Shown here: positions 1 through 64,000 of the stretch, one piece after another
Position numbering within the stretch: position 1 is the first letter of the stretch
Layout of the letters: every line of letters starts with the position of its first letter
Source: Botryllus schlosseri
Lineage: Eukaryota
Reading direction: 5' to 3'
Length of the DNA stretch: 64,000 nucleotides
Assembly: GCA_051294905.1 (NCBI GenBank)
Contig: CM119371.1
Coordinates: forward strand, 23,500,001 to 23,564,000
Notes under the pieces: model-generated
Seen by the model: only the letters and a program-made list of their open reading frames with translations
Told to the model about the DNA's origin: nothing
Databases searched by the model: none
Translations under genes and position numbers: made by a program

Positions 1-3000
1 CACACTCTGTAAGTTGTGTATGTTTCAATGCGCTGTCACAAATCCCGACAACAAATCGTATCAATTGCTGGATTCAATAGTAACGACGTGCCACTGTGAT
101 ATACCGACTCTACACTTAGTCGTTTCAATTACCCGTTGCGAATTTGACCAATAAAGCATCTTGCATCGGGTGTTCAATGTTTGAATAACAAAATTGTTGT
201 GTCATCTTTAGTCTTGGTTACTGGAAACAACTACATTTGTAAAAATATTTTCTGATATCCGTAATACGCAGAGTGATTTGTACCAACACGGAATATCTTT
301 CAAATCAAGAACATTTCAGACAAGTATAGTTTTACAAATCAATATGTTAATAACCACGGTAGTGAAAAGTTTGTTGCTGTCATAACATTTACCACAACGC
401 CGGGTCTAATTAACGCGAATAATTTAATAATCAAGTCATGATCAACTATTACATATGTCAAATCGATGTGTCAATCCTATGTTTACAGTATGATAACTTT
501 CAATGTAACACCGGTGTTCGATCGTAAGAAATGAATTTTTAACTACGTTGGTCAGACATTCAAATATCATATACTCAAAACATATGTTAATCTCAAGTCG
601 CCGACACTGAGAAGTAATTACTTTTGTCTTACAAAATATACCACATAGTAATTTCTTTGTCTTGCGGAATAGTAACGACTTTTACAGTTGAATAAAAATA
701 CGAGTTGGTGGACTATGAATACAACCAAACTTGCTATGGATTTTTGATTGTGGTGATTACTCGCGTAGTCTCGTCTACTTTTCATAAGGATACTTTTTGC
801 TTTGGTTGGGTAAGTTACAAACGGATTGACTTGACAAGGTTTTTTGTAATTTACTCTTTTGTGTATGGGAAGATGTTAAAATGTTGAGACGTAATACTAT
901 TTCCGTTCACTCGATTGCAACAAAAAATAACCTGATAGTTTGTTCAAGGTTTCGACAAATAGATTGAAATATTCCGATTTAACTCATCGCGTCACAAGTC
1001 GATCGCGGTATGCACAAGTGGTTGTCAAGTTAGAAATATTTACAACAGGTGTTATTTCATTGATTGATTCTATTGTGTGTAGTAACACATTAAAATATCG
1101 CGATAGTATTTCTGAAACTCTATTTTACAAACGGAAACGGAGTCGTGAATAGAGTTGTCAGTTTCAAGGATTGTTTCGAAGTATAATCTTGAAATGTGAC
1201 TGGGTGAAAGTTGGTAGTCATGTTTGTCAAACCTATTTCAATTCGCGCAATGTCAAAGTCCAAATATTTCATTCTGGATTATTTGGATTTACCTTTAGTA
1301 CATCCCGTGAATGGATTTAAAGTTGGCAAATTACCAAAATGATTTAATATTATCGGGTTAGAGATAGTTGGTATTGATTCTATAAGTGTTAAAACAGCGG
1401 TGTGGAATGTGTGAATGATCCGATGCGGGTGAATGTTGGCGTCAGTAATATTCAGGTTACGTTCGATTCAACAGATCGCGTTAATAGGATTTGTCAAAGG
1501 CTTTGAGTTGGGTCGAATCAATACATTCAAATACGATTCAACTTGATTTGTGTAGTGAGTTACATCTCAAGTTGACAAACTAACACATTGATTGAATATT
1601 TTCATGGATCTTATCACGCAACTAAAGTCAGCCACTATTCGCGAGGCGTGAAACATATAGCGATCGCAGGCAAGTGACAAATTGTTGGTTTTCGAATCAC
1701 CGTCTGCGACGGTTCTGGGACAAACTAATTACCGAAATATTACCTTGTGAGCGGGCATGAGGGATTGATATGTCTGAAGCATTATCCGGTGAGTGGTCGT
1801 TGGATTTTAAAATTATATCACACCCTTTTGAATAAGCGTTCACTTCACAGAGGATTAGGGTTAGAGCGGAAATAAGTGACAATTTGTCGCTATTCAAGTT
1901 ACCGACACTGGCGGTCTGTCATTCGTTACTTGTTAAATCTTACCAGCGAAATCAAGTTCTGTGACAAACTGATTACTAAAATTTCACCGCGTGAGCGATC
2001 GGTATGGTTATAACACCAAGTCGTGAAAGATGGTTATGTCCGAGACATTATCTTGTCAGTGATCGCGGGGTTTTGCAAATATTTCACACCTTTTTGAATA
2101 AGCGTTAACTTCACAAAGGATTACGGCTAGAATAGAAATAAGTGACAATTTGTTGGTATTCAAGTCTCGCCGGTGGTGTATCTGTTATTCGGCACTTATT
2201 ACACTTATCATGAAATTAGAGTGAGAACATAAAGCATCAAGTTGTTGTTTTCGAATTTTGATGTCGAGGTGATAAATTTACGCATTCAATTACAATTCAA
2301 CTTCGGTTGTGTATTGAGTGATAGATCGATATGCCGGAAGTGGTATCTTGTGAGCGATCGTAGGATTTTTACAAATATTTCACATCTATTTGAAGTGTTA
2401 GTTTGCGAACGCGACTATTGTTGATATTCGAATCACCGACTACGCCGGCTCTGTGGCAAACTAATTACCAAAATATTACTTGTGCGTAATTCCTACCTTT
2501 GTAACATCAAACCACGAGAGATGGCTATTCTGATGTGTTATCTTGCGAGCGCTTGTAGGGAATATTTCACATCTTTATGGAGTGTTAGGTTGTGAACGCG
2601 GCTATTGTTGGTATTCGAATCGCCGTCTACGCCGGTTCTGTGGTAAACTAAAACCAAGCGACTGATTCCTAGATTTAGCAAACTACTTCACACCCTTTTT
2701 GGTGAAAGTACGACATGCCACCCGCAGTCTATAAACGAAAGTACGAATCATCGCCGCGCCCATAAGAATAGCGATATATTAAAGTCGCACTCGCCGTAAA
2801 CGTTAGGATTAACTCGAATCGGTCATATATAATAATTTGGGATATACACATTAACTAACGACCAACCACGTGCCTATTTACTTGATGCATATTCAACACC
2901 GTGCGACAGATGTCTATACCCGAAAGGGCGATTCACGGCCGCACCCATAAGAACACATGGCGAGTCACCGGAGACCGCGTCAGAATACATGACAGGCGAT

Positions 3001-3236
3001 TCACCGCCACCGCCTATAGTAAAAAAGGCGAGTCACCAACACGAGTTTTCGCGGCGAGTCACCGACGCAGCCTATACCTGAAAGGGCGAATCATGACCGC
3101 ACCGATAAGTACACATGGCGACTCACCAGCGATAGGGGGGGGTCGAAAAGGGCGAATCACCAACACAGTTTCGCGGCGAGTCACCAGCGGGCCCATAAGA
3201 ACCCATTACGAATCGCGAGCGATCTATACTACTACT
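1..3236. mobile_element. Right arm of a decayed Polinton/Maverick-like element, copy 1 (continues left of the window)
   Basis: Colinear with 33191-35992 (diverged, with indels). Fragmented ORFan-like coding sequence, then complex subterminal repeats, ending in ...ATCTATACTACTACT at 3236 (reverse complement AGTAGTAGT, the typical Polinton terminus). No core gene (pPolB, integrase, ATPase, capsid) recognised. Confidence 0.55.
2700..3236. repeat. Repeat-rich terminal region (putative TIR) of the Polinton-like element
   Basis: Iterated CCCATAAGAA, GCGAGTCACC and CCTATACC(C/T)GAAAG motifs; the same motif set recurs at about 35395-35992. Confidence 0.75.
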
Positions 3237-3573
3237 CTCGTCTCTTTGGAACTGCCGCCTGCTCAAATGACACTTACAATCACGCCACAAGAGACAACAC
3301 CACAAGTCGATGCGGTTATAATATTATAATAATACGACACCAGAAACTCATAACACGATGCTCACAGACACATATAACGGAACCCAGACCATCTATAACT
3401 CCTACACCAAACACACAAAGCACACTGTACAGCAAACTGTGACGCAACTGCACGCAAACATACCCATCAGCCCACAGCCAACCATCTGCGCAGATATCCC
3501 GACCGGTACATCCTACTCAAGCCTGCAAATACAAGGCCAACTACCTACTACTTCACGCCCTAACTGCCTAATA

Positions 3574-4698
3574 TAGTGTTACCATAACGTCCGGAATTTC
3601 CCGGACATGTCCGGAATTTCACTGTTCAAGTTAGCGTCCGGGAGGAATTTCTAAAATATGCCAAATGTCCGGAATTTTGAAGACTTGACGTAGGCTCATA
3701 ATTTTTTCGTAAATCAACATAAAAACTTTATTTTCGGGACTATTTATGCTGATATACATGTTATTTTTCTTCGCGCTACGCGCGATTTACTATCACATTT
3801 ATTGATTTCAATATGGCGTCTAGGACTACCACCCTCGCAAAAAATGCAATAAGATATAAATAAAACAACCTTCATTTACTGGAATAAGCCCAATTGTAAT
3901 CGTATTTATAGGAGAACGGTATCTTCCTAGAGATCGTTAAGGCCGCTTAAATGCTTTATTCAAAGATAGTGGTTCCAAACGTTGGGGTCGTTTTCCTTCA
4001 TTCTGTGGTTTGCGAATATGTTGAACGTAATCAGCTTCCTAAATAGCCCGTGAGTAAGTCTGGGCAAAGCTGCTGACTTCTTTTAGTAATCGGCTCGTCA
4101 AATTTGGATCTGGGCCACGGAACATTTCAAATTGGAGATGGAGTCGCGACCATAAATGGTTGGAAACCACTGGATCTGGGGTGTTTATAAAGCACCGTGG
4201 TGCGCACCGGCATGAGGCTGATAAACAATCTTATCGGTAGGACATAGACATGACTTAACGATGTGCAATTACGCTCCCTGTGTTTTCGAACTCATCATCC
4301 TCCGTTAGCTCTACCGCTAACTCTGATCATGAGGGCGGAGAGTAGTATAGTAATATACGGAACAACCAATATTATTGACAGAATTCATTCAAAAAAATTT
4401 AACGACCAAATGCATATAGAAACCAGATTCATATAGCAAGCACCCCCTCCCGCCCTAGAAGTTGCATCGATTACCCCATAGTGTGGGCTCAAAATCATTG
4501 TATATTTGGGCGGGAAGATGCTGTAAACAAGTGCTTTCGGTCCCGGTTACACAACACACAGCCACATACTCCTGAACCGGATCGTCACCTGGTCTATGAG
4601 CAAAACTTTGCTAGCGTGACGTCATAACTCATTTTGAAATCCGGTAGTGGGCGCTGAAGAGTGTCCGGAATTTGGGTCACAGAAATATGGTAACCCTA
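3574..4698. mobile_element. hAT-type MITE, TCCGGA-motif family, with a nested smaller hAT MITE (about 3967-4172)
   Basis: TIR TAGTGTTACCATA / TATGGTAACCCTA; 8-bp TSD GCCTAATA (3566-3573, 4699-4706); second copy at 57407-58230. Confidence 0.9.
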
Positions 4699-5310
4699 GC
4701 CTAATACCACCACTACTTCATGCCACTGCTCCAAACTACTAATACTTCGCGCTACCAAACACAGAGACAAACTCACTCGCATCCATCTTCAGCCGCGCTC
4801 TCAGCCAACTCCTTGCTCAACTAACTCAACAAGCGGTTTCCAGCCATACCACGCGCAACAATATTCTAAACGTCAATTACAGAACATTCTGAAAACCTCG
4901 CTTTTCCACACCTTATTAACCATGCTTAATGTTTATACCCAATACAAACTGAGTGTGACCACCACGAAGTCACATTTTCACGTCGGAATACACTATTGTG
5001 ACGCCATTTGGACAATTAAAATCGCGATATTGTCCCGAGCCGCTACTGATAGTAAGACAATGGACACTGGATTGACTATTATCCAATTTGATCCAATTGT
5101 TTACGAAAGGTCCGAGTGTATTTATGTGACCAAATTACTCGGCCTAATAAAGGAATCGTCAACGTAACCGTAAACGCAATCACATTGCTACGTATATTGG
5201 CAATTCATGTTTCGCGACATTTCTAAAATTAGGAAGTATAGAAACAGTCATCTACTGTACAGAATTATGGTAAAGTAATCAGTAATAGTAAATAATGCTT
5301 TTTTTTGTAG

Positions 5311-5478
5311 CTCTCAAATCTGTATGTAATCGATGCAAAAATGCCTGCTGAAACTTTTCGTGAAATCGCAATCACCCTCAAGACCACATGTTGCAAAGAG
5401 ATACAGTTCCAAAACTGCGAGTTGACGACACGGAAGCTCTCTGAATTCTTCATTGGATGTAAAGACAACCATCTATCT
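5311..5478 (+). CDS. 168-nt phase-0 exon, LRR-type (NLR-like): LSNLYVIDAKMPAETFREIAITLKTTCCKEIQFQNCELTTRKLSEFFIGCKDNHLS
   Basis: Polypyrimidine tract + TAG acceptor, GTAAGT donor, 56 open codons; aligns by eye with exon 8332-8499. Confidence 0.7.
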
Positions 5479-5704
5479 GTAAGTTGAAAGAATGTTCCTG
5501 AAAGGCGAATTGTTTAGATTGGGTGTGAGCATCAGGGCGATCGTGATCTGTCGGTACATAGCGAGATCCAATCGAGAGCCACGCAATACAAACCATATGA
5601 CTCATTGGGTGAAAAGGGCAATATTGACATGAATTAGTCATTACTCGTGAGATTGGTAGACCACGGAGACGTCTGCATCTGTGAAGTAGAAAGCGACTTA
5701 CTAG

Positions 5705-6210
5705 TAGGGCTGGGCAAATTCGAGTACCTGAGTGATTCGATTCTGAATCACGTAATATGCTTCGAGTCGAGTCGAGTAATCGAGTATCACTCATTATGAC
5801 GTCATAACAGAACGTGATGTGTGAAGGTTTAAATATGTATCTTTTATGCCACCACGAAGAATATAATGCCTGTTATCCATCACATAAAATATATTTTGGT
5901 ATTTTTCGATCATACCGATTTTATTGCACTTGGTGACAATGTTGCGGGATGTTGGAAATCTGCTAGTTCCAGCAACTTCGCAGCTTTGTACTATATGTTC
6001 CGTATGCTACGATACGGCCAATCAAGGTTTCAAGGCTTCAACAGTGAAAATTACTGTCGAAACTATAATTTTCGATGATAAATTAACTTCCAGTGGCGAG
6101 GAGCGTATAATTCCAGTACTCGAAAAAATCTTCTTTCACTACTCGACTCGAATCATTACAATTAATACTCGATTCAGATTCGAGTGCTCGAATCATTATG
6201 CCCAGCCCTA
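5705..6210. mobile_element. hAT-type MITE, TCGAGT/ATTCGA-motif family
   Basis: TIR TAGGGCTGGGCA / TGCCCAGCCCTA; TSD CTTACTAG; second copy at 11433-11942. Confidence 0.92.
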
Positions 6211-8331
6211 CTTACTAGTGATCACCCCCTGGTCTGGATCGGAATAAAATAATCAAAGTTACTTCAATATATCACAGAGGTAGTTGAAAATTGGCATGGA
6301 TTCGTTCTGAATGTGCATCAGTCGGTTTTGTCACTACTTGATATATATGATGTCCTATATTAAAGTCGGATATAATCGTAATTTGATGGAAAAGTTGAGT
6401 TTTGATGCATGAGAACACAAATGCACAAATTACCGGACATGATGATTTCTAGAGTTCGCCATTTCGTCGACATATTTGGTGCTAGAATAGGCACATAATC
6501 GAAACATGATCAAAATCTGCGTAAGCCTATCATGCGACTTGGTCAACTACATCTAGCCTACTCCATATAGCAGGGGTGGGCAATTATTTACTCAGCAGGC
6601 CAAATTAAAAGCAGGAGATACGTTGGCGGGCTGAATCAAAAATTTAAATGATAATCTGCGGCGTATTAGTTGTTTTTATAAATTGACACAGTGAATGACA
6701 TTGTTCATGTTCACACATGCTGCTCAGTATATGTGTTGATATTAGGCCATGAGAAAGTCACGGGTAATTGACATTATAATTCAGAACAACACTAACATCA
6801 TAATTTTTAACTATGTTGTATTCCACGGACACGTTTTTCTAGTGAGATATTAAAATGAATTTAGGATACTGCAATTCCTGTCTTGGTCGCCGCCTTCCAA
6901 GTAGTGTGCAGCGTGGTGAAATAGCCTTGTTGCTGATGGAAACTAGCAGTGTTTCCTAAATTCGCCCTCCCCTAGCAGAGTGTCTATATTCGTGTTTTTC
7001 CGTCCTCAAACCGACCTAATATATACTCCACGGCGGCCTGATTGCCACAGACTATGATGATGGGTTCACCTCTGACTCCAATATACAAATATTTGGTACT
7101 CAGAATCTTTTTTGGAATTTCGTCAGGCGGCCCGCACTTTCCATTTTTGAGATGCTCGGACGTTTATCGCTTATGGGCGATGATGACTGATTAAGCACGG
7201 ACACTGGACACTGATTGACTGGTTTTTACGAATTGGGGATTTCGAAATGCATCACGTAACAATTTGGGCAGGCTGCGTACTTGAGACTCCTGCCATATAC
7301 GGCTATGAGAGGGATTGCATATTAATTCTGTGTGGTGCAGGTGTCTCTGCGCATGAGAAAACAAAGAGACAAGTTCGAGATAATTATAGTCGCCAGCGAA
7401 TACATTTGTTAAAAAAAAACATGAAAATTGCTAATTCTGTTGCTAGCCCGTGTTGGCGTTGATCATCTTCTACGTTTTTCAGATGCTGAAAATGTCAGCT
7501 GTAAACTATGTAACAGAGTATGTAGTGTACGGCCAACGGGTTCCAGAATTGAACTTGATTGCTATCGAATAAAACGGCGTTCGTCAACTTCGCTTTGATG
7601 ACCGCATTGATCAGATGGTCTCTGGGGTTAATATTTACGGACCATGATTGTATTCCTATTGTTAATTCTACAGTTCCTTATACACCCGGAACTCACATTT
7701 GATTATTTCACAACGTTCAATCGTTAATATTCTACCAGTAGACATTCTATAAGCGATCATTATATTCTACCCGTCATATCATCAATAGTATTTCTTTTAT
7801 TGAAAGTTTATGCAAACATGTGGTAATATATATATGTGTTCAATATCTCGGCAATGAAAATGAAAAAAAAATATATAAATTTATTGAGTCGATTGATATT
7901 GACCATGGTATCAATAACAACTATATTTGGAAGAATGCTAACTAGCTTTTAATACTTTGGAGCTGTGTTATCTAAAATTGCTTATTAATTATATACCTGA
8001 CTGTCAATTGGAGTATAGGTACCCTAACTTTATTTAAAAACGAACGGTTGGATCAAATTCACATCCCTATGTCGAGCATGATCGATAAATCATATGTAAC
8101 TGTGTGGTGTCTTTAGATGGGGGTGCAAATTTTCAATAGAATTTGGAAATTCATTCCTTATTCTTTATTGTGGTCTGCATTTATACGAATGCATTGATGT
8201 AGTTAGCATACAATTCGCCATATCATTGGATATGTGGAAAGTATATTATATCAATGCGAGGTAAAATGATATAATATAACCTAAGTCAAAATCACTTTTG
8301 AGTATAATTCACACATATTTGTTTCATACAG

Positions 8332-8499
8332 ATTTCGAGACTGAACATCTTGGATAGTACAATGCTTCCAGACGCTTATTACGACGTGGCAAATATCGTC
8401 AAAATCACCAAATGTACTAGTCTGTGTGTCCGATATTGTGATTTGTCAAAACAGAATTTGGAAAGCTTGGGTAAGGGTTGCAAGGAAAGTCACAGCTTG
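8332..8499 (+). CDS. 168-nt phase-0 LRR-type exon: ISRLNILDSTMLPDAYYDVANIVKITKCTSLCVRYCDLSKQNLESLGKGCKESHSL
   Basis: TTTCATACAG acceptor, GTAAGT donor, 56 open codons, LxVxxCxL pattern; size typical of two-repeat LRR exons of NLR genes. Confidence 0.75.
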
Positions 8500-8639
8500 G
8501 TAAGTTGGTCAATTTTATTTTTCATCCCAACTTTTCTAAAAAGAAATCGAATCCGAAAACCACAAGATCACCAAAAATATTTGAAAGGCATTTCATTTTT
8601 TGTCCAGATGTCCATTATGGTCCATGGTTATTGTTGCTG

Positions 8640-8878
8640 ATGTTGTTTGTGATATTCATTGTGTTTTCGACTACAATGGTCATTCACACTGAACCGATTA
8701 AATATATTTTGATTCCTTATCTATGCCGACACCGCTTGTGCGGATTAAATGGTGTGGAGGAGCCTAGATAAACCTGTAAACCTTAGTAAGGGATTCAGGA
8801 GTCGACCTCGGTCGTACTCGAACCCGCAACCTACTGGTGTTGCAACTGTGGACCATACCACTACGCTATTTCGGCACC
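8640..8878 (-). mobile_element. tRNA-derived SINE, copy 1
   Basis: Minus strand has A-box-like TAGCGTAGTGG and B-box-like GGTTCGAGT, then a body (GTTTATCTAGGCTCCTCC) shared with 20368-20660 and 58445-58620. Confidence 0.7.
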
Positions 8879-9749
8879 CAGCACGTCAGAATTCCTCATA
8901 TTTACATTCGCTATTGTGGCATTTACATCACAGGACGTCGGAAACGGTGGGATTACTTGAGATGGCAGGCTTCTTCACATAAAAATGACTGCACAGTTCA
9001 GATGAGCGGGGTCAGCACTCTCAAAGTTAGGAGTCAGCAAACGTTTTATCTGGTGTTATGTATTCATAATCGACATCTATTCGCGTTACGCACAATAGTG
9101 TAATTAGTGCGGAGATTATACATTTTGCATTAAAAATGAACATATTGACAATTGTTGATATTAAGAAACTTAATTTCGAAAAAATGTTGCGTTCAAGTTT
9201 TAAAAAAAGGGATTTATATCGAAGTGGCGTATAACGTACGTAGAGTATATAGTCGCTCCTAGTATATACTCAATTACGAGACATTTTGTAGAATGTCATG
9301 TTGCATTTTATGGCAGCCCAAAAGCAATCAATTGAATTATTCTCTTGCCGAACACCTGCGACCCGACATACATTATTGTTTGTCTCGTGAAGAACTGCAA
9401 AGTTTGAAAGGTGTGACTTCCGTGCCATTAATTTTTGATTTAGTTTAAGGCAGGGATCGCCAACTCAAAACGGGTAGAGGGCTCTTTTCAAATTTCATTG
9501 AGGCCGTGGGCCGCAAGAATGCAATATCGAGACAAAATAGACCACACTTAAGCAACCATTACTTATATACGCCACTACAACGCTGTGCTCTCTAACTTTG
9601 GCGAATGGCATAGTTCCAGCCAAAAGTACTATTTGATTAAAGAAATGCAAAGATCATGATCATCTATTTAATATTATTTTGAAATATGAGCTGCGCACGA
9701 TACCCAACTACACTTTTCAGCGAATAAGGAATCAATATTTAGTCTAGCG

Positions 9750-11059
9750 CAGTGGTTCCCAAAGGGTGGGGAATTCAATGGTTTCTGTTGGGGAATAGAC
9801 GCATTTGTTCAAAATTATATAGAGGAGAGTCTACATATTCACGGAGACACATGCGCAATTACCGTTACCAGTTAAATGCTCTGGAATGTATGTATCGAAA
9901 ATTATTTTGCGTGTTGTTCACAAAACCTCATTTTTAACTCTGGATGGCCAATGATGGCTTCACAAACGCATCCAGCACGACTAGTTTGACGTGAGATAAC
10001 TCTTTCGCGAAATTTTGAGCGTTACTGGTATCGGTTCACAATACGTTTTATGATGCAGTTATAGACGATTGTCTTGCGTACTGGTGTAGTTGTGTGTCTT
10101 GTATAGTCAAACCAGCAAATAGCTGCTCTGTGATGACAGAGTGATGGGTAGTGGGGAACAGGACCGTAACTGCCGCACTCCAACCCCGCGATTTAATATT
10201 GCCGAATATCTTATTATTGGGAACCCGTCCCTCACGAAAATACGTAGAATTTATAGAAATGGAGACTTCGGCGTCGGCCATTACTGCGCCACGACGCACC
10301 AGGCATATGAAGTTGTAAGCCATGTAACATGCAACTCCGAGAAGTGTGCCAGAACGATCAGCAGCGAGAAGACCTTGGCCGAGAAGGAATGCCCTTCTGG
10401 TGACCCAAAACTTCGATGTATATACAATATACATATATGTTTAATTGGCTAAATGGCTGGCGCCGAATGTTCCTGTTCTGGCGATCTGAACATCACAGGG
10501 CAAAATCCCGCAGGGAAAAATTATTTGCCAGTAAAGCAATACCAATTTGACATCGTGTGTGCCTTTTACTTTTGGCGATTTCCATATCTTTTGATGCAGC
10601 AGATAGGAGGTCACGAAATAGCATGATGTAACTAAGTCAATATACCAACGGGACCGCCGAAGATGTTCAATTCATATTTAGGGGTCCTACCTTTTCCAAC
10701 ACACCTCACTCAGCTCTAACGACCAATCTGATTACGTGAGCAGAGAGGGGATGAAAAATTGATAGCAAAATATATGCAGTTCCCGATCATATTGGCCGAT
10801 GCAAACACTAATTATATAAATTTTTCGCGCTTTGCGCATTTAGTCAAAATAAGGCGACGCACTAAACAGTAGACCTAATGTAACTGATAAGTTGCAGGGG
10901 AAAAGCGTACAGGCTCAGCGGGGCTGAGGGGGTTCTGGGGGGCCAAGACCGACGGTTTTGTGGCGGGGCTGACAAAGTGCTGTTACGGTCCTGGTGGGGA
11001 ATTAGGGCTCGGAATTAATATGAGCTGGGGAATGAAGACAAAAAGGTTGGGAACCACTG
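9750..11059. mobile_element. Non-autonomous hAT (Charlie/Tip100-like termini)
   Basis: TIR CAGTGGTTCCCAA / TTGGGAACCACTG; perfect TSD GTCTAGCG. Confidence 0.9.
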
Positions 11060-11432
11060 GTCTAGCGAGACACTGCATTAGCTGAAAAACTATATATCTC
11101 AGTCGTAAAGCTTCATCTTACGGGGAGCAATAAGCTCTTTTCTAAGCGTCTCGGTCTTTGCAGTGTCTCAGCAATCGCACGCCATGGCATTATGCCGAAT
11201 TGCCGATTCATATCAGATGATTCTTATTCGATAGAATGCTGTAGCCATTTCAGCTAGCGAGGAATAATGATGCAAGGCACAATATAATAGCTTAGTTTGC
11301 AAACAGCAACAACAATATTTTGAAACTGAAAACAATTTCGTCATTTCAAACTGCTTTACTTCGCGTTCTTCCAAAATCTGTAATCAGTTCGCCGGTCGCA
11401 AATATGACTGCGGGCCGCGTATTGGTGATACC

Positions 11433-11942
11433 TAGGGCTGGGCAAAATCGAGTACCTGAGTGATTCGATTCTGAATCAAGTAAAATGCTTCGAGTCGAGT
11501 CGAGTATTCGAGTATCACTCATTATGACGTCACAGCAGAATGTACTATGTCAAAGTTAAAATATGTACCTTTTATGCCATCACGAAGAACATAATACCTG
11601 TTATCCGTCACATTAATGATACTTCGGTATGTTTTCGACCATACCGACTTCATTGCACTTCTTGACAATGTTGTGGAACGATCATGACTTCGGAAATGTG
11701 TTATTTCCAGTAACGTTCGTAGCTTTGTACTATGTCTATCATGCTATGCCAATCAATGTTTCAAGGCTTCCCCAGTGGAAAATATTATCAAAACCATAAT
11801 TCTTGTTAGTTCATTAACTTTCAGTTGTGAGGAGCGTACAATTTCAGTACTCGAAAAAAATCGTCTTTTACTACTCGACTCGAATCATTAAAATTAATAC
11901 TCGATTCAGATTCGAGTACTCGAATCATTGTGCCCAGCCCTA
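11433..11942. mobile_element. hAT MITE, same family as 5705-6210
   Basis: Same TIRs and internal sequence; TSD GTGATACC, which is part of the host element's right TIR. Confidence 0.92.
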
Positions 11943-12920
11943 GTGATACCCAGTTAAAGGTAAGATACGTTTTAGCCATGCTCAAGTCAGGAAATAAAAG
12001 GGATTAGGCAATTAGCTGAAATTCGGCAGAAATTATCGACTCATGCAGAGTTCATAAACTTCGTTTCGCTCAGGCGACATCGCCCCCTTTCAGATGTTTT
12101 CACGCCCCCACTTTGGAAAACATTGGGATAGAACCCCACAAAAAGGTTCGCGTTCACACAAACCAGAACTTTTCAAGGGTTCCAACCATCTCTTTTTTTC
12201 TGCGTTTCTGATTGGAACTGTCTGTACATACGAAGGAAGTTAGCAAGAATAGAAAATAAACGTTCAAGAGCAGCACCTGTTTGCTGGCAGTATTGAAGTT
12301 AAGCGTATAGTGCTGGAGTTTTAATTACAAAACCCGTTGCTTCATACCGGTGATGTTGTCTACATCGAAATATTTAGACCCCAACATCTCGCGATCCACC
12401 CATACGTTAAGAACCACTATGCTATGATAACCAATGTCGACCACGCAGTCAAGATTCAGATTTGAGATATCGCGTGAACTTGTAAAAACGTCAGACCTAC
12501 TGAAATTTCACTCCGTTATAGTTGGGATTTTCATCGCTCCAAGTCAAATGATTTGTTTCATTCGGTTGTTTATCATTCACTATGACTAGTTAATTAGTCA
12601 TCTACAACAACGGGCCTATAAACTGATACAATGTGTAAAATGTCAAATTATAAGTTGACCGACAGGCAAAAAAACTTTTGAATTCTTAAACTTCGTTAAG
12701 TAACGACAGTTCCAAACAGATAAGTGCTCCACATCTAACATTTTTCGAAGCAATGCCCAATTAAATAGTTAAGGTCAAAAGTTTATTATGCATTTTTTTA
12801 ATGTCAGAAAATGCCAAAATTCTAATTTTGATAGGTCAAAAAATACTCGCCCGATTTATAGGAAAGGTATATTTCATTACGTGATATGAATATAACAAGA
12901 TCTATACATGTTGATTTCAG

Positions 12921-13091
12921 ATTCCTAAATTTGGGATTGATTGGTCAAATATAACTGCAACTGATGATCATATATCAATTCTGTGTGACTTGATGGCGAT
13001 TGTTGGAGAGATGCTGGCTCTATTTAATTTGGAAATTGATGCTGAAAGAAAGCAAAGACTAATAGATGCACTTCACCTCGAAAACTCTAAG
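12921..13091 (+). CDS. 171-nt phase-0 exon, divergent LRR-type: IPKFGIDWSNITATDDHISILCDLMAIVGEMLALFNLEIDAERKQRLIDALHLENSK
   Basis: TTGATTTCAG acceptor, AAG|GTCAGA donor, 57 open codons. Confidence 0.7.
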
Positions 13092-13199
13092 GTCAGATTC
13101 TGACTCCGTACCAAGTGTTTAATATTCTATTCACTGCTACCTTGCATTGGTAATCCCTCCACTTTTCGAGTCGGCAAGGAGTACTCTCGTTACGCTCGG

Positions 13200-14346
13200 C
13201 GACGGAATTATTTTGATCTACAAACTGAAATATATCAGGATTGCTCGCCTTGTTGCGCGTGTACCTGTACAAGTCGTTAAAACGTCGTTTCGAAAATCTC
13301 TATACCTCAGCTGTACTATCGACGGTTTTCATCATTTAGTACTGATAAACTTATCGCAATGTTGTACCAAACATAAAATATATACGGAAACTATAAATTG
13401 TTAAGTTTATGTATCATAGGGTCACTATATTTTGAAATCGAGAAAGGAGGACACTTTTTTTCCAAATATCCAGACTCGGGATTGTGGAGTAAAATTCAGA
13501 AAAATTATAAATTTTTCCCGACATTGCAGTTGGTTGACATTTTTTTTAAAAAAAGGTCAACTTACCGGCCCAACTCTGGAAATACAGCTTATCTCCCACA
13601 TTCTCCGTTGGTTGACTGAAAAAAGGTCGTCACTTTTGTTGGAACCACGAAGTTCCTATTTAGCGTCAGTCATGCCAATTCACACTACAATCGATCCATT
13701 ACATTTGCTCTAAAAACTGTAAAGGAGGACGAATTGCCAAAAAGGAGGGCATTTAGGCGTCCTCAGAGGGGGACATTTTCAAAAACTCGAAAAAGGAGGA
13801 CAAATCCTCCTAAAAGACTATGGTAACGCTAATGTATCAGTTCCACTGTGGTCACTGCCCGAAAATTTCAATGACTTCTTTACCTCGGCATCAGAAATGC
13901 ATAAGTACTACACACGTGCGTCCTCGTCGTCCAAGCATCATATGATCGACGCAAAAGATCATCGCTCTAGTGTATGGAAGAGTAGGTGCCGCCGGCTTAC
14001 CCTCATTCGACGAGCATGTCTTGTCCACATTCAAGTCGAAATACAAGCAATTTCTGCTAAATGAATACTTACTTGGTAGCCCTCTACTTTACCGGACCAC
14101 GACCTGGTGTATCGATCTCGCATACCGTCACATGCCACCTGATTTTGTCGCTTGTCATTTTATGTTAAATTCTTTACTTTTCACTAATTGTGCATGCCTC
14201 CTTTTTACATCGCCTAGGCTAGAGGTGTGTTTGATTTCGAAGACCACTCCAAGTCGTTTCGACACCTTCCTATCTTTCATTGTATCGCTGTCTTGTGGTG
14301 TATCGAAATGATGAAATTGTTAGCAATAAATTGAATTGAATTGAAC
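13200..14346 (+). mobile_element. 3' fragment of an L2/Crack (CR1-group) LINE, interrupted by a MITE
   Basis: With the MITE removed and frameshifts allowed it reads IVKFMYQF..PENFNDFFTSASEMHKYYTR...STFKSKYKQFLLNEY, a typical CR1-group C-terminus; ends AATAAA + (ATTGA)n. 5' boundary approximate. Confidence 0.65.
13417..13831. mobile_element. hAT MITE, GGAGGAC-motif family
   Basis: TAGGGTCACTAT / ATGGTAACGCTA ends; TSD ATGTATCA. Confidence 0.85.
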
Positions 14347-14456
14347 GCTACTGACGTTCCTGCTTTTAGCGCCAGGTTTCCTTTACTATAGTTTAGACAC
14401 AACCAAATCGCACGCCTGATTGTGCGTGGGTCACAACCCTTCTCCATTATTATGAC

Positions 14457-15803
14457 CAGACATGGGGTAATCGCGATTAGTAATCGTAATCGATTACGAC
14501 GATTACAGCATTTTCAAGTAATCGTAATCGCAATCGATTACATTCGAAAAAAATCCGAAGTAATCGTAATCGTAATCGACTACTTCACATATCTAAACGA
14601 TTTATTTGTGAAAGAACGATTACTTTTTATTTGCACAATGAATATGACATAACCGAATATTCGTGAACAAGGAAGAGATAATATACCAGGTTATGGATAG
14701 CGCAAACGGTTGATTTTCAAACGCCACTGCTCATTATTACGTCAGAAGTATTAGCCTTGCTCGTCCTTATATATATATATATAGGTCTAGCTCTGTCTGC
14801 ATTCAGACTAAGAGCACCATCACCGAGGTGATGGAAATATCCATCGAAAAAGACACAGCAATAAAGATTTCAAATATAAATTAGATTTCGCGTGAAAGTG
14901 CTGCTTTCGAAAATGTCCTGATGTCGGTATCGTTCCGATTAAGGACATTGTTCATCAGCGTTGCAGACGGTCTTCCTTTCTTGGTTCTCCTTTCATCTTC
15001 AAAGGTTATCGACTTCACGACACTATCATTAGGTTTCCGAATTATGTGGGCAAGAAATTTAGCTTGTTGGTGATCAATAAAGGATGAGAGATCTTCAGTG
15101 CGACAGATTTTATGAAGATTTTTATTACTAATTTTGAAGGCGTGGCCGGTTCCCTTTCGAGTGTAGCCTCCATGTATCATTTTTCGCAAAAATTGTCTGT
15201 AGCAGACATCCAGGACGTTTCTTGCGTAAGAAGTATCCACATGTAGTAAATATATATTCGCTGTACATTGTTGTGTGATTGTTAGAAGAGTATAAGCCAT
15301 GCTGTATATCAGGTTATCAATACACTCCAGACGCCACTACCTCGCAGCAAGATAATAATCACCACTCTGCCTAGTTTCAAATGGTAACTTATGCTTAGTT
15401 GAACGCAGTTTGACCGTTGATGCTTGGCGAGCAGTAGGCCTATCTTATACGTATGTATTGTACGTACACCGGACAAAGATTTGAAATTTTGTACTCGTCA
15501 AATAAAGCATTACTATGGTTAAAATCACCAGCTGCTGATATATATCATAACCGAGCCGTTCTTTGCTGTTTCTCGTAACGGCAGCTTTCAGTATCTGTTT
15601 TAAGTGTAAGAATTTTAAGTTCACTTTATCTTATTCTCATATGACTCTACATGAAACGGGTGCCAATCGTTATTTAACAATTCTTCACTCGACATTTATA
15701 CCTGTCGCCATAGCCATCCGCTTATACACCATGTTAGCGTGGGTTGTAGGCACAATCAGGACCAAAGCAGCAATTCGTCCCCCACTCCCAACGTTGGTAT
15801 TGG
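14457..15803 (+). mobile_element. Truncated hAT MITE, GTAATC-motif family (left part)
   Basis: Starts CAGACATGGGGTAATC and is colinear with 24432 to about 25390. Confidence 0.85.
14769..15220 (-). mobile_element. 5'-truncated RTE-like LINE with (AT)n tail
   Basis: ORF 14881-15300(-) contains RQFLRKMI...QAKFLAHIIR...KKGRP (RTE-type C-terminus); block absent from the paralogous MITE near 24745; microsatellite tail at 14769-14783. Confidence 0.8.
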
Positions 15804-16346
15804 TAGGGTTGTAACCAAGTCACAATGTTCCAAGTCACAAGTCAATCTCACTTTTATAGTTTTGACTCGAGTCAAGTCGAGTCATTTTCAATTCACCCCC
15901 GAGTCAAGTCTGAGTCCAAGCCAGCGAGTATAGGGACGAGTCGGAGTCATAGTGTTTGACTCGACTACGAGTCCAATTCGTTATGTTCACAGATCAGTTT
16001 TCATATCAAACCGGTTCAACCCACTTTTTTCAACTCTGCTCGAGTGATATAGAATGGCTCGTATTCATCATGTAGTAATTTTCATCAGTTTGCACAGTTT
16101 ACGGCCCTATTTCCAAGTATAAGGACTGATAGACGAAATACAAATAATGTGGTAACTTTACTATTCTTCGAAGTTACATGGAATGTCTGTCTTGGCCGTT
16201 ATAGTCTCGAGTCATGCAAAATGACTCGAGTATAAGTCGAGTCAATACAAAAAATGACTCGAGTCGAGTCTATTTACGCATTTGAAAAAATGACTCGAGT
16301 CAAGTCTACTCACCAAAATGTCGCGACTCGAGTCATTACAACCCTT
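15804..16346. mobile_element. hAT MITE, GAGTC-motif family A
   Basis: TAGGGTTGTAA / TTACAACCCTT; TSD GGTATTGG; inverted copy at 56444-56930. Confidence 0.9.
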
Positions 16347-17399
16347 GGTATTGGGGCCCATTATTATGGTGTGAAACACCATCAAAATCGACCTATACCA
16401 GCAAAGGTCGACTAAACGCATATGATGGTAACCGAGTTCAGATATAGATACGATTGTTACATCACACCTTAAGGGCAACAGACCTATGTTGCCCCGGTTG
16501 CTCGGCAATTTTATGAATAGGAGAGAGTAAATCACCGTTTCTTTATTGTGCGCGGCTTTGAGAGAATAGACAGTGAAAGCTTGTTATGAGCGCTACCGGG
16601 GCATGCCCCGGCTAGGCATTCGCAAAGCGAAAACACAGAAGAGAAGTCGATTTTATCAGAGACTTTGCTATATATCGGCATTTACAAGCGAAATAATAAT
16701 AAGAATGCGATTTTCGCTGTGATTTCAGTATATATCGATTGCTGTGCATCTATAAATGGTAAATAATTGTTATTGAACAGAATTTTAGGTGGGGCAATGC
16801 CCCAGTTGCCCTATAGGACGAGCCGCCACTGCGTGTAGGTGTTCTGCCGGTTATTAAGGGTTAGAAATAGCTAGAAATATGTCGTAATCCAGCAATATTA
16901 TAGCGCAAACTCATCGGCTGCAGTGCACAAAATCGGGGAGTATGAACTAGTTTATTCTCCACGCCGTGGATAAAATGAAATTCATTTTATATCGATTATG
17001 CAGAATCACAATTATTACTGCGATTTGCATTTGTTCAATCTGCATTTATATTCTGTTGCAGCAACATCATGTACCATTTGACCATTCGTGCGTCACGGCT
17101 TGTTGCTTTACGTGAAGGGCGCTGTTATATGTGAAATCGTATTTACCACAGTACGATTTTGATTCGTCAAATACCATTACCGAACTGTTTAGTTCGTGCA
17201 TGTTGATTTCATATCTCGTGCCATGTCTTCGACAACAACTACATTTAAAACATCTTGCTTCACTGTACTCGATCGTATATATTTTCATTGATAACTTCAT
17301 GTATTTGTTAGTTTTGAAAGCCTCGAGAATATATACCCGAATTACCTTTCTCTGCATTATATATCCCTGACAGGATATTGTTTTCGTGTGATTCTACAG

Positions 17400-17462
17400 A
17401 TACAGCGTATACAATTTCCGGACGGAAGTACCGTTTACAAGCGTGCGTCAATGCGGAACTAA
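17400..17462 (+). CDS. Candidate terminal exon of the LRR gene: IQRIQFPDGSTVYKRASMRN*
   Basis: ATTCTACAG acceptor; phase 0, compatible with exon 12921-13091; stop TAA. Short, so support is weak. Confidence 0.4.
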   Translation: MQRIQFPDGSTVYKRASMRN

Positions 17463-18193
17463 ATTCGCAACTTTGATGATATGAAGATCAAATGAAGGCG
17501 AAGTACCAATAATTCATCGACGCCAAATCAACACATGAGACGGAAATTTCATACTTGGAAAATTTACGAAATGTGTGAAACTAAATGCCGCGAAGTAATT
17601 CCAAAATTCAAAAAAGGAAAATGCGTTGCGGTTTTCAGCACTTTATCTATATTTCAACATTTATAAAATTATTATTGAACGATTTTCATGAATTCTAGTT
17701 TCCGAAATGCCACCAAAACTGAATTCAAACTGGTGGGAAATGTTTGTTAATCAATATTACGAGATTGTATTTGTGGGAAGGTACATGAAAAATCATCACC
17801 AATAAGCAATGTTTGAAATCCACGTACAATCAATTACTCTGGGGCCAGAACGGCGAAAACCAATGTTCATCTTTTTGAATATAACGTTACAGAATCGTGG
17901 GTTGAAAATACATTAAGTCCCGTAAATTTGACGTAGCGAAAATTGCAAACTAGATTATTGTGGAAGCTATTCATCATCAGCCACAAATATTTGGTTGTAT
18001 TTTGAGAAATGCATGGTAGTATAATAATTGTAGTATGGTAGTGTTTATGAATTACCGTTTCATGAATTAGTTTGTAATTTACTCATAGAATTCGCTTGTT
18101 TTTAAAGTAGTCTTCCGTACTGACTAACTTACTGTACTGACATCGATTCATGATCTCTTTTCGTATAGCAAATTACTTCGTATAGCAAATTAC

Positions 18194-19122
18194 CAGTGTT
18201 GGGATCAAGTCACTACCTTCGAGTCACGAGTCATCTCGAGTCATTGCAGATTTTGACTCGAGTCAAGTCAAGTCACTCGTTTTTTAAAGGTGACTCGAGT
18301 CAAGTCGAGTCAAGTCAAGTCAAGTCACGAGTCAAGTCACAATTCAAGTCAAATTGAATTTTCGAAGTATGAGTGATGATTCATAGTCATTAAATGTTGC
18401 TAGCTGTGTGAAAGACAGATTAATTCATCATTTATCCTGATCAAATAACGAATATCTAGTTAAATATACATGCAAAAAGACGGTGCATCCGTCACGCACA
18501 CGTAGAACTGCTAATAAAGTATGTGAGTAACTGTACAGCTACATACTACAGTCAGTTCTTATCAGCCAAAATATAGGACCTAATACGAAGCTTCGAGAAG
18601 TTGAAACAAATTGATATGGTACAATAGCCTACACTACCCATCTACACATCCGCGAGAATATAAACTCACACAATATATTCGCTCGATTTAAATCATCCAA
18701 GAGGATTGGTAAATCTGAGCAATGGGCAACGTAAGCATCGAGCCGTCTCAGAAACAGAGACACATTGCTATTTAGATTAATTTTCTACTTTGCGGTCAAT
18801 TTATTTGTGATCTAACAATGGAGGAACCTTGTACAATGTACAATCAGTGAATGAATGGTTATTCTCGCGAGTGACACCGGGGTAACTCAAACAATCCGAA
18901 CATACACAAGATACAGTGATTTATTCGACACCGCTTACTTAATGACTTGAAATTGACTCGTAAATTTTGCTCCGAGTCACGAGTCAATGTAAATTTTTGA
19001 AGCTCCGAGTCAAGTCAAGTCAAGTCATTTTTCCAAAGTGACTCGAGTCAAGTCAAGTCATACGAAAAAGGTGACTCGAGTCAGACTCGAGTTAAGTCAT
19101 GACTCGAGTCATCCCAACACTG
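18194..19122. mobile_element. hAT MITE, GAGTC/CAAGT-motif family B
   Basis: TIR CAGTGTTGGGAT / ATCCCAACACTG; TSD CAAATTAC. Confidence 0.92.
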
Positions 19123-20367
19123 CAAATTACTAAAAAAAAACATTTCTATAATCACGTGATGGTTTCACTGTCGTCGCCAAAGTAGTCAAAGATTATCTGA
19201 TCGCATGGGATTTATTGCGCATGTTGGATTATACTAATTAAAAAATATTTAGGTATTTACTCTCTTTTGAGATGGTTATCTCCACATTTTAGTTTATCTG
19301 CATGTAAAATTGAACCTATCCAGCTGTCGTCACCACATATAATAATATTATATAATACCGGAATAGAATCACGTGGGTTATATGCAGAATTACATCAATA
19401 AATGCTAAAATCCTTTATTTGATGAACGATAAATACTAAAAACGGAACTGATAAAAATGTGTTTACGTTGTGAGTTTCCGAATCTATATTGAGATGTTCA
19501 GTACAGCCGTTTTATTAATCAGTGTGTATTGATCAATAAATGTTTAATCATCAACCGATGATTTTTTAAACTATATCTCCAGGATTCAGGTTAGGCATAC
19601 GACGATAAGGTGTTTATTTACTTATCCAACATTGTACCATATTGTGATTCGTAAGTACAGCTAGGCCTATACCAGGTGAACCAGCATTATTTACAAGTAT
19701 TTTCGAAATGTCAAACGTAATAACCCCAATTGTGGATGTGCCGGACTTCCTTTAATCATATTTAACAGTTAAATGAAGGATAAAGTGGCGTTCCTGTCTC
19801 ATACCATATTTTACTGGGGTGGCCAAACTGAAGCTCGCCAAATTCACGCGGCTCATTGAGCCTTTGATTGCGACTATTGAATGATTGGACACGCATACAA
19901 TTGCCTACTTAGTCGAAAAGTTCACCTTCGCCGTAAATCAATGAATTTCATCGAATATCAACTTTTTGCGTTTAAGTTGTTAGAATCGATGTGTACAGCT
20001 TTATTCCCGGGTACTGTTCAAATGCCGACCTGATCACATCGTGTGATGGTCCTTTTATCTTGTGGGGTTGCTGGGGGAGTTATCTTAGTAACGCTAGGTA
20101 CACAAGCGTGCCTATGGTTAATTTCCGCGTCGGAATTTAATCTGGGCTCTTGATCCCCCGTCTCGCAGGACTAACTCAGTGAAAGACCAGATATCATATA
20201 CCAGAATCAACTTAAAAAAGAAACGATTGTAAAGTAATGGAAGGGAGATCAACTTTAACATCGAAACACTGTGACTTCGGGCACTAGGCCGAAATGGGCG
20301 CCGGTTAAGACACCGTAACTGGTCGTTTCAGCATCGCCCTATCTGTTTGTTGCGTCGCATTGTGTTG

Positions 20368-20660
20368 GTAGGTTGGTTTTGAGGTACTCATGGTGTTTGT
20401 CGACTACAGTGGTCATTTACAGCAGGCCGATATTCTTCATTTTTATTCTGTAGCTGCCGACTGATATATACGGCTTATATAGGCTTACATAGGCCTAGGC
20501 TTTTTGTAATACACCGCTTACGTGGAGGAGGTGGCGAGGAGGAGCCTATAATAATCGTCCACAACTTAGGAATTGAAATACTGAATTCGACCTCATTGGA
20601 CTCGGACCAGCTACTCCTTGGTGTTGCAGCCGCGGATTATACCACTGCGCTATCTCGCTA
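20368..20660 (-). mobile_element. tRNA-derived SINE, copy 2
   Basis: Colinear with 8640-8878. Confidence 0.65.
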
Positions 20661-21518
20661 CATTCGCATTGTGTCTTTGGTATCGCATAGTACATTGTGT
20701 GTGCCTCGATCGGATCGATATATATAATCCGACGGATATCATAACTCTACATTGTTGACGATTCCATATTAATTACCTCAAAAACTGCATATCATGATGT
20801 GTCCTTATTTTATTGCCAGCACACGACATAAGGTCGATGGCGACTGCATTTCACTAAAATGAGGCGTAGGACATTTATCGCAACTATACTGCAGCTTGAC
20901 GTAGCTTGACCTGTTAGGCTTTGCAAATTGCGAGTGAGCATAATACAGGTACCTCAGATATCTGCGATGTTTGCAGTTTGAGTTACCCAGAGCAATATTA
21001 CTTCTAAAATTGCGATGAAATATTAAAGCATATTCTGTCGCCAGCGCGCCCTCTTCTATGTCGGCGGGTCGGTTAAGATGAAGTTAAAACATCTAAATTC
21101 ACGACTGTGTTTTCTTGACGGCAACTAAAAGCGACTGGGCCACATTGGTTGATCATTGATCAATGATCGGTGCGGGTAATCAAGGTACTCAAGGAGCGGT
21201 ACGATACACTAATCAACATGGATTACAGGAGCAAGGCGTGTTTTTGCAGCTCAATAATGATATTCCCATTCATATCAATCGACATCTTCAAAATTTTTGT
21301 ATCAGTATCAGTATGTGTAAGCATTACCAATTTTGCTGCAGAAAAGGAGAGGTGAATGCGCTGCCTACACCTTTACTACCACTGACGACGTGAGGTGCTA
21401 TAGTAGAGTTAATTTGGATTGAGTCATATTCGTTGTATTATATTACTTACCTTTGATTACTTGTTTCGTTCAATTTTCTTTATAAATAGAAAGATTATTC
21501 CTTCAATCGTATCTAGAA

Positions 21519-23053
21519 CAGAGTTGGATCAATTACATTATTTCAGTTCAATTACAATTACAATTACTTTCATGCATGTTTCAATTACATTACAATTACA
21601 ATTACTCCATGCTAAAAATATCAAATTACAATTACAATTACTCCTTGCATGCATCAATTACATTACAATTACAATTACAATTGCTGCTGTTGAACATGTA
21701 ATTGAATAATCATAAATTCAAACGTGCTCCTTCGTCGTATTTAACAACAATTCAAGTCTAGTTCAGATTGTGTAGTAATAAATGCGTTTATGTGCGTACA
21801 TAGTATGCTACGTAAGATGTCATTGTGGCGTAATCTAAGCGTGTTTTGTATGCTCGGTAATTATGGCTCACGTAATTGGAAATGTAAAATGTTATTTACC
21901 TAATTTCCTATGGGTTAGGATTAAGGATAGGGTGCAGTATGTCGTTGAAAAAGTATTATAATACATGCACGTGTTGGATTTGCGTATATAGTATATAATT
22001 AAAGAAATAATATTATTTTTATCGAGGGACGTAGGAATTAGGATGAGGAGTAAAACAAAACCGTGCTTTGTCAGATAAGACGTTATATAATATCCAGTGG
22101 TCTGGTTAGTTAGCCAGACGAAGTAACGATGCAGCATCGTGATCTGACATCGTATTGTAGATTGCCAACCCACGGATAGATGCGCAAGATGTGAGTCACG
22201 GATGAATGCACCGACAAACGTACTGCAGAGCCGGCTAAAAGCAGCAAACTTTGTAGTCCTAGAGCTGGCGATCCATGCGTCCAAATTTGATGCATCTGGT
22301 CTTTATCGTAAGCTATTAATGTGCTAATTCCGAAAATACAAAATAAAATCTCGTCAGGGCAATGTAACTGCTCCAAAATAGCCGTTTAAGGCCGACTGTT
22401 CTGAAAAGTGAGAGCGCTGCAGCAGCATGACCACAACAATTACCAATTACGCCGAGCGATTGTTCAGAACAATGCCGATTCCCAGACTTTCACGACTATT
22501 TTGGGATGGTACCATTGCCTGGAAATATACTTTTATTGCGGAATCAGTGCGACACTAGTTTTAGATTAGGACCAGACATATCAAATTTCGACGCTTGGAT
22601 TGCCAGCTCTGGGACTATAAATTCCGCTGCTTTTAGCCGGATCAGCAGTTCGCTTCTCGGCGCATTCAATCGTGAGTCACGTGTTGCGAATCCATCCGTT
22701 GGTTAGTAATCTAAAAATTGTATACAATGGCAGCCGAGGCCAGCATAGCGGTAAAAACAAAAAAAAACTTCGCCAGCAAGGGCGCAGTCAAGGGTTTCCG
22801 CGAATGGATCCACCAAATTCCTTGTCGACATTTAAAGAGAATGCATTATAAGTCAATTATTTTATGTTGTGCTTGTCAGGTCTCAATAGCAATTTAATGT
22901 AATTGAAATTGTAATTGAGCAAAATTTTTGTCAAATTACAATTACAATTACACAAAATAAAAATGCTTCAATTACAATTACATTACAATTACATTGAAAA
23001 ATGTAATGAATTACATTCAATTACAATTACAAATTACAATTGATCCAACTCTG
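21519..23053. mobile_element. hAT MITE, (ATTACA)n-motif family
   Basis: TIR CAGAGTTGGATCAATT / AATTGATCCAACTCTG; TSD ATCTAGAA. Confidence 0.92.
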
Positions 23054-24431
23054 ATCTAGAATATATTCTAATTTACTTTATTACTCTTGTCATTCTATCG
23101 GCTACACTTCCTGATTTCATGTTACATGATTATACCTCTAATTGCCATCAGAAATGGATTTTCGGCACTCTTTCATATTAAATGGAATACGCGGATTTTC
23201 AAGACAATAAGACAATAAATAACGCTGTAAAATTAAGGGTGCGCGAGATCAAATATTTTAAACTAACAGCGATAGTTATAACAGCGAAGGTTTCACGGGA
23301 ATTTGACTGTAATGCACTGTGGCAAAACGCGATACCAGCGCGATAATGGCCGGACCCGAACTGCTTCTTGGATGGTATCCATTATTGAAAATAGTTTGTG
23401 TACGTGTACGTCTTTCGCTCTACATTACGGTGACTAGATGGCTGATGGCTAGGGATTTGAACGAAACGACTGTTTCTGTCTACTGGATTAATAGTTCGGT
23501 TACCTAATTAAATTATATTATCTTGGCAAGGGGCGAAAATACTGTCCAGTTCTTGGAATGTCTAAGTGGTTTGCCAACTTCTTCGAGTTCAAGCTCGAAA
23601 AAAATTTCTACCCCCTCGCATATTTACCGAGCCGAAATAGAGGATGTATAAACGAATTGCCTAAAGAAAGGTCATTATTCCGAGACGGTGCTCGGTAAAC
23701 CGGTTTCTGGGAGTACTATTTAGGGATAGAGCGCACCCTTGAAAGATTCCGGTTCGTGTAAACGCGAACATTTTTGAACGTTTCTGTGTGAATGAGAAGG
23801 TGCACACGACTCCATGACGTCACGTGACACCATATTTCCAATTCCAACTCTACATGTCCGGGTGAATGTTATTATTGGTGGATATTTACGGTACTTCGAC
23901 AGGTCGTATCATTGTAACATATACAAATAGCCAAAATTGCAATTTATTATCGATATCAACCGCAACGAATCGTAATAGATTGAAGATTTAGCGCGACTCA
24001 TTAATCTTGGGAGTCGGCCTAGAAATCGTTGGACATAATGCAAGAGTTGCATGAATTGATTGTATTAATGGATTGAATGTTCTGACATCGCAATTTCAGT
24101 ACGTACAAGGCATAACATGAGCATCTGACATAATACAAATCCTTCTCCACTTCTCCGCTGTATACTATTTTCATCGAAATCACGTAAAGAATTGTTGAAG
24201 CTGACTCAGAATCGTTTCGCTATCACAGTGACCTAGTCGAACAAAAGCTCCAAACACGCAGACTGACTTCGTGGATGCAGCGATTACATCGTTGTGTTTC
24301 GCGACGTCCGTGGAAATGCGGACGGCGATAAGATTTACCAAAGTGTTATACGGGCTTCCAGGACACTAGTCAAGTATTGTTGAGGAGTATCGTGTACACT
24401 TGGGATGGTATATATTAGGGATGGTGTGAAC

Positions 24432-26481
24432 CAGACATGGGGTAATCGCGATTAGTAATCGTAATCGATTACGACGATTACAGCATTTTCAAGTAATCGT
24501 AATCGCAATCGATTACATTCGAAAAAATCCCGAAGTAATCGTAATCGTAATCGACTACTTCCCATATTTAATCGATTTGTTTGTGAATGAACGATTACTT
24601 TTTATTTGTTCAAGGACTGTGACATAAACTGAACACACGTGAAAAAGGAAGAGATATTATACCAGTTATTGAGAGCGTAAACGTCTGATTTTCAAATGCC
24701 ATTGGTCATCATTACGTCAGAGGTAGCCTATTAGCTTTGTTCGTCTTTGCGTAAGAAGTGTCCACACATAGTAAATAGATATTCGATGTACATTAGTGTG
24801 ATTGTAAAAAACCACCGTGCTGTATATCGGGTTATCAATACATTTCAGACACCACTACCTCGCAACAGGATATTTAATCACCTCTCAGCCTAAGTTAAAA
24901 TAGAAACTTTCGTATTGATGTTTGGTTTTGCTTAGTTAAACTATAGAATGTAATAGTTCTAATTCTATAGTTAAATGCAGTTTCACCGTGCTGCTTGGCG
25001 AGCAGTAGGCCTATATGGTACGAACGTACACCAGACAGAGGTTTGAAATTTTGTACTCGTCAAATAAAACATTACGGTTTCCACAACGAAGCATTAAAAT
25101 CAACAGCTGCTAATATATATCATAACCGAGCCGTTGTTTTGCCGTTTTCGTAATGGAAGCTTGCATTACATTATCTGCATCAAGTTGAAGGCAGAATTTT
25201 ATGTTCACTTTCTCGTATTCTCATATTATTCTACTCAAAACGGGCGCCAATCGCTATTTCACAATTCTTTATTGAACATTTGGACCTGCCGCCATAGCCA
25301 TCGCCCATCGGCTTATATACCATGTTAGCGTGGGTTGTGGCTAATATCAGGATCAAAACAGCAAAAGTTTCCCCCACCCAAATATTGGTCTTATGCCCCC
25401 ATAGAGTAGTCAATTTTGAAGTTGAAGATTGAATTTAATCAATAATATTGGTAATTGCATTATATTGCGTTTTAATCCTATCTAAGCACCCGATGGCCAG
25501 ATTTACCTGAAGAGCAGGGGGCGCGTAATTCATAATTATAACATCTGGTGTCTTGGAATAATTACTTTATTGTATGTTGTTAATTCGTGACCTCCGGTCT
25601 GTTATATAGCCAAAAGATAGTGATTGTAGTGGCCCAAACATAGCAGAATAAAAGAAAAACTTGCGTGAGACGCACACACAAATTGTCATGTCTAATGCTC
25701 TGTGGGTGCCCGGGTGGCATTTGCATCGTTGGCTCAGATTGAAAGGAGTAGACTGTTAGTCACGCCCACCCAGCGCGGCTATTGACAATGGACATATTAT
25801 CCAAATTTCGGCCAACGTCTTTCTTTAGTAGCACACTTCATGAAGTCTCATGTTGGCCGAAACTGCACATGTCTTTTGATGTGTCGAGGAGCGGTATTGA
25901 CTGGCACCTAAATGCCTATTACTATGAATTATACAAGCCTTATTTCTTGAGGGGGAGACGTATGCATTTTGAAATCAAGCTATCTAGAGACATTTAAATC
26001 GCAAAGCTCAAAGAGAATTCCCAAGGTAATGAAATCTATCGAAAATACTCTTATAATTAAGTTGGTTTACGAAATACTTTTGAGTACCCTCCAACCACGC
26101 TCCCCACCCTATTGGGGAATTTGGGGTGCGGCAGTTATGGACCTTGCAAGAATGCAAAACGTTGTGTGCGATAAACCGTCCTCTAGAAAATGGGCAATGG
26201 GTACATTATGACGTAACAAGTAAATGTCCCATCTTTTGTAAAGATAGTTGTTATGTTATTAGGCCTATTCAGCGCAATCCATGTATTGTCTTCCAATATA
26301 ACTACTACGATGCAAAATAAATGTAATCGTGAGTAATCGTGACTACTTTTCCAATGTAATCGTAATCGTAATCGACTACTTCCTGATTTTGCTGTAATCG
26401 TAATCGTAATCGTAATCGCGTGATTCAGAAGTAATCGTAATCGCAATCGATTACATTCATGAAGTAATCACCCCATGTCTG
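24432..26481. mobile_element. Complete hAT MITE, GTAATC-motif family
   Basis: TIR CAGACATGGGGT / ACCCCATGTCTG; TSD GTGTGAAC. Confidence 0.93.
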
Positions 26482-26862
26482 GTGTGAACGTGAGGTTCAC
26501 GTTCGCGTTCTTTGTGTGAACCTCGGAAATTTTGAGGTTCGCGTTCACAACAGAACCTTGGTAGGTTCTGCACTGTGAACCTTATTCATATATTGCAATT
26601 TTCACTTAAATATAACATCTTTGGTTCAAATTTATTGCATTTCAACTATGGGCCATGGGGCAGGCAGCATAAAAAATCAACACTAAACGAGCATGCACCT
26701 TGACAATCTCAAAAATATTACTTGCATTTTGTTACAATATACACTGCATGTAGTCAGCGAATGATGCTTATTCAATCAATCAATGAGATTGATATCGTTT
26801 TCTGATGAAAAAAACTAGCAGGCGTAGCCTACGGGGTCAATCTTGACTTCATGTGTATACTG

Positions 26863-28007
26863 GAGGGGTGGGCAAACTACGGCCCGCGGGCCGCATGCGG
26901 CCCGCAACACCGTTCTGTGCGGCCCGCGAGAGTCTACCGAAAATTTTTACAAATATTGATAGAATGCCTACTAAGAATCGAAATAATGCAGGGACTTGAT
27001 TCAACTATTTCTTAGTATATTTCAACATGATAATTCTCAAACTGGGGGGCGAGAAAGCATCAGAAATGGGGCGCGAAGCTGAACTCAACTGAATAAATTT
27101 TTCGCGCTCCGCGCGATTTACCAACAATTTCATAATTTTTGATCCGTCTCTAGTATGAATTTCACATTTTATAATCTCTCATCTATAGTCGTAAACTTGC
27201 ATGCCATCAAACCATCCGTTAGGTTTGCCAGCAATCTGGTGGCGTTTTGTGATATGACGATGAGGGGGCGCGAAATCTTTCACCATCATAAGGCGTGTCT
27301 TAAAAAGTTTGAGAACTACTGTTCCAAGGTAAATAATTCCTATAATATTTTTCTGTTTAATTTCTGGCGCGACAGCCCGATCACAATGCCCACACAATTT
27401 GAAAGGTTTCAACTGCTAAACAGCACAGAAATCCTAAACGAGATTGTCATAATTCGGATTACGAGTGGGATTTCAGATTGGCCACTCGATCCAGTTTTAA
27501 TTATTTCAGTGATGTGCTTATAAAAACCGATTCGCGCGTGTCTTAGGTTGATTCGTATGCGTAGAATTGAGGCATTTATATTTTATCTACACATAGTAGA
27601 AGCGTGTTTGAAGCTAACATGGTTATGATTCTGTGAGCATTGTGTGTCCTGGAACTGAACCAAAAGTGCAATTAGTAAATCTATGAACAGGTCGCTGCTC
27701 ACAGATTTAAATTTCCATCCTGTTCTAAGAATCGGGACAGCCGACTTTCACCTCTATAGTTTTGACAAATTGGTTATTGAGGTCGACCAGCCTATGAAAT
27801 CTCGCCACTATCTTTCTGACGCGTGTACGATATCATCAAAGCAATGTTTGGAATGTTTTAAATAAGCACATATATTATCTACATGTCCTCACTATATAAT
27901 CAAATACCAATAGTGCGTTTTGGTTTATCCCATTTTATATAGTGCGGCCCGCGAATAGATTCCGATGTTGAATGCGGCCCGCGAGCGCAAAAGTTTGCCC
28001 ACCCCTG
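26863..28007. mobile_element. Charlie-like hAT MITE (GCGGCCCGC motifs) with a nested MITE at about 27027-27321
   Basis: GAGGGGTGGGCAAACT / AGTTTGCCCACCCCTG; TSD GTATACTG; inverted relative at 63542-64000. Confidence 0.9.
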
Positions 28008-28816
28008 GTATACTGGATCATAAAAACCAAATCCGTGAGATTGGGGTGTTGCGATGGCTACTGTTGTATAGCTTGTTAGTGGGGTAATATTGGCAGCAAG
28101 TATAGAAACCCGTTTTACACTCTGCTTAATATCCATGTAGCAATACTCCGACGCCGAATACATTGTTCGGTCAGGCCGAGACTGTTAAGGCGTTAGCTTA
28201 TATAATCCCTAGCAAGTCCTCGTCGAAATTGTTGGCAAAGCGACGGAAGATATTCGAAATTGTTGGCAAAGCGACGGAAGATATTGATTTCATGGGATTA
28301 TTATATCATTTGATTGCCTCAGTTGATACATTTGGCGACGTTCAAAACGTCAATATATACTTCAGCACTGTGCCATTATGTGGCCCGAGTCGTCGCTAGG
28401 GATCGTGTACATGTACAATACATAAATATTGGCAACCACTTAATTGAAATGAATGGTTGAAATTAGCAATATGACGTCACGTGACGTCATGACGTTCACG
28501 TTCGCGTCCATACAGAACCTTTCAAAAAGGTTCGCGTTCACACGAACCTGAACCTTTCAGAGGTTCACACCATCCCTAGTATATATGTATGACCATCCGA
28601 ATAATGACTAGAGAAGGTAAAGCAAAATCACTTAATCATAATTGATTAGAGATATTTTTCATGCAGAACGATTTCAATCAGGCATGTCGAATCGAATTGT
28701 TACCACAATCATATTGCCGGCTCATGGTCCGTTATATTTCGGTAGAGTGGTTTTGTACGAAGTCGCATCACTGTGCTACGCAGAGTTTCGACGTCACAGA
28801 TCCTCCTTCGGCAGAA

Positions 28817-29510
28817 GCTATCCTTCGAGTTACGAGTCATCTAGAGTCATTGCACATTTTGGCTCGAGTCAAGTCAAGTCAATCGATTTTCGAAAGTGAC
28901 TCGAGTCAAGTAAAGTCACTTGTTTTTGGGAGGTGACTCGAGTCAATTCGAGTCAAGTCAAGTAGCGTCAAGTCAAGTCTAGAGTCAAGTCTGGATTCAA
29001 GTCAAATTGAATTGAAAAGTCATTACATTTTGGTAACTGGGTGAAGGACAGAATAATTCCATCAATTGCATCAATTTCATCAATTGCATCAAATACCGAA
29101 TGTGAAGTTAAATATACATGCAAAAAAGCTATTGTATCGCTCACGCACACGAATAAGTACAAATAAAATACGTGAGTAACTGTGTAGCTACATGCTAGTT
29201 CTCAGCCAATATAGAGGATCGAATACGAAGCCTCGAGAAGTTGAACAAATTGATGTGGTACAATACACTACCCACCTACACGTCCGTGAGAATATAAACG
29301 CATAAACTATATATTGGTTCGATTTAAATCGTACAAGAGGGTTGGTAAGGCTAAGCCCCGTGCAATGCAAGCACTGAGCCATCTGAAAAACACAGATACG
29401 TTGTTATTCGATTAATATACCGCTATACAATAACGTAAGCTGTGATCGTTCCATTTGCGGTCAATTTATTTGAGATGTAACAATGGAGGATTAGTGAAAC
29501 GTACAATCAG
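28817..29510 (+). mobile_element. Truncated copy of GAGTC family B, fused to Polinton-like sequence
   Basis: Colinear with about 18210-18850; both TIRs missing. Confidence 0.8.
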
Positions 29511-32500
29511 TACATTGAATGTACAGAGTCGTCGCATGATGAGACTTGAGAACATGAATTTGTTTTCCATGATGTTTGTACACCGACACATTGTATGTAC
29601 ACCTCGTTTACGCGAATACTTGGTATGTATGAACAATCGTGACGTACTTGATGTGATGGTGTATGCATTGGTATTTTTCATGGAGACAAAACACGGTCTG
29701 TAACATGTTTACTTGAATATTGGTCGTTGGTTCATGAGTGAATATCCGGATCCGGTCCACTTACTTTCTCGTATTAGTTATCCGGTTTCAGCTGACTGGA
29801 GCGACATGTATTGACCAGTAAAGACACAATATAGTAAACAGACCTGAGGAAACCCGCAAGTAACCCGGAGTTGTTAGCGCGATGGGGAACATAAATTCAT
29901 CCGTTTTCCGAACATCATTATCCGTGTACCAACCAGTTACCAAAGTCGAGGTGGTGTTTTATTCAGACATTTTGACTCTGGGAAATCCAAAGCGCGAACC
30001 CGGACATCACGGACATTTCGGAAACCCCTTTATTCGCCAATTCCGAAAACATACATGTCGATGTACAACAGCGCATTGTTACTGCATGCGAGTAACCAAT
30101 GATTTTGATGGGATGCATCAGAGCAAGTGAATATTTGATTAGACAAATGTATCGGAGTCGTTGCTGGTGTATATTTTGTCGCTGTCCGTTGTAACAATAT
30201 ACAAAAATATCAAATTGCCCCGTGTGGTTGTCAGTTTTCAAAACGAAAATGATATTGTTACCCAGAGAAAGATAGATTTCCAAGTGAAAACGGTATTGGT
30301 ACTCAGGTAAATGATAGTTTTCCAGACGAAGAGGGTTTGTTACCCAGGAGAAAATGGTTAGTTACTCTAGGTAAAAGTATTTTTCCAAGTGAAAATGTAT
30401 TGTTACACTGGGTAAACACCGGATCTCCAAAAGGAAATGATATTTTTACTCGGGTAAACGACGGACCACCAAGTGAAAATGGTTTGTTGCTCAGGGAAAA
30501 AATAAATTTCCAAGTGAAAAAGGTTTGTTACCCGGGGAAAAAATATATTTCAAAGTGAAAAAGGTTTGTTACCCAGAGAAAAATAGATTTCCAAAGGAAA
30601 AGTGGTTTGTTACTCTAGGAAACGATAGACCCCCAGGTGAAAATGTATTGTTACTCTGAGTAAACGATAAATCTCCAAAAGACAATGGTATTTTTTACTC
30701 TGGTAACGACAGACCTCCAGGTGAAAATGGTAATTTTACTTGGGTAGGTATCGTATGTTTAGTGTCGTTGGTGTTGTTAAACGTTATCGCTTGACGTTGG
30801 TATACTATTACTAGTGTGAAAAGGATTTGCACGTCTTGTGTAGAGTATCGCGACAGTGAACATATTTTTGGTGTGACGAAACAAGATCGCTGTTTACGTT
30901 TTAATGCATTTCGATTACCGAGTTGCTGTACAATAGAGATGACTCTACATTAGACCGTGCTGTGTACTTTGATTAAAACCGCAAGACCACATGTAAATCT
31001 ATTCGCACAACTCGATGCTGTTGAAATAGTGTTACTGAAATTTATTATTACCTATTTACACAACATAAAAATACCTATTCATGTCGTAGCAGGTTTCTTG
31101 AACTCGTGCTTGATGAAAACGAATGGTGACAAGTATGCTTTTGAGTGAAAAAATAATTATTTAGAGTAGTGACAGTTTGCGACCAACGAATGCAAATAGA
31201 TCTTAATATTACAATATACGCTTTCGTCAACATAACGACTTGGTGCAGGAGAAACACTTTAACGTTTTTTCAATAACCAGAATCTTGAAACTTGTTGCCT
31301 GTGTGATTTACAGCTGGTGCACAAAGGTTAGCGACGTTTTTTAATATAGTTCCACCTTCTAGTTGTTTTGATGTGAGACTCGGCGCTTCTCGTTAGTAAA
31401 GTAAATTGTTTTGCGCGTTAGATTTGTGGAACGTAACTCGAATACATACTCTTTTGTGGAAGTAACTGTATTACTGCGATATCATTGATAGGTCTCTCAA
31501 GTAACCGCCATGGTTCTAATTTTGAAAGATGTCGCGATGTCGGTATAATGTTTCTAAAAGTCAAACTCGGACGGCTATCGTAAATGTGTAGGACTCACGA
31601 TAAACATTGTACACATACAACTTTGAAGAGGTTCTTAAGGTACAAAACTTTAGTATGCAATTCAATAGTATATTCATACAACTTTGTTACAACAACTATA
31701 TGATATTTCTGTAAGTACTTTAGTTGCGTTTCGGATTATTTGAATATTTAGATACGTACCCATTCGTGTAAAAAACGATATCAAAACATTTTGTAGAGTC
31801 TGGCCAATCATTCTGCGGTTTAGTATAGTATGGCGATATCGAGTGGAGTATTTTGTGTGATGTAAATTTCTTTCATATTGCGATCTGAAAAAGTCGTGGG
31901 GATATCGGTCGTATCATACAAAGCAACTAGCTAACACAAACAAAATATTAAAGGAAGACTCGTCTGTTGTTTTCATAAGACAAGAGAATGAAAATCGTTT
32001 TTGTTACACTAAATTATTTTCCGCTACACTAGCATATAGTTTGTATCTAGAAAAACCGAAACACACCGATGACGTGATGTTGATCAATAATTGTTATGTA
32101 AAGAGTGAGTAAATAATCTTCCAGGTTGGTGTGATTCAAGTCGACCGCATGTTACACATAACCATCATTCGTATTGTGTGTGATATTGTGAAGATGATAC
32201 CGCAACAACACAACAAGTAATATTTTGTATCGGGTGTTTGCGCTTTAGGAATAGCGAAGTATGTGATATTTTGGATATCTGTGCTCGGCCGAAACTAGGG
32301 TTGTCCTTGGGTCTTGCGTCGGGTAAATCAGAACTATGTCTAGAATTCAAGCACGTCCAAGTAAGTTCTTTAGTGACTACGATTACATCTACTTTGACGA
32401 GAGGGAATGGAGAAATTCAAATGGATACTATACTAACGAACAAAAAGTGCAAAATGGTTTTACCAGATTTAGGTGTAGGATATCTTGTCGTCGATTTCTT

Positions 32501-35500
32501 TACCAGAGTGTGTTTTATAAATATTTCTAGTACACCTAATGATTGAGGTATGTGATCAAGTTTCCAATCAACTATTAATCAGACGTACGACTTTGGTTTA
32601 ACAAATGGAAATATTTCTAAAATGCTTGTTGGTATCATAAGACACAAATCGAAATTCACATCAAGCAAGACCTTTGCGTGCTCTGAGTTTTGTGATGGCA
32701 TTTATTTCGCCCGATAGAAATGAACTTGTGCCAATAGTAACGCGAAACGCATTTATCATTTTCGGTGTTAGTCGTGTTCCTGATTTCTTTGTCGGCATGC
32801 ACTCTACAAATAATTTCTGCATACTGAATTAGGATGTGTTTGGTGAATATCATAGAAATCGTTTTTTGTGGTGGTAATGACTTTCAGTAGTTTGGTTTTA
32901 TGATTACAATTACTTTAGAAGATTCAAATGATAATGTATGATCACTAACAACAATACAAACACATTTTGTAGATTTCGGTGCAGCACATATTTTGATTTT
33001 ATTATTGATGTGAGTTTTGTCTAGTAGAATAAGTTGCAGCAAGTAATGCTATTCCAAATTGCTCTTGTGCTGATCAAGGTCTTAGAGTGTAACCTTGTAA
33101 TTTTTTACATTCAGCAAGTACGACGACGAGTCACGAATTAAGTATTGTTCACCAGCTTCTACTTGTACTCGATACCAAAAGTGATATTTTCACACTCTGT
33201 AAGGTACGCATGTTTCAATTCGCTATCACAAATTCCGACAACAAATCGTATCAATTGTTGGATTCAATAGTAACGATATTGTGATATACTAACTCCATAC
33301 GTATAGTCGTTTCAATTACTCGTTACGAATTGTGATAATAAAGCATTTTGTATAGGGTGTTCAATGTATGAATAATGGAATTATTACATCTTTAGCATCA
33401 GTTATCGCAAACGATAGATTTTAATAATTGTACTGGTTGTTGAATGTAATAATACCGATATTGTTGTTTCATCTTTAGTCCTAATTATTGTAAACGATTG
33501 TATTTTTAAAGTATTTTCTGTTGTCTGCAATACAACGATTGTTTTGTACCAACCCGGAATAATTTCCGAATCAAGAACATTTCGCACATGTAAGTCTGGC
33601 TTTACAAATTGATGTTTTAATAACCGTGGTAGTGAAAAGTTTGTTGCTATCATAATAACCTTTACCAAAACACCGAGTCTAATTACCGTGAATAATTTAA
33701 TAATTAAGTCATGGTCGAGTATTACAAAATCTCGTATGTCAAACCAATGTGTCAATCCTTATGTTTACAGTATGATAACTTTCAATGTAACACCGGCGTT
33801 TGATCGTAAGAAATGAATTCTTAACTACGCGGGTCTGACTTCCAAATGTCGTATATTCAAAACACATGTTAATCTCAAGTCGTGCGCCAAGTAGTAATTA
33901 CTTCATCTTACAGTTGAATAAAAATACGAGTTGGCGGACTATGAATACAACCTAACTTGCTATGGATTTTGGATTATAGTGATTACTCGCGTAGTCTTGT
34001 CTACTTTTCATAAGGATACTGTTGAGTTGGTTGGGTAAGTTACAAACGGATTGACTTGACAAGGTTTTCGTATTTTACTCTTTTGTGTATGTCAAGATGT
34101 TAAAATGTTGAGATGTCATAGTGATAGTATTTCTGCAACTATCTTTGCCAAACGGAAAGTCCGATTCCGAATATAGTTATAATATTTCATTACTTATTTC
34201 AAATCAATATGCGTATAATTTCGAAATGTGACTGGGTGAAAGTTGGTAGTCATGTTTGTCAAACATATTTCAATTCACACAATGTCAAAGTCCAAATATT
34301 TCATTCTGGATTATTTGGATTTACCTTTAGTACATCCCGCGAATGGACTCCGACACCGCACTATAACATTTTTTGATAATAAGGATTCAAGGATTTCCAA
34401 TCAACAATGCCTGAATTTTTTTGGTAATGCTAGAGTTGGTAAATGGTTAGTTGCGTGTTTTTGTTAAGCGTTTGATTTCTCAGTATTAAATACAATTATT
34501 GTATGTGTATACTTGTGATTCCTGACTCTCATTGAGCTAGTTGGTATTGATTCTATAGACGTGAAACAGCGACGCGGAATGTGCGAATAATTCGATGTGG
34601 CTGAAAGTCGGCGTCAGTAATATTCAGGTTACGTTCGATTCAACAGATCGCGTTATTAGGATTTCTCAAAAGAATTAGAGTTATGTCGAATTAACACATT
34701 CAGATAAGAATGAACTTGAGTTGTGTAGTAAGTTTCATTTCAACTTGACAAATTGACACATTGCTTGAATATTTTCATGATTCTTATCATACAACTAAAG
34801 TCAGCCACTGTTCCGAAGTGTCAAAACATATAGCGACCACCAGAAAGTGTCTAATTGTCGGTTTACGAATCACCGTCTGCGACGGCTCTGTGACAAACTT
34901 ATTGCGGAAATATTACCTTGTGAGCGATCGATATGTCTGAAGCATTACCCTGTGAGTGGTCGTAGGATTTTAAAATTATTTCACACCTTTTTGAATAAGC
35001 GTTCACTTCACAAAGGATTAGGGTTAGAGCGGAAATAAGTGACAATTTGTCGCTATTCAAGTTACCGACACTGACGGTCTGGTATTCGTTACTTATTAAA
35101 TCTTACGAGCGAAATCAAGTTCTGTGACAAACTGCTTACTAAATTTTCACCGCGTTAGCGATCGGCATGCCTGTAACACCAAGTCGCGAAAGATGGTTAT
35201 GTCCGAGATATTATCTTGTCAGCGATCGCGGGGTTTTGCAAACTATTTCACACCTTTTTGAAGTGTTAGTTTGTGAGCGTGGTTATTGTTGATATTCGAA
35301 TCGCCGTCTACGTCGGCTCTGTGGTAATCTAATTACCCAAACATTACCATGCGAGTAATTCCTAGATTTTGCAAACTATTTTCACGCCTTTTTTGTTGAA
35401 AGTACAACATCCCACCCGCAGCCTATACCCGAAAGTACGAATCATCACCGCGTCCATAAGAGTAACGATATATCATTGTCGTACTCGCCGTAATTTGGAA

Positions 35501-35992
35501 TATACACATTAACTAAGGACCAATCACATGACTATTTATCTGATACATATTCAACGCCGCGCGAGAGATACCTATACCCGAACGGGCGAATCACGACCGC
35601 ACCCATAAGAACACATGGCACATCACCAGAGATCCCATAAGAAACAATGGTACATCACCAGAGATCGCGTAAGAATACATGACACATCACCGACGCAGCC
35701 TATACCTGAAAGTACGAGTCACCAACACGAGTTTTCAATACGAGTCATCGCCGCAGCCTATACCCGAAAGTACGAATCACCAACACACCCATAAGAACAC
35801 ATTACGAATCACGAGCGAGAGGAGGGTCTGAAAGTACGAGTCACCCGCGGAAGGGGGTCTGAAAGTACGAGTCACCAGCGGAAGGAGGGTCTGAAAGTAC
35901 GAGTCACCAACACGAGTTTTCAATACGAGTCACCAGCGGCCCCATAAGAGCCCATGCAAAAAAACACCAACGTGCCAGCGATCGTATATACT
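29510..35992. mobile_element. Right part of a decayed Polinton/Maverick-like element, copy 2
   Basis: 33191-35992 is homologous to 1-3236; dense, stop-interrupted ORFan-like frames; internal minisatellite; terminal repeat region ending ...ATATACT. Assignment of 29510-33190 to the element and the left boundary are inferred. Confidence 0.55.
30235..30745. repeat. Minisatellite, about 40-41-bp unit, about 12 diverged copies
   Basis: Unit like TTTCCAAGTGAAAAAGGTTTGTTACCCAGAGAAAAATAGA (starts at 30507, 30548, 30588). Confidence 0.9.
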
Positions 35993-37437
35993 AATGGTTT
36001 CTTGCGAAGTAAGGATGATAAGTATACCGAACTCGTAGCCTATGTGATAAAGTTGTAGGGAAACATGGGGTGCAGAATGTACATGAAACTACGCATGCTT
36101 GATGCTAACTTAGAAGAGTTTAAAGAAAATATGGAATCTTATTCAGAAGAACGAGGGGAGCGATTGCATCGAGACATAAAAGATTTTGAAATGACATACC
36201 AAGGGCATTTTAATGAAAGCATGATGGGAGATTATGTCTGGGCCCTAATGCGGTAAAGCGATGTAGAGTACGAAAGAAAATCCCCCGAAACATCCCATTT
36301 TTAATAATTTTATAGTCGAACTGCTATAGCCTGAAATATTTATTTGGTTTTGCATTTAACACTAAACGATGGCATTGATTCGGATACAGTTAAGACATTT
36401 ATGTGCAAATTTCCATGTATCAAATGCCTGTGCTTTGTGGTTTGATTTTTTTATAACAAAAATCCCAATTCGTTGCCTAGTATTATGCAAACTCAGAATT
36501 AATCCTATGCCAGACAGTAAAATATCCAAAAGTTGGCTGTAATTTGCTTTGCGAAAAAGCAATCGATGGCCTAACGCGTCAGAATATATTGTAAATACAT
36601 TTATAGAATATAAAGTCTTAGTCGAGGCCAAGCGAATAAAAATGGACTTATAGCGATTAAAGACAGTTTAGTAAATATCCATTTCCTATAGGGTTAATCA
36701 GTATAACCATGCACAATATTGCACATACTAGCAAATTAAAAAAAATTACTCTCCTAACCACAAAATCAATGTTTGGAATGAACTATATTGATTTTCGGAA
36801 GTTTGTAGTTGAGAGTGATCAGGAAATATCAATTAGAACCCGGGAAAAAATCGTGTTACACCAGAGGTCTCAAACACGCGGCCCGCGAAGGCATTTTGGA
36901 ATTTCAAGTATTTAACAATATATTCAAGTGCCATATATCTTTTTTAGATAAAAGAACTTAAAGTTCACGCTAAAACTACTAAAAAATCAGTGAAATTGGG
37001 ATTAGGCTACACCGCTCAAATGCTCTGTTATCAAATCAATCTTCAGTAGATTTTAAAATATTCTACATAAAATTGTGGCACGTCAAAGGTCCACTAGCTG
37101 CAATATTATAACTCGACAGTTTTACGATGTCATGATGTATCCTGTCGCACGATGTCTATAACTCATTAATTAAAAAATTATGCCCGGCACAAAAACAATT
37201 TTATTCACATATTTGAAAATTTGATTTTTTCCGTTTTAAGACTGAATGGTACAATAGTAAATTCCATTTCCACGATGTTTCTGGAATGCCTGTACGCATG
37301 GTCCCGTCAAATATGGCCTGCTTGGAAATTATACATTGAATATCCCTGTTATTGATACTGCGGCCCGCAGCTTGATCACGATCTAGGAAATTGGCCCGCG
37401 AGCACATTTGAGTTTGAGACTTCTGTTTTACACGGTG
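35993..37437 (+). mobile_element. 3' part of a Chapaev3 (CMC superfamily) DNA transposon with transposase C-terminal remnant
   Basis: GFL..MGCRMYMKLRMLDANLEEFKENMESYSEERGERLHRDIK..YQGHFNESMMGDYVW matches the Chapaev3 pattern GCxMSLK.H.L..H...F..NLG..S.E.GERFHQD...YQG....M..DY.W; terminus ...GTTACACGGTG followed by TTA. Confidence 0.85.
36862..37425. mobile_element. Charlie-like hAT MITE inserted in the Chapaev TIR
   Basis: CAGAGGTCTCAAAC / GTTTGAGACTTCTG; near-TSD TGTTACAC / TTTTACAC. Confidence 0.88.
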
Positions 37438-38825
37438 TTATCGATAGTAGCCTACAGCAAAATGTCACCTGAAATCGAAATTACTGCTGATGATTGCTAT
37501 TTTGGCAGTTATATACATCGCATTTTGGCGTAATTGCGTCATTTCCACACTGTTGTTTTGGCCGCTAGTATATCGATAAGCTGGCAATAATACCAACTGG
37601 GCTAGATGCTAACTGCAGGATAACGTACTCAACTCAGTTAAGTTGAGTTGGTTTCATTACCTTCTGGTGCACCTGAATTGAAATACTATAACTGACCATC
37701 CATTGCAGAATCTTATTAAATTGTGCCAATATCGGGCGCGACACTCGGCGACAGTTGAGTCTAGTCAAGCTTCTCAAAGTCAAGTCGTGCTAAATGGATC
37801 ATAGGCTCCTTGTGAGAGAAGTTTAGCTATTCAACTGAACATTTCGCGCAATTTATCCTTCAAAGTCAATTATCGATAGCTTTCGCAAGTCGACGGCATA
37901 CGGTGCGGTTGTGGCTATTGATGGGCTGTATTGCATTTCGCGGCCTGCGGGTATGGATGCAATTTGTGTATCCGAGTGTGGCCCAAGATTAACATTACCA
38001 TATTCTATTTGCAATATGCAGTTGATTAAATGTACCAAGGAATAACAAAACAGTGGAGGCCCACACAGACAGCAAAATATTAGTTCAAGGGTGTGCGTTA
38101 AAAAGTCCAAATTCTCTGCAGTAGATTGAAGACACTGCGGGACGGATTTTGAAACGAGCTTCTTACAGAAATATACTTGGTTGCGTGATAGTCCGTACCC
38201 TTGATCACCATAACCAAAACAGCGTGGTTCGTAGGACAGCGTTTCTTCATTATTGAAAACGCTTCAATAGTCATTTCTTTTGCCTGGCCGCGTGACTTGT
38301 CTCTCCATAGTCTAACGATTTGTTAGCAAGGACGTCTTATATATCTCGAGGCGCAGTGCACAGATGCCTCAACAACGCACTTACCATGTTAAGCCAATCT
38401 CAAAAGTAAATAAGGAATGGTAAAACTCACCTGTAGCTTATAATTCCTGTCATTTTGCCGAAGGAGAACGTAGCTCAGTGCGGGGAGGTTCAAGAATTAG
38501 GAATCTTGTTCGTGAGATTGACGATAGTCATGACTGAGTTTGCTGTGAATGGTGATGCCCTCACATAAATGATATATGACAATAGTAATGACAATAGTGA
38601 ATCCCAGTCTAAGAGCAAGCGGACGGAGTTGGGTGTGTGGTAAATAGTCTATATTCGGTAGAGGTGGTGTGTAACGACGTACTTTTAAATTTTCGAAGTA
38701 TACGAGTAGTTATTCTGTGGTTGCACTACTTTCCCGAATTGGAGTGATTCTAGACTACTTCGAGATTTACTTGAAAGATCTTGGGTGCTATTACTGATTT
38801 TTTTCTACTTGAATCTTGTGAAGTA

Positions 38826-40052
38826 GAGATAAGTATCGGGATGTGTTTGCTTCACATTTAAAGGTTGAAGTGTTGTAACAACTGGGGCCATATACGGGTC
38901 AGGCGCAACGGTTGCTATAGACATTTTGTAAAATTGTGTTTGTAGTAGTCCTTAATTTTATAGATAATGTCTACTTATGAAATCTAATTACTCGAGTAAT
39001 TTTCCAAAATAAAAATGACAAGACCGTGTTGGTACACGGAGGGCTCCATCGTTGAACGAGTGGGCATCGTGCAATTGCTATGATTTAGGAGAATTGTGGT
39101 TGGTCGTAGACGACGTACAGGACGGAGTGTTATCCTACAGTATTTGACCGTACCAATGTACCGCACGTCTTACTGTTCCCTCATTCTGAAGTTGGATTCG
39201 TATTGTTGCTATGTTATTCATTGATCGTATTGTATTTTCAATGTTGTTTTATCTCTGATATTTTCATGCGTACCGAAAAAGTTGTGATTCCGTCGCTTTT
39301 ATTGAAATGAGGCGAGCAATTATTAGTTCAGTTCGCCATATCGCACTGTGCATTGAACATGCATTTGAATTGCGTCTTTTGCGAAAGGCTAGGTTTCAGT
39401 TGTATAGGAATAATTCTGTCTATAATTTTCCCATCCTGGACAATTTAATATTCGTGAATGGAGGAAACCGGGTATCATGAATCCGTTTCCACACTCTGGC
39501 TCCGTAAATTCGTAAGTTCCGCGCATTTTATAATGGCAGAAAAAGAATTAGTAGAAGGCTTCGGTAACAAACGGGTCACTCTATGGCTCCGCAATCCAAC
39601 GGAGATTTTTTCCAATAATTGAATAAACTAATAAATATAGCGTCGCGTGGTAAACCAACAGTTAGCATCCACATTCACAGTATATATTGAAGATGCATAG
39701 CTCGCAAAATTTCAAAATGCATCGTTATGTTTGTACACCGAAAAGTGTGTTCGCCATTTATCTCGATATTGGGTGGATAAATTTCTAGTTCGTTTCAATT
39801 TATCTTCCAACGCTGCTGTGCACCTTCACAGGGCCCATATATATTGTTTTTAACTTGGAATATTTACGATCATCACAAATAGCCGTCTGTAAAGACAACA
39901 CAATCGTTCGGCATGATGTTTGTTAGGATATGCTCCGCAATCTGTGGCTACTGCTGGAATCAAATGGACTATGAAGCGATCAACGTCTTGATGCTAATGA
40001 ACAGTGTGACATCAACGTATACGACTGTAGTCTACTGGCAGTACGGTAACTG
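38826..40052 (+). repeat. Segmental duplication copy 1 (upstream region + 5' end of the XK-like gene)
   Basis: Direct, colinear, high-identity match to 48450-49700. Confidence 0.95.
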
Positions 40053-40891
40053 GTCGGAGAGAGTTTTGATTCCTCTTCTCACTATGTTTAGTATGCTATT
40101 CGGTTATGTTGTGACTTTGTGGGTGTCATTGTATTCTCTTGCGGTACGGTATTTCACGAAAGATGTCGCAAAATGGAGGGAGGACGTAGCCCAATATTAT
40201 GTGGTCGCGAAACTACAGCAAACTATTTTTCAGTCAATTCCCCAACTTTGTCTTCATCTGTATGCACAAATACCAAATCCCGAGCAAGTGGACTTATACA
40301 AATTTGGATTTTACCTACCTATTCTGGTATTCATCATGTCAATAATGGTCGGGCTGCATCTGCCGCATGTAGTATATCTGAAATATAGAGACATCCCTAG
40401 TTCATTTCGAGAATTTTTCTTCTCCTGCTCTTGTAGGGCTGCGTTGTTCGCTTCGAAATTGGTGTTCCTAATGCAAGTTACGTATGTTACGGGATGGTGG
40501 ACTTTTGCCTTCATAGCGGGATATTGGTTCGTGCGTTGGGTGATACTTGTCTGTTATAAAGAAAACGATAGTCGTGACTCCTTTGCGCAGTGATTTCAAG
40601 AGTGTTCAAACCACCAGACTGTTAGGCTGGTATTATATTTTTACACCGTTGCTGCCGTACGACGGCACTGAATCCTCCATTTACAAAGTGTGCTATTTCG
40701 CGGTAGATCAGCTCTTGCAAGCCGGCCTCTCGATCATATTTTGGGATGAAGCCTATTCCGAATACATCCCCGATTGCTTTATCGGCACTGAGAAAACACA
40801 ACTGATGAATTTCGTCGGTATTAGTCAATTGTTCGTGTCGGCGTCTATCCACGGAGTGCGATGTCGTCGTGCTCAGTACTTCACAGCGTAA
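39913..40891 (+). pseudogene. Intronless XK-related (Xkr scramblase family) membrane protein gene with a frameshift near 40580
   Basis: Multi-TM ORF 39913-40593 with QTIFQSIPQLCLHLY (XK motif ExxPQLxLQxY); hydrophobic continuation in the +1 frame (LLGWYYIF...VCYFAVDQLLQAGLSIIFW). Could be an intact gene with a sequence error. Confidence 0.7.
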
Positions 40892-40962
40892 TCATGTCAT
40901 GTCTTCACTGCAGCAACATCATATAAAAATCCGTATATCTGTGATAAGTTTGTGGCTATTTG

Positions 40963-41545
40963 CGGCAACCCTAATATCTCACCTCCGGCAACCCTAATAT
41001 CCCACCTCCACCAACCCTAATATCCCCCCTCCCCCAACCCTAATATCCAACCTCTGGCAACCCTAATATCCCACCTCCGGTAACCCTAATATCCTACCTC
41101 CGGGAACCCTAATATCCAACCTCCGGCAACCCTAATATCCAACCTCCGGCAACCCTAATATCCCACCTCCGGCAACCCTAATATCCCACCTCCGGCAACC
41201 CTAATATCCCACCTCCGGCAACCCTAATATCCCAACTCCACCAACCCTAATATCCCACTCCGGCAACCCTAATATCCCACCTCCGGCAACCGTAATATCC
41301 CACCTCCGGCAACCCTAATATACCACCTCCGGAAACCCTAATATCCCACCTCCGGCAACCCTAATATCCCACCTCCGGCAACCCTACTATCCCACTTCCG
41401 GCAACCCTACTATCCCACCTCCGGCAACCCTAATATCCCACCTCGGGCAACCCTAATATCCCACCTCCACCAACCCTAATATCCCACCTCCCCCAACCCT
41501 AATGTCCCTATCCCCGAACCCTGATGTCTCCCTCCCCCCTATACC
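40963..41545 (+). repeat. 23-bp tandem array GGCAACCCTAATATCCCACCTCC, about 25 copies
   Basis: Period seen directly (41171, 41194, 41217); each unit has one CCCTAA; degenerates toward 41570. Confidence 0.97.
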
Positions 41546-42028
41546 CTACCCAACTCTAACACCCCACCTCAACCTACAGTTGCAATAACGAGCAGACCAC
41601 GCGTGGTTGATATGTGAGCAATAACAATCGTTGATATATATTTTTCATCTGAATAAGTCACACACAATGTACAATGCGATAAGACCCAATGCGACGTCAT
41701 GAACACATACGAGGATGTCGAACGTCGCACGTCCGCGCCTCGCCAAGTCCATTCAACACTGAGGTTTGAGTTCGACGATCTACCGTGCGGACGTGTCTGA
41801 TTACGCGCACTAGGGTTGTTCAGAATTGACCGACTTTCAAAAAGTCCAGGTTTTCAGTCCGATTCCCGTGCCTTATACCTTAAAAACATATTCTGGCTAC
41901 TTTTTTTTGTAACTCGTCCCCTGCATCCGTGTGCACATTGAGCTGGAAGAATAGCAGCTGAAAATAGGGGATTCCCCTAAAATCTGAGTGTCACGATTTT
42001 ATCTAGCCAAGTTAAAGTGACATATAAC

Positions 42029-43244
42029 ATGGATTTATGCAGCTGTTGCGGTTTGGAGTGCTACAAAACCCCACTTTATAAGGCATTGCTAGTTCAGGAT
42101 ATCATTTCCATGTCCCACACTGTCTTAGAACTGCTCAAAACTACCTAAAACTGATAGTCATTTTGTTGGATCACATATCCTACACCCCTCAAACCTACTC
42201 GGCACTGTTCATCAATTTCCCGGATCCCCATGTGCAAATCAGAAAAGGTGTATGGATCGCAACTTTCTGGAACGACGATGAAGGAAGAAACATAAGAGAT
42301 ATGATACACAATGAGCTGAAAAGGAATCCAGAAGCCAAGCATTTCGAAACTATAACGATAGAACTCCAAGGCTTCCGGCCACACACTTGATACTACGTGG
42401 CGTTCCGGCCGAAACAACAAAGGCAACGGTAGAAAACACAGTCAATAGCTACGACTTCGGCAAAATAGTAAATATGACAAGGGTCTACCGAAGAAATACC
42501 AATATATACAACGGGTATACCAACCTGTGGGTTGAAGAGAGTAAGAAAGAAAAGCTACCATCGTACCTGATCGTAGACGGATATACATGCCACATAAAAA
42601 CGGCAGAAGAGGCCTACGCGAAGAAATGCTACCGCTGCAAATCAACTAATCATCTAATTGGAGAATGCCCAACCCCCGCCGAGCCGTACTGCAAAACGTG
42701 CAAAGCAAAGGGCCACGATACAGCAGTCTGTACCGAACCAAATGTACAAAAAGAAGCACCGCAGCCTAACAGACAAGATCATAACCTGCGCAACACGGCT
42801 GCGGAAAGCCAGCGGGACAGGCTAGACGCAGTAAGCCGCACAGAAATACCAGAAGAAACAGTACAGCAAAGGAAAGAAAACAGAAATGAGGACTGGTGGA
42901 ATGCAACGACAAAGAAAAACAAAAGCCAGAAGCAACAACCACCACCAATACCAATGAGACATCGGATAGTACTGAAACCGATAACAGGAACTAAACCAAA
43001 ATTCGTGCCGGAAGCACCGACATCACCACCCAACGAAGACAAGAAAGACACCAATGAAGAAAGCAAAATAACAGACGAAGACGAACTCGATAATGACTCG
43101 CTGATGTCTAGCGGAACACTGAAAAAACCAAGAGCCTCAACCAGCAGCGACGAAATAAGTAAACAAACCAAAGCAAAGAAGGTTGACAGTGAATCTGAAG
43201 AGTCGACAGGCTCCGACGAGACACTGAGCTATAACATCCAATAA
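42029..43244 (+). pseudogene. L1/Tx1 ORF1 (nucleic-acid-binding, two CCHC knuckles), frameshifted
   Basis: CYRCKSTNHLIGEC and CKTCKAKGHDTAVC; N-terminal part split over frames (42163-42390, 42387-43244). Confidence 0.85.
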
Positions 43245-46200
43245 CCATCAAAATTGTCAGTATCAACGTGGGATGTCAGGAAAACTCGAGGATATTGAAA
43301 AGTACATAAATGACTCAAAAATGGACTTTATGCTAGTGCAAGAAACTCACAGAGTGGATTATAACAAACTAAGCACCTGGACAGAAAAAAATGAGATATA
43401 CGATCTTCGTCAACTCAAAGACCAAGAGAAGACAATACGACGGCACCGCGATACTAGTGAGATCGGACTGGCAAGGTCAAATCCTTTCAAATGTAAACAT
43501 TATAGAAAATCGAGCCCAATGCCTATACGTCCAACTAGATCAATGCCCCATAGCAATAATCAACATATACGCCCCATCCGGGCTAGGAACAGAAGCCCGT
43601 CATAAAAGAGTCAACTTCCTGACTGAACTGAGTCGACATATCAATGAAATCGATATATCCAATATTATGGGAAAAGACTTTAACGTTGTACTAGACGAAA
43701 AAGATATCAAAGATAAAAGAAACTTCAAAAACAGAACTGGGACAAATATACTAAGAAAGATCATAGAAGAAACCCATATGATCGACATATTTAGGCACAA
43801 ATACCCAAAGAAGCAAATGTATACCCACGTAACCAGTTATAACTCGACAAGACTCGATAGAATATATATAACAAGAGAACTGTTAGATGACGTCTTCTTT
43901 GCAGGTCACGAAAATAATTTTGTCGCTGACCATATAAGCCCCACAATGGGAATAGAGATAAATCCCACTACCCGATGGCATAAAAGGAATTGGAAATGCA
44001 ACAATTACCTGCTGCGTGATGAAACGTATAAAGACATCATAGCCAATCTTGTCGACACAGAAGAGGCCACAATAGAGAAATACGAGTCGCTCCAAGAGTG
44101 GTGGGACACGCTAAAAGCAAAAATAGCGAATATAAGCAAGAGGCACGAAATTGATAAAAATAAGAACTGTGACGAGAATACCAAATACCAAAAACTAAAT
44201 GGTAAACTCAAAATGTTAACGAGATGCGATATTTTTAAAGGAGAAAGGAACCAGCAAAGAACTTTCTGGTCCCAATTCCAAAAGCGAAGAAAGCAAACTG
44301 AGATGAAAAAGCTACAGCTTGAAGACGGTTCAATAACAGCGGATAAACAAAAAATCGCTAACGAGATACAATCTTTCTACCTAGACTTATGGACGAGACA
44401 CAGAGAAAGCAATCAAGCCAATCAAGAAGATTACCTGGTATCCTACGAGCACGGCACAACACAGCAACAATCGAACGAATGGCAACCACCCGTACAAAGT
44501 GAAGAAATCCTGCAGGCACTCAAAACAATGAAAAGAGGAAAATCACCAGCACCAGACGGTCTCACGGTAGAGTTTTATCTCACAACATGGAAGACGGTAC
44601 GTACAACACTAACTCAGATAATAAATAACGCCATACTATTTGGAAAAATACCCAAAAGCTGGAATGGGGCAAAAGTCATATTAATTCACAAGGGAAAAGA
44701 GAATCACAAACTAAAAAATTGGAGACCAATATCTCTGCTCAACATAGATTATAAAATAATGGCAAAAATCCTAAATCACGGATTAACTCAAGAAATCCGG
44801 GACTCGATCAACAAATCTCAAAAAGCCGGAATACCAGGAAGAAAAATGGAAGCAGTCCTGAACAACATCAATGCTGCCCTACGATACCATGAAGACAAAC
44901 CGATACAAGGATATATCATGACGATAGACGCCAGCAAAGCCTTTGACAAGGTAGATCATCGCATGTTATTAAATATCCTAGAACGACTCCCAGTCCAACC
45001 CCAGACTATAAACGCGATTCGCGCAATATACAAAGAACCAACAGCCACAATTGAAATCAATGGCTACGAAGCAGCGACCATTCCATATACGAGGGGCATC
45101 CGACAAGGGTGTCCCCTCAGCATGACGCTCTACGCGATTAGTGCCGACCCATTGGCTCGTAAAATAGATCAAAACGACCTAATAAGTGGCATCCGCATAG
45201 GTAACATAAGACACAAAATAGACCAATTCGCGGACGACATCACGTTATACCTCAGCAACATCGAATCGATAACAGAAGCCTTTAATGAGTTCTCAAGTCT
45301 CTGTAGAATCACAGGACAAGACATTAATACCGAAAAGACCGAAATCCTAGCGCTCAACCCAACATCACAAACTCGCCTACGAGACTCCAGGCACGCACAC
45401 TATGCCAAACAGACAATCAAAATCATTGGGATATATTATGGTGATGATGCAAGGGAATCGAACCACGACAATCTCATCAAGGATATGAAGAAACATGCGG
45501 CCTATATCAAGTCCATAAAACTATCCTGGATAGGAAAAACGCAGGTGATCAAATCATATCTAATGACCAAGATAACATTTGTATATTACAATATTCAGAT
45601 TACCAAGAAGCAAGGAAAAGCACTCGAACGAATCATATATGACTTACTATGGTCCCCAGAAAAGATCGAATCGAAATCGAGAAACACTCTCATTAAGCCG
45701 AAAGAGCATGGTGGAATCGGATTCCCAGACGTAATCACTACAATACAAGCCAGGAATGTCAAACGCCTCCAAGAAATAGCGAACACCACCTCGCCAAACG
45801 AGATATGGCATGGAGAAGCTATCTATAATCTTGGAACCAAGGTGAAAACAATAAATAATAACCTCTACAGCAACTCCTTCCCACACAGATATACGCCAAC
45901 TAAGAACTGGACGGAAGAAAAGAGGATATATGAGCTACTACAGAACGACGACACACCAACTCGAGAATTAAACCAAAAAGAAATCTACGCCGCGCTAATC
46001 AAGATCAAAACGAAACATGGTGACCACGAGATCCCGAAGTGTACAGAAATATGGCTACATGAAGAACATATCAGACACCATATCACAAACCAGCAGAGGG
46101 TAACATCATACAGAATAAATGCCGAAGCCTATTTTACAGGAGCAAAAAAGACCAGGCCCGATGGACATGGAGAAATGGGCAAGCACCCAAAAACAACTGC

Positions 46201-46530
46201 TAATTCTGTCGAAAAGATCAAGACACTATGCACCATATTTTCACGATATGCCCTATTTATAGAAAACTCTTCTACAGTGTCAGAGCCGATCTAGAAGAAA
46301 AGCTGAGAACCGACATAAACGTATCCACCGTCGACCTCCTCCACAACACATATGTGGGCCAGCACAAGAAAATCGTAATCACAACCGTCGCAAATATGAA
46401 GATGAATGTGTGGAGATGGAAGAAGACCCTTGACATCACGAACGAATATGAAAATGACGCGAATACCAAGATCGAGCATATACGAAAAGACCTCCAGACA
46501 CAAACCAGACGACAATGGGACAGAGGATAA
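43245..46530 (+). pseudogene. L1/Tx1 ORF2 (AP endonuclease, reverse transcriptase), frameshifted
   Basis: SINV, VQETH, NIYAP, GKDFN, RLDRIY, DH (APE); KSPAPDG, NWRPISLLNIDYKI, IDASKAFDKVDH, GIRQGCPLS, QFADD (RT); HHIFTICP finger. Frameshifts near 43270, 43390 and about 46150-46200. Confidence 0.95.
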
Positions 46531-47237
46531 AGAAAACGCGATAGACTGCCGAACCACCGACGCGCGCGCAAACGAACTAAAAATCTACGATATCATAGAT
46601 ACGTAGAACGCGGATATATATATAATACGATGAAAATGATTATGTCAAAATCTTATTATTCATGCTATGTGCTAATTTGTACTACCGCCGAATCTTGTTT
46701 TTGACTACCTACGCATTATTATCTCTCTTTCACGCAATAAATAAATAAATGAATATAAACCCCCGACCCACCATCACCACGAATTACTAACCCTCCTCCC
46801 CAACCCCCTCCCCCCCCCCCCGAACAGGAAATCAATTAGGAGAAAGGACACCCAACCATCCAGTCACCACAAAGTCTATGATTATCAGAACCATACGGCA
46901 ACATAATATCAATTGGAGTCAGGCAATAATAGAGTTACAACCAACCACCCAAAAGTGGGTAGAAGAAAAAATTTGGAAAAACCCAAACAACAGGAGAAGC
47001 CGATTGACGCGCATCAATAGGTTTCGTCCCACAGTCACAATAAACCCTGAAAATTTCTAAACATATAGCTAGCGACCACACCCCCTTTTTGCTAAAGATG
47101 AATGTCATCTACCAAATAGCAAACATCCTTAAACCCAAACCAATACCGCCCCTAATAGCCGCTTGCCTATATATTGTTTGTCTGTTATGTACTGCACATT
47201 TACTTTATTTTAATAAACCACTAAAAGAACACTGAGC

Positions 47238-48449
47238 CGACCACGCAATCGTGATCACGTGATCTGATCACGCCGTGACTGCGTGATCTACGCATGCCCC
47301 GGCCTCCTTACAAGATTGACAAATCAGTTGATAATAACTAGGGCCATTTAAAGTCATATTTTTTTCTATGCATCAGTAAGTCGTGAAATCAATTTTAACG
47401 CAAAAACCGCATCCATATGGGGTATATTAAGAAAGTTATAAAGTCATATTTTTCTGGTTAGGTCATATTTGAGTTATAAAGTCATATTGTTGTATACTTT
47501 AAATAAAAAGTGCCAATTGAAGCAATTACGCACTAAGAAAGTAAGGCAATTTCTGCTTGAACAAAGGCAAACTGTAAGGTTAGCCTACATAGCATTACAG
47601 TCGCAGACCTACGAGGTCACACATTGCATTATGAGGTCACACATTGCATTGTGTTGCTACACAATCTGTTTTACTTCTGTGCACTGAAATGGGACGTCAT
47701 TTGACGTTCAGAGACTTCCACAAGTGAAAGAAATAGTCAACGCATGGGAAGCTCAAGGAGCGTCAAAGAGTCAGTGAACGATCCAAAGTTGACGAGTTAA
47801 CAGAAATATGCCTCCACTACAACAATATTTCAACAGAAATATGCCTCCATTACAACAATATTTCAAACTTGATACTGAAAATGGAAATTGAATAGTATAT
47901 TCATATTGAAATGAACCCGAATATTTTCGGCCGACACTCGTCAGGGGTAATCGTCAGCAACTAGTAGAGAATTGGATCAACAATCGTATCACAAAATATG
48001 ACGTCACCAGCATGAAGGAGAGAGCGTTCAATGTACTATTTTTAGGTGGTACACGAACACCTTTTGTTGACAGAGTTGTTTAAGTTTAAGTTGACAAAGT
48101 GGTTTAAAATAAAAATCGATGCGTATTACTGTTATGTTGTTTATGTTTTACTCTTCAGTTCCATGAGCGACGTTGGTTACATGTAAAAATACACGATTTT
48201 CGCATAAAGTCATATAAAGTCATATTTTCCCAAAAATAAAGTCATATAATTGATTTTTTAAGGTCATATAAAAATGGCCCTAATAATAACATTATTAGTT
48301 TAATATTTCATATTAATACTTGTTAATACACTTGATTACAAAATTTCCGAGGGCGGAATTCACCGAGGGCCGAGTTCATCGAGGGCCGGGTTCACCGAGG
48401 TCCGAGTTTGTAAGGCCGGGTTCACCGAGGTTAGAGTTCACCGGCAACC
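47238..48449 (+). mobile_element. Right arm of a Merlin-like non-autonomous DNA element (host of the L1)
   Basis: Reverse-complement match to 58633 to about 58830; ends ...GTTCACCGGCAACC; 41590-41619 matches the adjoining part of the same family. Confidence 0.75.
47339..48282. mobile_element. hAT MITE, AAAGTCATA-motif family
   Basis: TAGGGCCATTT / AAATGGCCCTA; TSD ATAATAAC. Confidence 0.92.
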
Positions 48450-49700
48450 GAGATAAGTACCGGGATGTGTTTGCTTCGCATTTAAAGGTTGAAGTGTTGT
48501 AACAACTGGGGCCAAATACTGGTCAGGCGCAACGGTTGCTAGAGACATTTTGTAAAATTGTTTTTGTAGTAGTCCTTAATTTTCTAGATAATGTCTACTT
48601 ATGAAATCTAGTTACTCGAGTAATTTTCCAAAATAAAAATGAGAAGACCGTGTTGGTGGTACACAGAGGGCTCCATCGTTGAACGGGTGGGCATCGTGCA
48701 ATTGCTATGATTTAGGAGAATTGTGGTTGGTCATAGGCGACGTACAGGACGGAGTGTTATGCTACAGTATTTGACCGTACCAATGTACCGCACTTCTTAC
48801 TGCTCCCTCATTCTGAAGTTGGATTCGTATTGTTGCTATGTTATTAATTGATCGCATTGTATTTTCAATGTTGTTTTATCTCTGATATTTTCATGCATAC
48901 CGAAAAAGTTGTGATTCCGTCGCTTTTATTCAAATGAGGCGAGCAATTATTAGTTCAGTTCACCATAGATGTATGTTAACCGCACCATCGCGCTGTGCTT
49001 TGAACATGCATTTAAATTGCGTCTTTTTGCGAAAGGCTAGGTTTCAGTTGTATGGAAATAATTCTGTCTATAATTTTCCCATCCTGGACTATTTAATCAT
49101 TGATGAATGGAGGAAACAGGGTACATGAATCCGTTTCCACATCTGGCTCCGTAAATTTCCAAGTTCCGCGCATTTGATATTGGCAGAAAAAACTTCAGTA
49201 GAAGGCTTCGGTAACAAACGGATCACTCCATGACTCCGCAATCCAACGGAGATTTTTTTCAATAATTGAATATACTAATATGTATGGCGTCGCGTGGTAA
49301 ACCAACAGTAAGCGTCCACATTCACAGTATATATTGAAGATGCCCAGTTCGCAAAATCTTAAAATGCATCGTTATGTTTTGTACACCGAAAAGTGTCTTC
49401 GCCCAACTATCTAGATATTGTGTGGATAAATTTCTAGTTCGTTTCAATTTATCTTCCAACGCTGCTGCTCACCTTCACAGAGCCCATATATATTGCTTTA
49501 TTTTGGAATATTTACGATTATCACAGATAACCGTCTTTAAAGACAACACAATCGTTCGGCATGATGTTTTTTAGGATATGCTCCGCAATTTGTGGCTTCT
49601 GCTGGAATCAAAGGGACTGTGAAGCGATCAACGTCTTGATGCTAATGAACAGTGTGACATCAACGTATACGACTGTAGTCCACTGGCAGTACGGTGACTG
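48450..49700 (+). repeat. Segmental duplication copy 2, carrying a truncated XK-like 5' fragment (49561-49700)
   Basis: MMFFRICSAICGFCWNQRDCEAINVLMLMNSVTSTYTTVVHWQYG is nearly identical to the 39913 ORF start; cut at 49700 by a MITE. Confidence 0.93.
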
Positions 49701-49936
49701 CCCAGTAAACACAGTACAGACCAAAGATGTAGAAAGCCGAGCCTGATATAGTAGATATTAGATCTCGGCAGGTCGTAGAAAGGGGGATTTTGTGTCGACT
49801 CAATTCAATGTCTTTTCCATGTCCTTCAATAATGTAAATATTATGCAGATGCTACAGCCTTTAAACACGGTGAGTAGAATGTAGATCCTACATTAGAAGA
49901 AGATCCTGATATAATAACCTGTTTTCTACCACTGGG
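49701..49936. mobile_element. Small CCCAG...CTGGG TIR element (CMC/EnSpm-like termini)
   Basis: CCCAGTAAACACAG / CTGTTTTCTACCACTGGG; no matching TSD, consistent with a rearrangement breakpoint. Confidence 0.55.
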
Positions 49937-50921
49937 CATAACCTGATTACGACTGCGTACACACACCACCTGATCTACTACATATTAATCACATTTGTGT
50001 TAATTTAATTGTAAACGAATTGGCAATAATGCCGTTGTAAAAAATGAAACGAACAAACGAACGAATGCCCGAAGAAAGAAACTGAAAACAGTCCGTATCA
50101 TCAGGTTTCATCTTCTGATGAGCTGGATAAATAACCCTGCGGCCTTTTCTTTTCAACACCCTGGAGAAATAAAATGAAAATTACGATTAATAGCTAAGAC
50201 ATTCGTACTGCGAAAATGGCAGAGGTAGCGAGTAACGAATGACTCCTACATTTTTTTCGCCCATACTTACTAAAATGGATTTGATTCAGAACTATTTCCA
50301 CTCAGGTTTTCAAGTTTTAGTATTATATTTTTTAATATTATATGACTAGAGAACTGACTTCAATCGCCACTTCTACTTGATTATCAAGATCAACGATGAC
50401 TACTTCAGCAATCTTTGAAAACAGCCACTAACACAAAAAGAATTCTTGACTAAAATTTCTTCACATTCTGTCAAAAATGATCAGTTCAACAATCTAAATG
50501 AATCAGTTATTTGGCAGCTAGTTGGAGAGATATATACTCAAGTCTAGAAAGTGGAATGATACTCTGCCTGGAAAGCTGAAGACCTAACAATATTGTGTAC
50601 AGAGAACAAAACATTTGAGTGGCGGCACTGGTATAGACATAAACAAATTATTAGAATTGACAGCAAGATAACCAGCAAGACATTAAAATGAGAATTAGTG
50701 CAGTTTCTTTGGCTGTAGTGATACTCAGCCAGTAATTGACCTAGCAGAGAGCAAAACGTTGCAAAAAAAGCGAGCGAAACCTCCGACAAATGATACGATA
50801 AAACATTAGAATCGACAGTCTTACTAGAAGCAGAATAACAATCGTGAGGGGTTAGAAAACAGAAGCCCGGGAAGTGACCATCAGAAATTACTGCATACTG
50901 GCCGAACAAATCCATGACCAC

Positions 50922-53900
50922 TAGGGTTGTCCATAATTTGGAAAATCTCAAAATGTATGCGTATCCATGTCTCATTTTATAGATTATAGATAAAAAAACG
51001 TCAATGAACCTGCAATAAGCTCACAGGAAAGTCGTTAACATTTGTCTAAATGCGTTTGAAAGTAGCTGCCGTAGAGTGGGCGTGTCAGCGACCATAGAAC
51101 GGCAAGCAGACTAGTAATCACGAAATCACGGCGCTTGATTGGCTAATCTGCTATGCTTCAATGATCACGACGGTGGCGGCTTGCTGATCAGCTGGTCAAG
51201 GAGTCGGCTAACGGCGGCATAGGCGCCGACTTACGCGGTTACGAGGTGGCGCAGCCACCTCGTGAGCATATTTGTGAGGTGGTGGCCACCTCGTACAAAA
51301 TGCTCAAACGCCAAAGTGATTTGTGACCAGTAATTAGTAATCAGGCGAATCGATGCGGCCTCGTTAGAGACGTCTTCGATTTCGATACGCGCATGTGCCA
51401 GGCTCCTAGCCACGGGGTTTAGGGGGTCGAACTGCCCTATTTGAAACGCGAAATCCCGTCATTTTGAAATGATCATTCTAACTCTAATACCCAGTTGCAA
51501 TTATCAGTGTTCCGCGCGGCTGATTTGCGAGAAACGTGTTGTCAATTAGGGAGAAAAGTCTGTTATGATCTCCCGCTGAGATGGTTGCGAAATTAGGTCA
51601 TTCATTCCCGTGCGCGTGGCAATCGTCGCTAGCCTGATTTATCGCGTATCGAGCTAGCCTGGTTCCGCCGGCTTGAACAATCGCATCTGCAATAGGCCCA
51701 GTTCACACTAATCATCGCTTGCCTGCGCAATCGCATCTACATTGGCCGCTTCGGCCTGGTGTGCACGATATCATAGCTGGCCCACACAATAGCATCTGCA
51801 ATAGGCCTGGTGCGAAAGCTATCATTGCTGGCCTAACTATCGCGTCTCGGGCATAACATGCTTTGGCTCCTATCTCTCGCTGGTTTTGAGACAATGCGGT
51901 CGAGTTTACGCTAATTAGTGATTGTTTTATCATATTGATTAAAAAGCGACATCAAGAAACTGAGTAAAATCGATTTGCTGCAAACAGACTTTAATGTGCG
52001 TAATTGATTCCCGCTAATACTTAAACGTAACGATCAGAAGATGTGTATCATGGCTCGAATTCTGAAAGGCGACAAAGGTTTGAAATCGTTGCCATCAAGT
52101 TCAGATTTCCGAAAACTGTCGCCGAGACTGCGTAATACGCGCGCGTATTTAATTGTTCACCAAATATCAGGGACTCGCTAATTGACAGCACTCCCGGACT
52201 CTTTGGCAAGCTTATCATACGCCTAAAATCGTCAATACGAAGAGATTATATGATCGCCATTTACACATGTACTTAACCCGAATTGATTTGATGCTATATT
52301 GGTAAATTTGAAAAAAATTCAAGTCACCCTAATTTTTCGACTGGCTACGCGCCTAGCGTGTACTGAGAAGCACCATCCTAGATCTCCTCTTCCGACCAGG
52401 CGCCCAAATAGACGTTCTCCTTTTCTGAAATCTAAATTATGCGCGCCCAGCCCATATTCGTTTACAAAACCATTCATGAGCTAGCTAGCTTCGTAATAGT
52501 CTTGGTAATCGGAGCGCGAAATTGGAGGGTGTGTTGGTGTGTGCCGGCAAATTAGAATTCATTTCTGCGCAGATTCGTTTCTCTAACAAGGCTTTGCCAG
52601 TTACGTTAATCGGGAAATGCAGCAATACAGCCTAAACACCGATATAATGAGAAAACAATTGTCGCGACGAAAGCTACTCAATATGGTGTCAGACTCAAAA
52701 CCCATTCGTGGCGATTCTGGTCAGAATGCACGCTTTCTCATTTGCCATCAGCCCATCATCCATATTACTTGTTATCTACTGGATACATTCGTACTCCGAA
52801 ATTGTCGCATAAAGTCATTTTTCAGTGTTCCTTTCATTATTAACGTACAGTAGGCCACGCCATGCCATTGTCAAATATTGATGCATCACAAGATTCTGGG
52901 TGGCACAAATTCTGATTTTATTCGATTCGTTTGAACAACGATAAACTTGATTGCTGGATGTAGCCTACTCTTTATCGAGAACAACAATATCGAATATTAA
53001 TTAAACTATTAGGCATTAGGTGGACAGCGGATTTCTATTGATAAGATCGCGGCATGCGCCCGGAAGTGGAATTAACTCTAGCCCAGGGGTGGCCAACCTG
53101 CGGCCGTAGAAGCAAATTTGTGCGGCTATCAACACGTAATTTATTTGGTATTAGTGGCGGCCGTCGACATGCAAATTGAATTTGCGAATTGACCAATGTA
53201 CTCCCGGAATGCTTCGCGAAAGTAAATCGGGAAATGCATCAATGCCGCCCAAATCGCTGTTATAATCAGCAAACAATTGCCGCGATGCGAGTTGGTCAAC
53301 GCGAAGCAAGAAATCGCAATAGACAATTACTGATTGAAATATTCGAGAGTTGTCGTGTGTTACTTGCAAGGCCAGTGCGTATTGTATTTCGTTACTCAAC
53401 AGGACGAATGGCGCGTGAATAACATTGATGCAACTGCAGATCATCAGTGACGTGAATTCTGACTTTTGTTCGATGCATTCCGTCGGTAGCGCAGGCCGCA
53501 GTTACACTTTCGAATGATCGTACCGTTTCAAGATGCCATTTAATAATCGACTGCATGGTTTGATATTAATGAGTGCATGGCCGATATTAAAACGTCACGC
53601 GAATGGTTTAACTCTGCACGTACGCCAGCGGCATGTAGTAAAGTACGTTTTCGTGCCACGATGACGTCATCGATATGTAACAATTATGACGTCACAAGAC
53701 TTCGCCACCTCGTAAAAAAATAAAAGTCGGCGCCTATGAACGGCGGTGATTCTGTAAGCGCATTGTAGGTTGGTCCGCAGATAATGATTCAAGCTTAATT
53801 CAGAACATGTCGAGTGACGAAATACATGATGAACAAAGAACAGCTGCTTCACAAAAACTTCAAATACATGACTTGATGGCTTATTGTGAAGGCAACCGTT

Positions 53901-55044
53901 GTAGCCTGTATGCCTTGTTTTCATCGAGGGAAAGCAGAAAAATACGAGAAGAAACATTGCAAAGGTGCTTATGCAAGTGGCGAACGAACTTCTAGTTTCA
54001 GGGGGGATGTTCCATGATTGAATAGAAATATAAAACTTGACATTGACACTACTGTGTCTGATCTTATCTTGTCGTGGGAGCCTATATAATTGAAGTCTTA
54101 AAAGCTGTACGGGCTGGATGAATCAGCCATTTATGCTTGGCACTTGTCACATTCTTGCAGCATAATGAATCATACCCGCGAGTGCTGTCTAAGTCCTCAA
54201 TGATGCCCCGGAAGAAGGTTTAAAGGCAAGCATAGACTATGCTGGTATGACCAGTAAAAAGACTGTTCGCTTGCATTGTTTAGCATGTCCATAATGAATC
54301 TTGGATCATTACCGGCTGCATCACGACTAATGCTTGAATCAAACCAGACATGGAATGCATTGAAGCGTTACGGTAGTTACATTTCTTCAGAGTCCCAATG
54401 CAAGCTACCTCGTCGGCCCACATATCTTCTGAGCATACAGGATTGTGTCCAGAATCCATCTCGCATGGTGTGCTGCACCAGTTTGGCGATAACTAATATA
54501 CTTTACCTGCACTGCACCCAGAAAAGCAGGACCACTTGGCGTAATCTCAATCATATCAGATAGGTATTTCTGGGATCTATAAGTTCACAAGCATTCGCTG
54601 TTTCACCCTTGTCATGCCCGCAAGAGGGTATTGTTGTTCTGAACCTATCGTTATCTAGTTTTAACACTAAAAATTCAATGACCAAGTGTCTCATTTTAGT
54701 ATTTAATCACCAACGTACAATGCGCTTGCAGAATCATAATTGCCGTTAGCGTACTTCTTGAACTAGTAGAAGCACACAATCAGCAAGCCGCCGTGGTCGT
54801 TATCATTGAAGCATAGCTGATTAACCAATCAAGAGACGTGATTTCGCGATTACTAGTCTTTTCGCCGTTCTATGGTCGCTAACCCGCCCACTCTATGGCA
54901 GCTACTTTCAAACGCATTTAGACAAATGTTAACGACTTTCCTGTAAGCTTATTGCAGGTTCATTGACGTTTTTTATCAATAATCTACAGAATGAGACATG
55001 GATACGCATATATTTTGAGATTTTCCAAATTTTGGACAACCCTA
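50922..55044 (-). mobile_element. hATm-type DNA transposon with about 260-bp TIRs
   Basis: TIRs 50922 to about 51185 and about 54780-55044, starting TAGGGTTGTCCA; near-TSD ATGACCAC / ATGATCAC; internal transposase remnant. Confidence 0.88.
54080..54620 (-). pseudogene. hATm transposase remnant
   Basis: Minus strand SYRQTGAAHHARWILDTILYAQKI and SSISRDAAGND resemble hATm PGAxHHARWM.K.IY..K and AP.ND motifs. Confidence 0.7.
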
Positions 55045-55052
55045 ATGATCAC

Positions 55053-56125
55053 TAACAAATGGTCTTTTAATAGTCAATATTGATACCAAATGACACCACC
55101 CCTATTTCACCGCAACATTTAGCAAATACAGCGCTGGAGTCAACCTTATAAAGCGCTAACCAAACGCCCATTAGTTTTCCCACCTACTACTTCGCGCTTC
55201 GCGGATGAAAATACGCATTAAAGCGAATGGACGCGACTTGTCACACTCTTGCTATTTCTGCTCCCTTTTTCTCTTCCTTCCTCTTGAGGAGAGAAACAGT
55301 CGGCCGCGTTTACGGATCGTGAATTCCCGGCTTGAGGGTGATTCTTCCTCCAATCGTCAGCACCTTGAAAATTGAGAACAATGTTGTTGCAAAATGCATG
55401 ACAATTTGAAAGTTACATCATTCTAATTATTCCAGTTATGGCCGTGAATCGTTACAAGTGCGGTAACCATAAGAATTATTACTATACTTCAACTGCAAAT
55501 ACAATATATTGTATAAAACAATTACTAATTCTTTTACGTTGATCGAGTCCCAAATGGATGAATTATGTCAAAGAATTTGCTAAATTTGTTTGTATAATTT
55601 GACAGATTCCGAAATCTTCTCAAAGTTCACCTTTCAAAAATTTGATATCAAGACTCCCAACATTTTACAATTCGAAGTTGGATGGCTTAACCAATACAAG
55701 CGAACAGTTTGTATCGCAATTGACAATTATGTAGAGAACGCTGCGAGACATGTGAGTAGGCCTACCCTAAAACGTTTCTCTGACATGGACATTAGGGCTC
55801 TTAAAAGATGACTTTTTTTTCTCAAATCGTTCTGGCTACTTGATAAAATTGTTAGGTTACCTAATTCAAGCCTACACTCCAAATTTGGTTCAATTCCAAC
55901 CAGTAGCCGCATTGCTACAGGAAAAGAAAGTTTCTATTTATTATATAAAAATAAATAGAAAAAATTTGAAAATTTTCTGTTCACCCCATGAAAGTGTTAG
56001 GTTATGTATAGAAACGATGTTCATCAAATTTGGTTCGATTCAAACAAGTGGAAGCGGAGTTATTGCCATCGAAAAATTCGGATTTTAATAAAATAGTATT
56101 TACGGTGGGAACAACTATAATAAAT
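55053..56125. mobile_element. Possible Helentron-associated (HINE/DINE-like) element
   Basis: Internal repeated block TGTTAGGTTA...CAAATTTGGTTC (about 55850 and 55995); AACAA start and ATAATAA end. Boundaries uncertain. Confidence 0.35.
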
Positions 56126-56443
56126 AATTAAAGAATTGTTTCACGCTGTCATACTGTTTTACGCAACCGTTGTTACGCACTGCATTGTTGCTGTGTTCTG
56201 GCTCCATTGATGTTATTTCTAAAATCGACATTAATGCGTCATAATTCTCCATCTGGTTTTGAATTCAACTCTGTTTTGCTTCCTTTATCGTGCCGGTAGC
56301 TCTTTAATAGGCACGCGAAAAGTTCTTCGGGTTTCCATAACGTTTATCATGAAGGTACTTTTGAAAGCAGTATTAAAATTTTGTACCACCAACCAGTTAT
56401 TTAATTACTATTTATCTTCAAAGTAAATGCTCATTGCATGAAG

Positions 56444-56930
56444 CAGGGTTGTAAGACTCGAGTCAGGATTTTCTGTTGACTCGACTTGACTCAGGTCATC
56501 TTCTCAAAGTACTGAAATGACTCGACTCATTGCGCATGACTTGAGACTCAGATGGCCAAGACCGACATTTCATGATTATTTCAAAGAATAGTACAGCAAA
56601 TCGCTATTGGGATTTCGTCTATTGATACTGGTATTTGAAAATGCGGCCAGAAACTGCTAAAAGTAAGGAAAATTCGTATATTATAAATGCGACCCACTCG
56701 ATATCACAAAAAATATATAAAAAGTTGGTTTAACAAGACTTAAATTGGAAACTGAGCAGCTAACACAATGACTCTGGCTCGAGTCATAATACCATAACTC
56801 GGACTCGGCCCTCTGCTCGCTGACTTGGACTCGGACTTGACTCGGTGGTGAATTGAAAATGACTCGAGTCAAAACTATAAAAGTGAGATTGACTTGCGAC
56901 TCGGAGCCTTGTGACTTGGTTACAACCCTG
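56444..56930. mobile_element. hAT MITE, GAGTC family A (inverted relative to 15804)
   Basis: CAGGGTTGTAA / TTACAACCCTG; TSD GCATGAAG. Confidence 0.92.
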
Positions 56931-57014
56931 GCATGAAGCCTCAATAGTTACATGAGTGGAGTGACTAGACAAAGAACACAGTGACATTTGCAGCATATCA
57001 TGAATTTCTCTTAC

Positions 57015-58334
57015 TATATGTGATCTTGTTCAAATGGAGGTTGATGAAAGCGTATTTCCCATTCTTTCCGACTCTGCTATAATTTCACCAGACTGGCAAC
57101 CTTCTTCATGATGCTTTTTGCTGACTGACCAATATTGTCACCGCCAACGGTACGAGTGCAAATGTCCGATATGTCAATATAGGAACAGAATTAGTTGACT
57201 GTTCCTGACCGTCCACGTTCAGAGTTGCATCTCAAAGATGCTAAAATAAGCCTAAATATAATCCAAGCAATACGATCGTCCACTTTGACTGATTGAATTT
57301 CTAAAAATAATAAACATAACACCTTGATAGCTTCCACATCTTACGTATATATATACCGTCTGCTATCGGCAAGCATTTGAAAATAACAAAACAGATTCAA
57401 CATACCTAGGGTTGCCATACGTCCGGAATTTCCCGGACATGTCCGGAATTTCACTGTTTAAACTAGCGTCCGGGAGGAATTCCTAAAATATGCCAAATGT
57501 CCGGAATTTTGAAGACTTGACGAAGACTCATAATTTTTTTCCGTAAATCAGCCTAAAACAGTAGTTTTTGAGAATATTTATGCTGATGCATGATATTTTT
57601 CTACGCGCTGGGCACGATTTACCATCACATTTATTGAATTTAATATGGTGACTACCACGCTCGCAAAAAACTGAAATAAAAGTGGAGTCGCGACCATAAA
57701 AGGTGGGAAACCACTGGATGTGGGGCGTTTATAAAGCTCAGTGGTGCGCACCGGCACAAGGCTGATAAACAATCTTATCGGTAGGACATGAACATGACTT
57801 AACGATGTGCAATTACGCTCCCTGTATTTTCGAACACATCATCCTCCACCCGTTAATACTGTGATCTGATCATGTGGGCGGAGAGTAGTATCGATATAGT
57901 AATATATGGAACGACCAATATTATTGACAGAATTCATTCAAATAATTTAACGACCAGATGCATATAGTAACCAGATTCATATAACAAACACCCCCCCTCC
58001 CCCGGAATTTGCATCGATTACCCTATAGTGTGGGCTCAAAATCATTGTTTATTTGGGTAGGAAGGGGCTGAAAACATGTGCTTTCGGTCCTGGTTACACA
58101 ACACACAGCCACATACTCCTGAGCCGGATCGTGACGTCCTTTGGTCTGTGACGTCATATCTCATTCTGAAATCCACTAGTGGGCGCTAAAGAGTGTCCGG
58201 AATTTGTGTTGCAGAAATATGGTAACCCTAAACATACCACATCTCTTGCAAATGCTTTTGCTTTCATTCAATATGTCATCAAACTTCTTTAAATCCTCCT
58301 TTGTGGTGAGTGGCTTCATTTTATCATATACAAT
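57015..58334 (-). pseudogene. Spliced DUF4806-like gene remnant (exons about 58238-58334 and about 57015-57178)
   Basis: KPLTTKEDLKKFDDILN, then GGDNIGQSAKSIMKKVA..YSRVGKNGKYAFINLHLNKI across frameshifts, resembling the DUF4806 pattern; donors GTATGT and GTAAGA. Confidence 0.5.
57407..58230. mobile_element. hAT MITE, TCCGGA family (shorter copy of 3574-4698)
   Basis: TAGGGTTGCCATA / TATGGTAACCCTA; TSD AACATACC. Confidence 0.93.
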
Positions 58335-58444
58335 CTATGGCGGAATAAAAGTTTCGGATAAGTTCTAAAACGAACACAATTTTCCACACAAAAGTCAATT
58401 GCCACACGAAATGCCAAATGCTACGGTCCCATTTTACAAGGTAT

Positions 58445-58620
58445 GGCGAGGTAACGTAGTGGTACGTTCCATTATAGCTAAACACCAATGAATTGCGGGT
58501 TCGAGCCTGACACGTCGACTCCATAATTCCTACGGAAGTGTTGGCCGTTTATCTAGGCTCCTCCTCGCCATCTGATCCGCATAGCCATGTCTTAAAAAGC
58601 CTAGGAGTGGGCCGTGCTAT
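58445..58620 (+). mobile_element. tRNA-derived SINE, copy 3
   Basis: TAACGTAGTGG A box, GGTTCGAGCC B box, shared body GTTTATCTAGGCTCCTCC. Confidence 0.65.
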
Positions 58621-58632
58621 AAGTGGGCAGAT

Positions 58633-59498
58633 GGTTGCCGATGAACTCGGCACTTGGTGAGTTCGGCCCTCGGGAAATTTTGTAATGAAGTGTATTAACA
58701 GCTATTAATATGAATTATTAAACTAATAATAGTATTATCAAGTGATTCGTCAATCTTGTAAGGAGGTCAGGGCATCCGTAGATCACGCAGTCACGGCGTG
58801 ATTAGATCACGGATTGCGTAGCCGCGGGAAATAACGCAGCGCTCATATACCGACCACGCGCGGTCTGCTTGAAACCGATGGCGTGAGTGACGGGCCTGTA
58901 TCGTGTAAGTTTTGAGAAGATGGATCTTGGCGTTGTATGTGAGATCGAAACTGTGGAAGATCAAGCGGCGCTTCTTCGTTTATCGATCACGACAAGCCAG
59001 TGTTCCTCATCAACAAATGTTTCGCATGATCACGTCAATATAAATTATTTTTTGCCTTTGGAGAGACGATTCCACTCTGGGGTTAGGGTGTCTCGATAAC
59101 AGGGTTGAAGGATCCCAAGATTACGAGATCTACCGCGAGCCACGACACTTTTAAATTTCCTTTTTGATACTGTTCATTCATATTAAATGCATTTCTAATG
59201 CGAAGGTGTTCTAGTGCCAATTCCTCCAAGGGCCGAGTTCACCAAGTGAAGAGCGTCGCGTTATTTCCCACGATTACGCAATCTGTGATCTAATCACGCC
59301 GTGACTGTGTGATCTATGCATGCCCTGACCGCCGTACAACATTGACAACCACTCAAAGTGCCAAGTTCACCGGTAAACATTCCAGTAACCAATCATGGTG
59401 ACCGGTACCCGTACCAATACGAGATCTACCACGGCCGAATTCACCAAGTGCCGAGTTTGTGCGGCCGAATTCACTAAGTGCCGAGTTCACTGGTAATC
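58633..59498. mobile_element. Merlin-like non-autonomous TIR element
   Basis: GGTTGCCGATGAACTCGGCACTT / AAGTGCCGAGTTCACTGGTAATC; perfect 8-bp TSD GGGCAGAT; GG start and repeat-containing TIRs. Confidence 0.8.
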
Positions 59499-60293
59499 GG
59501 GCAGATACGGAATGATAATAATAAGAACCGGTCAGGTGTAAAATGACCAGTGTAGTCGAACCACCACCATGAACACCACAAACAAACAAACAAACATCTA
59601 ACATGGAAAAGAAATTACCTTTACAGCCTTTGACAAACACAGTTACCATTGAAATCAGCAATTTAGGTCTTATTCGAAATCAGAATAACAACTGTTTTAG
59701 CGGACATATCAAATCAAATGTTGGAAAGTTCATGTAAATTAGCCCAAAATATTATTTTACTGTGACCATATTCTATCAATATGGTCTGGCTAGCCAAATT
59801 CTCTGGGCCAACATAAACAAGCTGCGTTTGGTTTCAACGATTAATAATCTTGTCACTGGATTCGAGGTATAATTGCACTCAAATATCAAATTTTGCTCCA
59901 TTAATCAACATCAAGTTGAAAATGTCCATTCTTGCACCAACTTTTATAAAATCACGAATCAGACTCATTCCATTATAATGTAGCAAATTTTCTGACATTT
60001 GTAATGCATACCCTCAGAATTGTCCAATAATTACAAATGTTGTTCTTTTTTCAATTCTGGGTACATTAAAAAAATTAGATTGAAAAATTTCCAGCGGTTC
60101 AAAAGATAATGCAATTCAAATTTATCATGTCACTAGGTGGCGCTGCACGCAAAACTCTCTAAAATCCATATTTTTTGCTGTAATGATGGTGGAGAATCAA
60201 TTAAAATGTCTAATTATACAATTTTGGGGCCAAGGAATTCAAAAAAGTCAACATTTTCGCTCTAAACTCGAAGAAAAAAAAGTTACGGACTAA

Positions 60294-61982
60294 ACAAAAT
60301 TGGGGGGGGGAGCGGACTTGAAAATCCATGTGGGATTCCGTTTACACAAAAAAAAATTATTGCAAAATGTACTCTGAAGCAGTGTGATTGATAAACAATT
60401 GGATTTTTAAATTAATCTCTATTCCTCGAAGAAATCACGAAAAAAAATTATCTTTTGTTTAACTGATTGATTATAATTAGAGCCCGACCGATTATCGGCT
60501 CGCCGATAATATCGAGTCGATATCACACTTGGAAAGAAATATCGGTATCGGCCACTGGAGGTAAAAAAATATCGGCCATTTACGTGACGTCACAACATTG
60601 TCGTAGGGAGTCAGAGAAGACGCGAAGTCTTCACTGAATGTCAGTAAATTATAAAAATAAATGGTCAAGCTGCAATGCAAACAGGCTAGTGGCCCTATGT
60701 GAAAAATATACTTTCACCGTTATGCCCCAGTGACTTCAGTGGGAATCCCCCTGCGGTGATCGAACACCAGAGACAGACTGACAGAGAGCAGACATCGAGT
60801 AAATGGAAAGTTGTATGCAGAAGATTTCAATCGATTCATTTGAGAAATGAAAACTTCATTCAAGCTGGACTGACCGTCGTGATGACAGAGAAAAAGGTCG
60901 CGTGTAAACATTTACCTGTAGATAGTGCTGTTGGTGTCTGTGTAGGAAGCTCACAAGCCAAGGCTCGTTATCAACAAAGCGAAAAATACCAGTAATGTAT
61001 GGAGTCATCTGACTGAGGGGCCTCCATGATAAGGAATATGCGGGCATAGAGTGCAAGAAAATCAAGCAAAAAGGGAGTAGAGCCAATAATTCATACGAAT
61101 ATTTTTGATTCCATAATGACATGGGCCAATTCTGACTGTGTGTAAAAGATTGATCAGCAGATTGTTGAAATGCTGGTCATAGTCAAGGGGATGAGTGGAG
61201 CGGACGTGAACAATTTGAGTAGTTTTGCACATTCTCTTCAACTGTTAATGATGTTCTGAAGGCTCCAGGTGCACTGCCAGAAGAATATCAATATTTGGTG
61301 GAACCAATGAAGAAAAGATCCCCTGCAGTCGCGGAACCAAAATAAACAAAGATTCCCAGTTCTTGCTGTGCTACCAACTACGGTACCAAGTGAAATACTG
61401 TTCACTGTGTTTAGTACTGTATAGCCTACATCATTTATGAGTACCACACATGTTCACTCCCTGGAGATAACGCAGAGAAAATATGCTTCGTGAACTGTAA
61501 TCTGCAACTGCTAGACTGGTGCTACTGATATATTTTTATTGCCCCCCCAGATCATTCATTTCATGTTAAGTATAGCAATGGCTGTAAACGTGTTCAATTA
61601 AATACTCTTTGAGGTGTTAAATATGCGCATTGAGCTAGATTCCATATCTTTTGAATATCGGCTGAATATATCGGGGTTATCGGTGAAGGTACTGAATATC
61701 GGTTTTATCGGTATCGGCTCAAAAATCCAATATCGGTCGGGCTCTAATTATAATAGTAGTTACGGTGAGCAGATTTGCACTGCTGCCCACCACAACTACT
61801 ATTGTAACCAATCACACAATGCAAAGATAATTTTTTTTTCGTGATTTCCTCAAGGAATAGAGATTAATTTAAAAATCCAATTGTTTATCAATCACACTGC
61901 TTCAGAGTACATTTTGCAATAATTTTATTTTGTGTAAACGGAATCCCACATGGATTTTCAAGTCCGCTCCCCCCAATTTTGT
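60294..61982. repeat. About 165-bp near-perfect inverted repeat pair (60294 to about 60457; about 61822-61982)
   Basis: GGGGAGCGGACTTGAAAATCCATGTGGG...ATTATCTTT and its reverse complement; possibly TIRs with an AATT target. Confidence 0.85.
60478..61746 (+). mobile_element. Internally deleted hAT (Ac/ZBED4-like), ATCGG-motif ends, with dimerisation-domain remnant
   Basis: TAGAGCCCGACCGAT / ATCGGTCGGGCTCTA; TSD ATTATAAT; about 61280-61508 reads DPLQ..NKQRFPVLA..PTTVPSE.LF...GDNAEKICFVNCNLQLLDW. Confidence 0.9.
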
Positions 61983-62182
61983 AATATAAGTGTAGATTTG
62001 CTCACATTCATATCAGTAGCTCAATATAGTCATTCCAGACGAATTTTATGCGGTGTCAAACATTCATACCGCCTAACAGGTGATAGAGAAATTCTATGTA
62101 ATAGCATCATTCAATAGGCCCATGATCAAAATACTTGAGGCGTCCCAAAAAGAAGGTATATTATGCTATACTAAGCAAATAT

Positions 62183-62426
62183 CGTCGCAGTGGAATCAAA
62201 GTGACTTAAGTCCATATTACACCTTTTGAGAAAATTGACTTTACGTATTGTTTTCATCTTCTCTCAGCCATACATTGGCCCTGAATTAATGAAACAGACA
62301 TAACCATGGCCAAGATATGGCCGAAAAAAATAAAAAAAATTTAAAAACTTGATTATTTTCAAGTTTTAATAATGAACCTTCCAAATTTGAAAACTGGACA
62401 TGAGTCATTTTGATTCCACTTCGACA
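62183..62426. mobile_element. MITE with ATAT TSD (Sola1-like)
   Basis: CGTCGCAGTGGAATCAAAGTGACT / AGTCATTTTGATTCCACTTCGACA; 4-bp AWWT TSD. Confidence 0.7.
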
Positions 62427-63541
62427 ATATGGTGAGTGGCGGCATCATTTAAAAGGGTACTGCGCTCTAAAAATGATGTCTGTAATTGAAGCGCATATCG
62501 AAAATTAATTTTTGGCCGCAGCTATTTCCTTCGGAAACTCAATGTACTGGAGCTTCAAATAAATGAATTTTGTATAAGACCAACTAACGTGGCTGCGCGT
62601 CATTTATACTTGACCCGTTGCAAAATTTCTGGCGCGATATTTTCACAGTCGTACTTACTCGACGCGACCTCCATATCGTAGCTCAATTTTTGATGTAGTA
62701 TATGGCAGATATCTGCTACGACATTGTGTTTGATCCCAAATGATACATCAGCACGGGCTTTCAATCCCACTTGCAACACATGCATATTCACCATACTGTG
62801 GAGGCTCCGTTGTACACTACAGGTATCCTGCTGTGAAAATGCCGTCTGATTGAATAGGCAATTAATATAGTTGGATGTATAATTTGTACAAGGCCAGTTA
62901 ATTAATTGAATTTATTAATAAATATTTTTAATATGCATCCTTTAGCATCGCAACCTGATGCAAAAGGTTCTGGCATGCAAGTTGGTGGATAAGACCAACA
63001 CGACACGACCTGGGAATGTGAAATGCTACATTCCCAATAAATTTATACTTTGCAAGGTCTTTATCACAGGAATAGTAGTTCGCAAGTTAACCGTTATTCT
63101 ACCGTATGTAACCAACGAGCGCTATGATTTTACGTGAATTATTTTACATATTGTATATGATATGCCTACTACATTTCGCATGAATATGGCGATACTGTAC
63201 TCCATGTCACAGTAAGTATCCCTCCCTCGACGGTACCACATGCTCCACTTATCACATATTCAGAAATTGTGAAAAGGTGGCCATAGCAGTCATTATATGA
63301 TACTCGACGAGAAGTAACGCCGTCATTTTCATTTCAATTAGAAGCAGAAATCGCGATTCACAATATACGTTGGAAATGAAAATCAAATAAGTAATCAAGT
63401 AGTTTCAGAAAGTCGATTAGGACGAAGGGTCGCATATACTTTTAGCCGTTAAATGGAGATTATTGCTTTCGAAATTACAAAGTCGGGTATAACGATAAAA
63501 GTGACCAATGACACTATACAAATTGGTACAATCCTCTAGAG

Positions 63542-64000
63542 CAGGGGTGGGCAAACTTTTGAGCTCGCGGGCCGCATTCAACATCTGTATTCATTCGCGG
63601 GCCACATTATATAAAATTGGAATTATAAACCAAAATGCAATATTGATATTTGATTGTATGGTGAGGACATGGAGAAAATATATGTACTTATTTAAAACAA
63701 GCCGAATATTGCTTTGATGATATCGTAGACGCGTCAGAAACATATAGTGGCGAGATTTCATAGGCAGGCGGACCTCAATAACCAACTTGTCAAAACTCTA
63801 GACATAAAATCCGGTTGGCCCGATTCTTAGAATAGGATTGAACTTGAAATCTGTGAGCAGTGATCTGTTCATAGATTTAGTAATTCCACTTTTGGCTCAG
63901 TTGCAGGACACACAATGCTGACAGCATCATAACCATGTTAGCTTCAAACACCTTAGATCAGTGGTTCTCAAACTTTTTAAGACACGCCCCGCCCCTTATA
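63542..64000 (-). mobile_element. Charlie-like MITE (family of 26863-28007), cut by the window end, with a nested MITE end at 63959
   Basis: CAGGGGTGGGCAAAC start; reverse-complement match to about 27600-28007. Confidence 0.85.

Follow-up and report, generated by a model that had tools for sequence, protein, structure and literature searches.

An L1-clade LINE nested in an abundant Merlin-like element of Botryllus schlosseri, set against transposon-targeting Tx1 retrotransposons

The targeting of other transposons by L1/Tx1 retrotransposons is a strategy already published for frogs and crocodilians (PMC4494074). In the excerpts of that study at hand, a LINE is regarded as target-specific when more than 20% of its flanks share one kind of sequence, and transposons are the preferred targets of the crocodilian elements Tx1-Mar (Mariner-N4_AMi), Tx1-9_AMi (Harbinger elements), Tx1-8_Crp and Tx1-4_AMi (both LTR elements). 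Tx1-clade elements are characterized by a type I ORF1, with RRM and/or zf-CCHC domains instead of Transposase_22 (PMC5203782), and the endonuclease of Tx1L is described, in the consulted part of PMC1950540, as having a long hairpin loop with an extended tip. Merlin elements, according to the consulted part of PMC8101967, have inverted ends of 24-462 bp starting with GG and an 8- or 9-bp target duplication. Here we compare with these systems a LINE found within a Merlin-like element in a window of 64,000 nt (the whole stretch of DNA analyzed) of the tunicate Botryllus schlosseri (Table 1).

Table 1. Coordinates of the nested elements and of the short host copy in the window.
Feature	Position	Strand	Basis or remark
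Host left part: array (40963-41508), spacer, shared core from 41591	40954..41614	+	Left boundary provisional
TGAGC, upstream copy of probable target-site duplication	41615..41619	+	GTGAG at 41614 fits splice-donor consensus GTRAG
Filler of 14 nt, or decayed remainder of longer (~20-nt) duplication	41620..41633	+	7-mer CAATCGT in common with first 25 nt behind 3′ TGAGC
24-mer resembling a spliced leader, with TGAATAAG at its end; candidate retroelement head (5′)	41634..41657	+	Likeness to Ciona leader
Head region, probably high-copy	41658..41773	+	Diverged relative at 20664-20726 (-); bin depth
5′ UTR piece, 36-37 nt	41774..41810	+	Upstream of ORF1 in LINE-family contigs; start estimated from side length
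High-copy insertion, 3′-shortened, starting TAGGG, presumably hAT-like	41811..42234	+	Contigs; comparison with intact ORF1
ORF1 remnant, residues 78-412 of family protein	42235..43244	+	Two CCHC knuckles; one frameshift near 42366
ORF2: APE endonuclease, RT, zf-RVT-type C terminus	43245..46530	+	Frameshifts near 43400 and 46130; start approximate
LINE 3′ region, ~700 nt	46531..47232	+	No poly(A) tail; AATAAA in two stretches; contigs similar in depth to the LINE overlap as far as 47228
TGAGC, downstream copy; marks putative first nick	47233..47237	+	Comparison with empty copy
Host core right of LINE	47238..47338	+	92% over 79 nt to 58811-58733
hAT-like element, 944 bp, within host	47339..48282		Duplication of 8 bp, ATAATAAC; inverted ends of 11 bp without mismatch
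Right end of host, with terminal inverted repeat (ending CC) and subterminal repeats of 16 bp	48283..48449	+	Comparison of repeats and ends
Complete short host copy	58633..59498		Empty site ~58845 on minus strand; two inverted core copies; sits in SINE-like repeat

The sequence-only reading had proposed that an L1 block was inserted in a DNA element, with TGAGC as the candidate target-site duplication. The nesting was borne out, since the LINE ends at 47232, the host is contiguous in the empty short copy and TGAGC is present on both sides. Host sequence left of the insertion (41591-41619) is identical to the empty copy at 25 of 29 nt and picks up again at 47233-47338, and a second empty host is given by an independent contig (run X12) that links 41598 to 47282 via GATATGTGAGC. 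TGAGC occurs at 38 sites on the plus strand of the window, giving a chance of about 0.003 for 5 possible positions. The duplication is probably of 5 nt, possibly of about 20; as for the 14 nt at 41620-41633, at least 7 shared nt were reached by 59 of 5000 random 14-mers. The proposed loss of some 16 bp of target stood only as an observation: 16 nt of the empty copy are indeed absent, but variation among host copies is a better reading than target loss by the LINE, because these nucleotides lie downstream of the 3′ TGAGC copy. A hairpin just behind TGAGC in the empty copy was considered as the cause of this loss and rejected for its weak fold (z -1.67; 11 of 200 shuffles). The empty host of run X12 likewise has a deletion behind TGAGC. 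The insertion site is not the TTAAAA of L1, and the LINE lacks a poly(A) tail.

The LINE belongs to the L1 clade, with a CCHC ORF1, an APE-RT ORF2 and three frameshifts, and this copy is now dead. Its ORF1 matches an intact family ORF1 (P0174, 412 aa) at 91% over 308 aa, beginning only at residue 78 (position 42235); residues 1-77 were not found in 41620-42234, where 473 of 500 random stretches score equally well. Two CCHC motifs are recognizable in ORF1 by sequence, with Pfam zf-CCHC matches below the cut-off and no Transposase_22 match, and no RRM was detected, the single-sequence structure model (mean pLDDT 37.8) being too poor for use. This is a type I (CCHC) ORF1, a type found also in lineages other than Tx1. 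ORF2 combines the N-terminal APE endonuclease and the L1-type RT (RVT_1, E 9.5e-32) that define the L1 group, and its relatives P0001-P0003 contain Exo_endo_phos, RVT_1 and a weak zf-RVT. Two other candidates were ruled out: an ATG at 41699 as the start of ORF1, as the intact ORF1 has a different N terminus, and a second retroelement at 46750-47232, which is spanned by overlapping contigs of LINE-like depth.

In a midpoint-rooted RT tree of the window sequence and 119 of 120 matches, built with neither outgroup nor labelled Tx1 reference, the LINE and three unnamed proteins make up a separate clade (support 1.0), apart from lizard/fish and echinoderm groups. The endonuclease loop aligns without gaps to the R1Bm loop chimera, is 2 residues shorter than that of L1 and 4 residues shorter than the Tx1L loop chimera, and has the same length in P0001-P0003; it is thus not Tx1L-like, although its length does not exclude specificity, being equal to that of the sequence-specific R1Bm. 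The 80 metagenome loci compared, of 426 related ones, show 23-34% protein identity, none above 34%, and at a threshold of E 1e-3 none of the 80 is similar to the array, to the arms of the host, to the head or to the 3′ region. None of 87 viral candidates was confirmed; exact DNA patterns gave no match for the LINE 3′ end in genome_contigs, nor for the host core and array in viral_contigs. A protein-cluster look-up of 10 relatives returned no names, atlas searches gave generic RT and CCHC clusters only, and the single Rfam match in the window was at chance level and outside the nested region.

Taken at first as one L1 block, 41620-47232 proved to be a mosaic: it contains another insertion at 41811-42234, ORF1 codons 1-77 are gone, and 41620-41773 is not tied to the LINE. 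Contigs of runs X12 and X13 join 41810 directly to 42235. The intervening insertion, which we take to be hAT-like from its TAGGG end, is skipped by contigs in two of the three contig runs and has a depth far above that of the LINE body. One of its contigs continues 342 nt beyond 42237, and we infer that its right part and the start of the LINE's ORF1 were deleted together. Further upstream, the 24-mer agrees with the spliced leader of Ciona at 12 of 16 nt, the last 8 being identical (chance about 0.004 per 80-nt stretch); this leader is Ciona's and not Botryllus's own, and no spliced leader of B. schlosseri was found in the literature.

It is possible, though we hold it tentatively and short of probable, that 41620-41773 is a piece of a separate high-copy leader-headed retroelement and not the LINE's own 5′ end, having been joined to it by template switching as the LINE inserted, or by another insertion at this very position. 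LINE-family contigs lose their match at about 41774 in both runs despite having 126 and 394 nt before the ORF1 start, but a deletion in the UTR of the window copy would yield an equally short match, and the contig rows listed are part of the total. Depth in the 41655-41945 bin far exceeds that of the following one, but the excess could stem from the hAT-like end in the same bin. A relative of the head about 21 kb off (78% over 63 nt, E 4.8e-7) has no ORF1 behind it and points to the same reading, which would be compatible with any view of targeting. This relative is interrupted by a SINE-like repeat, a further case of nesting. The 30 nt preceding the head resemble the relative no more than expected by chance (1226 of 3000), and this likeness was discarded. 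The main use of the locus is to caution that one copy does not suffice for reading the 5′ boundary of such a block.

The host was described as a GG-terminated element at 40954-48449 with a 23-bp array on its left side. The array was confirmed (40963-41508; 23.8 copies, 92% matches), and it is not a telomere tract, since the 21 CCCTAA occurrences within it are not in tandem, nor does the hexamer stand in tandem elsewhere in the window. The right end does carry GG at 48449, but the GG on the array side (40954) is not an inverted end: only 5 of 13 nt match the right end, which agrees with the 58633 copy at 12 of 13, and no 8-9-bp direct repeat abuts both ends of the composite. The short copy has inverted ends matching at 19 of 23 nt, one starting GG and the other GA, and an exact 8-bp duplication GGGCAGAT, in keeping with the proposed Merlin-like affiliation. 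Other superfamilies with 8-bp duplications, such as hAT, P and MuDR, are also conceivable. No ORF of at least 150 aa is present in either host copy; a Merlin-type autonomous partner, with the same GGTTGCC end, would be expected to encode a DDE_Tnp_IS1595 transposase.

LINE and host differ strongly in abundance. The LINE body has 1.1 times (run X2) and 2.1 times (run X12) the depth of the left flank, while the array bins and left host part reach a summed contig depth, a rough guide rather than a copy number, of 67-556 times the LINE median in three contig runs. By contig depth, therefore, the LINE has few copies, and the host is commoner by a factor of tens to hundreds. A raw-read run (X18) placed 78 reads, left 27 of 30 bins empty and was uninformative. 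Within the window, the host family occupies 1,797 of 64,000 nt and 32% of the sequence has a second copy. Four other nestings were found: a hAT-like element in the host (47330 and 48283 of the host are joined in each of the three contig runs), a very high-copy repeat in that hAT-like element, a hAT-like element in the LINE, and the host in a SINE-like repeat. The very high-copy repeat extends from 47886 to about 48072. With a third of the window repeated and at least four other nestings, chance nesting is cheap.

On balance, therefore, we consider it somewhat more probable than not that the LINE nested opportunistically in an abundant host that is no dedicated target, as favoured by host abundance and the nesting rate in the window; the endonuclease loop and the RT clade were counted on the same side. 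The LINE, of the L1 clade, low in copy number and with a type I (CCHC) ORF1, would have entered one copy of the abundant Merlin-like non-autonomous element by target-primed reverse transcription (TPRT), with a nick just before TGAGC that duplicated 5 nt, possibly about 20; it would have landed there because the host, like other repeats, is everywhere in the genome. Later, a hAT-like element may have jumped into the LINE 5′ UTR, a deletion may then have removed ORF1 codons 1-77, what was left of the UTR and the right part of that element, and a second hAT-like element may have entered the right arm of the host. Against chance nesting, a sequence-specific element might be expected to lack a TTAAAA site and a poly(A) tail, as this one does, a family restricted to one target could likewise be low in copy number, and the one flank of the LINE family that was read does not lie in unrelated sequence.

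The missing TTAAAA site and poly(A) tail, together with a clean 3′ junction in a conserved core contiguous in two empty copies, a probable duplication of possibly about 20 nt and the frog and crocodilian precedents, are consistent with an endonuclease that would recognize the TGAGC region of the host core, the abundant element offering the LINE a safe place to land in the manner of Tx1D for Tx1L. We consider this unlikely: it relies on a single insertion in a host that is abundant, in a window where nesting is usual. Among the rows listed of the contig alignment (joints, 15 of 299; between-letter rows, 12 of 204; loose ends, 24 of 2231), neither 41619 nor 47232 is marked by a joint or a loose end, and none of these 15 joints links a LINE end to the host. 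Upstream of the 20.7-kb head relative, which possibly belongs to another family, no host sequence was found (its score is reached by 1030 of 3000 random stretches). A contig of the family's 3′ end (run X13) halts 3 letters past 47228 without continuing through TGAGC, weakly suggesting more than one continuation of the LINE family, but it is equally explicable by tail variants.

A spliced-leader-headed LINE might alternatively prefer splice-donor-like motifs, so that the target would be the motif and not the transposon, this host copy having happened to carry GTGAG. The leader-like 24-mer begins 14 nt inside the 5′ junction, the nick would fall within GTGAG (the chance of GTRAG within 2 nt of a given point is about 0.006), and the empty host of run X12 also has GTGAG. 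However, the 24-mer is not tied to the LINE, whose family contigs match just 36-37 nt before 41810, no published Botryllus leader was found, the 58-kb empty copy has ATGAG, and the motif test was post hoc. We consider this preference quite improbable. We give equally little credence to a combination of both ideas, in which an L1 lineage of tunicate type, distinct from the vertebrate groups described so far, would carry a leader head and home in one orientation to a splice-donor-like site in the Merlin-like core, its mobile safe harbour. If true, Tx1L/Tx1D would have a Merlin-based counterpart in an invertebrate, which may have arisen from a preference for leader donors.

At present the locus amounts to an ordinary dead LINE among piled-up insertions, and its likeness to known systems is partial. 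Human L1 ORF2p (PDB 8sxt, E 6e-76), the best solved relative, shares the APE and RT architecture. The LINE differs in that its ORF1 is of the CCHC type and not Transposase_22, it lacks both a poly(A) tail and a TTAAAA site, and in the RT tree it branches apart from the lizard and fish proteins. The host resembles the Merlin superfamily, as far as the consulted part of PMC8101967 describes it, in its GG start, 8-bp duplication, imperfect inverted ends and internal tandem repeats, but neither copy has a transposase, one end of the complete copy begins GA, the inverted ends were measured over 23 nt only, and the array-bearing copy has no recognizable left inverted end. Crocodilian targets were demonstrated from many flanks, while the present case offers a single flank, with a Merlin-like target in an invertebrate. 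With Xenopus Tx1L/Tx1D, in the available excerpts of PMC4494074 and PMC1950540, the locus shares an APE-type L1-group LINE within a non-autonomous DNA transposon and a target duplication; it differs in that Tx1D is of the piggyBac type, the loop is shorter than that of Tx1L and one insertion is at hand. The pairing itself is genuine: a LINE of the L1 clade, with type I ORF1, lies within a non-autonomous element that is Merlin-like. Targeting, if true, would extend the transposon-targeting L1/Tx1 elements to an invertebrate chordate and a Merlin-like target, and would provide a sequence-specific APE endonuclease with a short hairpin loop for comparison with Tx1L and R1Bm. Since Tx1-clade LINEs have repeatedly adopted other transposons as targets, in the cases given in the consulted part of PMC4494074, it would be one more such case.

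The L1-group LINE, as we classify it from its predicted proteins, splits an otherwise contiguous host element, as a sequence-only reading had proposed, and two empty sites bear this out: the host copy at 58.8 kb and a contig of sequencing run X12. Of the 29 nt upstream of 41620, 25 agree with the 58.8-kb copy on its minus strand, host sequence picks up again at 47233, and TGAGC flanks the inserted block on either side (probability by chance about 0.003). The X12 contig links 41598 to 47282 via GATATGTGAGC, and this empty host has its own deletion behind that motif. The proposed loss of 16 bp of target stood in part: 16 nt present in the empty copy are absent, but they lie downstream of the 3' TGAGC, so that under the standard model they were not removed by target truncation in the same event, and variation of the host copy is the simpler reading. 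Since the stretch of 14 nt that follows the 5' TGAGC and the sequence behind the 3' TGAGC have a 7-mer in common (59/5000 random 14-mers), the target may originally have been duplicated over about 20 nt, one copy having changed since.

The inserted block, previously taken as one LINE, proved to be a mosaic by contig joints, depth and the ORF1 match. Four of 23 listed runs were aligned to 40200-48900, namely three contig runs and one raw Hi-C run, whose 78 reads there were uninformative. Depth in each of the three contig runs drops steeply near 42236 and climbs back near 47184. Contigs of X12 and X13 connect 41810 directly to 42235, and one contig carrying the skipped element continues for 342 nt beyond 42237. 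The skipped 41811-42234 is thus the left portion of a separate high-copy element beginning TAGGG, which we take to be hAT-like. An inverted pair, 91% identical, begins TAGGGTTG as the 41811 insertion does and was read as the ends of another hAT-like element. The ORF1 search returned two of 20 candidates, including one intact 412-aa protein of the LINE family (91% across 308 residues; the window has a frameshift near 42366); the match begins only at residue 78, position 42235, and residues 1-77 were absent from 41620-42234. One deletion would have taken the right part of the 41811 element, the remaining LINE UTR and ORF1 codons 1-77. Family contigs hold 126 and 394 nt ahead of the ORF1 start and match the window for only 36-37 nt upstream of 41810, so the head of the block (41620-41773) cannot be attributed to the LINE from contigs. 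A relative of the head lies at 20664-20726 (78%), and the 20-kb SINE-like copy, which has an 11-bp duplication ACACAATGCGA, splits a relative of 41637-41785.

A 24-mer from 41634 in the head ends in the same 8 nt as the spliced leader of Ciona (12/16 overall; chance about 0.004 per 80 nt; Ciona sequence from PMC1488885). The leader of B. schlosseri itself was not found in the published literature searched. This resemblance, together with an inferred nick inside the splice-donor-like motif GTGAG (by a post hoc motif test, chance about 0.006), would suit a leader-headed LINE that prefers such motifs; we hold this unlikely, and the 58-kb empty host copy has ATGAG at the position of GTGAG.

The ORF2 of the LINE carries an RT domain (E 9.5e-32); among solved structures, human L1 ORF2p is its closest relative (E 6e-76). 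Against its nearest database relatives, three unnamed proteins (54, 41 and 37%), it breaks into three segments, and frameshifts lie near 43400 and 46130. Divergence between the family contigs and the window is 2.1-2.6% in coding sequence and 4.6-4.9% towards the 3' end, so the family is fairly young, but the window copy is dead. Contigs of LINE-like depth overlap as far as 47228 in the 3' region (~700 nt), which also holds a short open frame after a C-rich tract.

The reading we somewhat favor is that the LINE entered one copy of an abundant Merlin-like element by opportunity, and that further insertions and a deletion came later. Because the host is abundant and nesting is frequent in the window, a single such insertion is the chance expectation: 32% of the window has a second copy within it, the host family makes up 2.8%, and at least four further nestings occur. 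Summed contig depth, which by the tool's own warning is no copy number, was 1.1x (X2) and 2.1x (X12) that of the left flank for the LINE, with array bins at 67-556x and the right-core bin at 63-746x the LINE median. Specific targeting of the host by the LINE is unlikely in our judgment, one insertion in an abundant repeat being what chance predicts, but the LINE 3' end has no poly(A) tail, the insertion site has no TTAAAA, and precedents exist, since PMC4494074 describes transposon-targeting Tx1 elements in frogs and crocodilians. No invertebrate or Merlin case was found in the literature covered (titles and abstract openings, with few subscription papers or Repbase Reports), nor a second LINE copy in the public collections searched. 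Among the 15/299 joints, 12/204 between-letter rows, 24/2231 loose ends and 24 pieces listed, none joined a LINE end to any flank; as these are only part of the joints and loose ends, this does not argue against LINE-host joints. The X13 3'-end contig stops 3 letters beyond 47228, short of TGAGC, which fits several continuations but tail variants as well.

Features of the window discussed in the text
Feature	Position	Remarks
Composite host copy	40954-48449	
Complete host copy	58633-59498	inverted ends matching at 19/23 nt; exact 8-bp duplication
23-bp array	40963-41508	23.8 copies
Inserted block	41620-47232	mosaic
Short open frame	46800-46980	about 60 codons
944-bp element	host right arm	perfect 11-bp inverted ends; 8-bp duplication
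Extremely high-copy repeat	47886-48072	inside 944-bp element; highest depth of any bin in each contig run
Tandem duplication	38826-40052; 48450-49700	
Two hydrophobic ORFs	39883-40891	236 and 115 aa; in duplicated unit
Inverted pair	50915-51188; 54779-55051	
SINE-like repeat, three copies	20363-20655 (-); 8643-8876; 58444-58605 + 59500-59596	tRNA-type boxes; label based on the sequence itself

On the left side of the host, the expected CCCTAA-bearing array was confirmed. CCCTAA occurs 21 times in it and never as a tandem hexamer, so the array is a minisatellite and a telomere tract was rejected. Its unit includes CGGCAACC, which corresponds in direct orientation to the final 8 nt of the host right inverted end; 14 of the 15 sites of this 8-mer in the window are in the array, which may have grown from a terminal sequence. 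Of the two GG termini claimed for the composite, the right end fits the host family (12/13 nt) but the left GG does not (5/13), and no direct repeat adjoins both ends. Beyond 48449 the sequence repeats 38826-40052 with 91.5% identity over 1254 nt, so the composite lies where the two units of an old tandem duplication meet, and that duplication may have erased the original left flank of the composite. The second duplicate begins at the next base after the host right inverted end, and the transposon may have given rise to the duplication or may mark it; at 49700 this duplicate is interrupted by unrelated sequence. The ORFs in the duplicated unit probably represent a membrane-protein gene; Pfam gave no match above cut-off, and they may resemble XK-related proteins. 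The 944-bp element is missing from contigs of all three contig runs, and hundreds of loose ends fall at 47886, where the very high-copy repeat inside it begins.

Merlin elements are described, in PMC8101967, with GG-terminated ends of 24-462 bp, duplications of 8 or 9 bp, imperfect ends and internal tandem repeats. The complete host copy has an exact 8-bp duplication and inverted ends that agree at 19/23 nt, with GG at one end and GA at the other, so 'Merlin-like' is a fair label for an element in which no transposase is present. An RT tree (FastTree, midpoint root) built from the window plus 119 of 120 hits, one being left out for short coverage, places the LINE in a group with the three unnamed proteins that are its nearest relatives (support 1.0), apart from lizard and fish proteins and from an echinoderm group. 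Its endonuclease hairpin loop equals that of R1Bm in length, being 2 residues shorter than in L1 and 4 shorter than in Tx1L (loop background from PMC1950540). ORF1 has two CCHC motifs and gave no match to Transposase_22; the type I ORF1 pattern is linked to the Tx1 clade, among others, in PMC5203782, and it is in ORF1 type that this LINE, a candidate member of the Tx1 clade, is like Tx1-type elements.
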